A stretch of 64,000 bases of DNA from Lytechinus pictus (Eukaryota), in contig NC_087245.1 of NCBI RefSeq assembly GCF_037042905.1, positions 32,738,001-32,802,000 on the forward strand, read 5' to 3'. Below the pieces are notes generated by a model, which saw only the letters and a program-made list of their open reading frames with translations, was not told the origin of the DNA and did not search any database. The translations under genes were made by a program, and so were the position numbers. Below, one piece after another: positions 1 through 64,000 of the stretch (position 1 is the first letter of the stretch; the number at the start of each line of letters is the position of its first letter).

Positions 1-1412
1 TCATCCTGGAGAGCGAACCGCTTCTCCAACTTGGTAACCAAGTCAGAGAAGGCGATATTTGGGTTGCTCTCCTGGATGAGAGCCATGAACTTACTAGCTT
101 CGGCCTCCAACGCCAGACACAGCTGATATTTCTTGTCTGCATCAGACATGCCGTGTCTTTCGGTGTATAGTTGGAACTTTGAATAGAAGGCCGCCCAACT
201 TCCTTTGCCGTCGAACGAAATAGTCTTCGGCAAAGAGGTTGGTCTAGAAGGGGGCCTTCTGTCGTCATACTCCGGTACCACAGGTCTTGAGGCCGAAGTA
301 AGTCTGGTGACGCGGGGCGGCTGATTTCTTGTTGACAGCCCCCTGTATCCAGGGCTTACTGATGGCCTTGTGGTGTTTCTATGTTCACTGTATACTGGGC
401 CTCCATGTCCATCTCCTTGAGGTCCAGCGCCTTGATACACAGGGTTGCTACCCCCATATTGCAAGTCACATGGTCCTTGGGGAGAGGTTTGCGGGGCCAC
501 AGTGTTAGGATAGTGTGGCGGATATCTGCCTCCAGCCCATGGTGGGCAATACCCACCGTAGGCGGCAGCAGGGTTGCAGTATGGAGGAGCTGGCTGTCCA
601 GTTCCTCCGAATGGCATCATCTGCATCATCCTAAACATCACGCCATACATTTCCTCGTACTGTGCTTGTGTAAAGTGTGGAACGGCCTGTGGATAGCTAT
701 GTGGAGGTGTCTGGGTTGTTTGATTGAACATTGCTGGTCGGCCACCCTGAGTACCGGGAGCCTGACCATGCAAATCTACTTGGGCATGAGGACCAAATTG
801 GAACTGGGGTCCTGGTGGGGTAGCTACCTGGGCACGAGGACCACATTGGAACTGGGGTCCTGGTGGGGTAACTTGGTGGGGACCCTGTGGTGGGAACAGG
901 CCATCGTTCCATCCTGAAAACCCAAATTGATTAGCCCAGAGGGACTTAGCCCTATCTTCTGGAGAGGCCGAAGGCTGCTGAGTAAAAGCGCCACCTGGCC
1001 TCCCCCCTGTGAAAAATGAGGGGGCCTCCCCGGCCTGTGTCTGAGAAGATTGGCCTACAGCACCCTGTGCGCTATGTGCATGGGTGTGCTGTGGCCAAGC
1101 CTCAAACGCCTGGCTTACGGGGGGCTCCTTAGACGGAATAAGTGGAACGCTCGTAGAAGGCTCGTCTCCTTCGGAGCGCACTTCTCTGCGGTCCACATTA
1201 TGAGCCGTTGTTGTTGGCTCATAATCAAAGGCGTAAACTAACAGTTCCGCCTTCGGTATATGAGGTATCGACAAGAATGTATCCGGAGTAAGGTCGGCCG
1301 CCTCCCTCGCATGTAGAATGCGGTTGGCGGTGGCCATACCCACTCCGGGCAGACTCATCAATTCCTCAGACGAACACAAGTTGATTTTGATTCTTGGTAT
1401 GTTGCTCGCCAT
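1..1412 (-). CDS. gag: Gag (ORF1) of a Ty3/Gypsy-type LTR retrotransposon, 3'-truncated by the window edge; N-terminal double HhH domain, Pro/Gln/Gly-rich linker, capsid-like domain
   Basis: Manual translation from ATG at 1412 is open for ~470 codons to position 1: MASNIPRIKINLCSSEELMSLPGVGMATANRILHARE...PKTISFDGKGSWAAFYSKFQLYTERHGMSDADKKYQLCLALEAEASKFMALIQESNPNIAFSDLVTKLEKRFALQD. The FDG..W..F...F.......K...L...L...A...L...L.KRF pattern is typical of Gypsy Gag capsid regions. The ORF lies downstream of a PBS and is absent from the ORF track, presumably because no stop falls in the window. Confidence 0.85.
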   Translation of the reverse strand, partial: MASNIPRIKINLCSSEELMSLPGVGMATANRILHAREAADLTPDTFLSIPHIPKAELLVYAFDYEPTTTAHNVDRREVRSEGDEPSTSVPLIPSKEPPVSQAFEAWPQHTHAHSAQGAVGQSSQTQAGEAPSFFTGGRPGGAFTQQPSASPEDRAKSLWANQFGFSGWNDGLFPPQGPHQVTPPGPQFQCGPRAQVATPPGPQFQFGPHAQVDLHGQAPGTQGGRPAMFNQTTQTPPHSYPQAVPHFTQAQYEEMYGVMFRMMQMMPFGGTGQPAPPYCNPAAAYGGYCPPWAGGRYPPHYPNTVAPQTSPQGPCDLQYGGSNPVYQGAGPQGDGHGGPVYSEHRNTTRPSVSPGYRGLSTRNQPPRVTRLTSASRPVVPEYDDRRPPSRPTSLPKTISFDGKGSWAAFYSKFQLYTERHGMSDADKKYQLCLALEAEASKFMALIQESNPNIAFSDLVTKLEKRFALQD

Positions 1413-2750
1413 CTTGATGTAGAAATTAATCAGTAACAAAAGTTAAATTCCAAAATTGAACTGTAATTAACCAAAAATTATCCTGCAGACTACTTTGTCT
1501 TGCGGATAAAATCAAAATAAATCTGGGACAAAATTAACTTTTTGAAAAAAAAATGAAAGAGAATTAACAGAACTAATCTCACAATATCCTGAGAATGTAA
1601 TCAAATTAAAATCCAGAGGCTACCTTGCCTAAAAAATAAAATTCCTGTATGATTTAATTCTTAGGAAAGAAAAGAAAAAATGCAAACAATCGAACGCTCA
1701 CTTGTTCAAAGAAAGATATGAAAAATATATAGAAATAGTTTCAAATAAATAAATTCTTATTATTTATTTATTTTTTTTCTGTTTTTTGAACAAAAGTTAA
1801 TATTTACAAGTACAATTTATCTAAATATATACAAAATTTATTTAATTATACAATTTATAATTAATTGATTGAATATGAATTTAATACAAATGTCAGCAGC
1901 ACAGCTCACAGCATTCACTCAACGGCAGCACCAGCAACAAAATATATTATACAACAGCAGCAGCAACAATTCAATTACACAACGGCAGCAGCAATAAACA
2001 ACAAAATATTCAATACAGACGCAGCAGCAACAACAAAATAATTAATACAAGACTGAATTTCCTTATCTCCTGAGACGTGACCAAAAAATTTCTGGTGTTT
2101 TCTCCAAAAAACACCCAGAAATATAATTACAAAAAAATACTAACAGCAGCAGCAGCAGCGCGGCGGTCAAAGGAGAAAAGCAAATTCAGGCTTGTAATAA
2201 AATAATCAACTCACAACATCAATAATATTCAGCAATACATTCACACACACCACATCAGTAAACACAGTCAAACGCAATCAAAATTTCATCAAAGTCAATC
2301 ACACTCGGTGGCCACAAAAATATATCCTAACGAGGGAAGATTTAAATATATTGTCAACAAAATGAGTGGATATTTACCCTAAATAGTACAACGTATAATG
2401 TTTTGTCCAAAAAAATCCGATTAGCTCCTGTCGAGCTAGCCGCTGAATTCCTTCAAGGCCAGCACGGCAGTGCCGATCGGTAAAAAAATAGAGTATATTT
2501 ACGGAACTAAAAATCAAACTTTTTCCACCAAAAAATAAAATCTCAAACTAAAATAATATGTTTCTTTTTGTTTTATTTAATATTATGGACGACACAGAGT
2601 CAAACAGCTCAAATTAATAAAAAGCCTAAAATTTTCAAGATGGCGGCGGCTTTTTTATATTCGGCCACGGCCAACGCAGATTCTGCAACGGCGTTGGCTG
2701 TGGCGAAGTAAAGAAAATGTTTTGCCGAAAATAAAATAAAAATCGCTTTA

Positions 2751-2763
2751 ATCCTCGTCGCCA
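2751..2763 (-). promoter_or_regulatory. Primer-binding site complementary to the 3' end of tRNA-Ser(GCU)
   Basis: Minus strand reads TGGCGACGAGGAT, complementary to ...AUCCUCGUCGCCA, the metazoan tRNA-Ser(GCU) 3' end. It directly abuts the putative LTR. Confidence 0.8.
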
Positions 2764-3066
2764 GTAAAGAGGGGGGCCGATAACATAAATAATAATACAC
2801 TCACTATACACATATAAACTTCACACCGGGAGAAAGCCTTACCTTATTCTTGTTATCTATCCAGGCACTGTGACAGCTCTCTTACAACAGGTCCGCTACG
2901 ACCGGGGGTTGGGTATGGAATCTTGTGGTTGAGTGGCGTGTGTAGAATACCGGTATATGTGTGTGTTGTATACAGCTGAATGCAGGTCTTGTGTTTGTTC
3001 GTCCCGCCGGTGGGTCATGTGACATCGTATGCTTAATAACTAATAATCCCTACTAATCCCCTAACA
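2764..3066 (-). repeat. Putative 5' LTR (~300 bp)
   Basis: Minus strand begins TGTTAGGGG at 3066 and ends CCCCCCTCTTTAC next to the PBS; unrelated repeat sequence resumes at 3067. No second LTR is in the window, so the outer boundary is inferred. Confidence 0.6.
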
Positions 3067-5089
3067 CCATATTGCTTCCGCGCTGCGCGCGGATAAATGA
3101 CAATATTGCAGTTCTCCTCTGTTTCCCCCACCCTTTCTCTAACCCTGTTTTTCCACCTCAGCTATACGTGTTTCTTGCCAGTTCAAGTTCAAATGTATAC
3201 ATGAGGGCATGGAATTAGAGTAAGGTTAGGCCGAAGTGTATGAAGTCTTTTTTTTTTCAAATTGATCGCGAAACTTCTGGTCGGGTCGACACCAGGCGGG
3301 TCAAATCTTTATATCAATTTCTGCCGTCACCTCCACTAGGGCAACTTCTCCCGCTTTTCAGCTCATTATTTAACAACCATAATTTTGGGGCAAACGGGTT
3401 TCTAATTAAAAAAAAAGAAGGTATAAAATTTGTGTCGTATCAAATAAAAAAGTACAATATTTTTTAAATCAAATTCTAGTAAATTTCATGTCATTTCCCT
3501 GCCCTGTCCTATTTTGCGCCCTCAGTTTGAATGACACTTAAGTTTCAAAATGTTCAAAATGAAGCGCTTCAAGATTAGTCAAAGACATTATACATCATCC
3601 TTTTTATATAATTTTAATAAATCACAGAAGTTTCAACTTTTTGAGCGGTATTTTCCTTGTAATGAAGTTAAATAATCTTAGAAAATCAATTGAATTAGAG
3701 CCCATGGGTATAGAGATATCTGCATGTAATGAAACGTCCGACCTTTAAAATTTCAGAGTTTCATTGCTCTGCGCGGGGAAGAATATCTTCCTCCCGGCAT
3801 ATCTTCTCCTCTGTTTTGCGAGTTAAATATATGCACTGTGGCTAAATTGTAATCAAATCTGATCTTTCCGAGGGAAGCATTCAATATGACTTAGAGAATA
3901 CCATTATTTCGGGACCCTTTTCTTTGCCAAAAAATTATAAAATGCATGAGCTTCCGCGCTTCGTGCGGGGTAATTATTATTATAATTTCCTTCATTTTAT
4001 CCCTTTTTGTGCGTTCACAATCACTTTTGAAAACAAGATTCAAAATCACAATAGAGTCAACTGAATTGGAGCTGATACAGGTACTAGAGACAAGATAGAC
4101 GGCTCCTTTTCATTTTAATTTATGAAACACCGAAAGCTTCGCGCTTCGCGCAGGAGGGGGAAACTCCCCATCCCTGCACCCACCCCCTAGGGAGCGCGCT
4201 TCGCGCGCTCTGTAAGTGTTGGCACGCTTCGCGTGCATTTACCGCCCCCTCCAAAATGAAATCCTGGCTACGCGGTTGCACTAATACGAGGTTAGTATAC
4301 ATAGGCGGATCCAGCTTTTGGCGAAAGGGGGGGCGCACTGTCGAGCGGCGCACATATTTTTGCACTTCACCGGCGCCATAAAAGAAAATGTTGAAAAGGG
4401 GTAAAGTCTGACCCTGTCAAATGCTCTTTTCAAAATGTAGGATATCCAGTCATGCCATTTTGCATGACCACACGCAGATAATATTTCCGGGGGGGGGGGG
4501 GGGGGGCAAGACTCGAAAATTTGGTGCACATCTCACATTTGCACATTTTTCATAGTGTTCATGAAATGTTTAAGGAAAAAAATTGTTTTTCACAACAGTA
4601 GATCGCGAATGTGCCCCCCTTCCCCCTTGCTGCGTACGACCATTCCCTGAACTTCTGAAGTCCACTTAAACATATCTCATTATAACAGAAAATATACATC
4701 AATTTAAACATATAATCTTTCTAAAACATATATAGAGAGAGATTGAAAAACTTATTAAAGAAAGAAACAAGCAAACAGTAACACAAATTATGCATGTTAT
4801 GTGCGATTTCAAAATCTCGTGTATTAACCCTTTTATTGCGATGAGGCCAATACTTTTGTATATTAATAGAGATACAAGGTTTTTTTTTACTATATGTATA
4901 TATATATATATATACACAGGGGCGTCGATCCTTTTTTTAAGATTTGGCGGGCAAAATCATGAATCAACTTTCCAAAGGCGCTCGATATCACACAAAACAA
5001 ACAAACTCACACAAACACACACACACATATGCATATATATATATATATATATTTATGACTCATGAGATAGAAGCATATATCTCACCAAC

Positions 5090-5640
5090 AAATTAATGCG
5101 AGCGCGAAGCGCGAGCTGAAATTTTTTAGTATACTGACCTGAAAACAGGAAAAAGGTGCCTGTTTAGGACTGTTTGTTGTAACTCATGAGGAGGATACAT
5201 ATCTCACTACACAGATAATGCGAGTGCCGAGGGCGAGCTGAAATTTCTTTATATTCTGACCAGAAAGCTTGATATTCTATGCATTTTTGGTACCAATGAT
5301 TAAGATGGGTATCTAAAAAAAACAATAGATGCGAGCGCGAAGCGCGAGCTTAAAATTTTGATATTTCGATCTGAAAAAAATGACAGTTTAATGGACGTTT
5401 GTAATAAAGAACAAGATTATATCCAGCAAAAGATTATTGCAAATCGAAGCGGGAGTTCTTTTGACGTTTAGTCCTGAAAAAGGGACATTCTATTCACCTA
5501 TTTAATCATGAAAAGTATGGGGTTTTGCTACAGAAATGATGCGAGTGCAAAGCGCGAGCTGAAAATTTTTATATTCAAATCTGAGAAGCGGATAATTTAA
5601 GCACGATTTTAAATAAAGAACGAGTTGTGTAGCTCAATCT
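5090..5640 (+). repeat. Degenerate ~90-120-bp tandem repeat with GCGAGCGCGAAGCGCGAGCTGAAATTTT core (about 5 copies)
   Basis: Core recurs near 5098, 5219, 5330, 5446 and 5540. Confidence 0.75.
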
Positions 5641-6009
5641 CAATATACGACTGGTTGCATAATTATACACTCCCGGTACTAGCAACGGGTTTTAGCAAAG
5701 TTTTGGGCTAAAATATCGAATCATCTTCATAAAACACTATAGTAGCTGTCTTAAACTAAAGGCCATAGAGGTGGCACAATGTGGAATGTGTAAAGAAGAA
5801 AAGTGACTGACCTTCTTTTTATTAAAGCATTGGAAAATAAGATCAAAATTAAAGGATTTGCTCTACGCTTTTGTATGATTCTGGGATTTTTAAAATAAAT
5901 TAAAGATTTCATGACATCTGTCATTCTGTTGGCAACTGCCCCGCCCCAGTCCACTCTGTAAGGGCATGCGATAAGCTTTGTTATGACCATTCAACAATAA
6001 AATGTATAA

Positions 6010-7160
6010 CCAGGTGCCGCTGATTATTCTTGACCGGCGCCGATCTAGATTTGGTTGGCAATAGGCCCTTCTTCATTATTCTACCGGCGCCTATTTATTG
6101 GAACCAGGGGACGCTGATTATTCTTGACCGGCGCCGATTTAGAACAAGTAGTGCTGATTATTTTTACCGACGTCACGTAAGATTCAGGCAGCGGCAATTC
6201 ATAATTGACTGGCGCCGATTTAGAACCAGGAGGCGCCGATTATTCTTGACTGGCGCTGATTATTCTTGTCTGGCGCCGATTTAGATTTAGGTGGAGCTGA
6301 TTATTCTTGATCGGCGCCGGTTAAGACTCTGGCAGCGCCGATTTATAACCAGATGGCGCTGATTATTCTTGTCCGGCCCCGATTTAGATTTAGGTGGCGC
6401 TGATTATTTTTGATCGGCGCCGGTTAAGAACTCAGGCAGCATCGATTTTTCTGTACCGGCGCCGATTTATAACCAGATGGCGCCGATTATTTTTATCTGG
6501 TGCCAATTTAGATTTAGGTGGCGCAGATTATCCTTGATCGGCGCCGGTTAAGACTCTGGCAGTGCCGATTTTTCTCGACTGGCGCCGATTTATAACCAAA
6601 TGGCGCTGATTATTAGAACAAGTAGTGCTGATTATTTTTACCGACGTCACGTAAGATTCAGGCAGCGGCAATTCATAATTGACTGGCGCCGATTTAGAAC
6701 CAGGAGGCGCCGATTATTCTTGACTGGCGCCGATTTTTAACCAGGTGGTGCTGATTATTCTTGTCCGGCGCCGATTTAGATTTAGGTGGAGCTGATTATT
6801 CTTGATCGGCGTCGGTTAAGACTCTGGCAGCGCCGATTTATAACCAGATGGCGCTGATTATTCTTGTCCGGCCCCGATTTAGATTTAGGTGGCGCTGATT
6901 ATTCTTGATCGGCGCCGGTTAAGAACTCAGGCAGCGTCGATTTTTCTGTACCGGCGCCGATTTATAACCAGATGGCGCCGATTATTTTTATCTGGTGCCG
7001 ATTTAGATTTAGGTGGCGCAGATTATCCTTGATCGGCGCCGGTTAAGACTCTGGCAGTGCCAATTTTTCTCGACTGGCGCCGATTTATAACCAAATGGCG
7101 CCGATTATTCTTGATTGGCGCCAGTTATCTGCAGGCAGCGCACTGCTGATTATTTTTAAC
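6010..7160 (+). repeat. GGCGCCGATT/ATTCTTGA minisatellite with ~474-bp higher-order duplication
   Basis: Dozens of ~20-bp GGCGCCGATT-containing units; the block starting AGAACAAGTAGTGCTG at 6141 recurs at 6615. Confidence 0.9.
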
Positions 7161-8407
7161 CGGCGAAGTTGTTGGGAAAAGGGTAGTTAAAAGAAAAGAT
7201 AAGGAAGATGATATGATTGTGCTTTGCTGGGGGATAGTCTTTCCTTACTGTTGCTAATATTATATCAGTGTATAATTTGTTTAAGCGGCGCCTTTTCTTC
7301 TCTTTCCTTTATTTTCATTTTTTCAAGCAGCGCCTTTTCTTTCTTTTAGTTTTCTTTTATTTTTTTTTAGCGGCGCCGGCGCCGCTCAAATATTAGGGGG
7401 GGCGCGCGCCCCCTGCGCCACCCCCCTGGATCCGCCACTGGTATATATACTAACCTCGTACAAGGGACCGTGTTTGACCCTGGATTTCGAAGTAGTCGGC
7501 AAACATCGCTTCATTGCTGAAGTAATATTTGCCGAAACTCCTTCTCGCTACGCACCGGGGCTCTTTCCGGTAAGTAGCAATACATTAAAAATTATACATA
7601 TGATTATGAAGTAATTTCATTACAAAAAGAGCAAATTTCGCTTACCTCGGCCTAGCAAGTGACTTCGTTTGTCTCTTCTACGGAAATACAAGGAAGCCCG
7701 TTGGTGGCGCTAATAAATTTCACAACCTTGATTCAGCTCCTCGGTAATTTTATAACTGTGTCTAAATTCTTTGAATGCGCAATTCTTATGATTAATTTAC
7801 TAATTATGGGCACCAATAAATGAAATACCTTCAAAAACATAATTCAAGATTACTATTGGCGATGATAACACTTTTTTGCAATTAATTTAAAACGATGACT
7901 TATTAAAAAAAATGAAAAAAATACACATGCCTGGAACGAAACCAGCAGTACAAGCTTTAACGAACGTCAAATAATACGGCACTATACCAAAGTCTATACA
8001 ATGAAAAGATTGGACACTTCACAGACTTCGCGTAATGCCTTGCGTCGATTTGCGTGTAAAATAGTGTAGGTGCCTAGTCTTTCCCTTGTCGTGTCTTTGA
8101 TATGAATATAAATCGCGCGCCCTCTTCAGGCGAATATTGATATCCACGCTGACCAATTTTTATCTCCGTGAAATCTTCGCTAAAGATCAAGAAAATATAC
8201 ATATTTTTAAAAAGAAACTTCAAGGAGAAGTCACGGAAGGATCTAAATGATTTGGTAAGTGTCATAGCAGAATGTGAAATACCAGATTATGCGTGATATT
8301 TTATGTGGGCAAAAGCCCAGTATATTTTGGATGTGTCGTGTGTGTCGCGTGCATATGACTGATATTCCTTCGCACGCGAGACGATATGAACCCATGGGTG
8401 GATTTAA

Positions 8408-8893
8408 CCCAGGGAGCTTCGGCCCGGGAAGCGGGCCGGAGCCCAGGAGTTGACCGTGCAAAACGAGGGAGACACTGGGGTAGCTTGGGGTCTCAATAGT
8501 AATCTTAATAAAATGTGTAAACAGAAATTATGCACTTACCACGATTATATGGATGAAGGTCTATCGTGACACAAATCCTGACATCGAGGCACTGGAACCT
8601 CAAAAAAACGAAAAGTTCTGTCACGATCCCTCTCCTTCTTTCAAAATTCAGAACAAAATGGCCGATCGAGATCAAGGCTATATTTTGTTTTTTTGAGGTT
8701 CCAGTCTGTGCGTCGATGTCAGGATTTGTGTGTCACGATAGACCTTCATCCATATAATCATGGTAAGTGCATAATTTCTGTTTCCACATTTTATTAAGAT
8801 TACTATTGAGACCCCAATCTACCCCAGTCCTGTGTCTCCCTCGTTTTGCACGGTCGACGCAAATGGGCGCAAAGCGGGCCGGAGCTCCCTGGG
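8408..8893. mobile_element. piggyBac-like MITE with long inverted arms
   Basis: TTAA|CCCAGGGAGC...GCTCCCTGGG|TTAA (TTAA at 8404-8407 and 8894-8897); ~8453-8610 is the reverse complement of ~8690-8855. Confidence 0.8.
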
Positions 8894-9182
8894 TTAATCA
8901 TGATCCTGCAGGTCAGAATAATTGTTGACACAAGAAGACAGCTCGTTTTTATTTCAGAGGAAACAAAATTATACAAACCAATATAACGAGACAAAATTGT
9001 AAAAACAGTTTGAACATATAACAAATTCAAAAATTCATCATGAAGAATGTTTTATGATTTCTTCTTCATTTTGCATGTAGTTAATGAAAGTTATTTGGTC
9101 TTCCATTGTCTAATTCTGTTTATACCGTAGTAATGATCATTCTCTATCTTGCTTTATCTCCTATTTCTTCCTGATATTTTAG

Positions 9183-9265
9183 ATATTGGGGAAATTTCTG
9201 CAAGATTGTTTGACCACAGAGCCATTTTGCAAGGAGAAATCAAGTATTTCATCAAAGAATTTGAG
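9183..9265 (+). CDS. BLOC1S5: BLOC-1 subunit 5 (Muted), internal coding exon (first visible)
   Basis: tttag|...|gtaagt, 83 nt. Encodes (D)IGEISARLFDHRAILQGEIKYFIKEFE, matching the conserved Muted N-terminal motif (human DLGEIHSRLLDHRPVIQGETRYFVKEFE, recalled). Confidence 0.92.
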
Positions 9266-10292
9266 GTAAGTTGTGTTTACATGTATAGGACTCACAATTA
9301 AAGTAGTTCATCTACTTGCTGTCTTGCTTATCTTCTATATTTATCGGATTGAGAATAAATAGCAGGGATCACATGTAAGGTGTGTGTATGAATGCTTATT
9401 TTGTAGGGGGATTTTGTAATAGTCCTTGACCTAATTAAAGTATATAATGACAGATGGTCATTAAATATTGCATGGTTGTTCAGATAGGCTTTAATACACC
9501 ATGTGATTAAACCAAAGCATAAACCAAACATAAACTCCATTGCAACCCTAACTCTGACCCTATATCTTAGACGAAATAAAGCCCAGAGCAGTTGTCGCCG
9601 GAGCAGATGTCTGTCAGCACCAGTTTATCTAGTAATTGCATTTAGTCATTACCATTTTGACTAATTTCCAAATGTTATTCCCACTTTTTCTAATATCCAC
9701 TTGGTCTACTACACAATATGAACTGCTCATGAATCAAATTTTCATTTAAAACAAAGTGGCATTAGACTAGATGAGAGTTAGATTACGTGGGTTTCAGACC
9801 AAGTGTAGTGTAGACCAAACTGATAGGAGATCAAATGGGTTTAGCCCAAGTGGTATCAGACTTTGATAAGTAGACCAACTGCTTGAATACCAAGTGAATA
9901 TTAACTGTCAGCGTCTTTTGATGATAACTTTGATGGTAACTTAAAAACATAATAGGAAGACTATATAGGCAATATTTTTTTAATCAAATGCAATTATCTA
10001 TTTTATGTTCCCTTGCATATTTTCTTTATACCTTTAGTATATTTTGTACATTGTGATGCGATTTCTATTTTTTTCTTCTATTTCAATTCGTCTTTAGTTT
10101 AATTCAGTTTTTGTTTTAGGTATGTTCATGAGGATCATTTCCAACACGCCATCTATGTGCTTTTTATGAGCTTCCAACAATAATAATTGTATTACCTTGT
10201 TTGTAAACTTATATGAATGTATAAAATGTTTTTATCTTGAAGTGGAAATAAATGAAATAAATAATGAAATATGATGGCATTTCTTCTTGCAG

Positions 10293-10422
10293 ACAAAGCG
10301 AAATGACCGGGGATGCAAGAGACTCGAAGCCAACCTCCAGAAATTGAAAGATGTAGATGAAACCGTCGCTCCAGATTGCATAGATATCATGAAAGAACAC
10401 ATTCCAAACTTGCTTGATCAAT
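10293..10422 (+). CDS. BLOC1S5: BLOC1S5 internal coding exon
   Basis: ttgcag|...|gtaagt, 130 nt, phases 0 to 1. TKRNDRGCKRLEANLQKLKDVDETVAPDCIDIMKEHIPNLLDQ continues the Muted alignment. Confidence 0.9.
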
Positions 10423-11498
10423 GTAAGTCACCAAAACAAAATGTATCATATTAAGTAGACAGTTAAACCTCCGTAAATTGGCATTTCTCTTTTGGAATAC
10501 AGTGTATAGTACTACAGTATTATTTCCCAGGTCAGTCAGAACAAATTTCTTTGACCAAAATATTAAAAACATATTCTTCTGACTCTATGCAAAACTTGTC
10601 ATTTTTTTCTTTTATTAAGACTTTAAGCTGAATGGTGCAAAATATGTTATTTACCGGAAAGCATGTCATTTATATGTACCTCTCCTATGTTGATTGTGGA
10701 ATAAACATTTTCCTTACCTCTCAGATGAAGTCAAACAAGTTTCTCTGATTCAACTTAAAGATTTCTAAATCAGTTAAAACTGATTTACCAGGCAAAATTA
10801 CTAGTACATGTATGACACTTGCTGCATGTACATTTACATGTAGTTGAAGAAATATGCTTAAGGTATGTTATGATGAAATATATTGTTTTTATTTTGTAAA
10901 AAAAATATTGTAACTAGGGCCTTTACTTATAAATTTCATGAATGAAATTGGTTATATTCTAAATGAAATTGGCCTGCAGATAAGACCTTTTCAAAGTAAA
11001 AACATCTATGTGCACTGCGAAAGGTCTATAGATATTATTATTCAGTAATACTGTACTGCTTGTTTTGTAAGTAATCCAACCATTGGACTAATAATGTATT
11101 ATTCTTATAAGGAAAATATGAAAACCTTATTTTTCCTCATTAAAATGCAAAACAATGTGTCATTCATCTTTTAGGATGTGGAATTGGTGCTGTTGCATCA
11201 CATTGTCACGGTTGTCCAGGAATATACTTCCTTATTGTCAAATCTGCAAAAACATTCTATATTCCATATACTGTAATACCAACACCAAAGAAATAGTGAA
11301 TGAGTAAGTGAGATCATTGACTTTCTCATTTGCACATCACTGTATAGTGTAACTTTTTAAAGTGAGACTTTAAGACACTTTAGAATGTCATAAATGTTGG
11401 ATTTTACATCCGATTTCGATGAAATTTTCACCATTGTTGGGATGGACCTGTCCTTTAAGAGCTTAGATTGGTCAAATAGAAACCATTAGATTTATTAA

Positions 11499-12089
11499 AG
11501 GTCAAGTCCACCCCAGGAAAATGCTGACTTGAATAAATAGAGAAAAATCAAACTAGCATAGTGCTGAAAATTTCATCAAAATCGGATGTAAAATAAGAAA
11601 GTTATGACATTTTAAAGTTTCGCTTATTTTTCACAAAACAGTGATATGCACAACTAGGTGAGTCAGTCGATGATGTCCATTACTCACTATTTCTTTTGTT
11701 TTTTATTGTTTGAATTATACAATATTTCATTTTTTATAGATTTGACAATAAGGACCAACTTGACTGAAACATATAGTATTAAACAATGCTAATGCCACAT
11801 GTTCATGGAGGAATTAATAATTGTATCACTTGACAATGAGGAGAAAATTAGAATATTTCATATTTCATGTAATAAAATACAAAAGAAATAGTGAGTGGAT
11901 GACGTCATATTCTCCTCATTTGCATACCAGCCAGGATGTGCATATAACTGTTTTGTGAAATTAAGCGAAACTTCAAAATGTCATAACTTTTTTATTTTAC
12001 ATCCGATTTTGATGAAATTTTCAGTGTCATGCTTGTTGGATTTTTCTCTTTTTATTCAAATCAACTTTTTATTGGGGTGGACTTGTCCT
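11499..12089. mobile_element. Non-autonomous TTAA-targeting DNA transposon (Kolobok-like), copy 1
   Basis: TTAA|AGGTCAAGTCCACCCC...GGGGTGGACTTGTCCT|TTAA with long imperfect inverted arms. A second copy is at 60039-60955 and a decayed right end at ~11280-11458. Confidence 0.8.
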
Positions 12090-12135
12090 TTAAGGTAACC
12101 CTTTATTGTTTGTATGATATCTTTATATTTTGCAG

Positions 12136-12194
12136 TGGAGGCAGCTAACAAGATATGTTCTAATCTGCAGAGCAAAGAGGAAAAACATATGGAG
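12136..12194 (+). CDS. BLOC1S5: BLOC1S5 internal coding exon
   Basis: ttgcag|...|gtgagt, 59 nt, phases 1 to 0. (L)EAANKICSNLQSKEEKHME matches the Muted LQAAN...LQQRE segment. Confidence 0.9.
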
Positions 12195-13644
12195 GTGAGT
12201 TGATGCTACACTTTCAACAAAAATCTCTAGAAATTAAAGAGAAATTTAAGCATTTTGATTTAAATGGGAGCTGATTCATGGAAATGAATTTCTACTCATA
12301 TTTTAGATTTAGGCTTCCAACCATCTGAGTTATTTTTATTACATTTAGGCTTATTCATAGGGAGAGTAAAGATGTACCTATCTATTATGACAACTCACTG
12401 ACTAAGCAAAGAATTGACGGGAGATGATAGAAAATTTCCTGTTTGATTTCAGCGGGTTGACTTACTCAATGCTACAATTAGGTCTGAATAAGCATAGATG
12501 TGAATATTTTCATGATATTTTATCAAAGTCCAGCTAATAAAGCTTTGATTAAGGGTCAATAATGTTAATTATAACTAAAGTAACTTCTAACACTCCAATT
12601 ATCATAGGTAGAGTAGTGACCATAGCGCCTTTTTAAAACCATTAGAATTCAAATTGGTGCTATCTAGTACCAACTCTTGGCATAGTTTTTATTTTCCTTT
12701 AAACAATATTATTGTTATCATTATTATTATTATTATTTTATTATTATCATGAATATTGTCATCATTATCATTATTTTTGTTCTTCTTGTTCTTCTGGAAA
12801 CAGTACAGTCCACCGTCTGGTGTATTGTCGTACTGGTGAAGTGCAGCGTGCAAGTGTATGTACATTATCCGATAAAAAATTGCTTACAGCGTGCAAGTTA
12901 AAACAACCACCGTTATTAACGGAGCTGGGTCTTTTGTACCTCTTGTTTAAAGATGTGTAGAGAGGTACAATTAACTGTGCTGTTGGGGAGGGAGTTCCAA
13001 GGTCTTATCCAATCTGGGAAGAAGCTCCTCTGGTAGACAAGTGTTCTGGCAAAAGGAACAAAGATCTTCTGAGAATGACCTCTATGCATGGATGTGGATG
13101 GAGTGAGGAAGGTATGTGGGATGTCAATGAGTGAGTTGGTAATACAGTAGATCATCACCACCTTGGCCTGTGCCCTACCCATCTTGTAAAGTTGGCCATT
13201 TGAGCTGGTCCAGCATGGCTGTTACACTGCTTGTTCTACGGTGATCATTACAGACGAAGCGTGCATAGCGTCGCTGCACCATTTCAAGCTTTTTTATATT
13301 TGCTTGCGTGTGAGGGTCCCATATTATGCTGGCATACTCCATGATTGGTTGCAGGAGAGCTTTGTAGCACAGTTCCTTGACCTTTCTTGGACATGGCCGG
13401 ATATTTCTCTGGAGGAAGGCACGTGTGGAGTTGGCCTTTTTGGTTACAGCATTTATATGTTGATTCCAGCTGAGGTTCCTCTGCAGCTCAACTCCAAGAT
13501 ACTTTGCTGTAGTTTTATCAGATATAGTCTGTCCATGGATGAAGTAAGGCTTGAAGATAGGTTTGCGCTTATTTGTGACATGAAGTACTTGACACTTCTG
13601 TGGATTGAATTCCATCAGCCAATCATGCTCCCATCGTTGCATCA

Positions 13645-14490
13645 TCAGCCAATCATGCTCCCCTCTTGGAGATGAATGGCATCTTCCTCTGTCTTGACGT
13701 TGGCATTAACCATGCAATCATCAGCAAAGAGCCTTACTGTTGAGTTGTTGGAGAGATACTCTGGCAGGTCATTGATGAAGATGAGAAAGAGCATTGGCCC
13801 GAGGACACTGCCTTGCGGAACGCCTGATGTTACTTGGCTGGTGTTGGAGATGGATCTGTCCAGTACAACGCGTTGGGTCCTATTACTCAGAAAGTCAGCT
13901 ATCCAATGGTGAGTGTGATCTCGGATTCCATAAAATTGAAGCTTGTGTAACAGGTGTCCATGCGGTACTTTGTCAAATGCTTTAGAGAAGTCAAGGAGTA
14001 TCATTACCAGTTGACCCTTGTCATCAATGGTTCTAGCAAGATCTTGGACGGCAAGAATCACCTGAGAAACACAGGATCGTTTCTTGCGAAAACCGTGTTG
14101 AGCATCAGACAATACATTGTGGTCTTCAAGGTGGGTCATGACGTCACTAAGAACGATGTGCTCTAGAATCTTACAGGTCACAGATGTCAGAGAGATAGGC
14201 CTGTAGTTCTCTGGTTTACTACGGTCGCCTTTCTTGAAGATGGGGACAATGTTAGCCGTCTTCCATTCAGCAGGGATGATACCTTGATCTAGGGAGGCTT
14301 GAAAGAATATGGAGAATATTGGTGTCAATTCGATGGCAAGTCCCCTCAAAAGTCTGGCAGGAATTTCGTCAGGACCAGATGCCTTATGGATATCAAGCTC
14401 AGACAGAATGTTATGGACCCCTGGGGGAGAGATGATTATATGATCCATTGATGGGTAAGGACTAGGCCCTTTGTCTCTCAGGCTGGTCAT
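13645..14490 (-). pseudogene. LINE reverse transcriptase domain fragment
   Basis: ORF-track 281-aa product with the non-LTR RT core motifs through FADD, flanked by frameshifts. Confidence 0.9.
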
Positions 14491-14867
14491 ATCTTCATCA
14501 TGGTTGAATAGAATTGTTGGCTTAAGATGTTGGCCTAAGAGAGACTGTCAGCAGTAGTCAGACCATCATAAGACTTTAATAGTGCTACACCTGAGGCATC
14601 ATGGCGCTTGCTGTTTACAAAACTCCAGAAATGCTTTGGATTACTTGTGGTGTCTGGACTGACAATATCTGTCAAGTACTTGTTGTAAGCTTTTTTGCAG
14701 GCAATTCTGGAATGTCTCTTGACCTGCTGGTACTTCTCAAAGTCAGCTTGGTCATTGCTGGTCTTCGCTCTGTTATAGTACTTTTTTTCTTTCTTGAGAG
14801 CCGTTTGACAGAGCGAGTTATCCAGGGCTGGTTGTATCTAGTTGATGACATCTTTGAAGGTACATGC

Positions 14868-15810
14868 TTATCCAGCAGCTTTGTCAGAGTTGTTTTTATT
14901 GTCAAGCCACATGTCTTGTACAGAGCTAGAAGTACAGTATTGACCAGTAAAGCTGTTCTGGAATACAAGGCAATCCTTCTTCAGGTTCTCTAAGTCTGCC
15001 TGCTTCCAAAGGTAGATCTTTCTCTTCACGGGTTTGCGTCTGCTAGCTTTAATAGAGGACACCACAGACACGATATCGTGATCACCAATTCCAGGAAGGG
15101 GAGAACACTTGTCAACAAGGGTAGGTCTGTTCTTAAGGAAGAGGTCAAGAAAACTGTTCTGCCTTGTTGGAAAATCTACAATTTGTTCAAGCCCACAGTT
15201 ATGAAGCATGTCCAATAATCTCATGTTGACAGCATTTTGATATTGGTTCCTGTCAAACGCTAGGGTGGTCCAATTGATGTCAGGGAGATTTAAATCCCCT
15301 CCAAGCCACAAAACAGTGTTGTGGTGCTCAGCGTTAATATCCTCTATCACTTCACAAAGGTCATTCATGTAAGCAATCGAACTGGATGGTGGGCGATACA
15401 TAGCACAGATAACTAGGGATTGGTGCCTGTCAAGATGAAGTTTTATAAAGACTGCGTCTATCTCCCGATCCAGTCTGTAGGTTAGACGCTCAAATACAAG
15501 GTTGTTATTTATTGCAATGCATACTCCTCCATACCCATCAAGACGATCCTTCCGAACTACATCGTAGCCTGGGGGGAACAATTCTGAACTGCATATGGGA
15601 CTGTTAAGCCATGTTTCAGAGCCAAGAATAATATCAGGATCAGTAGAGTCAATAAGAGAACCAAGTTCTTCCTTTTTATTCTTGATACTTTGGAAATTGA
15701 TGTTCAAGATTTTCATCTTATGCTTAACCTGACCTCCTTTCCGCACGGTCTTTTGACGGGTAGGAGATGAAGAAGCTAGTGGAGGGCCAGGGCTGAGTGG
15801 CGTTATCATG
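14868..15810 (-). pseudogene. LINE apurinic-like endonuclease domain fragment
   Basis: ORF-track 350-aa product. The first ~36 aa (poly-Ile, from 15920) are flanking microsatellite, not LINE. Confidence 0.88.
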
Positions 15811-16172
15811 TTTATTATAATAATTAAGATAATAATTATTATTAACCGTATCAGACATCTGAGCAGGGCAACTTTAATACATTGTTGCCTGCATAAGACT
15901 GGGATCAAATGGCCGGTCAATAAGTTTCCATTTGTTTATCCACGGACCAATTTATTGCCCGTTCAGGAAAGTCGATGAGAAAATGCTTGGAAATGTAGCG
16001 GGCAATAAGGCAGAGCTAACATCCGGGTATTCTACGCGTTTTTGTACGCGTCCTTGAACTGCGCAGTGCTATACGTCACAATGTTAATAAAGTTGAGACA
16101 ACGCTGGATACTGCATTCCCAGGCCAGTCAATATTGCTTTATTATTATTAATATTATTATTATTATCATTAT

Positions 16173-18177
16173 CAGGCCTGGGACTTTCGGGTATTTTTGT
16201 CTTCGGGTACCCGTGGTAATTTTCGGGCGGGTACCGAAAATCATGTCGCATGAAATATGACTGGTGGAAAAACCCCATAGGTGACGTCATCCAGCCACTG
16301 CGCCGCAAGCAAACTTATGAATGAAAATATAGTAAGCATGCGCAGTGCAAGCCTCCCGTGCCCCACGCAGTATTCAATGAAAAACAAGTCTGCAATTCTC
16401 TGTCATCTCGTACCAAAGTCGACCTAGAATTCCACTTTCCTATATTTCATATTAATTATGAAATGTTTTCTCACCGTTACCACACAGGTAAGCAAACTTT
16501 GATTACTTCTTGCTTTTCCGTCAAAATCTTACGAAGTAGCGTAGATATTACATCGTGTTCGTGAGTTTGTAGAATCTATCGCTACATGCACAAAGTCAAT
16601 TGATTTCCGGGTAGTTTCGGAGCGCCGAATGCGCCAGCCAATCACGATCGTGTTACCATATGGTATATCGCTAATCAGAACCGCAATGCATCATGGGATC
16701 GAAAAGGGGGCTGTTAGCTAGCTCAGCACGTAAACCTTATTTTCGGTTTAAATGATGAACTGAAAATGGTAACACGAACGTGGCTGGCTGGCGCTTCGTA
16801 TGCTCAAGCTGCAAAAGAAACATGGCGATGATCGAACGATCTCAGTCACAATATCACTTGAAAAACTTGTATATTTATGGATATTTCGAGGGTAATTGGT
16901 GAGATTCAAAATGAGACTTGTGTACTCAGTCAGACTGCAGGTCCCAAGAAAGTGGCTTCTTTCATCCAAGTGATATTCATGACTTGAGATGTTTTGCATA
17001 TTTAATGAGCTTGATGCGGACCAAAACACCTCTTTTCATTCGGTCATTGCTGCTCTAATTATGCATCAAATTTCATGAATTTGGTACCATTGTAAAGAAG
17101 AAGAATCATTCTTTCAGGTCATGTGTTTGGATTTATTCAAAGATTTTGTATTATAGGTTAAAATTTTGATCTAAAATATGCTACAAAATAAATATTTTCA
17201 CCTGACAAAAGCTGCTATTTTCACACTTTATTTTTGTTTGAGCCCAAATGATATTTATATCATGATAAAGCTGAATATGTATGCTTTGAAATGATATAGG
17301 TTTCAAAATAAGAATTGGTTTAATCGGGTCAAGATCACACTTTTCATTTGCCAAGTACATAAAGCAGCTTGAAAACAAGTATACTGCACTCTGATTGGTC
17401 AAAAAGACCACACAATGGCAAATTCCAACGGTTCCAGTGCCTGGGTTCGTGGGAAGGTCACACTTCCCATGTGGTAATCTCCTCAAATACCCTGCGCCTG
17501 TTGTTCTGTGAACCTTATCCAGCCAATCAGAACTCTGGATTTCATGCAAGTACAAAATTTCAGAAATCTCGTCTTGTACCTTGGTGGGAAAAGTGTGATT
17601 TTGACCCGATTTAAAGGTGCCGCATATCAAGAGTGGCATTGTGAGAAAGTACAGAAGTTCAGCTTTATGGTGATATAGATATCACTGTGGCTCAAAATAA
17701 AAAGTTTTGCACAATTTGCAAAAGAAAACAGAGGAAGAAAATTCAGTTTTGAGGCACAATTTCAGGCCAGAAATTTACTTATTTAACAAAATATTGTATA
17801 CAAAATAAATGACCAATATGAAAGAGTAACTTTTACTCTATCTGATGGTGCAATAATATTTCATTTAACTTGAGGTTAAAACAGGTAAATTCTTAGAGAA
17901 AGAAAATCTCACGAATCACGAGATTTTGCAAGGAGGAGGATTCAGCCACGAGATGATTTGGATGAATCTGGCCTTTTTGCTCATTAGCATAGGGACCTGC
18001 GGTCTGACTGTACTTTTGTGATGAGTTACAATCATGTCTTACACTACGCAATACAAATCATGCAAATCAAATACATATACGTTTTACTGGTAAGCAATTT
18101 TCGGGTATCGGGTATTGATTTTTCTACCCGGGTACCCGAGGCTTCCGGGCGGGACCCGGGTTTTAGTCCCAGCCCTA
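16173..18177. mobile_element. hAT-like non-autonomous element with a nested ~1.1-kb inverted-repeat element (16922-18012)
   Basis: Termini CAGGCCTGGGACT / AGTCCCAGCCCTA with clustered subterminal CGGGTA motifs at both ends. Internal TACTCAGTCAGACTGCAGGTCCC pairs with GGGACCTGCGGTCTGACTGTA. No clean TSD. Confidence 0.6.
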
Positions 18178-18243
18178 TTATTAATGTTATCATTATCATA
18201 TTTTAATTGTTATTATTATTGTTTTTGTTGTTGCTGTTGTCAG

Positions 18244-18414
18244 ATCAAGACACTTGAGGATCAACGTAAGAAGAGAGAAGATAAATGGTCCTATTTCTTG
18301 GAGGAGTTGTCTAAGGAGAGAGATCGGGAAGACATCCAACATGCCAATGAAATCAAAGAGATCGATGATCACTTTGCAAAACTCGAAGAAGCACTTGGGA
18401 CATCGGCCACATGA
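18244..18414 (+). CDS. BLOC1S5: BLOC1S5 terminal coding exon
   Basis: gtcag|ATC AAG..., phase 0. IKTLEDQRKKREDKWSYFLEELSKERDREDIQHANEIKEIDDHFAKLEEALGTSAT* fits the Muted C-terminal W..F...H...Y/F pattern. Confidence 0.9.
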   Translation: MKTLEDQRKKREDKWSYFLEELSKERDREDIQHANEIKEIDDHFAKLEEALGTSAT

Positions 18415-19639
18415 GAGATGTCAGGGGAGTTTTGCACGAACCATCTCATCAGTGATTGTCATTGGAAAATTTACTCTGAGCCAATCAGATGCAAGGATTT
18501 CCGTAGCAATGAAAATAGTCAGTGAAAATCATTGACCATTTGTTTTGTGAAATGCTCCCCCGAGTTCGATTTCGTGAAACTTGTTACAAATGATAAATGT
18601 GAGAATTCTAAGACCACTTTATCATCAGCCAATCGGATCACTTTATCAGTAGGTTTTACAGTTATTATATACCAGTTTTGTAAAACTGGGTCCTAGTGAG
18701 AAAGGACAATGGAATCTACCTACTGTATCAGAGCTTGAATCCATAGATGAATGAAAATGATATGCTGTTTATAAGTTTCCATGGTTACTTACTAATCCTG
18801 TGAAAGCCAAGCATCAAATAAGTACATAACCTAGGGCTTGTAGGGGTGTTAGTGTGACCAGGGAGTTGTTTCACAAAGATTTAAGTATGACTTAAGAGTT
18901 GCACTTAAATGCCTAGTTGCATGTGTTATAAAAGGCATGACCGCATTGGTCAGATCATGCCAAGAGGATGCACACTACTGCGTATTGATCAATAAGATTG
19001 CATGTTGCATATCATGCATGTGTCGGCATTTAAGTATGACTCTATTAAAGTCATACTTAAATCTTCGTTAAACACCCCCCCCCCCCCCCCCGATAACCTT
19101 GAAATTTTCAGCTGTATAGAAAAATAATGGCTTTATAGTAAATCCCAAACTCGTATGGGCAGTGCTTCACAAAGATTGACATGACGAAAACCTCCATTTG
19201 AGAACACTATACCCCAGTTTCCCTCAATCAAATCTCTTCTCCAAGTACGACAAACCATAACTGCCCCAAGCAAGCAATTTAAGTATCAAAACACCTGTTT
19301 CTTGACCTCGGTCCAAAGATAACACAACAGCCCGAGCGGCGGTCCCTGCAAAGCATGCTGTCATTTTAATTCACTTACTTTCCTTATTTCGAGGTCGATT
19401 TTCTTCGTTCGAAATTGAAAGTGGACTAACATTGGATTTCTGAATACAATATGCCTCTGAAAACGTGATTAAATATCGAATACAATAATTTCATTCCGAA
19501 GGTCCTACTCCAGGCAGAGAAGTCTTACGTAATAGCACAGCTGTTGTTTATCATTTCGTCCTTGGCTCAAAGCTCATAATCTGGCCTGTGGAGGTAAAAT
19601 TGAGACAGCGGGGATTACCTGGCCTAGCAGGGTTGATCA

Positions 19640-19797
19640 GGCGGGTGTTTCATAAAGCTGTTCGTAAATAAAGAGCGACTGGTGATCATGTCTTGCGGTA
19701 AATGGTACACACCATTGGCGATGACTTAGCGGAAAGGATCACCAGTCGTTCTTAAAGTCGCTCTTAACTTCCGAACAGCTTTATGAAACGGGCCCCT
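19640..19797. mobile_element. Palindromic MITE (TTTCATAAAGCTGTTCGTAA family); further copies at 53464-53638, 57020-57206, 61521-61713
   Basis: Self-complementary arms GTTTCATAAAGCTGTTCG...CGAACAGCTTTATGAAAC, shared by four or more copies in the window. Confidence 0.8.
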
Positions 19798-19926
19798 GGG
19801 CTTGGAAATGATTTTGGGATTTAACAAACGCAAAATGGGGTATAGTACCGCAGTTTGCAATCTGAACTGCGGTCTTTCTCCAAACGGGGGTTTGACGTAA
19901 TGAAAATCAGAGTAAAAGGTATTCTT

Positions 19927-20198
19927 ATAATGATAATAGCTGGATTTATAAAGCGCTTTTTGCCTAAGGATACAAAGCTCTGCTATTTTTACCCCAGCTT
20001 CAGCTCGAGCTACCATCACTGGCGCTTAGTGCATTCAAGGAAATAATCCTGCCGGCTACCCATTCACCTCACCTGGGTCAAGTGCAGCACAGTGTGGATG
20101 AATTTCTTGCTGAAGGAAAACACGCCATGGCTAGGATTCGAACCCACGACCCTCTGTTTAAAAGGCGAGAGTCGGAACCACTAGACCACGACTCGCCC
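19927..20198 (-). mobile_element. tRNA-derived SINE with MIR/CORE-like body and L2-like 3' tail
   Basis: Minus strand: A box TGGTCTAGTGG, B box GGTTCGAATCC, body CCTTCAGCAAG...GAATGGGTA, tail AAGCGCTTTATAAATCCAGCTATTATCATT. Related pieces at 26868-26913 (-) and ~63850-64000 (+). Confidence 0.82.
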
Positions 20199-21694
20199 AA
20201 TGTGCCAATGCCCTGCACATGCACTTGATATTCCACCCCATAATCTAATTGATTTATTTGCGGTAGAGCACACCCCATTGTCATAGTTCGCCCATCTAGT
20301 AAAGCGTTTTATGAATTTAAATTAAGCTCAGCTTATTTTAGTCATACTCTGATTATGAAGACCCACACTCTTGTTTGTTAATTCCTAAATTATTATATTT
20401 TTATTTTTGAAAATTATAGATTTTTTCCTAATTATCCAGACCTTTATGACACTACAACCCATCATATCTATGACAATATTTGTTAAAGAATCCCATACTT
20501 TGTATATTCTTTTCACTTGCTTCGAATTTTTTTTAAAGCACACCATAGAAAAAAACTTGATCCCTCAAATTTTTACTCCAGTACATAACTTGTCAACAGT
20601 ACTGTTTTGTGTTATGTTTTGGCAAGTCATAAGAATGGACTGAAGTGTGAATACCCAAACTGTTAAATGAATTTTGTTTGTCACAAAATGTAAAATCATT
20701 TTGAAATTCATGTACATTGTTTAAAGAAATAATATTTTTATTCGGAATTCATCAGTTTTGAATGAGATTCTGAAGTCTTTTGTATTTTGCTTCTTCGCAG
20801 TCTTGTTCGTTTACTATGTAAGGTGCAATAAAGAAATCATCTAAAAATCATATTCATTGTTCATGCAGGGATTTATCAGATTTGCATAGTGTGTTGTGAC
20901 ATGGTGCTTGAAACCATTGAAACAAGCCTACATGTATATCCATAAATGGGCGATTGGTCTAAACTAACTTTGGTCTGCTCTTTGGTCTCATCCCCTATGA
21001 TCCAGTCTCAGCTCATAGCTCTTAGCTTAGAGATAGAGCTCATCTACAACCAGTTTGTCTACCAACCATTTGGTCTAATTGCATTTAACCCCATGTACCA
21101 TTTTGTCTAATTCCAGTTTAATAGGCTATACCCATTTTCATTAATATCTACTTGGTCGGAATCACTTAGTCTATATGATCACTGTTTGTGAACCCAATTT
21201 GTATTTTGACAAATTCTATAAATGCAAGAAGATGAAGTGGAAATTAGACTATCTGGGCATCAGACAAATTGGCAGTCTATATGAGTAGTAAACCAAGTGA
21301 TAGTTAGACCAAATGGCATTTGAACCAAGTTAAGAGTATACAAAGTGGTTTTAGCCATGATGGAGTTGGATAATCTGCTAGTAGACCAAGTAGCAGTTAA
21401 ACTCTCAAAATTCTTCAGATTGATATAGATTGCGATGAGGGACCAGTCCAAATTTAGATCGAAGTTTTCAATGTAATAGATTTAGAATTCAATTGTATTT
21501 GATTGAAACTAATCTGTTCGATTGGAGCGACCCACCCCCTTTTTTCCTTGTCAATTTTTTTTACAAAAAATGACCTACAGTTTGGAGTATAAACCTTTTT
21601 TTTTTTGCTTGTCAATTTTTTTTCAAAACCAGCTCCCTCTATTAAAAAATCACTCCCAGGCTCCTGGGTTTACCGTGACATGATCGCGATATAC

Positions 21695-22220
21695 GAAACA
21701 GAGAGGGGGAAAAGAGAGATCAGAGATGGGGGGGGGGGTAAACTTGGAACACATGGGGGAGAGCAACAGACGGAGGGGAGATGTATGTAGGTGGGTCAAA
21801 ATACACAGAGGGAGGAGGGGATACAAGAGATGGCTTGAAAAAGGGAGAGACAGAGAGAGAGTTGGAACACAGATAGTGGGGGGGGGGCAACAGGGGGAAG
21901 GGAAGAGATGTGGGAGAGAAGGGTTGTGCGATGAACAGAAAGAGGGGAAGGGAGAAAAATAGCTGGGGTCAAGAGAGAGAAGGGATGGAGTTGGGGTGAA
22001 GGAGGGAGAGGGGGGGGGGGGAGATAGGTGGTGTAAAAGTGGGAGAGACAGGAGGACTGAATAAGGGCTAGAGACAGAAAAGGGAGGGGTTGCGTTGGAG
22101 AAGGAGGGAACAGAGGAAAGATAATAAGAGATAGAGAGATGAGGTGAAAAGTGATCCCCCTCCTCCCGCAAAGTTCCAAGCCGAAAAAGAAGAAAGGGAA
22201 GAAAAGAAAAGGGGAAAGAT
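21695..22220 (+). repeat. Purine-rich (GA) low-complexity tract
   Basis: Strong G/A bias; it produces the spurious Pro/Ser/Leu ORFs on the minus strand. Confidence 0.75.
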
Positions 22221-22283
22221 GAAGTATGTTTTTTTTTTCTGAATATGTCAAATTTTAAAAAGGTCGCTGACCCGTCATTTTTT

Positions 22284-23246
22284 GTCTCACCTGCATAGCA
22301 GAGTGAGACTATAGGCGCCGCTTTTCCGACGGCGGCGGCGACGGCGACGGCGGCGGCGGCGTCAACACCAAATCTTAACCTGAGGTTAAGTTTTTGAAAT
22401 GACAGCATAACTTAGAAAGTATATGGACCTAGTTCATGAAACTTGGCCATAAGGTTAATCAAGTATTACTGAACATCCTGCCCGAGTTTCATGTCACATG
22501 ACCAAGGTCAAAGGTCATTTAGGGTCAATGAACTTAGACCATGTTGGGGGAATCAACATCAAAATCTTAACCTAAGGTTAAGTTTTTGAAATGTCATCAT
22601 AACTTAGAAAATATATGGACCTAGTTCATGAAACTTATACATAAGGTTAATCAAGTATCACTGAACATCCTGCATGAGTTTCACATCACATGACCAAGGT
22701 CAAAGGTCATTTAGGGTCAATGAACTTTGGCCGAATTGGGGGTATCTGTTGAATTACCATCATAACTTTGAAAGTTTATGGATCTGATTCATGAAACTTG
22801 GACATAATAGTAATCAAGTATTACTGAACATCCTGTGCAAGTTTCAGGTCACATGATCAAGGTCAAAGGTCATTTAGGGTCAATGAACTTTGGCCAAATT
22901 GGGGTATTTGTTGAATTACAGCCATAAATTTGAAAGTGTGTTGGTCTAGTTCATAAAACTTGGACATAATAGTAATCAAGTATCACTGAACATCCTGTGC
23001 GAGTTTCAGGTCACATGATCAAGGTCAAAGGTCATGTAAGGTCAAAGAACTTTGGCCACGTTGGGGGTATTTGTTGAATTGCCATCATATCTCTATAAGT
23101 GTATTGGTCTAGTTCATAAAACGTGGAAATAAGAGTAACCAAGTATCACTGAACATCTTGTGCGAGTTATAGTAGTTTTCAAAATCAGCACTGCTGCTAT
23201 ATTGAATCGCGTGATGCAGGTGAGACGGCCAGAGGCATTCCACTTG
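22284..23246 (+). mobile_element. Helentron-associated non-autonomous element (HINE, DINE-1/Tsp-like), copy 1
   Basis: Inserted in a T-run. Subterminal inverted repeat GTCTCACCTGCAT...ATGCAGGTGAGAC, 5' stem-loop, (CGG)n microsatellite, ~163-bp central tandem units, end CACTTGTT. Second copy at 43090-44073. Confidence 0.8.
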
Positions 23247-24529
23247 TTTTGTATGTTGCTCATACGCCATATTGTGTCCCCTCAAAATATTTGACTAATT
23301 TCGCCAAGGAGCGGGGGGGGGGTCCGACCTCTATGGAGGAACAGAGAAGAAAAAAGGGGAGAAAGATATTGGAATGAAAGAGGTAAGGAGCCTCATGATC
23401 AATGCCGTGCATGGATACCCCCCCCCCACCCCCCATTCCATCCTCACCACGAGATGCCATGATTATACTGCATCTTGAATCACCATCTTTTTATCATCAG
23501 ACTTTTCTTTCATCAATAAAACAATATGAAATTCTTTCAACAAAAATGTCTTCGACAAACGTGAAACATATTCATGACAACCAAAAATACTTGTGTCTTT
23601 ACTGACAACTCATATTAGCAGCTCGTTACCGAAATAATCTTGTATAAAGTAATTAATTCTACATTGTTATTTGTGACAAACAACGATTAACAGAGATATT
23701 CGAGGAAAGAACTGAAGATAGAAAAATAGAACATGTTATTCATTTCAAATATAATTATTTGTTTATCGCGGTATACTTTAATGACAATGGATTCTGATTG
23801 TAATTATATTAGTCATATTAATTTTACCTTTGTAGGCTTTAAAGGCTTTCATAAAAGAAAAATGATAATTTAATTTAATTAAAATAAAATAAAGTTTTGG
23901 AACGCTATATATGCTTGCTTTCAATATTTTCTACATTTCAATCTGCAAATTTTCAAATACCTGAAAATGACTGTGTTAAAGCCGCCGAATATGGAAATGT
24001 TATGCCTCCTCAAATTAGAATGGGCTAAAATTATATAATTCTACCACTGTTTCAATTGAACTGAACCGTGAGAATACAACATAAATTATGAATATGCTTA
24101 TAACAAATAACTGAAAAGAAATAACAATGCAGGACCAAACTTCGGAGTGATTGTTGAATTCTGCATTTTTTCTTTTCTATATAGATAATCATTATCGTCA
24201 ATATTCCTAATTGTACAGAAAATAATGAAATTTGATAATACTATCACAACCTAATGGTCTCTCATCATACAAATATATTTTCTGTTTGGGGATACATAGT
24301 GGGGCGGTATTACATAGGGGAACTGGTGAGCGGCCCTTGAATTTTTCAAGTGATTTTTTTTTAATACGATTTGACAATCAAATTGCTATGAAAGAGAAAA
24401 CATGAATAAATAGAAAGCGGAATATAAGGGAAAATAGCAAAGAATATTGAAAAACGGTATAGGTGCATATTCATTTAGAAAGGGCGGCCGCAGATTCCCT
24501 CCCCTAATTATTTATATTTTCATATTAAG

Positions 24530-24815
24530 CTAAAACTTTCCATTATCATTAATAATCGCTTTGGCCATGGTTACGTGGACAACGACGCATATTAACAAAG
24601 AGACACGGCCAGTGGTCCGGCGTAGGAATTCGGCGATGATTGGTTGACGTTCCATTTTGGTGGACACGACATGGATGATACGACAGGCAAAGTAAATTCT
24701 GACCATTTGAAAAGTAAGATCAGGATCCGGTTGAGTGCCGACATAGAAGATTCCCAGCAATATAAAGATGAGGTTGTTTATCAGTTCTTTGACCATTATG
24801 ATGTTTGCATCGACT
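24530..24815 (-). CDS. MAPEG-family (MGST1/PTGES-like) membrane protein, exon 2 (terminal)
   Basis: ctgcag|A GTC..., phase 2. VDANIIMVKELINNLIFILLGIFYVGTQPDPDLTFQMVRIYFACRIIHVVS...HVTMAKAIINDNGKF* aligns by eye to MGST1 N..PF..IGLLY...GPDP..A..HFR.F..ARIYH. Confidence 0.8.
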
Positions 24816-25417
24816 CTGCAGGATGAGGCGAAGAAGTGATGGCCAAGGGAGGGAGGGGGGGGGGGTGAAAGATTGAAAAAAAAAAGAGAATAGATATGGC
24901 GTTTAGAAAGTAAAAATTCGGGGAGGGTCCGAGGTCCAGGGTACAAGAGGCCAATTTTTTTCATAAGATGTATGTCAAATGAAGTCTTACCGCTTTGAAT
25001 AGCTGATTCTTTCATGTAACTTCTACTTTATATTCCATTTTGACTAAGCTGCGATTAATAGGCCTATTATTGACAATTATTAATTATGATATAAAAAAAC
25101 GACTAAAAAATCGACCTTGTGGATAGACCCAAACAGGATCGTACTTGAACAAGCAGGAACATGTATAGACCCATTATGATTATCAGTATCAGTATTGTCA
25201 AATTTTAGATAACGAGACAAGGGCAATAAAACATTACATTGTTCTTATGGGTTCTTATCGATAGTTCTTAGAAATTTATCAAGAGCGAAAAAAGAATAAT
25301 ACAAATGTTAAGTAAATAAAAAAAATTACAATCTATTTGTCAAAGTCTACTTTTCTGAACCTCAGTCTGATCTCCATATCGCAATGAACACAAAGGAGAA
25401 AATGAGACAAAACTTAT

Positions 25418-25648
25418 GGGGCGTTGCAAGAAACTAGCAACCGATTGCAAGTCTATTTTCGGTCCCTAAATCAATTGTAAGTCTTGAAATTAATTGTGAA
25501 TTTGCGATTGATTGCTAATCTACTTCTGGAAACAAGGTGTATATAATCTGATTTGCTACAGTTAAAACTGATATATGCATATCAATTGTAAAAATTTGAA
25601 CAGAATAATATTTGCAATTGATTGCAATATTTTCTTGCAACACCCCCT
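25418..25648. mobile_element. Palindromic MITE
   Basis: GGGGCGTTGCAAGAAA...TTTCTTGCAACACCCC termini. Confidence 0.65.
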
Positions 25649-25906
25649 TTTTAAGAATGAGGTCAACACTATTAGCCTTCATACTATAGGGGCCAGTGCT
25701 CTTCACCTGACTCCCACCCACCCCCTCAAAGAAACGGGTCCTTATCCTGGGAGGGGAAAAATAAAAGGGGATAAAGAAAGGAAATGAAAGTTTTTGGATA
25801 TTGTGTGAAAATCTGTCATGAAAATAGATTTGCAAAGATAAAAATGTTTCCCTCACTCGTGGTTACCTAGAGAGGTTTTTTTTTCTCGAACGACTTGTTC
25901 TACCAA

Positions 25907-26087
25907 CATAGGCGGCGGAAGCGGGGGGGGGGGGACGTGTCCCCCCTAAATTTTAGGTGGGGGGGACGTGTCCCCCCTAAATTTTAGGTGGGGGGGCGAT
26001 CCCCCCTAAATTTATTGTTGGTAACCTTTTTTTTTTTTTTTTTTTTTTGGGGGGGCTTGTCAAAGTTTTTGGCTTCCGCCGCCGATG
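25907..26087. mobile_element. hAT-type MITE with perfect 8-bp TSD
   Basis: TIR CATAGGCGGCGGAAGC / GCTTCCGCCGCCGATG; TCTACCAA duplicated at 25899-25906 and 26088-26095. Confidence 0.9.
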
Positions 26088-26505
26088 TCTACCAATAAGA
26101 AACAAATTTGATAAGGCTCCACCAAACAAGGGCAGGGCAACTGTTCAAATTCAAATTCAATTTTATCTCCAAATATTTTATTTCTATTATAGTAAGCAAT
26201 TGTGGATTTATCACTTCAAGTCATGGATAAATCTACTCTTCAGGTTTTAATGTCTATCCTTTGGACTTGAAATAAAACAAATTGCATTGAATGTATAATG
26301 ACCAGCTGCAGTCACGGAAGCGTGGCTGCAGTCAGTAACCTCAGCATTCATTCTATTTCAAATCCCTGTAAATCAGACAGTATACATGGTATAGTTCATT
26401 ATATCATTTTATTTGGTGCTATGTCGGGTAAGCACCAACAGTGGCGTAATGAATAAAAAATCTGAGGGGGTCAGATATGGCGTATCGGGCAAAATTAATC
26501 AAAAG

Positions 26506-26680
26506 TGGAGGTGCCGTGGCCGGGTGGTCTAAGGCGCCTGGCTGTACATAAAAGTCCGGGGTTCGATCCCCGGCCGCGGCACCTATGCCTGTGAGCAAGG
26601 CATTTAATGTGCAATGCTCTTTTATCATGCCTTCAAATAAATGGAAATGCTATAGGCATTATTGGTAACTTGCTGTGCAC
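26506..26680 (+). mobile_element. tRNA-derived SINE (second family), 5' part
   Basis: tRNA-like head GGTGCCGTGGCCGGGTGGTCTAAGGCG...GGTTCGATCCCCGGCCGCGGCACC with an unpaired anticodon arm, followed by SINE body GAGCAAGGCATTT. Confidence 0.7.
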
Positions 26681-27229
26681 TTGTAAAAGAAAAAAAAGTT
26701 GCAGGTGAGCGAAATTTTTGACATTCTTTATTAGGCCTACAAAAATCAAATTTTGTGATAGATTTTGACACAATATGAGAAAATATAATTTACTCCTCCT
26801 ACCTTTCCTTTTCTCTTTTTTTCCTTGGTCGTGATTTTTTTTTTTTGGGGGGGGGGGCAAGAGACCCTCACTTTGAAAGGCGAGAGCCAGAACCACTAGA
26901 CCACGACGTGCCCACATATACGCTTCTTCCTACAAAATGTTGTCAATTTTCATTACATTTCTGCCATTTATCATACCTACCAGATTTCCAGGGGGTGCTG
27001 CCTCTGGAAAATAACACACGCAGCACGCAGCATCACCAAGGATTTTTTTGGGTGCATCACTCCCAGGACCCCCGCTTCCCAGGCCAGGGCCAAGGAGCTG
27101 TCTCGATACCAAACAAGTTATCATAATTTTCTTCATTAGATAACGTTCAGAACTTCAGATTTTTATTGATTTACTTGTTTCCGTTTCACGATTAGCAAAA
27201 TATTATATACATATAATTTTGATACTTAC

Positions 27230-27375
27230 CCAATGTTGAACGGGATGTTTCCCCCCTGCATCAATTTCACGTCATGTAATACTACATACCGGGCCATCAT
27301 TACAATCAGCATTGCTGAATATGTAGCGAATAGCCGAAATACGTCATTTTCAAAAACATATACGATAGTTACCAT
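27230..27375 (-). CDS. MAPEG-family (MGST1/PTGES-like) membrane protein, exon 1
   Basis: ATG at 27375, donor GG|gtaagt, 146 nt, phase 2 matching exon 2. MVTIVYVFENDVFRLFATYSAMLIVMMARYVVLHDVKLMQGGNIPFNIG resembles MGST1 DDEVFMAFASYATII. Joined product is 143 aa. Confidence 0.78.
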
Positions 27376-27819
27376 TGTGGTTTTATTCAGTTATTTGTAA
27401 ATAAAACTAAATACAAAGCTGTATATATCTCTTATGGCAGATTATTATGATGTTATATACAAGGGCGGTAATGACATTTAAAAGACTGAAATACCTTTTC
27501 CAATCACTAGAACATTTATTAGGTCGATTTGAGGTAATTAGTGTTATAAAAAGACGTGTATCGACTTAGAAAAATTAATAAAGACTTATATTAAGACTTA
27601 AATAAATGTATTATCAGTTCCAATATTTTAACGGGAACATTACACATTGTACTTCAATGCTCCGATATCTTAAAACAAATAAAAGCCTATTATCAAGTAA
27701 TAATCATGTGATTCTACTGAAAGGAAAATGCTTCACAAACTATTATTTTTTCCTTATCACTGGTAAATGATGGGTTGGTGAAGCCGCTCCAATACGCTGC
27801 TTGTTAATTTGTTAATTAA

Positions 27820-28172
<353 letters not shown>

Positions 28173-28959
28173 AAATACTTTCACTTGCTTCACTGGTATG
28201 CAGGCTTGATAGGCAATCTCTTGGATGTATGTTAGGGTACACAATATCCCAATATCCACAATTAGAATGAGGGTATATCCAATATATCTGCGATATAAGT
28301 AGACGGCTGCCTAATTATAAATCTAACGGAAATGTATCTGGTCGACTCGGCTCAATTCCCTGAATGAACTAAGTTTGGGATTTTTTTATTTTTATTATTA
28401 TTATTTTTTTTTTTTACATTTTTCTAATGATACATTGACGAAACATTTTGAGTTGCGTTGCATATTATATTCCACCTGTAAGGCATGTGCGTCCTTCTAC
28501 CAGAAGTGGCGCTGTGCTAACAGTATCTGAGTTTCAGTTGTAAGGAATGGAATCTCAGGAAGGATGAATATACCTCAGAACGGTAACCCCTCAGAAGCTC
28601 CTTGACATTATCAACCATACTCTTACTACAGTAATACCACCCCGGAGTACTACAGAAACACGAATTTTCGATGTCGCCGAAAACGAAATACAAACGGTGG
28701 TGAAAGACTAGTGTCGTTGAGATACCATCAACGGTAATTTCATGTACAGTTTTCATCACATGCATGACACTTTGAAGTTTGAAAATCACCTAACTTCTTC
28801 GAATTCGAAAGTCAATAAGGAGTTGGCTTGCAGTGATTTTGGATTGATAAGGCCAAAGCCCCGCTGCGCAGTGCATATGGAGAGTGATTGAAGAAAAACT
28901 TTCACTGATCCGATACCATGGAGAGGTGAAGTTGTTTTATTTTAGGAAGTTACAACTGG

Positions 28960-29083
28960 ATGGTGGAAGTCGCCATGGATTTATCTGGTTCCGATAATAG
29001 CTCAGACTCCATTGGAAGTCCTAGTGGATCTTTCGAGAAACTTTGGGGGACAGAATCGGCTCTGATGCGAGGACTAAAAGATG
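28960..29083 (+). CDS. Coiled-coil / CAP-Gly domain protein, putative first coding exon
   Basis: ATG at 28960, donor G|gtaagt, phase 1 compatible with the 45040 exon. MVEVAMDLSGSDNSSDSIGSPSGSFEKLWGTESALMRGLKD. Linkage over the 16-kb intron is inferred from phase only. Confidence 0.6.
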
Positions 29084-30866
29084 GTAAGTTTGAAAGAAAG
29101 TCGATAGTTTACATTGGTTACGACTCCTTTGAAATTGGAGTGCCGAACCACTCGCCGGAACAGACCCCGATCCGACCGGGGAGCGACAGCGTTCGTAGCC
29201 TACCATTAAATCTGTACACAGTCCGTGCCCAGCAAGTGGAGTGTATTGCTATGATTGGTTGATAACTTACTCTTCAAGAAATAATTTATCATCAATTGAT
29301 GATATTTAGATTGCAGACTGACAACAAATAATTGCATATTCAAAGCATATTTGCATCAAATATTAATCTTTGAATGATTATGAATCCATAAGGAGATGTG
29401 TTCATATTTGTTTGAAAATAGGTGGTATTATTAGTATTACAAGATATTACATTAAAACACAGGGATTACAATCAAATTAATCAAATTATTTTGTTCTTAT
29501 TCTTCTCTTTCCCCATCTTTTCATCCTCTTTTCATTTCATCTTTTCCCCATTTTTTTGTCCTTCTCCATCTATCAGTTGGTCTCTCTTTAATCGTCAAAT
29601 AATATAACTCTGTTATTGTCAAATTATTATTAATATGTTTACATATCTGATTTTTTTTCTGCTTTTAATAATTATTTTTATTACAAGTTTTATCTCTCTC
29701 TTACATATCTTTCCTCCGTTAAGGTCGGAGATCGCTAGTATCAGTAGAAATGAATGCAGGCACTTCCGAGGGGTTGTTAGAGCTAGAAAAGTTGCTAAGG
29801 AAGTTTTGGTGGGTTGTGTGAAGATTGGGAATGAAGTATAAAATAAGTGTGTGGAGCTGGGTGTTACTGGCATTGTTGAGGTGCACAGGGGGAAGAAAGA
29901 GAATACACTCTAGAAAATGCTGAGGGTCTGTCTCAAAGAAATTTAAATTCCTATAAACTCAACGCTAAGAGTTGGGAAAAGCTCCTAGTACTAGGACCTG
30001 TAGATTTTAGCCTGTACTTTACTGGTGGGGAGTGTAACATTTGAAGATTAATTTTAGGAATTGACAAGATCTTCATAGATTTCCATGAACACTTTTTTCA
30101 TTTACACTATTATCTAAAATGCAATGCATATATTATCTTCAATGTCCTATAGAGTTGCTCATTTTTAAAAAGGCGATGGACTTCCAATTTTTGTTTTTTG
30201 TTCATCCAATTCGGTGGATTCACGATATGGTGCCCCACCTATCAGTTGTAGCGGACAGGCCGATATTCGCAGTGCCTCATGGGAAAAAGTCGACATCTTG
30301 AAATAAATCTCTGTGGCGCGCACTGCATGCATGCCACTCGGCTGGCTTGCATATATGCTGTCAACCAGGGTCTAGGAGGTGGGGGAAAATTTGGCATAAT
30401 ATATATTTCTTTGCCAAATTAAGACCGTTGTCGTTGAATTTTTCCTCCGCTTTTGCCACGGTTTTCATTTGTGAATCATTAGAATACTAGCACTGTGCGC
30501 TGCCTGCACCGGCGATGTCAACCCCAAAGTTAGAAATTGGCCTTTCCGTTGCAACCGATGGCTGGCACACTGTATTGTGAATCCCCCAAATTGAAATCGT
30601 ACCATGCAAAATATGATGCAATAAGGCTTCCAAACTTCAAAGGAATTGCATTTTTGTTCTGGTTCCGGGAGGGGGGGGGGGGGGGGGTGTTGCCTATAAA
30701 CACAAAACAAATTTATGTGCCATGAGACAGTTAAATGTCAGAGTTTATAGACTGGAAAAATGGGAGAATACATAATTTTTTTTAATTTGTTCCACACCAA
30801 CCTGAAAATGCATCAGGGAATGTAGTATGTGGACTTGCCTTTTGAAAGTTTATTTTTCATTGAAGC

Positions 30867-33800
30867 TATGAGGCGCCGAATGTACCAATATTATATAGAA
30901 CAATTATTTGTTATATAATCATTATTTATTAAATAATAACTATTATTTATATATAATTTACATTTTATTTGTAAATAACTACTATCATATAAAATATCAT
31001 TTCTAATTATTTATATATAATTCCAAGTAATACTTCATTATTTGTAAATAATAATAGTTCGACATTCCATTATTTATAAATAATGATTATTTGTTTTTCA
31101 TTATTTATAAATAATGATTATTTGTTTTTCATTATTTATAAATAATGATTATTTGTTTTTCATTATTTACAAATAATGATTATTTGTTTTTCATTATTTA
31201 TAAATAATGATTATTTGTTTTTCATTATTTATATATAATGATTATTTGTTTTTCATTATTTACAAATAATGATTATTTGTTTTTCATTATTTATAAATAA
31301 TGATTATTTGTTTTTTATTATTTATAAATAATGATTATTTGTTTTTCATTATTTACAAATAATGATTATTTGTTTTTCATTATTTATAAATAATGATTAT
31401 TTGTTTTTCATTATTTATAAATAATTTGTTGAGTTTTCCATTATTTATAAATAATGATTATTTGTTAAATAATGAAAACGTCTACTTCATTATTTATAAA
31501 TAATTTTTTCGAGTGCACCATTATTCTCATTATTTATAAATAATCATTATTTAATGTTCGAGTTTTCCATTATTTATAAATAAAGATTATTTGTTAAATA
31601 ATGAAATATCTACTTCATTATTTATAAATAATAATTTTGTTTCAATATCCCATTATTTATAAATAATCATTATTTATAAACAATTTTTACAGTTTGCCAT
31701 TATATACAAATAATCATTATTTATATACAAATAACCATTATTTATTAAATAATGCCATTATTTATGATATGATATGAATATTCATGATGCGATTTCCTTT
31801 TTCGTGATTTTTCTTCACAAATTTTTGTCCATTTCCTCTTCATAATGACATTTCTTGAAGCAATTTTCTAGGGATATGGTCTGATTGTAATATTCTTCAT
31901 TTTCTATATAACTTCGTCTTCGTAGAAATATCAAAAAGTGTAATTTTATACGATTTTTCCTACAGTTCACAATCCCCATAGGCGCGCGTGTACGGTAGGG
32001 ACAGCCGGTGAATCGACGGAGTGCTCTTCATCGAAATACTACGTTGGTTGGTCCCCGGAAGTGGCGGGCGGAATTTAGCCCGAATCCTCGATGGAAGTCG
32101 ATCAAGTGCATATGAGCTGAGAGAGTGAAATATCAGTGTACTTGTACAGGCCCTTCTACTTTTTATAAATATTTCTTGTTGCTTTTTTTGTTAAGTTAAT
32201 TTTTCCTGGTGTAGAGATAAGTTTCAGTTCTAATAATGCACTTCAAATACATTTTGGAGTGTCTGTTTGAGGCGTTTGGGGCGATTTCACCCTGGCCCCA
32301 AAATGCTCGCAACGACAATACGGGGGCATGATGACCCCTAAATTTTTAAAAACTTATTTTTCTATTGAAAATTACCACAAAATTCACCAAAAGTGTGCAC
32401 GAAAGCCTTCGTATTTCACTTTTAAAACTCCAAAAAGTGCCCAAATGACAAGCTTGGTCGCTTCGCTGTGTCGCTTTCAACTTGAGAACGTTTACGCGTC
32501 TGGCCCCCCCCCCCCCTCCTCCGAAAGAAATTCTGTATACGGCCATGCTCTAAAGAGCCTGGCACATTGATTTATGTATACTTTCATTTTCATTATTTTT
32601 ATCTCATTATCAACATGGCCTTACGCAGAATTTTTTCCAGGGGGGCCGGGGCCGGAGCATGACGCGCGTAAACTTTCTCAAAAAAATCGTGAAAGCGAGA
32701 CAGCCACGGGACCAAGCCCAAATGACAAGCTTTGTCGCTTCGCTGTCTCGCTTTCAACCTGAGAACGTTTACACGCGTCTGCCCCCACCCCCCGAAAGAA
32801 ATTCTGTGAACGGCCATGCTCAAAAGAGCATATGCCACATATATGTACTTTTCATTTTCATTATTTTTATCACATTATCATCATGGCCTTACACAGAATT
32901 TTTACCGGGGGGGGGGGGGGGGGAGCAGCTAGGACGCGCGTAAAGTTTCTCAAAAAAATCTTGAAAGCGAGACAGCGACGCGACCAAGCTCAAATGACAA
33001 GCTTGGTCGCTTCGCTTTCTCAAGATTTTTATGAGAAAGTTTACGCGCGTCCTGCTCCCCCCACCCCCCCCCCCCCCCCCCCGGAAAAAATTCTGCGTAA
33101 GGCCATGTTGATAATGAGATAAAAATAATGAAAATGAAGTATACATAAATCAATGTGCCAGGCTCTTTAGAGCATGGCCGTATACAGAATTTCTTTCGGA
33201 GGAGGGGGGGGGGGGGAAGCAGACGCGTAAACTTTCTCAAGTTGAAAGCGACACAGCGAAGCGACCAAGCTTGTCATTTGGGCACTTTTTGGAGTTTTAA
33301 AAGTGAAATACGAAGGCTTTCGTGCACACTTTTGGTGAATTTTTGTGATAATTTACAATAGAAAAATAAGTTTTTAAAAAATTAGGGGTCATCATGCCCC
33401 CGTATTGTCGTTGCGAGCATTTTGGGGCCAGGGTGAAATCGCCCCAAACGCCTCAAACAGACACTCCAAAATGTATTTGAAGTGCATTATTAGAACTGAA
33501 ACTTATCTCTACACCAGGAAAAATTAACTTAACAAAAAAAGCAACAAGAAATATTTATAAAAAGTAGAAGGGCCTGTACAAGTACACTGATATTTCACTC
33601 TCTCAGCTCATATGCACTTGATCGACTTCCATCGAGGATTCGGGCTAAATTCCGCCCGCCACTTCCGGGGACCAACCAACGTAGTATTTCGATGAAGAGC
33701 ACTCCGTCGATTCACCGGTTGTCCCTACCGTACACGCGCGCCTATGGGGATTGTGAACTGTAGGAAAAATCGTATAAAATTACACTTTTTGATATTTCTA

Positions 33801-35197
33801 CGAAGACGAAGTTATATAGAAAATGAAGAATATTACAATCAGACCATATCCCTAGAAAATTGCTTCAAGAAATGTCATTATGAAGAGGAAATGGACAAAA
33901 ATTTGTGAAGAAAAATCACGAAAAAGGAAATCGCATCATGAATATTCATATCATGGGCGGTCCCACATTTGCATGTTATAGCGAGTTTTCCATTATTTAA
34001 TAAATAATGGCATTATTTAATAAATAATGGCATTATTTAATAAATAATGGTTATTTGTATATAAATAATGATTATTTGTATATAATGGCAAACTGTAAAA
34101 ATTGTTTATAAATAATGATTATTTATAAATAATGGGATATTGAAACAAAATTATTATTTATAAATAATGAAGTAGATATTTCATTATTTAACAAATAATC
34201 TTTATTTATAAATAATGGAAAACTCGAACAGTAAATAATGATTATTTATAAATAATGAGAATAATGGTGCACTCGAAAAAATTATTTATAAATAATGAAG
34301 TAGACGTTTTCATTATTTAACAAATAATCATTATTTATAAATAATGGAAAACTCAACAAATTATTTATAAATAATGAAAAACAAATAATCATTATTTATA
34401 AATAATGAAAAACAAATAATCATTATTTGTAAATAATGAAAAACAAATAATCATTATTTATAAATAATGAAAGACAAATAATCATTATTTATAAATAATG
34501 AAAAACAAATAATCATTATTTATAAATAATGAAAAACAAATAATCATTATTTGTAAATAATGAAAAACAAATAATCATTATATATAAATAATGAAAAACA
34601 AATAATCATTATTTATAAATAATGAAAAACAAATAATCATTATTTGTAAATAATGAAAAACAAATAATCATTATTTATAAATAATGAAAAACAAATAATC
34701 ATTATTTATAAATAATGAAAAACAAATAATCATTATTTATAAATAATGAAAAACAAATAATCATTATTTATAAATAATGAAAAACAAATAATCATTATTT
34801 GTAAATAATGAAAAACAAATAATCATTATATATAAATAATGAAAAACAAATAATCATTATTTATAAATAATGAAAAACAAATAATCATTATTTGTAAATA
34901 ATGAAAAACAAATAATCATTATTTATAAATAATGAAAAACAAATAATCATTATTTATAAATAATGAAAAACAAATAATCATTATTTATAAATAATGGAAT
35001 GTCGAACTATTATTATTTACAAATAATGAAGTATTACTTGGAATTATGTATAAATAATTAAAAATTATATTTTATATAATAGTAGTTATTTACAAATAAA
35101 ATGTAAATTATATATAAATAATAGTTATTATTTAATAAATAATGATTATATAACAAATAATTGTTCTATATAATATTGGTACATTCGGCGCCTCATG
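30867..35197. mobile_element. 4.3-kb foldback (long-TIR) non-autonomous DNA transposon with 6-bp TSD
   Basis: TATGAGGCGCCGAATGTACCAATA...TATTGGTACATTCGGCGCCTCATG, with TGAAGC on both sides (30861-30866, 35198-35203). Arms ~30867-32640 and ~33080-35197 are near-identical reverse complements with an outer 31-bp tandem domain and an inner unique domain. No coding capacity seen. Confidence 0.93.
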
Positions 35198-36749
35198 TGA
35201 AGCTGGGTTTTTAATCTTTTTAGAGAACTTGGAAGATAGTTGCATTACAATGTTTTCACACTTCCTTGTCTTTTCAAACTTCTTAATGCAGACTTTTTAA
35301 TCCCTTTTTTTTTACCATTTCGTGGTAAGTAGATTTTGAAAGAGGATACTTGAAACTTGTAGAATTTAGATGATTCCTACTCTTTGTTCCTTCCTCATCT
35401 CAGCTCTATAATCTGCTCATATTAATTGTTAAAGGGACACACTACCCTACAATCATGTGAAATGTTATGTTATTAATATAAGGGAAATTATTTTTGCAAA
35501 TATTTGTATATTCTAAAACAGGATGAAGACATGAAATTGATGAATTCTAACACATTAGGTAAACAGTGATGCATTCTCTGAGCTCATGTCATAATGTCAG
35601 TTGCCACCTATTTTTTCTATTTTTGTTTCCTTTAGATTTAAATATTTAACTCTGTTTGCAGACTTGGATAGTTATATTTCTTCTACATGTAGATCAATAT
35701 AGCTTACAGCAAGTCTGGGTTTTATAGTGAAACATCTTCTCAATTACATAATGATAGAATGAATTGATTGAAAGTATGCTGAAGACAGTGCTGGATGACA
35801 CCCCAAAAATGGGATTGTTGTTATTTTCATTTGAGGAATTTGTAACTTGTTTATTTGTAAGCTTTCAGACTGTGCCTCTCTCTCTAACATTTGCATTCCT
35901 TCTCTCACCTCGTGAATGTGTATGTCTCTAACTCGCCTTTTCTTCCTGGTTTAGCCTAATAATAACCCTTTATTCTTAATTTTAGGATATTTTTACCTCA
36001 TCTTTTCTATTGAGTACAGATGTTTTCAACATTCATCACCAACAATTATTCTCTTTGTAGTGCAGCAGCTCCATCATTAAAATTGTCTCCAAAACATCCT
36101 TCGAAATGGCATGAGTTTTGAATGTTTGAAGACTTGAAGGACACTGTAATCCTTTACCTTGCTTTTTTGAAGGGGTATTTTTGCGAGGTTACTAGGAATG
36201 CTCCGATTTCGGTTGTTGCATTCACCATTTTGAGATCAGGCATTGAGAATCCTGTTCAGTGCTTTCCATGTAGACAATGAATTTATATAAAATTTATTTA
36301 AAGAAACATACAAAGATCGGCCTAATACAAAGAATGACTAGTTTCAGTCATCATCATCATTAAAAGTCTTGTTTTCCCACCTTGTGGGGTTGGACTGTTC
36401 AATTCCATGATGGAGAATTTATTCTACATTACCTGTGACTAGTCTTCCAAAATGGCAATGCTCCTGAGTTCTTGACTGACTAAAAGTTTTAAATAAATGA
36501 TCCACTAAATCTATGAGTTGTAGATCCCAGAGTTTAAAGCAGACACATTAAGAAACTTGTAAGTTTTGTGAAATGATATATATTACAAACTCATTTCTTT
36601 CTACCTCCATGTTCTCACAAACCATGGACTCAACGTGGGTTTTCAACGTGGGTTTTCAAAACCAACTTTGTGAATTCGGGCCAATTATTCTCAAACAGAT
36701 CGCCTACCGGCACAAATGGGCCCCAAAGAAATTTAATTATGAACAAGTA

Positions 36750-36875
36750 AATAGATAGTTACTAGATAGATAAATAGATAGGTAGATAGATATAGAGATA
36801 GATAGGTAGATAGATATATAGATAGATAAATAGGTAGGTAGACAGGTAGATAGGTAGATAGGTAGATAGATAAAT
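36750..36875 (+). repeat. (TAGA/TAGG)n microsatellite
   Basis: Visible tetranucleotide run. Confidence 0.9.
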
Positions 36876-39068
36876 ACATGTAGATATGTGAATAATTATA
36901 TGAATTAATAGTCTGTCTGTTAGCAGAATGACATGCTCATTACAAGGCAAGCCATTAACCTAGTCATTTTCCATCAGAAATCAATTTCTTAATAGATACC
37001 CCTTCAAAATTCATCTGTATTATTAAATGAGGTGCAAATAATTTTATTTTCATACAAGAAAGTCTTGTTAATTTCTCATCATTTAGATGTACAAGTAATT
37101 TCCATGCCATGATCTGTCACAAAGTATACGGTATACATTCTAATTTTTGACATGATAATAACATCTCCAAGGCAGAAATGAGGCACAAAGGATATCGGAG
37201 CCAAAGGAGAGAAGAAAGATAAAGAAGGTTACATCTTAGTGCGGATACATGACTGGAAATGCAAGAATTACCTGAATGATGCACAATGAAAACATTGAAA
37301 GCTTGAAGGAGCCAGAAGGGAAAAGGGGGAAGATTTCTTTAGTGTTCCTAGATTTATCCCCTGGCAAGGCAAGATGGTTTTGTATACTTCTCAGTCGCTT
37401 CTTTTCTACACCTCCCTTCTATTCAGAGGTGTATTATTGTCCTCTGCCCAATTTGTTGATATGGATGTTTCACACATGTCTCATTACAAAATATACCTTA
37501 ATATTTTCTTATCGGGTATTTTGCCAGAGTTGAAAGCAAAGTTCTGCAACATCCCTGAACCAAACTACCTGGAATCCGTTTTATATAGGCTTAAAATTGT
37601 TGTAAATTTGCCAGTATTGTAATTTCCATGGATTTTTTTTAATTGTGATTGGCTGCTGTGCCCTAGCTGTTACCATGGTAGTAAGTACAATTGTTGGTAC
37701 TCTTTATGAAATGGGGCCCCAAGGTATTTTGCCAGAGTTTTTCAAAACCAAAGTTCCTGCATATATCCCTGAAACAAAATATCTGCAAATTTAAATTTAA
37801 AAATCTCAAGAATCATTTGCAAGGATTTCTTTTATTAAAGATTTCAGGGATTTTTTAACAAATAGGTCAAAGCCCATAATGAAAAGGTTGTATAATTATG
37901 TGAGATAAGGATGATGAATATCCTTTGTTAGATGAATGGCAAACTTTGGTTGCTGGCTTATTAATATGAGAGTTTGGCCTATCTATTATAGACAGGTATG
38001 AATTGGAAATAATTTTAGGGTGATTTAAAGCCTTAGCAGTCTCTTGTGATGTACAGGTATTTTCATGCTTCAGCTTAGGTGTGAATACATCCACACAGGA
38101 GCCCAGAGCTCAATGAAAGAAAAAGATTTGGCTTAGTTCTGTCAAAGGACCTTTATACTGTAGAGAATTAAATCTCTGCCCTGACTGCTTTCTGTGTGAT
38201 TTTTACAGTGGGATTAGCCTTTCAACATTGGACAAATAAAAAGGGCAAAAATAGAACAGGTAATAACGACAAATACTTGAAAGCTGAGGATATTGTGGTA
38301 TATGCACGTTCTCTCATAGGATAAGCCCCAAAGTCTAAGCTCGCTATGCTCCCTGTACACTTTAATAATCAATGCCTTGCAATGGAAAATGTTATAAGCA
38401 GAAAAGGATAGTCAACTGTCTGAAGGAAGAGTAGGTTTATTACAGAATTTAGGCAGGATATGTTGAAGGTCGACATGTGTTCTCTAGGCCTACAATGTAC
38501 ATATAACTTTATAAGTTATAAAGCAAAAACAAAAAATCTTTTAAAATCATTTGAAGAGTATAGGAAAGATCAAGAAAAAATATCAAATTTGTGCAGACAC
38601 TTTCAAGATATTTGTCTCTGAAAAACCATCATTTAATTTACCTCCAGGGGAGATTAATTGTAACACATGTTAGTTTATGGAATAACCGGAGCTGTGTCTC
38701 TATAATCACTTTCTTAATCTCCATTTTGAAGCACTAAATGATGATTTTCGAGTGCAATCTTTCACGGCTTTGATTGTGAAGCATATCACGGGCATGGGTG
38801 ACAAATATGGGACCCTGCAGCTCAGACATTATCAAAGTCAAATAATTCTAACAAGTGCTTTTAACTTGATTTCTTTTTTGTGTCATTAACCTCAATGAAT
38901 GGAATAATATTTCTCACCAGTCAACCCTAACACAAATTGAAATGTTTATGGTTTCATGAATCATGTGGGTAGAATGTAAAATGAGGTGCAGTATACAGGA
39001 TAAATCTTGTACCACTTTCATATTTGGTTTAGAACTAGTGTCTAGTGAAGTCGATGAGTCTTTTCTAA

Positions 39069-39449
39069 TACCCCTTTCATAAACCTATCCTCCAATTAGC
39101 CGCCTAATAGTAATGCGGATAATTCAAGAAAAATTGCGTTCACAAACTCCGAAAATTATCTGCATTATTTTTACGAGCGCCCGTCCTGAATAAGGCGGAT
39201 AATCGTCATGACAACTGGACACGCCCCCTCCGATGCGGTTGTGTTGGAAAAGGGTGACCTTGTGACCGCACCATGGCAATTATCTGCATTATTTGGAAAT
39301 ACGTTCATAAACTCAAAATCTTGTCCTGATGCTGCTATTAATGCGGATAATTGCAGCATCAAAATAATGCAGATAACTCTGGTCCTCCTCCGATTTTACG
39401 ACCAAATTATGCTGCTATTAGCCGCATAATTGGGTTTATGAAAGGGGTA
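39069..39449. mobile_element. PIF/Harbinger-type MITE
   Basis: TAA|TACCCCTTTCATAAACC...GGTTTATGAAAGGGGTA|TAA, a 3-bp TAA TSD. Confidence 0.85.
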
Positions 39450-39797
39450 TAAGGGTTAGGCTAGCCAGTAAGGTTGGGCCTCTGCTGCCACATATCATCC
39501 CCAGTGGGGGGTGATGATCTGCCCTACTTTTCTGAATCAATACTTGTTTGAGCTTTACAAAGCCAAACTCTGTACTAAATTCATAATTTTGCAGAAAGTT
39601 GTCAAGTAGATTCTTTCTTCTTTGTAAGCGATGCTGGTTGTAAGTATCATTAGTTTGACATCAGTCCATGTCTTGAGTGTTTTCTTTGGGGGTGGGGATT
39701 TACCTGGCATTTAAATGCTATTCTGTTCGAAAAGTCTGCATCTTGAAGAAAAACATGCTTGCATGCATATGAATTGTCTTATTAACATTATTATTAG

Positions 39798-40030
39798 GAC
39801 CATCATCATCAGCAGCATCATCATCACTATTATTTATCATGATCAGCATCAGCATAATCAACATCAGCTTATGCCATGTCATCATCGACAACATCATCAT
39901 CATCAGCAGCATCATCATATTCATCATCATCAGCATCATCATCAATTCATCAGCAGCAGCATCATCATCAGCATCATCATCATCAATTCATTATATCATG
40001 AAGATCATCAATGTCATCATCATCATCACC
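39798..40030 (+). repeat. Degenerate (CAT/CAG)n trinucleotide repeat
   Basis: Explains the His-, Ile- and Met-rich ORFs in several frames. Confidence 0.9.
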
Positions 40031-40244
40031 TGAAAAAAATCAGCATAATGAGTTTTGCAAACAAATTTGTGACATCAAAGTGAATTAAGACTCAAGACAA
40101 ACAACATAATGTCATTTTATGTGTGGTTGGTCCAGGATGCTACTTGGGGCAAAATTCTGATAGTTTGTGTCAAACACTTTAAAAATGAAAGAGTGGAAAT
40201 GGATGAATCCTATCTAGATTTTTCACCTTGATGAAAAATTTGTT

Positions 40245-42007
40245 GTAAAAATACCAGAAAAATTATAAAGAATATTGACGAAGCTTAGAGAAAAATCCAT
40301 CCAAGATTAAGAAAGTTATTAAATTTTAAGTTTTTTATTTGTGACATCATACATGTACCGGCAGCTGCCCCATATTAAAATGCATAAATTTTGTTGATTT
40401 ATTACTTCACGATATATGGGGAAAACTGCTCATATATGATGTAAAAAAAAAAAATAATTCTAATCATTTTTAAATCCTTGAAGGATCTTCCTCAAACCTT
40501 CAGCAATGTTATTTTTATGGTACTATTTTTACATTTTTTTTTCAGGATAAACTTCCCCTTTAGAATGGGTCTAGAGCTTTTTTTAAGGCTGGAAAACCCA
40601 GTGACCCCTCTGCCCTTTCCAAACCATTTATGTTCTTAGTGAGTATGGTGTTATGAAAAATATGTTGGAAATTTATCTCTCAGTATTTTGAAAATTAAAA
40701 TGATGATGTAATGAGGTTTTTGAGGTTTTCATCATTTCTTGGGTCTTGAATAATTTTTTCTATCTAGTTACAATTACACCACTCACCCCCCTACAAATTG
40801 CCCTAATTTGTATGAATGGTAAAATGGTAATGATGTAAAAATACCAGAAAAATTATAAAGAATATTGACGAAGCTTAGAGAAAAATCCATCCAAGATTAA
40901 GAAAGTTATTAAATTTTAAGTTTTTTATTTGTGACATCATACATGTACCGGCAGCTGCCCCATATTAAAATGCATAAATTTTGTTGATTTATTACTTCAC
41001 GATATATGGGGAAAACTGCTCATATATGATGTAAAAAAAAATAATAATTCTAATCATTTTTAAATCCTTGAAGGATCTTCCTCAAACCTTCAGCAATGTT
41101 ATTTTTATGGTACTATTTTTACATTTTTTTTTCAGGATAAACTTCCCCTTTAGAATGAGTCTAGAGCTTTTTTTTTAAGGCTGGAAAACCCAGTGACCCC
41201 TCTGCCCTTTCCAAACCATTTATGTTCTTAGTGAGTATGGTGTTATGAAAAATATGTTGGAAATTTATCTCTCAGTATTTTGAAAATTAAAATGATGATG
41301 TAATGAGGTTTTTGAGGTTTTCATCATTTCTTGGGTCTTGAATATTTTTTTCTATCTAGTTACAATTACACCCCTCACCCCCCTACAAATTGCCCTAATT
41401 TGTATGAATGGTAAAATGGTAATGATGTAAAAATACCAGAAAAATTATAAAGAATATTGACGAAGCTTAGAGAAAAATCCATCCAAGATTAAGAAAGTTA
41501 TTAAATTTTAAGTTTTTTATTTGTGACATCATACATGTACCGGCAGCTGCCCCATATTAAAATGCATAAATTTTGTTGATTTATTACTTCACGATATATG
41601 GGGAAAACTGCTCATATATGATGTAAAAAAAAAAATAATAATTCTAATCATTTTTAAATCCTTGAAGGATCTTCCTCAAACCTTCAGCAATGTTATTTTT
41701 ATGGTACTATTTTTACTTTTTTTTTTCAGGATAAACTTCCCCTTTAGAATGAGTCTAGAGCTTTTTTTTTAAGGCTGGAAAACCCAGTGACCCCTCTGCC
41801 CTTTCCAAACCATTTATGTTCTTAGTGAGTATGGTGTTATGAAAAATATGTTGGAAATTTATCTCTCAGTATTTTGAAAATTAAAATGATGATGTAATGA
41901 GGTTTTTGAGGTTTTCATCATTTCTTGGGTCTTGAATATTTTTTTCTATCTAGTTACAATTACACCACTCACCCCCATACAAATTGCCCTAATTTGTATG
42001 AATGGTA
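40245..42007 (+). repeat. Three near-identical ~591-bp tandem copies
   Basis: AAAAATACCAGAAAAATTATAAAG starts at ~40247, ~40837 and ~41429; copies differ mostly in homopolymer length. Confidence 0.95.
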
Positions 42008-42655
42008 TTGTCACAGTTTGCTGTCAATTTAGTTTTTCTACTTTCCATTCGGTCTTGTTCCATATCTACCTAGTTCAGCAAGCAGTTTGTCTAATATAAT
42101 CCATTTGGTCTTATTGCCATTGAGCCAATATACCATTTACACCACTGAGTCCATATCAATTTTTCATTAGACAAAAATGGCAAACTGTTTATTTACTAGA
42201 CAAAATGGAAATTAGAGAATAGAGACCATGTGTGCATTATACTAAATGAGAATTAGACTGCTTCTTAGGCTGAAGGGTTTAGTTAATTGATAGTAGACTA
42301 AATGGGTTTAAACCATAGGCTAGGTATGAGACTATCTGAGAAGAACACCAACTGCTTGTAGATCAGTTCCATATACATGTAGATCTGTACTCAACTATTT
42401 TTCTCTAGAAACTACTACCCCCCTCAAGTACCCAATTGTATAAACTACATGACAACATTTTCATCGTGACGTTGGATGTTATCATACATACTGCACCTGT
42501 CGGACCACCCATAGTATGTAATCAATGTTGTGTCTATCATGTATCATGTAATGACAGATGCAACTACATGTATATTATGTTCACATTTATGGCCACACCC
42601 CCTTCACATTGCGAAGAGTGAACTTGACTTGAATCTGTGCATGCTAACCTTACTT

Positions 42656-44209
42656 CCCGGGGGGGGGGGGGGCACTTTGATTGACGAGTGGATACCATGC
42701 GTGACCATGGGGTTTCGAAAAGCACCCTAAACAAGTATTTTCCATGTTCTGAAAATGCACCTCTTAACAAGTATTGGCCTGTGAAACCCTACCCTTAATA
42801 AGTATTGGAAACAAAACGGTTTACCCTTGACAAGAATTCCCTGATTGACCCCCTAAACAAGTACAACGTTCGATATCTTGATTGTTTTGTCACGGACGTC
42901 GGCTTTACCTTTACTTTCATTGGGTTTACCGTTTAGTACCACCCCACACACGTACCTCACTCAAATCGGACCCTAAACATGTAGTGTTGGGGCAAAAAGA
43001 ACATCCTGTATAAAGTATTTTAGTCTTTTTATACCCTCGCAAATCGGACCGTAAACACGTGGTTTCCTAGCAAAATATATACCCTTTTTGTCTCGCCTGC
43101 ATAGCAGAGCGAGACTATAGGCGCCGCTTTTCCGACGGCGGCGGCGGCGTCAACATCAAATCTTAACCTAAGGTTAAGTTTTTGAAATGACATCATAACT
43201 TAGAAAGTATATGGACCTAGTTCATGTAACTTAGGCATAAGGTTAATCAAGTATTAGTGAACATCCTGCTCGAGTTTCAGGTCACGTGACCAAGGTCAAA
43301 GGTCATTTAGGGTCAATGAACTTTGGTCAAGTTGGGGGTATTTGTTGAATTACTATCATAACTTTGAAAATTTATGGATCTAGTTCATGAAACTTGGACA
43401 TAAGGTTAATCAAGTATTAGCAAACATCATGTGCGAGTTTCAGGTCACATGACCATGGTCAATGGTCATTTAAGGTCAATGAACTTTGGCCGTGTTGGGG
43501 GTATTTGTTAAATTACCATCCTAACTCTGAAAGTTTACGGATTTAGTTAATAAAACTTGGACATAAGAGTAATCAAGTATCACTGAACATCCTGTACGAG
43601 TTTCAGGTCACATGACCATGGTCAAAGGTCATTAAAGGTCAATGAACTTTGGCCGTGTTGGGGGTATTTGTTAAATTACCATCCTAACTCTGAAAGTTTA
43701 TGGATCTAGTTCATAAAACTTGGGATATAAGAGTAATCAAGTATCACTGAACATCCCCTGTGAGTTTCAGGTCACAAAACCAAGGTCAAAGGTCAGTTAA
43801 GGTCAATAAACTTAGGCCATGTTGGGGTAATTGTTGAATTGCCATCATAACTTTGAAAGTTTATAGATAGAGTGATTGAAATGTGGACATGGATGTAGTT
43901 GACAAGTCTTAAGTCACCGTTCAAATGTCATTTATGGTCAATAAACGTGGTATTATGTCATTATATGAATGGAGTTTTTGTGAATGATTATTTTATAGTA
44001 GTTTTCAAAGTTAGCACTGCTGCTATATTAAATCGCGTAATGCAGGCGAGACTGCCAGAGGCGTTCCACTTGTTTCATTATTATAGTGTTTTTGGCACCC
44101 CTATTACGTTACGTACATATCGTGCCCTATCTTGAAAAAGAGATCCCTTTTACGTGTTTTTTTTGGTCACGCATGGTATCCACTCGTCAATGGAAGTGGC
44201 CCCCCTGGG
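42656..44209. mobile_element. TIR element (CCC...GGG termini) hosting a nested HINE
   Basis: GGCACTTTGATTGACGAGTGGATACCATGCGTGACCA pairs with TGGTCACGCATGGTATCCACTCGTCAATGGAAGTGGCC. Confidence 0.7.
43090..44073 (+). mobile_element. Helentron-associated non-autonomous element (HINE), copy 2
   Basis: Same family as 22284-23246: GTCTCGCCTGCAT...ATGCAGGCGAGAC, (CGG)n, 163-bp tandem units, T-run target. Confidence 0.8.
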
Positions 44210-45039
44210 CCTTATTTGAGGTTCACCTTTCAGTAAATATTGATTTCCAAACTCCAAAGTCATGATATCAAAATAAAAGTTAGTTTGATAGGATATACAG
44301 TACATGTCATAATTTTTTAATGAATGCCCCCGAGGTAATTATTTGATGGTATGATGCATTGGCAGCAATCATATGGAATCATTCTACAGAGTCCTCTATA
44401 CAAGTATGTATGCTAAAACTTGAAAGAAATGGTACATTTCTAAATTGGATTATTGGGGATAGTTTCAATATTCATGTATATGCCTTCTTAAGTACTCCAT
44501 ATTAAGGAGACACCCCACCCCCTTTCTAATTTTGTACAGTAGCCTATAGGAGAGGGGCATCTCACCCCCCCCCCCTCCCCCGGCCCCAAATGGACCAAAA
44601 ATCTCACAAAATTGCTGCCTATGAATTTTTCCACCATATTTCACTTCATTTTGCATGTGTTGTCAACACCAGCATATTTGAGGGATACAGTGTACATCAT
44701 GTATTTGCGACAATTAAGATCAAATTGTCTCTTTACCTCCAATACTGGTTTTACTGGTTTTATGCTCAAATTGTCATTTTTATTAGGTTTTAGGGGGTTT
44801 ATACTATTTACAAGAATATTTTTATTAGGACAGGAGGCTGCACCCTACAAGCTCCACTTTTAAGCAGCCTCCTCCATTTCCAGCCGGCTAATATGATAAT
44901 CATAATAATTTTTGTACGTTAAAAATGCTGTTTCATTGATATGTTCTGTATTATAATGATTGTTGGAAATGGAAATAAATGAAATTAAATCAAATGAAAT
45001 ATACAATGAAGTTTCTTTTTTATTTTTCTTCCAACACAG

Positions 45040-45178
45040 GTTCCCTAGCTGGTTTGACTGATCTAGTCCATGACAAAGATGTGGCTGCTAAGGCAGTGGC
45101 ATTTGTCGTCAACAGCAGCAGGAGAGGAATAGTTCCTTTGTGTGCTGATGTGGCTGCTATTTTGAGAAATAAACTCAA
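45040..45178 (+). CDS. Coiled-coil / CAP-Gly domain protein, exon 2
   Basis: Polypyrimidine tract then acacag|...|gtaaga, 139 nt, phases 1 to 2. (G)SLAGLTDLVHDKDVAAKAVAFVVNSSRRGIVPLCADVAAILRNKL(K). Confidence 0.75.
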
Positions 45179-45232
45179 GTAAGATTTTTAAAGAGTAAAG
45201 CTTTGGTGCAGCGCTTTTTGTGAATCTGGTAA

Positions 45233-45468
45233 AGGCCCTGTCACATCGTTCCCTGCAAGCCTTGCGTGTGACTTGCAGGTAACTATTTGTGCTACCCACA
45301 AGTTGCCCGCAGTATCTCGACTGTATCTCTCACGCAGTTACCCTCAGAAACAAGTTTGATTTGCAAGCAGAAAAGTTTGAACATGCTCGAAACTTGGTTG
45401 CGGGTGAGTTGCGGGCAATCACCAGCAACTCACCCACAAGGCTTGCATGGAACGATGTGACAGGGCCT
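45233..45468. mobile_element. Palindromic Harbinger-like MITE
   Basis: AGGCCCTGTCACATCGTTCC...GGAACGATGTGACAGGGCCT. Confidence 0.75.
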
Positions 45469-45927
45469 TCAATTATCAATTCTGTTTATTTTTCTTTAAA
45501 GATTACACTTTGAGCGCTTATCTTACATATTTAGTGTTTTGATAACAGAGAGCTACAGACAAAGATCATATCTTGGTATTATTTGCCCATTCCGAACTTG
45601 GAAAGAGGTTTTATGAGCAAAAAATAGGAATATTTATTTTAATTGATCGGGCCTCTGATCTAAATGAATTTTCATTCAAAATTACAAAACTTATCAAAGA
45701 AGACACATTTTATTTGATATTCTTCACTCCATAACTGTTGCAGCCCCCTTGCAGGGCATACACATCCATATAATATAGTAAGGAATCAGAATAAGGACAT
45801 TCTCTTTTGGACTAACCCAAACTAAGAATAAGCTTTATAGCATATCTAATACTCCATTAGACAACGAAACTTGAAGACAAACCAATGCAACCTGCAAGTT
45901 GTACATGTATGTTTTTATGTTCAAAAT

Positions 45928-46091
45928 CAGGGGCTCGTTTCATAAAGGATTTGCAACTGTTGTAACTTTGCCATTATGGCAACTACCATGGAAACCTTGA
46001 TTTTGATTGGCTGCTGAGCCCTGTTACCATGGTAGTTGCCATAATGGCAAAGTTTAACAACAGTTGCAACACCTTTATGAAACGTTCCCCA
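45928..46091. mobile_element. Palindromic MITE (partial relative at ~37620-37720)
   Basis: GTTTCATAAAGGATTTGCAACTGTTG...CAACAGTTGCAACACCTTTATGAAAC. Confidence 0.7.
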
Positions 46092-48559
46092 GAAGGATAT
46101 TTTCAGGAGACAAGGACAAATTGTAAAAAGAGGCAGCAGAAGAGTAGGAGACATTTCCTAACTGTTCTTGTTGTATTCTGCAAATTGCTGCTGTCAATCA
46201 TTTTTTGTAAGGAAAATGTAGGGCAAAATCATGTGTTTTTGTAACTTTTCAACTTTGTATAAGAATTCCTTTTATTTGAGAGACTATTGTATAATATGCA
46301 ATGATTGTTGCAATGTGCACTTTCGGTAGCTTAGCTTTTTCTTGTCATAAGTGACATGTGACTAGCATAAATTTTGGTGACCAAATGTTAGGGTCTTGCT
46401 TTAAAATAAAAATTTGGGTGCCCTGAAGAGACTGGGGCAATGCCCTAGTGGGCCTCTTCTCACACAAAATATTGATACACTGTAGATTCAAATTACAGTA
46501 AAATGTAATGAAATTGCTATCTCATAACTGCACAATAATCACATCGATTGCAATTTGAGTGTGATTGATTCAATCACAGACTCTCTTTGTAAACAGGGGC
46601 TTGACTGGTCATAGCAGATTAAAGTGCATGCACGTGTACAGAAGTGTAATCTGCGGGTATCAGCTGTACACTAAGTACATGTAGGTCTTCAAAACTAGTA
46701 AAGTCAATCCTGAAGATTTTTGTTTTTCTTACTGGGAGAAGTTGAATTTAGATGTTTCCCAGACTTCATTTCTTGAACACAGTAAGGATACCTTATTAGT
46801 TAAAATGGTCACCTGTCTGTCATACAAGAATATAAATTAGTGCATCGTGGTACTGTTTTTAGTTCAGGACTTCAGATTACCATGTCTGGCTTCATTCTTT
46901 GGTTGATATCTTGTGAGACTGTGAGTGAGTTCTTGACAAATCTTTGTTTGTCGAGCATCCTTACCTACATTCCTGCATGGGCGCTGAATTGAAATGAACC
47001 AACAAACAATGGCCGACCACCCTTAACAGACTTGTAAGGGCAGCGGATTCATTGTGCGTTTGTAAGCTGGGCCACTTTTCACCCCCTCTCTAGAATTCAA
47101 GCATGGCCAAGCAGGCAGGACAGGAGGCGGGATCCTGGGATTAACACCTAGCCTCCTGAATTGTTGACAGTCTTTGTATCATGTATCACACATTTGGTTT
47201 GATAGAGGCTTGTGAGAGGAGAAGGGTTAAGAGTTCATGGAATTGTGGGCAAGAGAAGTCCAGGGATGGTAGTCCTTCCTTCATCCATGGACTTATTCCG
47301 TGCTTCAAGTAATGCACTACCCATGGAACTGGGGTGAAGCTGTTCGAAAACGACAATAATGGTTGCCATGACAATCCATGATTGAATTACCATCATGGAT
47401 GGCAAAATATTATTTCTTGAAAACTGCATCATATTGACACAGTATGTATACGGAGAGGCTTTTTGAACATCCATATAACCAGCATTTAATTAGAGGGATT
47501 GAAATTGAGAAGGTGAAAGAAGGGTCCAAATTATTTACGAAGTGTGTTTTCAAAACTTTTTATGTGGGAGTGTACTTGGAGTGACTTGCATTATTACCCC
47601 CCCCCCCCACACACACACACACAAACACCATGACGAGTCTCCATTGATAAAGGGTTGGGTTACAGATATCTATTTTAATCACCGATTTTAACAACAAGAA
47701 TAGACTATCACAGTGTGAAGTAAATTGTGGAAAGCCGAAAGTGTCAAAAATTTAGTAACATGGAATCTTTCTGACGTTTATTATTATACTCTTTCATTAT
47801 GTGATAAGTGATAATGTCTAAGAAACTAATTCAATTATTTCCTCATACAGTTATGAATGATCTGAGTGACAGAAAAGTTGATTAATCAAACCTGTGCTGT
47901 TTTTAGAGATTTGTGTCACAACTGGCTATCCATACTTAAACAACACTCAGGTTCAAAATTAAACCAGAGCTCAGAATACGGACCATTGGTTTTGGGGGAT
48001 TTACCAAACCTTAAGATCTGTAGGCTTTAAAAATCAGTGTTAGGGACTGTGTTCTGGCAATACTTTATAAGTAGTACATGGACACGTGAGATCTAAAAAT
48101 ATATCATGCTGGAGCCCTTAATGTGAAGAGGTACAGTATGTAGACCTTCTGCATGTACTAACACACTTATCGCCTCATTCAGCACATTTGTTGGCATCCA
48201 AAGACAAGCGGGGCTCAGATGGAGTGCCAGCTCAAGAGAAGCGGCAAGGAATAAAGAAAGTTTTATCGATTGTTATTTGCTCATTGGCTTAACATGGCCT
48301 ACTTTGTGGGACAGGGGTGATGAAAACAAACAAACAGGCAGGCTAACAGATATCTTGGAAAGGGATGGAAGATGGATATTGTCTTATATTTTTCTTTGAC
48401 TTGACAAAATCTCAGAACACTACTAGATTTCTTCTTCTTTGTTGTAATATGTTTTTCCACAAAAGGCAACATCTTTTAGAGTGATACAATATATAAGCTA
48501 TAGCGTATTCAAGGACTTTCAAATATATTAATTTAAAATTGAGAATCACTATAGAAGAC

Positions 48560-49470
48560 AATTGAAGACAATCTCACTGATGCCACATTGAAACAATCCA
48601 AATGCTGGAAAAGAGACTATAGTCCCACCATTGCCACATTAAAATCAATCACACCATTGCCACATTGAAATAATCCCACAGCTGACACATTGAAACCAAT
48701 TCCACTGCTGCCACATTGTAAATGATCCCACTTCTGCCAAATTGAAAACAATCCCACCATTGCCACACTGAAATAATCCTACAGCTGCCAAAGTGAAATA
48801 ACCCTACTGATGCCACATTGAAAACCCACGCTGCCGCATTGAAATCAATCTCACTGCTGCAACAATGAAAACAGACCCACTGCTGCCACTGTGAAAACAA
48901 TCCCACCACTGCCACAGTGAACACAATTCCAATGCTACCACATTGAACACAATCCCACTGTTGCCACATTGAAACCATCCGTCCACTGCCACATTGAAAT
49001 AATCCCACCAATGCCATACCAAAATAATCCCACTGCTGCCACATTTATACCAATCCCACTGCGGCCAAATTGAAAACAATCCCACCAATGACATGTGCAG
49101 CGAAATAATCCTACAGCTGCCACATTGAAACCTCTCCCACTGCGGCCATATTAAAAAGAATCCTGCTGCCACAATGAAGCCAATCGCACTGCTGCCACAT
49201 TGAAACCAATCCCACTGCTGCCACATTGAAACCAATCCCAGTGCTGCCACATTGAAACAATCCCTCTGGTGCCACATCGAAATAAACCCACCACTGCCAC
49301 ATTGAAAACAATACGACCGCTGCCACATTGAAAACAATCCCACTGCTGCCACATTGAAAACAATCCCACTGCTGCCACATTGAAAAACAATCTAACTGCT
49401 GCCTCTCTAAAAACATTACAACTGTTCCCACATTGAAACAAGCTTACCATTGCCACGTTGAAAATAATGT
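48560..49470 (+). repeat. Degenerate ~30-bp minisatellite (TGCCACATTGAAACAATCCCACTGC)
   Basis: About 28 diverged units; source of the overlapping Trp/Cys/Gly-rich minus-strand ORFs. Confidence 0.9.
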
Positions 49471-49570
49471 AATTGACACACTTCTACCATGGAGCTGTAA
49501 TAGCTCCATGCTTCTACCAGCAATCAAAATAAACCTACCTCTACCCCAATATAATCAGTTCCACCACCGA

Positions 49571-50409
49571 TACCCCTTTCATATTGCGCTTTTCCCCGGC
49601 GAACTTCGCCAGCGAAGGGGAAAGTGTCCAGAACTTCTCCACCTCTAGAGAAACTGTTTCCCCAGCGAAGTTCGCCAGTGAAACAGCCAGTATGAAAGCA
49701 AACCGGAGAACTTCTCCTTAATGACGTCAGATGTCATTTTTTCCCTCCCCGAAATCCCCTGAACTGAGATTCCACGCGCTAGCTAGCTATTATTTCCGTG
49801 GCTAAATGTAGAAGGCCACGCTTTATGAGCGATTCGATCATTCCATAGAGTAATACCCTCGAAGATACAGTTTTTTTTCCACTAACGATGTTTATTATAA
49901 AAGCGTAAGTTTACATGCTAAAAATGCGCTTAAAATATCAAAATACTTTAATTGATTCTTCATTTGTTTTGCTTCTCATATTTCTAGAATATATTGTAAT
50001 TTAAAAAAAAAACTTTTTGTAATCGGTAAGAAGCAATGTTTACAATTGTCTTTTCGTTAGTTCTAATTCTGCATGGACATGCCGAGTATGCTGATCAGCA
50101 GCTGCTGCTGAGAAGTGTTTACCAGCCGTCATCTCCAAAATTTCACTGTTAAGATTAATTAGGTATCTGCAGTTAATAAGGAAAGAGTACGATTAAAATT
50201 AAAATTTAAAAAAAAAGCGCGCTTTCATTGACACCGGGTTTGCACTTACTTCCGCCCGAGCAAATCACCCGTTGACTTTCGCCGTGGAAGAGATGTCAGT
50301 GCGAAAGGGTAAATTTTTTTCTTCGCCGGGAAGGTGAGGAATGCGTGCCGGAGAAGTTTGCCGGTGAAGTTCGCTGGGGAAAAATGAAGAAGCCAGTCTG
50401 AAAGGGGTA
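49571..50409. mobile_element. PIF/Harbinger-like non-autonomous element
   Basis: TACCCCTTTCA...TGAAAGGGGTA termini as in 39069-39449, subterminal TTCGCC/GGCGAA motifs, flanks CGA/TGA. Confidence 0.75.
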
Positions 50410-52072
50410 TGAAACTCATCCCACTGCTGCAGCTACACTGAGAACCACCCACCAATTCAAAATTCAAAACATGATCTGCTGCTTCATTGATTCAAAGTCA
50501 CTAATTCACATCATCTCGAAACAAGTCAATTGCCACAATCATATTATAGGTTGCTCATTATTTGTCAGACTTTATATTTTTCACACAGTATTTATTCCTT
50601 TAATTTGGCTTATAAACTTGCAGTTGGTATATAATTCACCCTTATCCATTTTATTTTTAAATAGGGGGCTGTGTTCATGTTTCACTGTGGTCTAACCTTC
50701 ACATAATACCCTCTTCACTGACACTACCTTTCTTAGAGATGAACATCTAAACTGTGTGCAGATGAATAACTTAGCATAACTGTGTAAAAAGAATCTCTTA
50801 AGCATTTATTCAAGCTATCAAAAGCTTTATGCTCAGGTTAATTCTCCCATATTACCTATATCTTTGTCATTATGAATGATTAACACAACTCTTCTTAGGT
50901 TGATAAGTAGGACTTTTATAAAATTCACAGTTCACAGATAAAGCATGCTGTATGCTTATTTTGGTCATGAAGTGGTGTAAAAAAAAGCCTGTACATCATC
51001 AATGAAAAATTGAAACACGTGCACCAGTGATTTCCTATATTAATATGAATGGTCTTAAAGTGGTATATTTGAGTCTAATTTCATCTGAGAACAAACTTCA
51101 TTTGTCACAGCTCATGAAAAAAAATATCTGAAAAGTCATCAGCTAAATTTAAGTTTTGGTATATCCTCCAAAATTGCATGTTATTTTTCCAATGACTTAC
51201 TAGATGATATAAAATTTGATAAATTTACAGATTTCTACATCAAAATCAATTTTGATCAGATCAAAATACATATGTGCATTACTAGTATTTTCATATATAT
51301 ATATATATATATATGAGGAATAGGTTGATACTTTCAGGATATAATTTGTGTGTGCTGCTTCTTATACCCAATCATTCACTTTGTAAAGATAAGTGCTCAA
51401 CAGATCTTTTTTGAAAGAAAAACACTTAACATTGTCGAGAGAGGGCGATAGGTATCTCAAAATTGAATATTTGAATTTCACAGAGAATCCATGGTTGAAA
51501 GTAAGGTGACTACACTTCTTTGTAAATTGGCATGTTAGATGATCTTTATTTCTTACCCTTTAGAAGCTTTAGCAAGGCTTTAAAACCTAGGAGAAATCAT
51601 TAACAATTCTGGAAATTTTGTAGCAGATAAAAGGGGAAAATAGTAAGGGTTGATCAAAATGAATTTTAATCGGAATGAACTGACCAACGCATATTGACTT
51701 GTTGTTTCTTATTGACTGTGTATGGTAAATTGCTAGTCTCAAAATGATTATTTTGAAATGTAATTATAAATAATACAGAGAACAAATTAGCATTTTTTTT
51801 CTTAAACAAACAAAAATACTTTTGAGAGGAAAAGTACTTGTTTTGCTACGTAGTTACATGTGGCATGGATGTATTTGGTGTTGAATTTGTGTGTTTTTAT
51901 TCAATTGGGCTTATATTACAAGACTACACTGCCACGTATTTTGCATCATGGGTTAGTAACCTGGCCGGATTTGAGTAATTGAGTACTTGAGGTGGCGCTA
52001 TACAAGGCTGTTGGTTTGTATTTCCTTTAACTGATGATAATTTTTTTTTATCTGTGCTTACCTGATCTGTAG

Positions 52073-52226
52073 GTTAGAGCGGACAATCGAGAAGCAGCGT
52101 GCAGAAATCCAGAGACTGAAAAAGAGTGGGGCAAGTCTTAGTGGCAGGACAAGTAGGTCTACTAGCCCCACCCACCCTCACATAGATAGGCAGATGTTGT
52201 CAAGGCAGTCTAGTGCTAGATTAAAG
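52073..52226 (+). CDS. Coiled-coil / CAP-Gly domain protein, exon 3
   Basis: ctgtag|...|gtaaga, 154 nt, phases 2 to 0. LERTIEKQRAEIQRLKKSGASLSGRTSRSTSPTHPHIDRQMLSRQSSARLK. Confidence 0.8.
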
Positions 52227-52994
52227 GTAAGATTAGAGACCCAGTTTTCTGGGTTTTTTTTTTTTAATGCTAATTCCATGCTGTTTTGTGTTCTGATCAT
52301 TGCATTTCATATTCTTTAGTGAGATGTACAAAGCACATGATAAAAGGAAATGTAATTAGTGAAAATCTAAAAAAACCATAATAAATCTTGGGGGAAAAGA
52401 ATAAAAAGATGATGCTTCACTAGATATGCTGCTTATTTTAAGGATTTTGCTATCATTTCATTTTTAATGCATTTATTGAAAATTCTAATTATTTGGCATG
52501 AAGAAATTGTGTTTTCCTTGAAATTCCATGTTCTTCCAGAATTCTGTAACTACATAGATTCATGACAAACAGATTCTTTTTATATTGGTCAAAACTTGAG
52601 TTAAAAGATTATAAGTTTTAGACATTAATATCTGTTTCATTCAGTTTAATTGTAGGGAGGTTGTGTTTAAATTTGTTTAATTGATATCTGATGAACGGAT
52701 TGTTTTAAATAATAATCGGTTGCAACCTATAATGAAAGAATACAAATTTTCATTCCAGAAATCTGCAGTCACTCCTGCTGTACTCCCCATGCAGCCTAAC
52801 GTGTATGTTCCTATAAGTTTTTGATAATTTTATTATCTTGAAACTTATAATGAAAGAGTACATATTTTCATGCTAAAAATCCGCAGAGTCACTCCTGCCG
52901 TTTTTCCATGCAGCCCATGCATGCTCCGATTAGTTTCTGATTAGTTTTTTTTCTTTTGCAAACCATAATGAAAGAGTACAAATTTTCATTCCAG

Positions 52995-53261
52995 AAACCT
53001 GCCGAGTCGCCCCTGCTGAGTTCCCCATGCAGCCTGTGTTCCTCGCCCCGCTCCCCATCACCGCCCCTCCCCAACTCCTTGGAGCTCTCCAGTGCTTCAT
53101 GTGGGTCTCTGGCAGAAATTCCATCAATGCCCCACCCTCAAGAGTCTCCAGTAGAGGATGGGGAGCCCCACCCAATATCATCATCATCATCAAATCTCTT
53201 GCCCAACCAACGTCTTGTGCTGGCTGAAGTTCATAGAGTGCCAAGTGTTACCAGCATACAG
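52995..53261 (+). CDS. Coiled-coil / CAP-Gly domain protein, exon 4
   Basis: ttccag|...|gtgggt, 267 nt, phases 0 to 0. Ser/Pro-rich KPAESPLLSSPC...EVHRVPSVTSIQ, within ORF 52956-53348. Confidence 0.8.
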
Positions 53262-54324
53262 GTGGGTCTGTTTGAATATTACGGAGTAATCGCTTCCACA
53301 ACGCACTTCGGATTCTCAAACACGGTGAATGTATTCAAAATGCCCTAGCAAATGACAATGAACAGCAGAGTGGTCTTTGTCGAATACTAGTGAACCGGAA
53401 CAGCAGTTTCGTCCAAAGTTTCGGAGCTGCGGGAAAATGGCAAAATGTCGTTTGTCCAGAGTCCGGGTGCCCGTTTCATAAAGCTGTTCGTAAGTTAAGA
53501 ACGACTGGTGATCCTTTCTTATGCACTAAACCATCGTCAATGAACATTTTGGTGTATACCATTCACCACAAGATAGGATCACCAGTCGTTCTTAAAGTCG
53601 CTCTTAACTTACGAACAGCTTTATGAAACACCCACCAGGACAAAACTGCTGTTTTGATTCACCAATTTTCGACAAAGTCTTTTTGGTTGTTCATTGTCAT
53701 GAATGGCATTTGACAATACATTTTCTATGTTCTTGAATCCGTTGTGTGTTGTAGAGCAAAAACACCCTATTGGGGCTTTAGCGAAGTAGTTTGTACCAAA
53801 ATTAAAGCAGCAGTTTGTTCAGATTTTTTGAAATATTATTTGTATTCAAAAGTGCCATCCAACCTATCCATTATTTGCAGCCAAATGTAATATTGTACCT
53901 AATTCTAAACAAATTTCATATTTTGTTTTTCGTACTTGACTCTATTAAAACAGTATATTATATCTTCATCCAATTGACATCACAAAAATGTAGGTTCCAG
54001 CTTTCTAATACAAGCTGCTGTATACTTATTACAATCGTTGGTACTAAGATCTGGGAGTCCTTTGCATAATATATTAGTAACTTTGCTATTATTTACGCAT
54101 ACATGTAGTGATAATTCATGGAATACTGAATTTTTATTGGCTGTTGAGTATGGCATGTTTCTCAATGGTTGATCAAAAGCAAATATTCCATAATGAGTCA
54201 TTAACAAAGTTCATATTAAATGTTCATAAAACAGGCCTTTAATTTTCACATTTCCAATGCCACGATTGACCTTAACATTTTGATCATTGATTTCTCTGAC
54301 CTGTGATCTTTGCCTTATGTTCAG

Positions 54325-54436
54325 AGTGATGTCCATTCACATGCCTCCACATTAGAAAGAAGGTCAATAGAGACTCGGCGTTTACCTTCAGAAGTGCCAG
54401 AAGGTGATATGTGTCTTCAGCAGCAGTACCAAGAAG
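54325..54436 (+). CDS. Coiled-coil / CAP-Gly domain protein, exon 5
   Basis: gttcag|...|gtgaga, 112 nt, phases 0 to 1. SDVHSHASTLERRSIETRRLPSEVPEGDMCLQQQYQE. Confidence 0.75.
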
Positions 54437-54822
54437 GTGAGAAACAGAAAGTTGTTAGGATGTTCAAGTGTACATGAAAGTTCGATACTATCTAAAAATC
54501 TAATATTCCTTTTTCATTCGTATTTTAATGTATTTTTTAATGTCCTAAACAGTTACTTTTTTAACTAATGACATTAAGGATTGCAGAAGATTTGCACTCA
54601 GGAATGTGAGTAATCAGTTGTCCAGGACTACTTGAAAACCTACTTTATAAGGGTTTACAAATTTCACACATTATAGAAATAAACTGAAATTCACCATGAA
54701 TATTGTTTAATCTTTCAGTGATCATTATTTCTATAACTTCTTATAAAACATAACTTCTCCCCAAAAATAATCATTATACATTTACATTCAAGAAAAAGCA
54801 AGAAAACAAATTGAAAACAAAT

Positions 54823-56507
54823 ACTAGAATTTTAATTCGTCATGAGGACGAATTAGGTGATCTGTCTCTGATTTCATGATCACGAAGACAATCAGCATGT
54901 TTATTGACATCAATACGATGATCATATTGAAAACTAAACTTCTATTACAAAAAGAACATGATGAATACTCTTGAAAAGAGAGAAATGAGAAACTTTGTAA
55001 AATAGATGTAAATGATACACATGGTACATGTACATGTTATATTAAAAGGATTTTTTAAACTATTTTATTGTGCAATGTTTTAACTTATATACCTTGTAAT
55101 GGTCATGAAGGACCATTTGTGAAATGTTGAAAAGAAAAAAAAAAAAAAAAATCTCATGTTCACCCCTGGGTTCCAACCCTCAACCTTAAGATTGCAAGTC
55201 TGTTCAACTGAGCTGCACTATTTCCCATAGACTTTTACACATAAGCACTATTTCCCATAGACTTTACACATAGCAAATTGAGAGGATCTCAAATCCAATT
55301 TTGCAAGTGAAATACGGGCATGATCTCGGCATCTGATTGGAAAATGAAGACCACATTGCGATAGCTTACAATCTCAGCTACAACATACTCCAAGCTCAGA
55401 GAAAACCGACAAAAAGAAATGGAGATATGGCTCGCGAAATAGAAGAATGTAAAATCCAGTTTTGAGAAAAAGTCATTTCCCATAGAGATTGCACACAAAA
55501 TGACATGCCTCTATAACTTGCCATTTTTCAGGATGATCCATTCCTTTAAAAGAAGTTATAGCCATCAAATTAAAAAGAGTATGTCCTCAGCTACAATATA
55601 TGAGAAACTGAGCAAAAATTGACCAATATTTATGGAGTTAGAGTCAAATTTGCATAATTATGATGACGTCATAAGTAGCAAAATGGGAATTTTGAGTTCC
55701 GACGCCATTTTGATGACGTCATGATAAAATTTCGGGTCAAATGTGACATGAAATCATATCTCCCGTCCATACTCTATTTGAATATGAAAACAAAATTGGG
55801 GGTCAACGGACTACCTGAAGAGCTATAATGAGTTTTGTATAGGCATGTTTTTGCACATATATTGTCTATGGTTAGTGCGCGCGCGCATGCGTGCTGTAAA
55901 CTTTGATGGAGGCTTATTCCGTTATTACTTGTCGTAAAAGGTTGATCAAGGTATCAAATTATTCAGAATTATATTATCAATGCATTGATATAAAGAAAAT
56001 GGCGACCCTATGCTCTATAGTGCCGTCACGCGCGAGAACGCGCGCGTAACCATGCGTGCGCGCAAATTTTTGAAATGCTTAAAATGACCTGATTCGTACT
56101 CTACTTTGGTCAAAAAGTGATTTTGAGCATTTTAAAATTTTGACGCGCGCGTCGTGACCTTTATATGACCTTTGATGACATGGACAGTTGACCCTTGACC
56201 TGAACTTAATGTGATGTAAATATTGTTAATTTTTTTAAATTGATAATGAAGATATGATTGATAATGTGATTTTACAAAATGGCGTCTAGATGACGTCATG
56301 ATGACCTTTTGACCTTGAACTTGTTTTATACACATCACATGATACGTCCCCATATCTGATGATATTCTGAAGATAATTGATGATGTAGATTTGGAGATTT
56401 TGTGCTAACTAGAAAAGGGCGGAAAATAAAGAAAAATAATAAATAAATAAAAAAGAAAATTTGTACGAAATTAATAGTTGATCTGTCGATTGACAGATCA
56501 CCTAATT
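54823..56507 (-). mobile_element. Helentron/Helitron-type non-autonomous element (second HINE family)
   Basis: Inverted AATTAGGTGATCTGTC (~54852) / GACAGATCACCTAATT (~56492); extra stem-loop GATCTGTC-GATT-GACAGATC and an A-rich microsatellite at one end; hairpin AATTCGTC..GACGAATT followed by CTAG at the other. Confidence 0.7.
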
Positions 56508-57669
56508 ACAGATGCACAGACATCTCTACATTAAAAACCACATTAAAGGGACCGGAATGTTATGGCTTATGACTTGTGTTTTTTTTATGTTGCCCAAATA
56601 ATTACATTTTATGTAGCACATGTATCTTTGTATTCAAGGCAGATAATTTTAGGCTATAGCCAATCAGTTTCCAACATCATCTTTTTTTTAATGCCTATTA
56701 CAACCTTTGATTTGTAGAAGATGTTTGGTACATGTATTCCCTGTGGCATAAATAGGCAGATTAAAAGTCACATGAAGCTCATGACTTGAACTTTCCATTC
56801 TAGTTCACAATCTGTTTATATTCATTTTCCTTTGGGAGCCATTTATAGGTCCATCAAATCTTTGCGTCTAGACTGTAGCAATTACTGAATCTGAAACTAC
56901 CATCTCGTTGAATCCTAATTTGTCTACTGCTAAACTTTGTTTCTATTTCATCTGATTTTCCAACGATGAATCTGTGAAGTTACCATTTTACTCTTTGTCC
57001 AGCGTTTACTGTCTGTTTAGGGGGGCCCGTTTCATAAAACTGTTCGTAAGTTAAGAGCGACTTTAAGAACGACTGGTGATCCGGTCTTACGTGCTAAACC
57101 ATCGCCAATGAACATTTTGGTGTACAAAATTTAACGCAAGAAAGGATCACCAGTCATTCTCAAAGTCGCTCTTAACTTACGAACAGCTTTATGAAACACC
57201 CACCAGGTCAAAATATTTGTGGTCGATTAACTTTGAAAATTCAAAGAAACATTAGAATGTATGTAGCCTTAATATCTGCAAAGATGGATGAAAAAATATG
57301 TGGGCTTTGACATGACAGAGCTTGTTTTATTTTGTCTAGTAAAATAACCAAAACTTTACACAAGACTAGAACAGTTACATTGTCTGCTAAGCTCCATGGA
57401 GCAAAGGATATAGAAAGTCAGTGAATAGATAAATGATGTTTGTCCCTTTTCCCCAATAGGTTGGATTTGACTTTTTAAATGATACATTTTCCATCCTTTG
57501 TATCAAAAGGGGGAATACCATTTTAAAAAATGAGGAGGGAGGGGGGGGGCAAGAAAGGGATCACCAGTGTATACTATTGAGTCATAAAGAGGGAGGTGCA
57601 ATGAGATGGTGCAAAAATTGCACAAGTTCATGTGTAGAAAATGATCGTAAATTGAAATTGATTTGACAG

Positions 57670-57779
57670 CTTGCCTAGCGAGGGAAGCTCTTGAGAATGA
57701 ACTCCTGAGAGTCAGAGCCGAGCTGGAAGAGGTCAGACTGGGGTCGAAGGTGAAAGACTGGTCACCGGGAGACAAAGAG
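57670..57779 (+). CDS. Coiled-coil / CAP-Gly domain protein, exon 6
   Basis: tgacag|...|gtagag, 110 nt, phases 1 to 0. (A)CLAREALENELLRVRAELEEVRLGSKVKDWSPGDKE. An alternative in-phase donor is possible 30 nt earlier (AAG|gtgaaa). Confidence 0.72.
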
Positions 57780-59588
57780 GTAGAGTGATATTCGCTTTGT
57801 GCAATTTTCATTGCAGTAGATATATATACATATACCGAGTTTGATACTTATTCTAGGTGAAATTAATCAGTTTTGTTTTTGTTTTGTCTTTAAAATGCAA
57901 GCAAAGTCAAATGTTTGGCTTCATCCCCGCATTGAGTATGTTGCTTATTGATATTGTCTCTTATACATTGTATAATGCAATTTTTATTTTAATAATTCAT
58001 TGTTGATTTACAACCTGTGTAATCAAACCAGTGCTTTCACTTTTCAAAACGAAACCTGGAATTTACTCTGAAAGTTACTGGAATTTTACAAAATATCTCG
58101 GAATTTTACAAATGTTTTACCAGTCTTTCATAAGATGTTATACTTCTCTTCTATACACAAAAAAGATGAAATATAGGGCCCAGTGCCGTAATGAGCCAAA
58201 CATTTTGAGGGGCGAAATATGACCAAAGACATATATTGGGCAAAAGAATTGCGAGCGAGCAAAAATGTTGACATTTTCATTACAAAGATCCAAGTTTGAG
58301 ATAGATTTTGACATAATATTCAGAAAATGATATCATTCTTGGACATGATAACTTCCTGGAAAACTTCCCAGAATTTCTCACTTCCCGAAATGATCTTGGA
58401 AAATAGCAAAACTTCCTGGAATTTCCTAGATTTCGGGAAGAGTGGAAGCACTAAATCAAACATTTGGCAAAGTTTTAATCAATGACGCGTGTGTGACTAT
58501 GAATTTCTTTTTGAAATGTTAAGCTATGATCTTGATGTATATCATATATATCCTGTATGTTCAGAAAAGTAGAATCATAATAAAAATGATGATGATGGAG
58601 CTACAGCCGGGGTAATATATAGTGCGCCATTGAATAGGAAACTAGATAAAATCGGCGCCTCATAAATGCTATATATTATCTTTATTATTATGATGATGAT
58701 ATGCAACATTTATATAGTCCCTGTACAAAATCTTTGGGAATTAAACAATTCTTTTGACAAGGGACCAGAGTCCTTCAGTTGCTTGACTAGGCCATGCAAT
58801 GCCGTGTTAATGGTAGCGACAATTTACCTGATATACTTTGTTGCAGTGAGCCTGTATATTTCATGAATAAGAAGTCAGGCAAGATTTAATCAGAGCCCTC
58901 TAAACTCTTTATCTTGAAAACCGGATATCAGAATAACCTATAATGCCCTGTCACTCTGATAAATCATAAAATTAATATATAGGAAGAATATGGTGCTAAA
59001 AGGTATTAAATTCATATATTTTTGAAACCGCACATCAGACTAACCCTTCATGACCTATCACTATGATAAATCACAAAGTGAATGCAAACATATAGAGAGA
59101 GTTCAGTTTCAAAATGCAGTACATCCAATTTCATTTCTTTCAAGAAAACTAACCTTTTCCCATATTTTGCACTGGCAGCTGTGGGTAGGTGAATAATGAT
59201 GACAATGTTACAAAAACAAAACAATTCCATCCCGATGGATGCTAAATATACCTATAATTGTCTACCTTTTATTTCCAAATAAAAAAAAACTGTGACTATA
59301 AAGCATACTCACCAAATAATGTACATTTAATTTTAATTAATCACAATTTCCTACACAGTATGTTGTGATATCAGGGTGTATGCATTTGTTATTTATTAGT
59401 GTTATTATTTACAATGAGAATTTTAAGGGGAAATTATTTTGTTGCCTCCATCAATTTCTTTTCCTTTACTTCAAAGGTAAGGAAAGAAGGAAATACTAAT
59501 TATAAGGATTGGATTGCCATTTGGAATCTAGATATACTTGCTATTTCATATTTTACTGTATCCCTATTTATTTCTGTCACTAATGCAG

Positions 59589-59731
59589 ACGGGAGGAGTG
59601 TGTGGATTTCAGATTGAAAATGAGATGTCTCCAACCCCATTACTGAAGAGAAGTCGGAGCCATAGCATCCAAGGGATTTCAGAAGTACCCCACCCACCCT
59701 TATCGCCAACACATGATAAACAGAATGAAGG
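59589..59731 (+). CDS. Coiled-coil / CAP-Gly domain protein, exon 7
   Basis: atgcag|...|gtaagg, 143 nt, phases 0 to 2. TGGVCGFQIENEMSPTPLLKRSRSHSIQGISEVPHPPLSPTHDKQNE(G). Confidence 0.75.
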
Positions 59732-60038
59732 GTAAGGCTTGTTTAGACTAACTCCCTCCCCCCTCCCACTCCCCGCTGCCAATAGCATTCATGGGATTTC
59801 AGAAGTACCCCCACACAACCTTATCACCAACACATGATAAACATAGTGAAGGGTAAGACACGTTTAGACCAACCCCCTCCCCCAATAGCATTCCTGTGAT
59901 TTGAGAATTACCCAACACACGATAAACAGAGTGAAGGGTAAGGCTTGTTTAGACCACCCCCTAGCATGGCAGGGGATTTCAGAAGTACCCCACCCACCTT
60001 TATCACCTACATATGATAAATAGAAAAAAGGTAATTAA

Positions 60039-60955
60039 AGGTCAAGTCCACCCCATAAAAATGTTGATTCGAATTGATAGAGAAAAATCAAACTAGCAAA
60101 ACGCTGAAAATTTCATCAAAATCGGATGTAAAATAAGAAAGTTATGACACTTTAAAGTTTTGCTTATTTTTCACAAAACAGTGATATGAACAACTCAAAT
60201 GAGAAAGTTGATGATGTCCCTCACTCACTATTTCTTTTGTTTTTTATTGTTTGAATTATACAATATTTCATTTTTTATAGATTTGACAATGAGGACAAAC
60301 TTGAATGAATCATATAGTTATTAAAAAATGCTCATTCCAGATGTTCAGGGAGGAATTAATTGCTGTTCATTTGACAATGAGGAGAAAAATAGAATATTCC
60401 CTATTTCATATAATAAAATACAAAAGAAATAGTGAGTGGATGACGTCATCGGTCTCCTCATTTGCATACCCACCAAGATGTGCATATAACTGTTTTGTGA
60501 AATTAAGCAAAACTTTAAAATGTCATAACTTTCTTATTTTACATCCGATTTTGATGAAATTTTCAGTGTTAAGTTTATTGGATTTTTCTCTTTTTATTCA
60601 AATAAACTTTTTGTTGGGGTGGACTTGTCCTGCAGTGGCGTACCTAGGATTTTCCACAGGGGGGGGCAAAACCGTTCGCCCAAAAATTTGACAAGCAAAA
60701 AAAAAAAAAAAAAAAGATCACAAATAAAGGACTCGTTCCAGGCAAAAAATTGACAAGCAAAAAAAAAAAAAAAAAAAAAGGTCTTCAAGCTCGTCAGGGG
60801 CATTAGAGGTCTTAAAGCTCATCAGGGGGGGGCAAAAAAGGTTTTTCAAGACCGTCAGGGGGGGCAAAGATACGTTTTTGCATGGGTTGTGACTCGTCAG
60901 GGGGGGGCAGAGTGCCCCCCTGCCCCCCCCCCCCCCCGTAGGTACGCTAGTGCCT
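60039..60955. mobile_element. Kolobok-like TTAA element, copy 2, with its right TIR split by a nested MITE (60633-60952)
   Basis: Homologous to 11499-12089, with TTAA at 60035-60038 and 60956-60959. CAGTGGCGTACCTA...TAGGTACGCTAGTG interrupts GGACTTGTCCT. Confidence 0.85.
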
Positions 60956-61769
60956 TTAAGGCTTGTTCAGACTAACTGCCTCTCCTCCCTCCCCCCCTCC
61001 TTCTCCCCATCTCGACTTTATGCATGACTGGAACATGTTCTTAGGTGCTAATCAGCTACATAGCGATTAGGCATTATCCATATAGTAATCTATGAAAAGG
61101 GAGCAAAAATACAAAATACAAGCGCACATGACCTTATACGCGCATTGCACCTTCATTTTTACTGAGCGCAATGAATTAAATCGTATTGTGACGTCACCTC
61201 CTAAAGCCATGCAACGGTACATTTTGGATGGTACGTCTTTTGTGCAACGGTACAAATGTTTGACATTCAGTCTCCCATTTGCTCGCGTACAAGCTAAGTA
61301 GACGTTGTACAATCAGCTACATAGGGATAAATTGTTTAGCGCAAGAAATGGTCACCAGTCATGTGTTAAGTCAATCATAACTTACGAACAGCTTTATGAA
61401 ACACCCACCTGGACCCATTATTCATAAAACAATAATAAGTCTAGTAATCACCTAATTGTGTAACATAGCCTTTATAATTAGGTGATAATTAGACTTACTT
61501 TGGTTTTGTGAATATGGGTCCAGGTGGGTGTTTCATAAAGCTGTTCGTATTAAAGTTAAGAGCGACTTAAAGAACGACTGGTGATCCTTTCTTGTGGAAA
61601 ATGCGGGGGGAAATGGTATATTCATTTACGATGGTTACTCGTGTAAGAAAGGTTCACCAGTCATTCGTAAAGTCACTCTTAACTTATGAACAGCTTTTTG
61701 AAACGGCCCCCAGATCCCCAACACATATACACAGCAGTATGTTTGGTTTTGATGCTTTAATTCCTGCAG

Positions 61770-61892
61770 ACTTCCACCTATAGCCAGTCCCAGGCAGGTC
61801 AGTCCTAGGAATCCAGACCCAACTAGTCCTATCAATAGAGGAGATGGGATCAGCAGCACAAGAACCAACAAAACGGAGAACAACCAGAACAA
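61770..61892 (+). CDS. Coiled-coil / CAP-Gly domain protein, exon 8
   Basis: ctgcag|...|gtaaag, 123 nt, phases 2 to 2. LPPIASPRQVSPRNPDPTSPINRGDGISSTRTNKTENNQN. Confidence 0.78.
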
Positions 61893-62343
61893 GTAAAGCA
61901 TCTCTTGATTTTTTGTTTCTGTAGTCTGACGTTTGAAGAAAAAGAAAAAAACACTGAAATAAATACAGGATTGGTCGCTATGTTTTCAAATTCATATGTG
62001 ATTATTGTCTTGGTACCTCTATTTTGATGAAAAATTCTATTAACCTACTATTTGTAACATTTTGCATGGCAATTGTCGGAGCCATTTCATAGAACCGAAT
62101 TGTCATAATACCAGTAAATGATGATTTTTTTTTTTCAGCACCTTAATTACTTCGGTTTAATCTAGCAAAAGTTTACTTAGTTTGTAATGTAGTATGATTT
62201 TAATGACTGTTCATATTCAAGAAATCGTTTTGTTTGATGTCTGCGATTAGATTTCTTTGATTTATCAAGCCGAAGAATAGATAATCAGTTTCTTCTAAAA
62301 TACCATAAGTTAAATTATCAATTCTCCTTTTTTTCTTTTACAG

Positions 62344-62474
62344 CCTGACTGTGAGACTTGAAGACCATGTGTTGATTAAAGGAGAGAGGACTGGCTTTGT
62401 CAGGTTTATTGGCCACCTAGAAAAGAGTTCAGTACCGAATACTGTATTTGTGGGACTACACCTAGATGCTCCAG
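62344..62474 (+). CDS. Coiled-coil / CAP-Gly domain protein, exon 9 (N-terminal half of the CAP-Gly domain); gene continues beyond the window
   Basis: ttacag|...|gtaata, 131 nt, phases 2 to 1. LTVRLEDHVLIKGERTGFVRFIGHLEKSSVPNTVFVGLHLDAP fits the CAP-Gly pattern V.V....G.VRFIG.......WVGVELD.P. Confidence 0.88.
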
Positions 62475-62562
62475 GTAATATTGTCATGTGACTGTTTTAA
62501 GTAGCCAGAGAACTTGTGGTGTTGGAAGATGATAAGATTTTATGTGTACTGGAATAAAGACA

Positions 62563-63595
62563 TATACCCCGTCAAAGAAGTTTGAAGGGGGTATATAGGA
62601 ATCAGCGGTTGATTGCAAATATTGCACTTCAAACTACTTCCTCAGTTTTAAACCGATTTTCATGAAACTTGGAAAACATATCGGTGTTGGAGTGAAGATG
62701 TGCAAGACATACATTTTGTGTGTGTCAGAAATCATGTTGCCACGGTAATGGCATGTTTAATGACAAAAATTGGGTAAAAAACTTTCAGATTTAAATACTT
62801 CCTCAGTTTTTAACCGATTTTCATGAAACTTGAAATACATATTGGTGTTGGGGTGAAGATGTGCAAGACATATATTTTGCATGTGTCGGACACTGTTTTG
62901 CCAAGGTAACAGTATATTTTGGCAAAAATAAAGAAAAATCTTGCAGTTCAAACTACTTCCTCAGTTTTTAACCGATTTTCATGAAATTTGGTACACACAT
63001 TGGTAGGCCTATAGATGTAAAGATGTGCAAAACATATATTTTGTGTGTGTCGGAAATCATGTTGCCATGGTAATGGCATGTTATATGACAAAAATGGGTA
63101 TAAAACTTTCAGTTTTAAATACTTCATCAATTTTCAACCTATTCTCATTGAATTAGGCTCACACATTGGGTTCGAGCTTAAGATGTACAGGACATATTTT
63201 TGCATTTGTTAGAAATTGTGTTGCCATGGTAACAATATATAAAATGTCAAAAATTAGATAAAAATCTATTGGTTCGAACAACTTGATTAGTTTTCAACCA
63301 ATTCTTATGAAATTCGGCTCACACATTGGTCTCGAGGTAAAGATGTACAGGTAATATTTTTGCGTGCGTTGGAAATTGTGTTGCCATGGTAACAATATAT
63401 AATATGTCAAAAAAAATAGGCAAAAATCTTTTGGTTCAAACTACTTTATCAGTAATTCTCATATTTTGCTCACACATATATGTACATGTAGGTCTTGGGG
63501 TAAAGATGGGCAAGACATATTATTTTCCATGTGTTGGAAACTGTTGCCATGGTAACGGCATAGGGCGGTGGTATTAATAACCTTCAGTGATTTTG
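62563..63595 (+). mobile_element. Probable HINE-like element (third family) with ~160-bp tandem units
   Basis: 5' stem-loop TATACCCC...GGGGTATA, about six diverged tandem units (ACTTCCTCAGTTTT..CCGATTTTCATGAAA...GTTGCCATGGTAAC), and a 3' GCGGTGGTAT subterminal motif. Confidence 0.6.
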
Positions 63596-63849
63596 ATAGG
63601 TTGACAGCAAACATGCTGTTAGAATTACGGTACCATTTATCATATGTTTAATGTAAAAAAAAAGATGCATTGTGTAAAAGTGACACAATGTTGCTTCATA
63701 AATCGTAAGTTCTGAGTAATTATTATTGTCTTTCCTTATTTTAATGGCAGTGGTGGGATGATATCCCGTGCTGTTAGTATGATTGGTGCAGAGTACTAGC
63801 CGATTTTGTTAACATTATTTTAATCCTGTGTGGATCATTGTGACCCACT

Positions 63850-64000
63850 CCAGCGGATTAGTCTCCAGACTTTGAAACAGAAGGTTGTTGGTTTGAACCC
63901 AGCGGTGGCCTTAATGTCCTTCAGCAAGAAATTGACTCACATTGTGCTGTGCTCAAATGTGTAAATGTGTACCTGGCATGAGTTTATTCCTTGAAATGCT
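63850..64000 (+). mobile_element. Degenerate copy of the tRNA-derived SINE seen at 19927-20198, truncated by the window end
   Basis: TTTGAAACAGAAGGTTGTTGGTTTGAACCC...TCCTTCAGCAAGAAATTGACTCACATTGTGCTG. Confidence 0.7.

Follow-up and report, generated by a model that had tools for sequence, protein, structure and literature searches.

Elements of the Ty3/Gypsy group (Metaviridae) possess long terminal repeats (LTRs), a tRNA primer site, a polypurine tract, a 4-bp target-site duplication, a Gag with capsid and CCHC knuckle, and a -1 frameshift signal, all of which they have in common with the element described here, and the order protease, reverse transcriptase (RT), RNase H and integrase (PR-RT-RH-IN) is also found in its full-layout partners. 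TG..CA termini are usual, not universal, in Ty3/Gypsy elements. The clade to which our element belongs differs from the usual members of the group by a helix-hairpin-helix (HhH) domain at the N-terminus of Gag and by TatD as third open reading frame (ORF3). In addition, the family found in our sequence has TA..TA termini; in one further family of the clade the ends are TG..CA. Chromoviruses carry a chromodomain at the end of the integrase (PMC12440569), and the clade possesses a putative chromatin reader at this place too, but a PHD finger. Juno and Vesta from bdelloid rotifers are likewise Gypsy-type elements with a nuclease as third ORF, in their case a DEDDy exonuclease with intact catalytic residues as described in the relevant part of the paper (PMC5408684). 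The ORF3 of the clade has a different nuclease fold, TatD, and the words TatD and helix are absent from the main text of the Juno/Vesta paper (PMC5408684).

Troyka elements and Kuafuorterviruses are LTR elements of the same marine phyla and have non-canonical termini (PMC12440569, PMC11673190). Identity with Troyka was rejected, because Troyka has CG..CG ends and a 3-bp duplication in contrast to TA..TA and 4 bp here. The main text of the papers on Troyka and on Kuafuorterviruses contains no PHD, TatD or HhH (PMC12440569, PMC11673190), that of the papers on mollusc and annelid elements no PHD or TatD, and the annelid paper no helix or HhH either. For placement in named Gypsy clades (MolGy, Mag, CsRn1) the motif search of readable supplements, made without labelled references, gave nothing. 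In the literature, with Repbase and GyDB outside the search, no description of an HhH-Gag, an integrase-PHD or a TatD ORF3 in Gypsy elements was found; a named clade or a Repbase entry with this layout may exist.

Non-autonomous elements that keep gag are known from wheat. RLG_Quinta (with RLG_Cereba) and RLG_Sabrina likewise keep gag, are without RT and integrase and amplify, and the wheat non-autonomous elements have, just like the subfamily described here, LTR ends and primer site in common with the autonomous partner (part of PMC11302176). Our subfamily differs from Quinta and Sabrina in its animal host and in that the protease frame and the frameshift site are kept as well. It also outnumbers the full-layout copies 22 to 5 among close copies, unlike Quinta and Sabrina as far as that part of the wheat paper describes them.

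The element was found in a stretch of 64,000 nucleotides from Lytechinus pictus (contig NC_087245.1, positions 32,738,001 to 32,802,000), which is called the window in the following. Its features inside the window are:

3072..3075, minus strand: target-site duplication of 4 bp adjoining the 5' LTR and repeated after the 3' LTR, outside the window
2765..3071, minus strand: 5' LTR of 307 bp with TA..TA termini; identity with the 3' LTR 99.7%
2751..2763, minus strand: primer-binding site (13 nt) pairing with host tRNA-Ser(GCT) at its 3' end, CCA included
1413..2750, minus strand: untranslated leader, 1.3 kb, with CAG/CAA-rich repeats seen in the sequence; common to the copies
1..1412, minus strand: first 470 codons of a 775-aa gag ORF; the window's left edge cuts off the remainder, along with the -1 slippery site and the protease frame
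1221..1397, minus strand: predicted ComEA/EEPD1-type HhH domain, Gag residues 6-64 (profile, alignment, predicted model)
1338..1346, minus strand: first hairpin, G-V-G, residues 23-25, canonical (alignment)
1257..1268, minus strand: second hairpin, I-P-H-I, residues 49-52, without glycines clade-wide (GhG in 0/67 relatives)
234..1220, minus strand: Pro/Gln/Gly-rich low-complexity linker, residues 65-393, of different length among families and weakly constrained (omega 0.6)
1..233, minus strand: N-terminal part of the capsid domain, which begins at about residue 394 and resembles PNMA/Retrotrans_gag (profile matches)

The whole element has a length of 6386 bp, its 3' LTR is found some 3 kb beyond the left edge of the window, and a polypurine tract is present. 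The 3' end of tRNA-Ser(GCT) has 18 matches in the genome, and ARAGORN identified tRNA-Ser(gct) at all three that were checked. Near the end of gag a -1 slippery heptamer is followed by a hairpin, and heptamers of like type stand at the matching place in six of nine Gags checked (two from the window family). The protease frame shows a DTA motif and then a stop, which recurs in 15 of the 19 deleted-type copies checked. Downstream of the protease the window copy contains no RT, integrase core, PHD or ORF3, and all that remains of pol is a decayed RNase H end and a piece of the integrase zinc finger. Thus the leftward extension, from which the original prediction had expected to recover pol, yielded no usable pol: RT, most of RNase H and the integrase core are missing. 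An autonomous element at the window site was rejected, as RT, integrase core and third ORF are missing. By its structure the window copy is a Ty3/Gypsy (Metaviridae) derivative, and it is a very young, non-autonomous LTR element keeping gag and protease; the youth that had been presumed from its unbroken ORF is borne out by the near identity of the LTRs. Elsewhere in the window (13175-15935, minus strand) we found a broken non-LTR retrotransposon with an Exo_endo_phos endonuclease and an RT in separate frames, an ordinary LINE remnant.

A search of the genome gave at least 45 matches. Twenty-eight of these are close copies, which were all compared with one full-layout copy: 22 have the window's deletions, five show the full or partial full layout, and one has a different deletion. 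The gag frame is open through the knuckle in 14 of the 28 (12 deleted-type and two full copies). In 14 of the 15 family loci holding an LTR pair the two LTRs are 97-100% alike (93% in the remaining one), so that the deleted subfamily is still spreading, and 4-bp duplications together with TA..TA ends are seen in nine of these 15 loci. Between the deleted subfamily and its partners the non-coding remnant is about 20% diverged, gag-protease 7-10%. According to its layout the deleted subfamily makes only Gag and Gag-protease, and it presumably must borrow RT and integrase. Another deletion derivative of the window family (L083:1739-5039) has lost most of gag, protease and RT and kept integrase, PHD and much of ORF3. 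At L015:1398-7892 gag and pol form a single 2165-codon frame; its siblings have two frames. A second family is represented by L017 and L046, neighbouring copies about 9 kb apart with HhH-Gag and protease; no RT was detected in L017, and this family is possibly an independent gag-protease satellite.

The gag ORF starts on the minus strand with an ATG at 1412, is open up to the left window edge and reads exactly as quoted in the original prediction. Once the neighbouring stretch is added, the full Gag of 775 aa consists of HhH, linker, PNMA-like capsid and CCHC knuckle. A capsid-like region had been expected in frame about 390 codons downstream, and the conserved block indeed starts near residue 394; the Pfam PNMA match covers residues 422-501, the knuckle lies at 717-732, and to PNMA2 capsid structures the capsid shows a weak match only (E 0.05). 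Gag residues 1-60 match Pfam HHH_3 with E 9.2e-8 and 32.5 bits (cut-off 27), the match spanning model positions 2-36 of 65 and hence the first half only, and Pfam HHH with E 3.4e-7. The score of full-length Gag against HHH_3 is borderline (26.7-27.4 bits, cut-off 27). The domain reaches residue 64 (window position 1221) and is therefore longer than first proposed. For the AlphaFold2 model of residues 1-70 (pLDDT 84) the best structural match among 48,161 chains is ComEA 8dss (Z 9.3, rmsd 2.2 Å over 65 residues), followed by Tex (Z 8.0) and the ComEA-like 2duy (Z 7.7). Foldseek places 8dss first too, but with E 0.048. A profile of ten N-termini of the family, compared with solved structures, finds EEPD1 first (E 1.7e-12, two domains), and also ComEA 8dss (3.5e-8) and 2duy (9.7e-6). 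A language-model search with the HhH returned HHH_3-type clusters only (best 0.92), while residues 1-60, used in a word-based search for homologs, gave none among three candidates, and the Gag-profile version of this search gave four proteins only. Profiles and model confirm the prediction: the Gypsy-type Gag begins, in frame, with an HhH fold of the ComEA/EEPD1 type.

To see how far this fusion extends we calculated a tree of RT/RNase H with 23 rows, which are elements of the L. pictus genome only. The RT identities in this genome fall into two groups, one of at least 69% (33 of 150 scored) and one of at most 57%. One clade of 13 rows comes out with a support of 100/99. HhH is found in 12 of the 13 rows, PHD in all 13 and TatD in ten, where the HhH of two rows was read from adjoining loci and no gag was seen in the thirteenth. 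Regarding the three rows without TatD, the ORF3 of one runs off the fetched stretch, and the other two are copies of one family in which none was seen. In the outgroup none of the ten loci has HhH, PHD or TatD, with a gag-like ORF in range in nine of them. The layout of the clade is therefore a Gag of HhH, linker, capsid and CCHC knuckle, then Pol (PR-RT-RH-IN-PHD) by -1 frameshift; most families add a TatD ORF3. The original prediction of a capture by one lineage was too narrow, as the HhH is a trait of the whole RT clade (12/13 compared to 0/10 in the outgroup) and occurs in bivalves too. For the same reason a recent capture by the window family alone was rejected.

Profile searches for relatives outside the L. 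pictus genome found a capsid in 149 of 153 proteins. Where at least 120 aa precede the capsid, HhH is present in 87 of 103 related Gags, a share that is biased upward because the search profile included the HhH, and 16 of the 103 show no clear HhH; it is present in one of the 46 Gags with a shorter N-terminal part. Independent Pfam matches were obtained for 27 of 30 related Gags, a sample drawn from the HhH positives. The families keeping the HhH have Gags that are only about 25-35% identical and belong to several phyla, with Lytechinus pictus, Dreissena, Mercenaria, Pinctada and Mytilus as named carriers of HhH-Gag. Gigantopelta and Lingula are among the close Pol matches (Pol evidence only), and a Pol fragment labelled L. 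pictus is 99% identical to the window family. The occurrence of HhH-Gag across phyla could be due either to old descent or to horizontal transfer. Judged from the sequences, the HhH is best explained as a putative ancestral N-terminal Gag module of one Ty3/Gypsy clade of marine invertebrates.

Codon models were applied to the 14 copies with intact gag, kappa being held at its fitted value. Omega is 0.175 for the HhH (p 9e-7 against 1), 0.094 for the capsid, 0.305 after the capsid and 0.599 for the linker. If only the 12 RT-less copies are used, all four values remain below 1 (HhH 0.196, p 5e-5; capsid 0.106; after the capsid 0.339, p 3e-4; linker 0.619). Thus the dN/dS comparison suggested earlier reveals that the HhH is under purifying selection, the RT-less copies included. 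Two points limit the reading of these numbers: the test is biased towards constraint because 14 broken copies were left out, and recombination may have imported part of the HhH signal, because in the 5' half of gag the deleted copies are almost as similar to the full-layout copies as to one another. Between deleted and full-layout copies dS is 0.09 in this 5' half and 0.53 after the capsid, which suggests that gag may be exchanged between them by co-packaging. The HhH-Gag fusion is real, selected, clade-defining and apparently undescribed.

It is less clear whether the domain binds DNA. With ComEA (HHH_3, PF12836; 8dss, 2duy) and EEPD1 (9yi2) the Gag HhH has in common the profile, the fold, the first GhG hairpin and the arginine after helix 2, but it differs from both by the absence of the second-hairpin glycines (67/67), by not being basic and by the fusion to a capsid protein. 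The first hairpin is GhG-type by pattern in 47 of 67 aligned relatives (GVG in the window copy), its second glycine being kept in 82%; GhG of the second hairpin is found in none of the 67. The double HhH of the original prediction is thus right for the fold but not for the motif, since the first hairpin reads G-V-G and the second I-P-H-I. In ComEA one lysine is essential (K63 in V. cholerae, K166 in G. stearothermophilus), and without it DNA binding is lost according to the parts of the two papers concerned with it (PMC3879209, PMC9747964). At the position of this lysine, which we mapped by alignment, the window copy has threonine and only 4% of the 67 relatives have K or R; the position before it (+2 after the hairpin) is K or R in 40%. 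The first domain of EEPD1 resembles the Gag HhH in having no lysine at the third position after the hairpin. The median net charge of the HhH is -2 among the 67 relatives, as in the window copy, and the best-conserved residues (N11, L18, I32, R36, D63, F64) are structural in appearance. With no second GhG, no key lysine and no basic character, the domain does not support ComEA-style DNA binding as it was stated, and such binding remains uncertain. As the domain fails two motif tests, the label "HhH fold" is safe, whereas "ComEA-like DNA binder" is not. For EEPD1, which is the nearest type in animals, it is described, in the part of the study dealing with its (HhH)2 domains, that these alone do not bind DNA and that binding rose with domain number (PMC12988330).

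The L. pictus genome also contains host HHH_3 genes (L133:912-1883, L132:2245-3684 and L136), including an EEPD1-like exon with two HhH domains, and in these host genes the glycine hairpin is kept at the second position, unlike in the Gag HhH. As candidate donors, the host EEPD1-like gene and other host domains score 31-34 bits with the clade profile and ComEA 33 bits with a smaller profile, so by sequence the donor may have been either a host EEPD1-like gene or a bacterial ComEA.

The full-layout partners carry two further domains which have to be considered. The integrase end of the clade is a PHD finger of the DIDO/PPS/CFP1 type (e.g. L049:1148-1312, minus strand), with PPS and DIDO as best PDB matches (E 4e-16) and with similarity also to the CFP1, TAF3 and BPTF fingers. 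Among 120 Pol hits it occurs in 59 of 62 close matches with complete integrase tail and in none of 17 distant ones, and the aromatic-cage pattern is kept in 57 of the 59 fingers. Fingers of the PPS/DIDO/CFP1/TAF3/BPTF type are those which we take to read H3K4me3, and the assignment of their cage residues is assumed in the same way. The PHD of the clade is accordingly a predicted H3K4me3-type reader and would be better placed than the HhH as chromatin reader; given its resemblance to these fingers and the kept cage pattern, the choice of the insertion site may rest on the integrase. A crude test of flank CpG gave no sign of CpG-island targeting (observed/expected 0.65 for 15 family flanks, 0.63 for six outgroup flanks and 0.53 for the window background; p 0.54 and 0.68).

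ORF3 matches Pfam TatD down to E 2e-36. Its C-terminal part is a class II TatD domain and its N-terminal region varies greatly in length, the ORFs comprising 440-1270 aa (e.g. L016:7968-9290, L019:481-2541, L058:1479-5279). Of the class II motifs HxH is found in ten of ten ORF3s, E in nine, the first H in eight, the second H in five (strict pattern) and ExD in nine. The genome has 62 TatD matches, many of which adjoin clade elements. In the family of L128 and L129, HhH and PHD are kept, but the 4-5 kb that follow pol contain no TatD. The activities described for TatD enzymes are those of a 3'-exonuclease and an AP endonuclease (PMC10085689, in part). Three raw RNA runs, about 6% of each sampled, cover gag with a depth of 0-4 in both orientations, and no clear splice to ORF3 was seen in these samples. 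At L049:996-1166 one contig and a small number of RNA reads join or end close to the ORF3 start, at an intron-like pyrimidine tract; the ends are not GT-AG, and the support is slight.

What the HhH does for Gag can be read in several ways. Tentatively we regard it as a weak, avidity-driven DNA tether on the capsid, which we consider possible rather than probable. An extension N-terminal to the capsid would face outward in such particles. Each HhH would grip the DNA backbone weakly and without sequence preference via its one intact hairpin, the many copies on long flexible capsid linkers would bind by avidity, and this would keep the particle or integration complex on the host chromosomes, where the integrase PHD would then select marked chromatin. 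A weak multivalent grip is the most economical reading because most relatives retain the first hairpin and none the second GhG, and because EEPD1 binding depends on the number of HhH domains; an increase with this number fits avidity on a multimeric Gag. As far as sequences can tell, chromatin tethering by the HhH, which the original prediction had named as one option, is plausible. However, DNA binding is not assured with the second GhG lost in 67/67 and the ComEA lysine nearly always absent (K/R in 4%), the charge of -2 also speaks against a tether, and the clade already has a chromatin reader on its integrase.

A wider version of this idea, which we find rather unlikely as a whole, would see in the clade an old inhabitant of echinoderms, molluscs and probably brachiopods equipped with a two-step kit for chromatin targeting and cDNA processing, made from host DNA-repair and chromatin parts. 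The HhH coat would hold the particle on chromosomes, the integrase PHD would steer insertion, TatD would trim or repair the cDNA, and RT-less satellites would supply their own HhH-Gag in cis. MLV p12 holds the particle on chromosomes much as proposed here for the HhH coat.

Alternatively, the HhH might be a protein-interaction module which has mostly given up DNA binding and pairs with itself as a matrix-like layer aiding Gag assembly, similar to the (HhH)2 pair of XPF-ERCC1. This we judge unlikely, although the degenerate DNA-binding motifs would fit and a homodimer model passed with a score of 0.46 compared to 0.01 for the best of three controls (runs agree in at least 94% of contacts, pLDDT 93, no supplied alignment used). 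The calibration set contained 30 microbial one-chain pairs, of which 21 reached this score, and 29 eukaryotic pairs, of which 17 did so (7 of the 16 from animals); of 23 single chains none did. As only one of seven eukaryotic pairs without an older solved relative passed, the result may reflect memory of solved HhH pairs. Moreover, the interface is not clade-wide, since at its centre only 20% (L57) and 14% (Y60) of the 67 relatives have a hydrophobic residue, and most have an acidic one. HhH-mediated pairing is reported for XPF-ERCC1 and Mus81-Eme1, but the same part of that study found self-association of the EEPD1 HhH region to be negligible (PMC12988330).

The HhH could also act on the element's own nucleic acid, either by capturing RNA in cis or by holding cDNA. 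The cDNA might then be handed to the TatD ORF3, which would trim its ends or repair it, much as the HhH serves the nuclease fold in EEPD1. We think a role on the element's RNA or cDNA improbable, too. The RT-less copies keep gag under selection, also in its subfamily-specific part (omega 0.34 after the capsid, p 3e-4), which argues for a benefit in cis, and TatD accompanies the HhH in ten of 13 clade rows with HxH in all ten and ExD in nine. But one family has HhH and PHD without TatD and the deleted subfamily keeps its HhH without TatD, which argues against an obligate HhH-TatD pair, and the CCHC knuckle of Gag already serves RNA. Furthermore, carried by a long linker on the capsid domain's far side, the HhH would lie away from the particle interior.

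Even more doubtful is a docking on a host protein, such as an import factor, a chromatin or DNA-repair protein or a restriction factor, for which the fold would serve as scaffold only. Core residues are conserved and DNA-contact motifs are not, and surface positions vary widely between families, as expected if the host partners differ; yet the first hairpin is still kept in most members and there is no candidate partner. That the HhH segment is a neutral passenger or a chance resemblance is highly improbable, for although the Pfam score of full-length Gag is just at the cut-off (26.7-27.4 bits) and 16 of 103 related Gags have no clear HhH, this reading is contradicted by an omega well below 1, by the conservation across families and phyla and by the fold match to ComEA.

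The matrix position of animal Gypsy Gags and the route of their particles to the chromosomes are poorly known. With the HhH a foldable and selected domain of 60 residues stands at this position in many families, so that a direct test on a small protein is possible; if it does not bind DNA, the HhH fold has been repurposed by a retroelement. The PHD at the integrase end would represent a second, independent invention of a chromatin reader, by a PHD rather than a chromodomain, and TatD a new nuclease cargo. Annotation lists genes of this clade among host proteins, as "uncharacterized" or "hypothetical", and some of the Pol relatives even as genes of bacterial MAGs; recognising the clade therefore helps to clean up such annotations. 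Two Pol relatives of the clade (P0263 and P0282) contain a Tpt1/KptA domain (PF01885).
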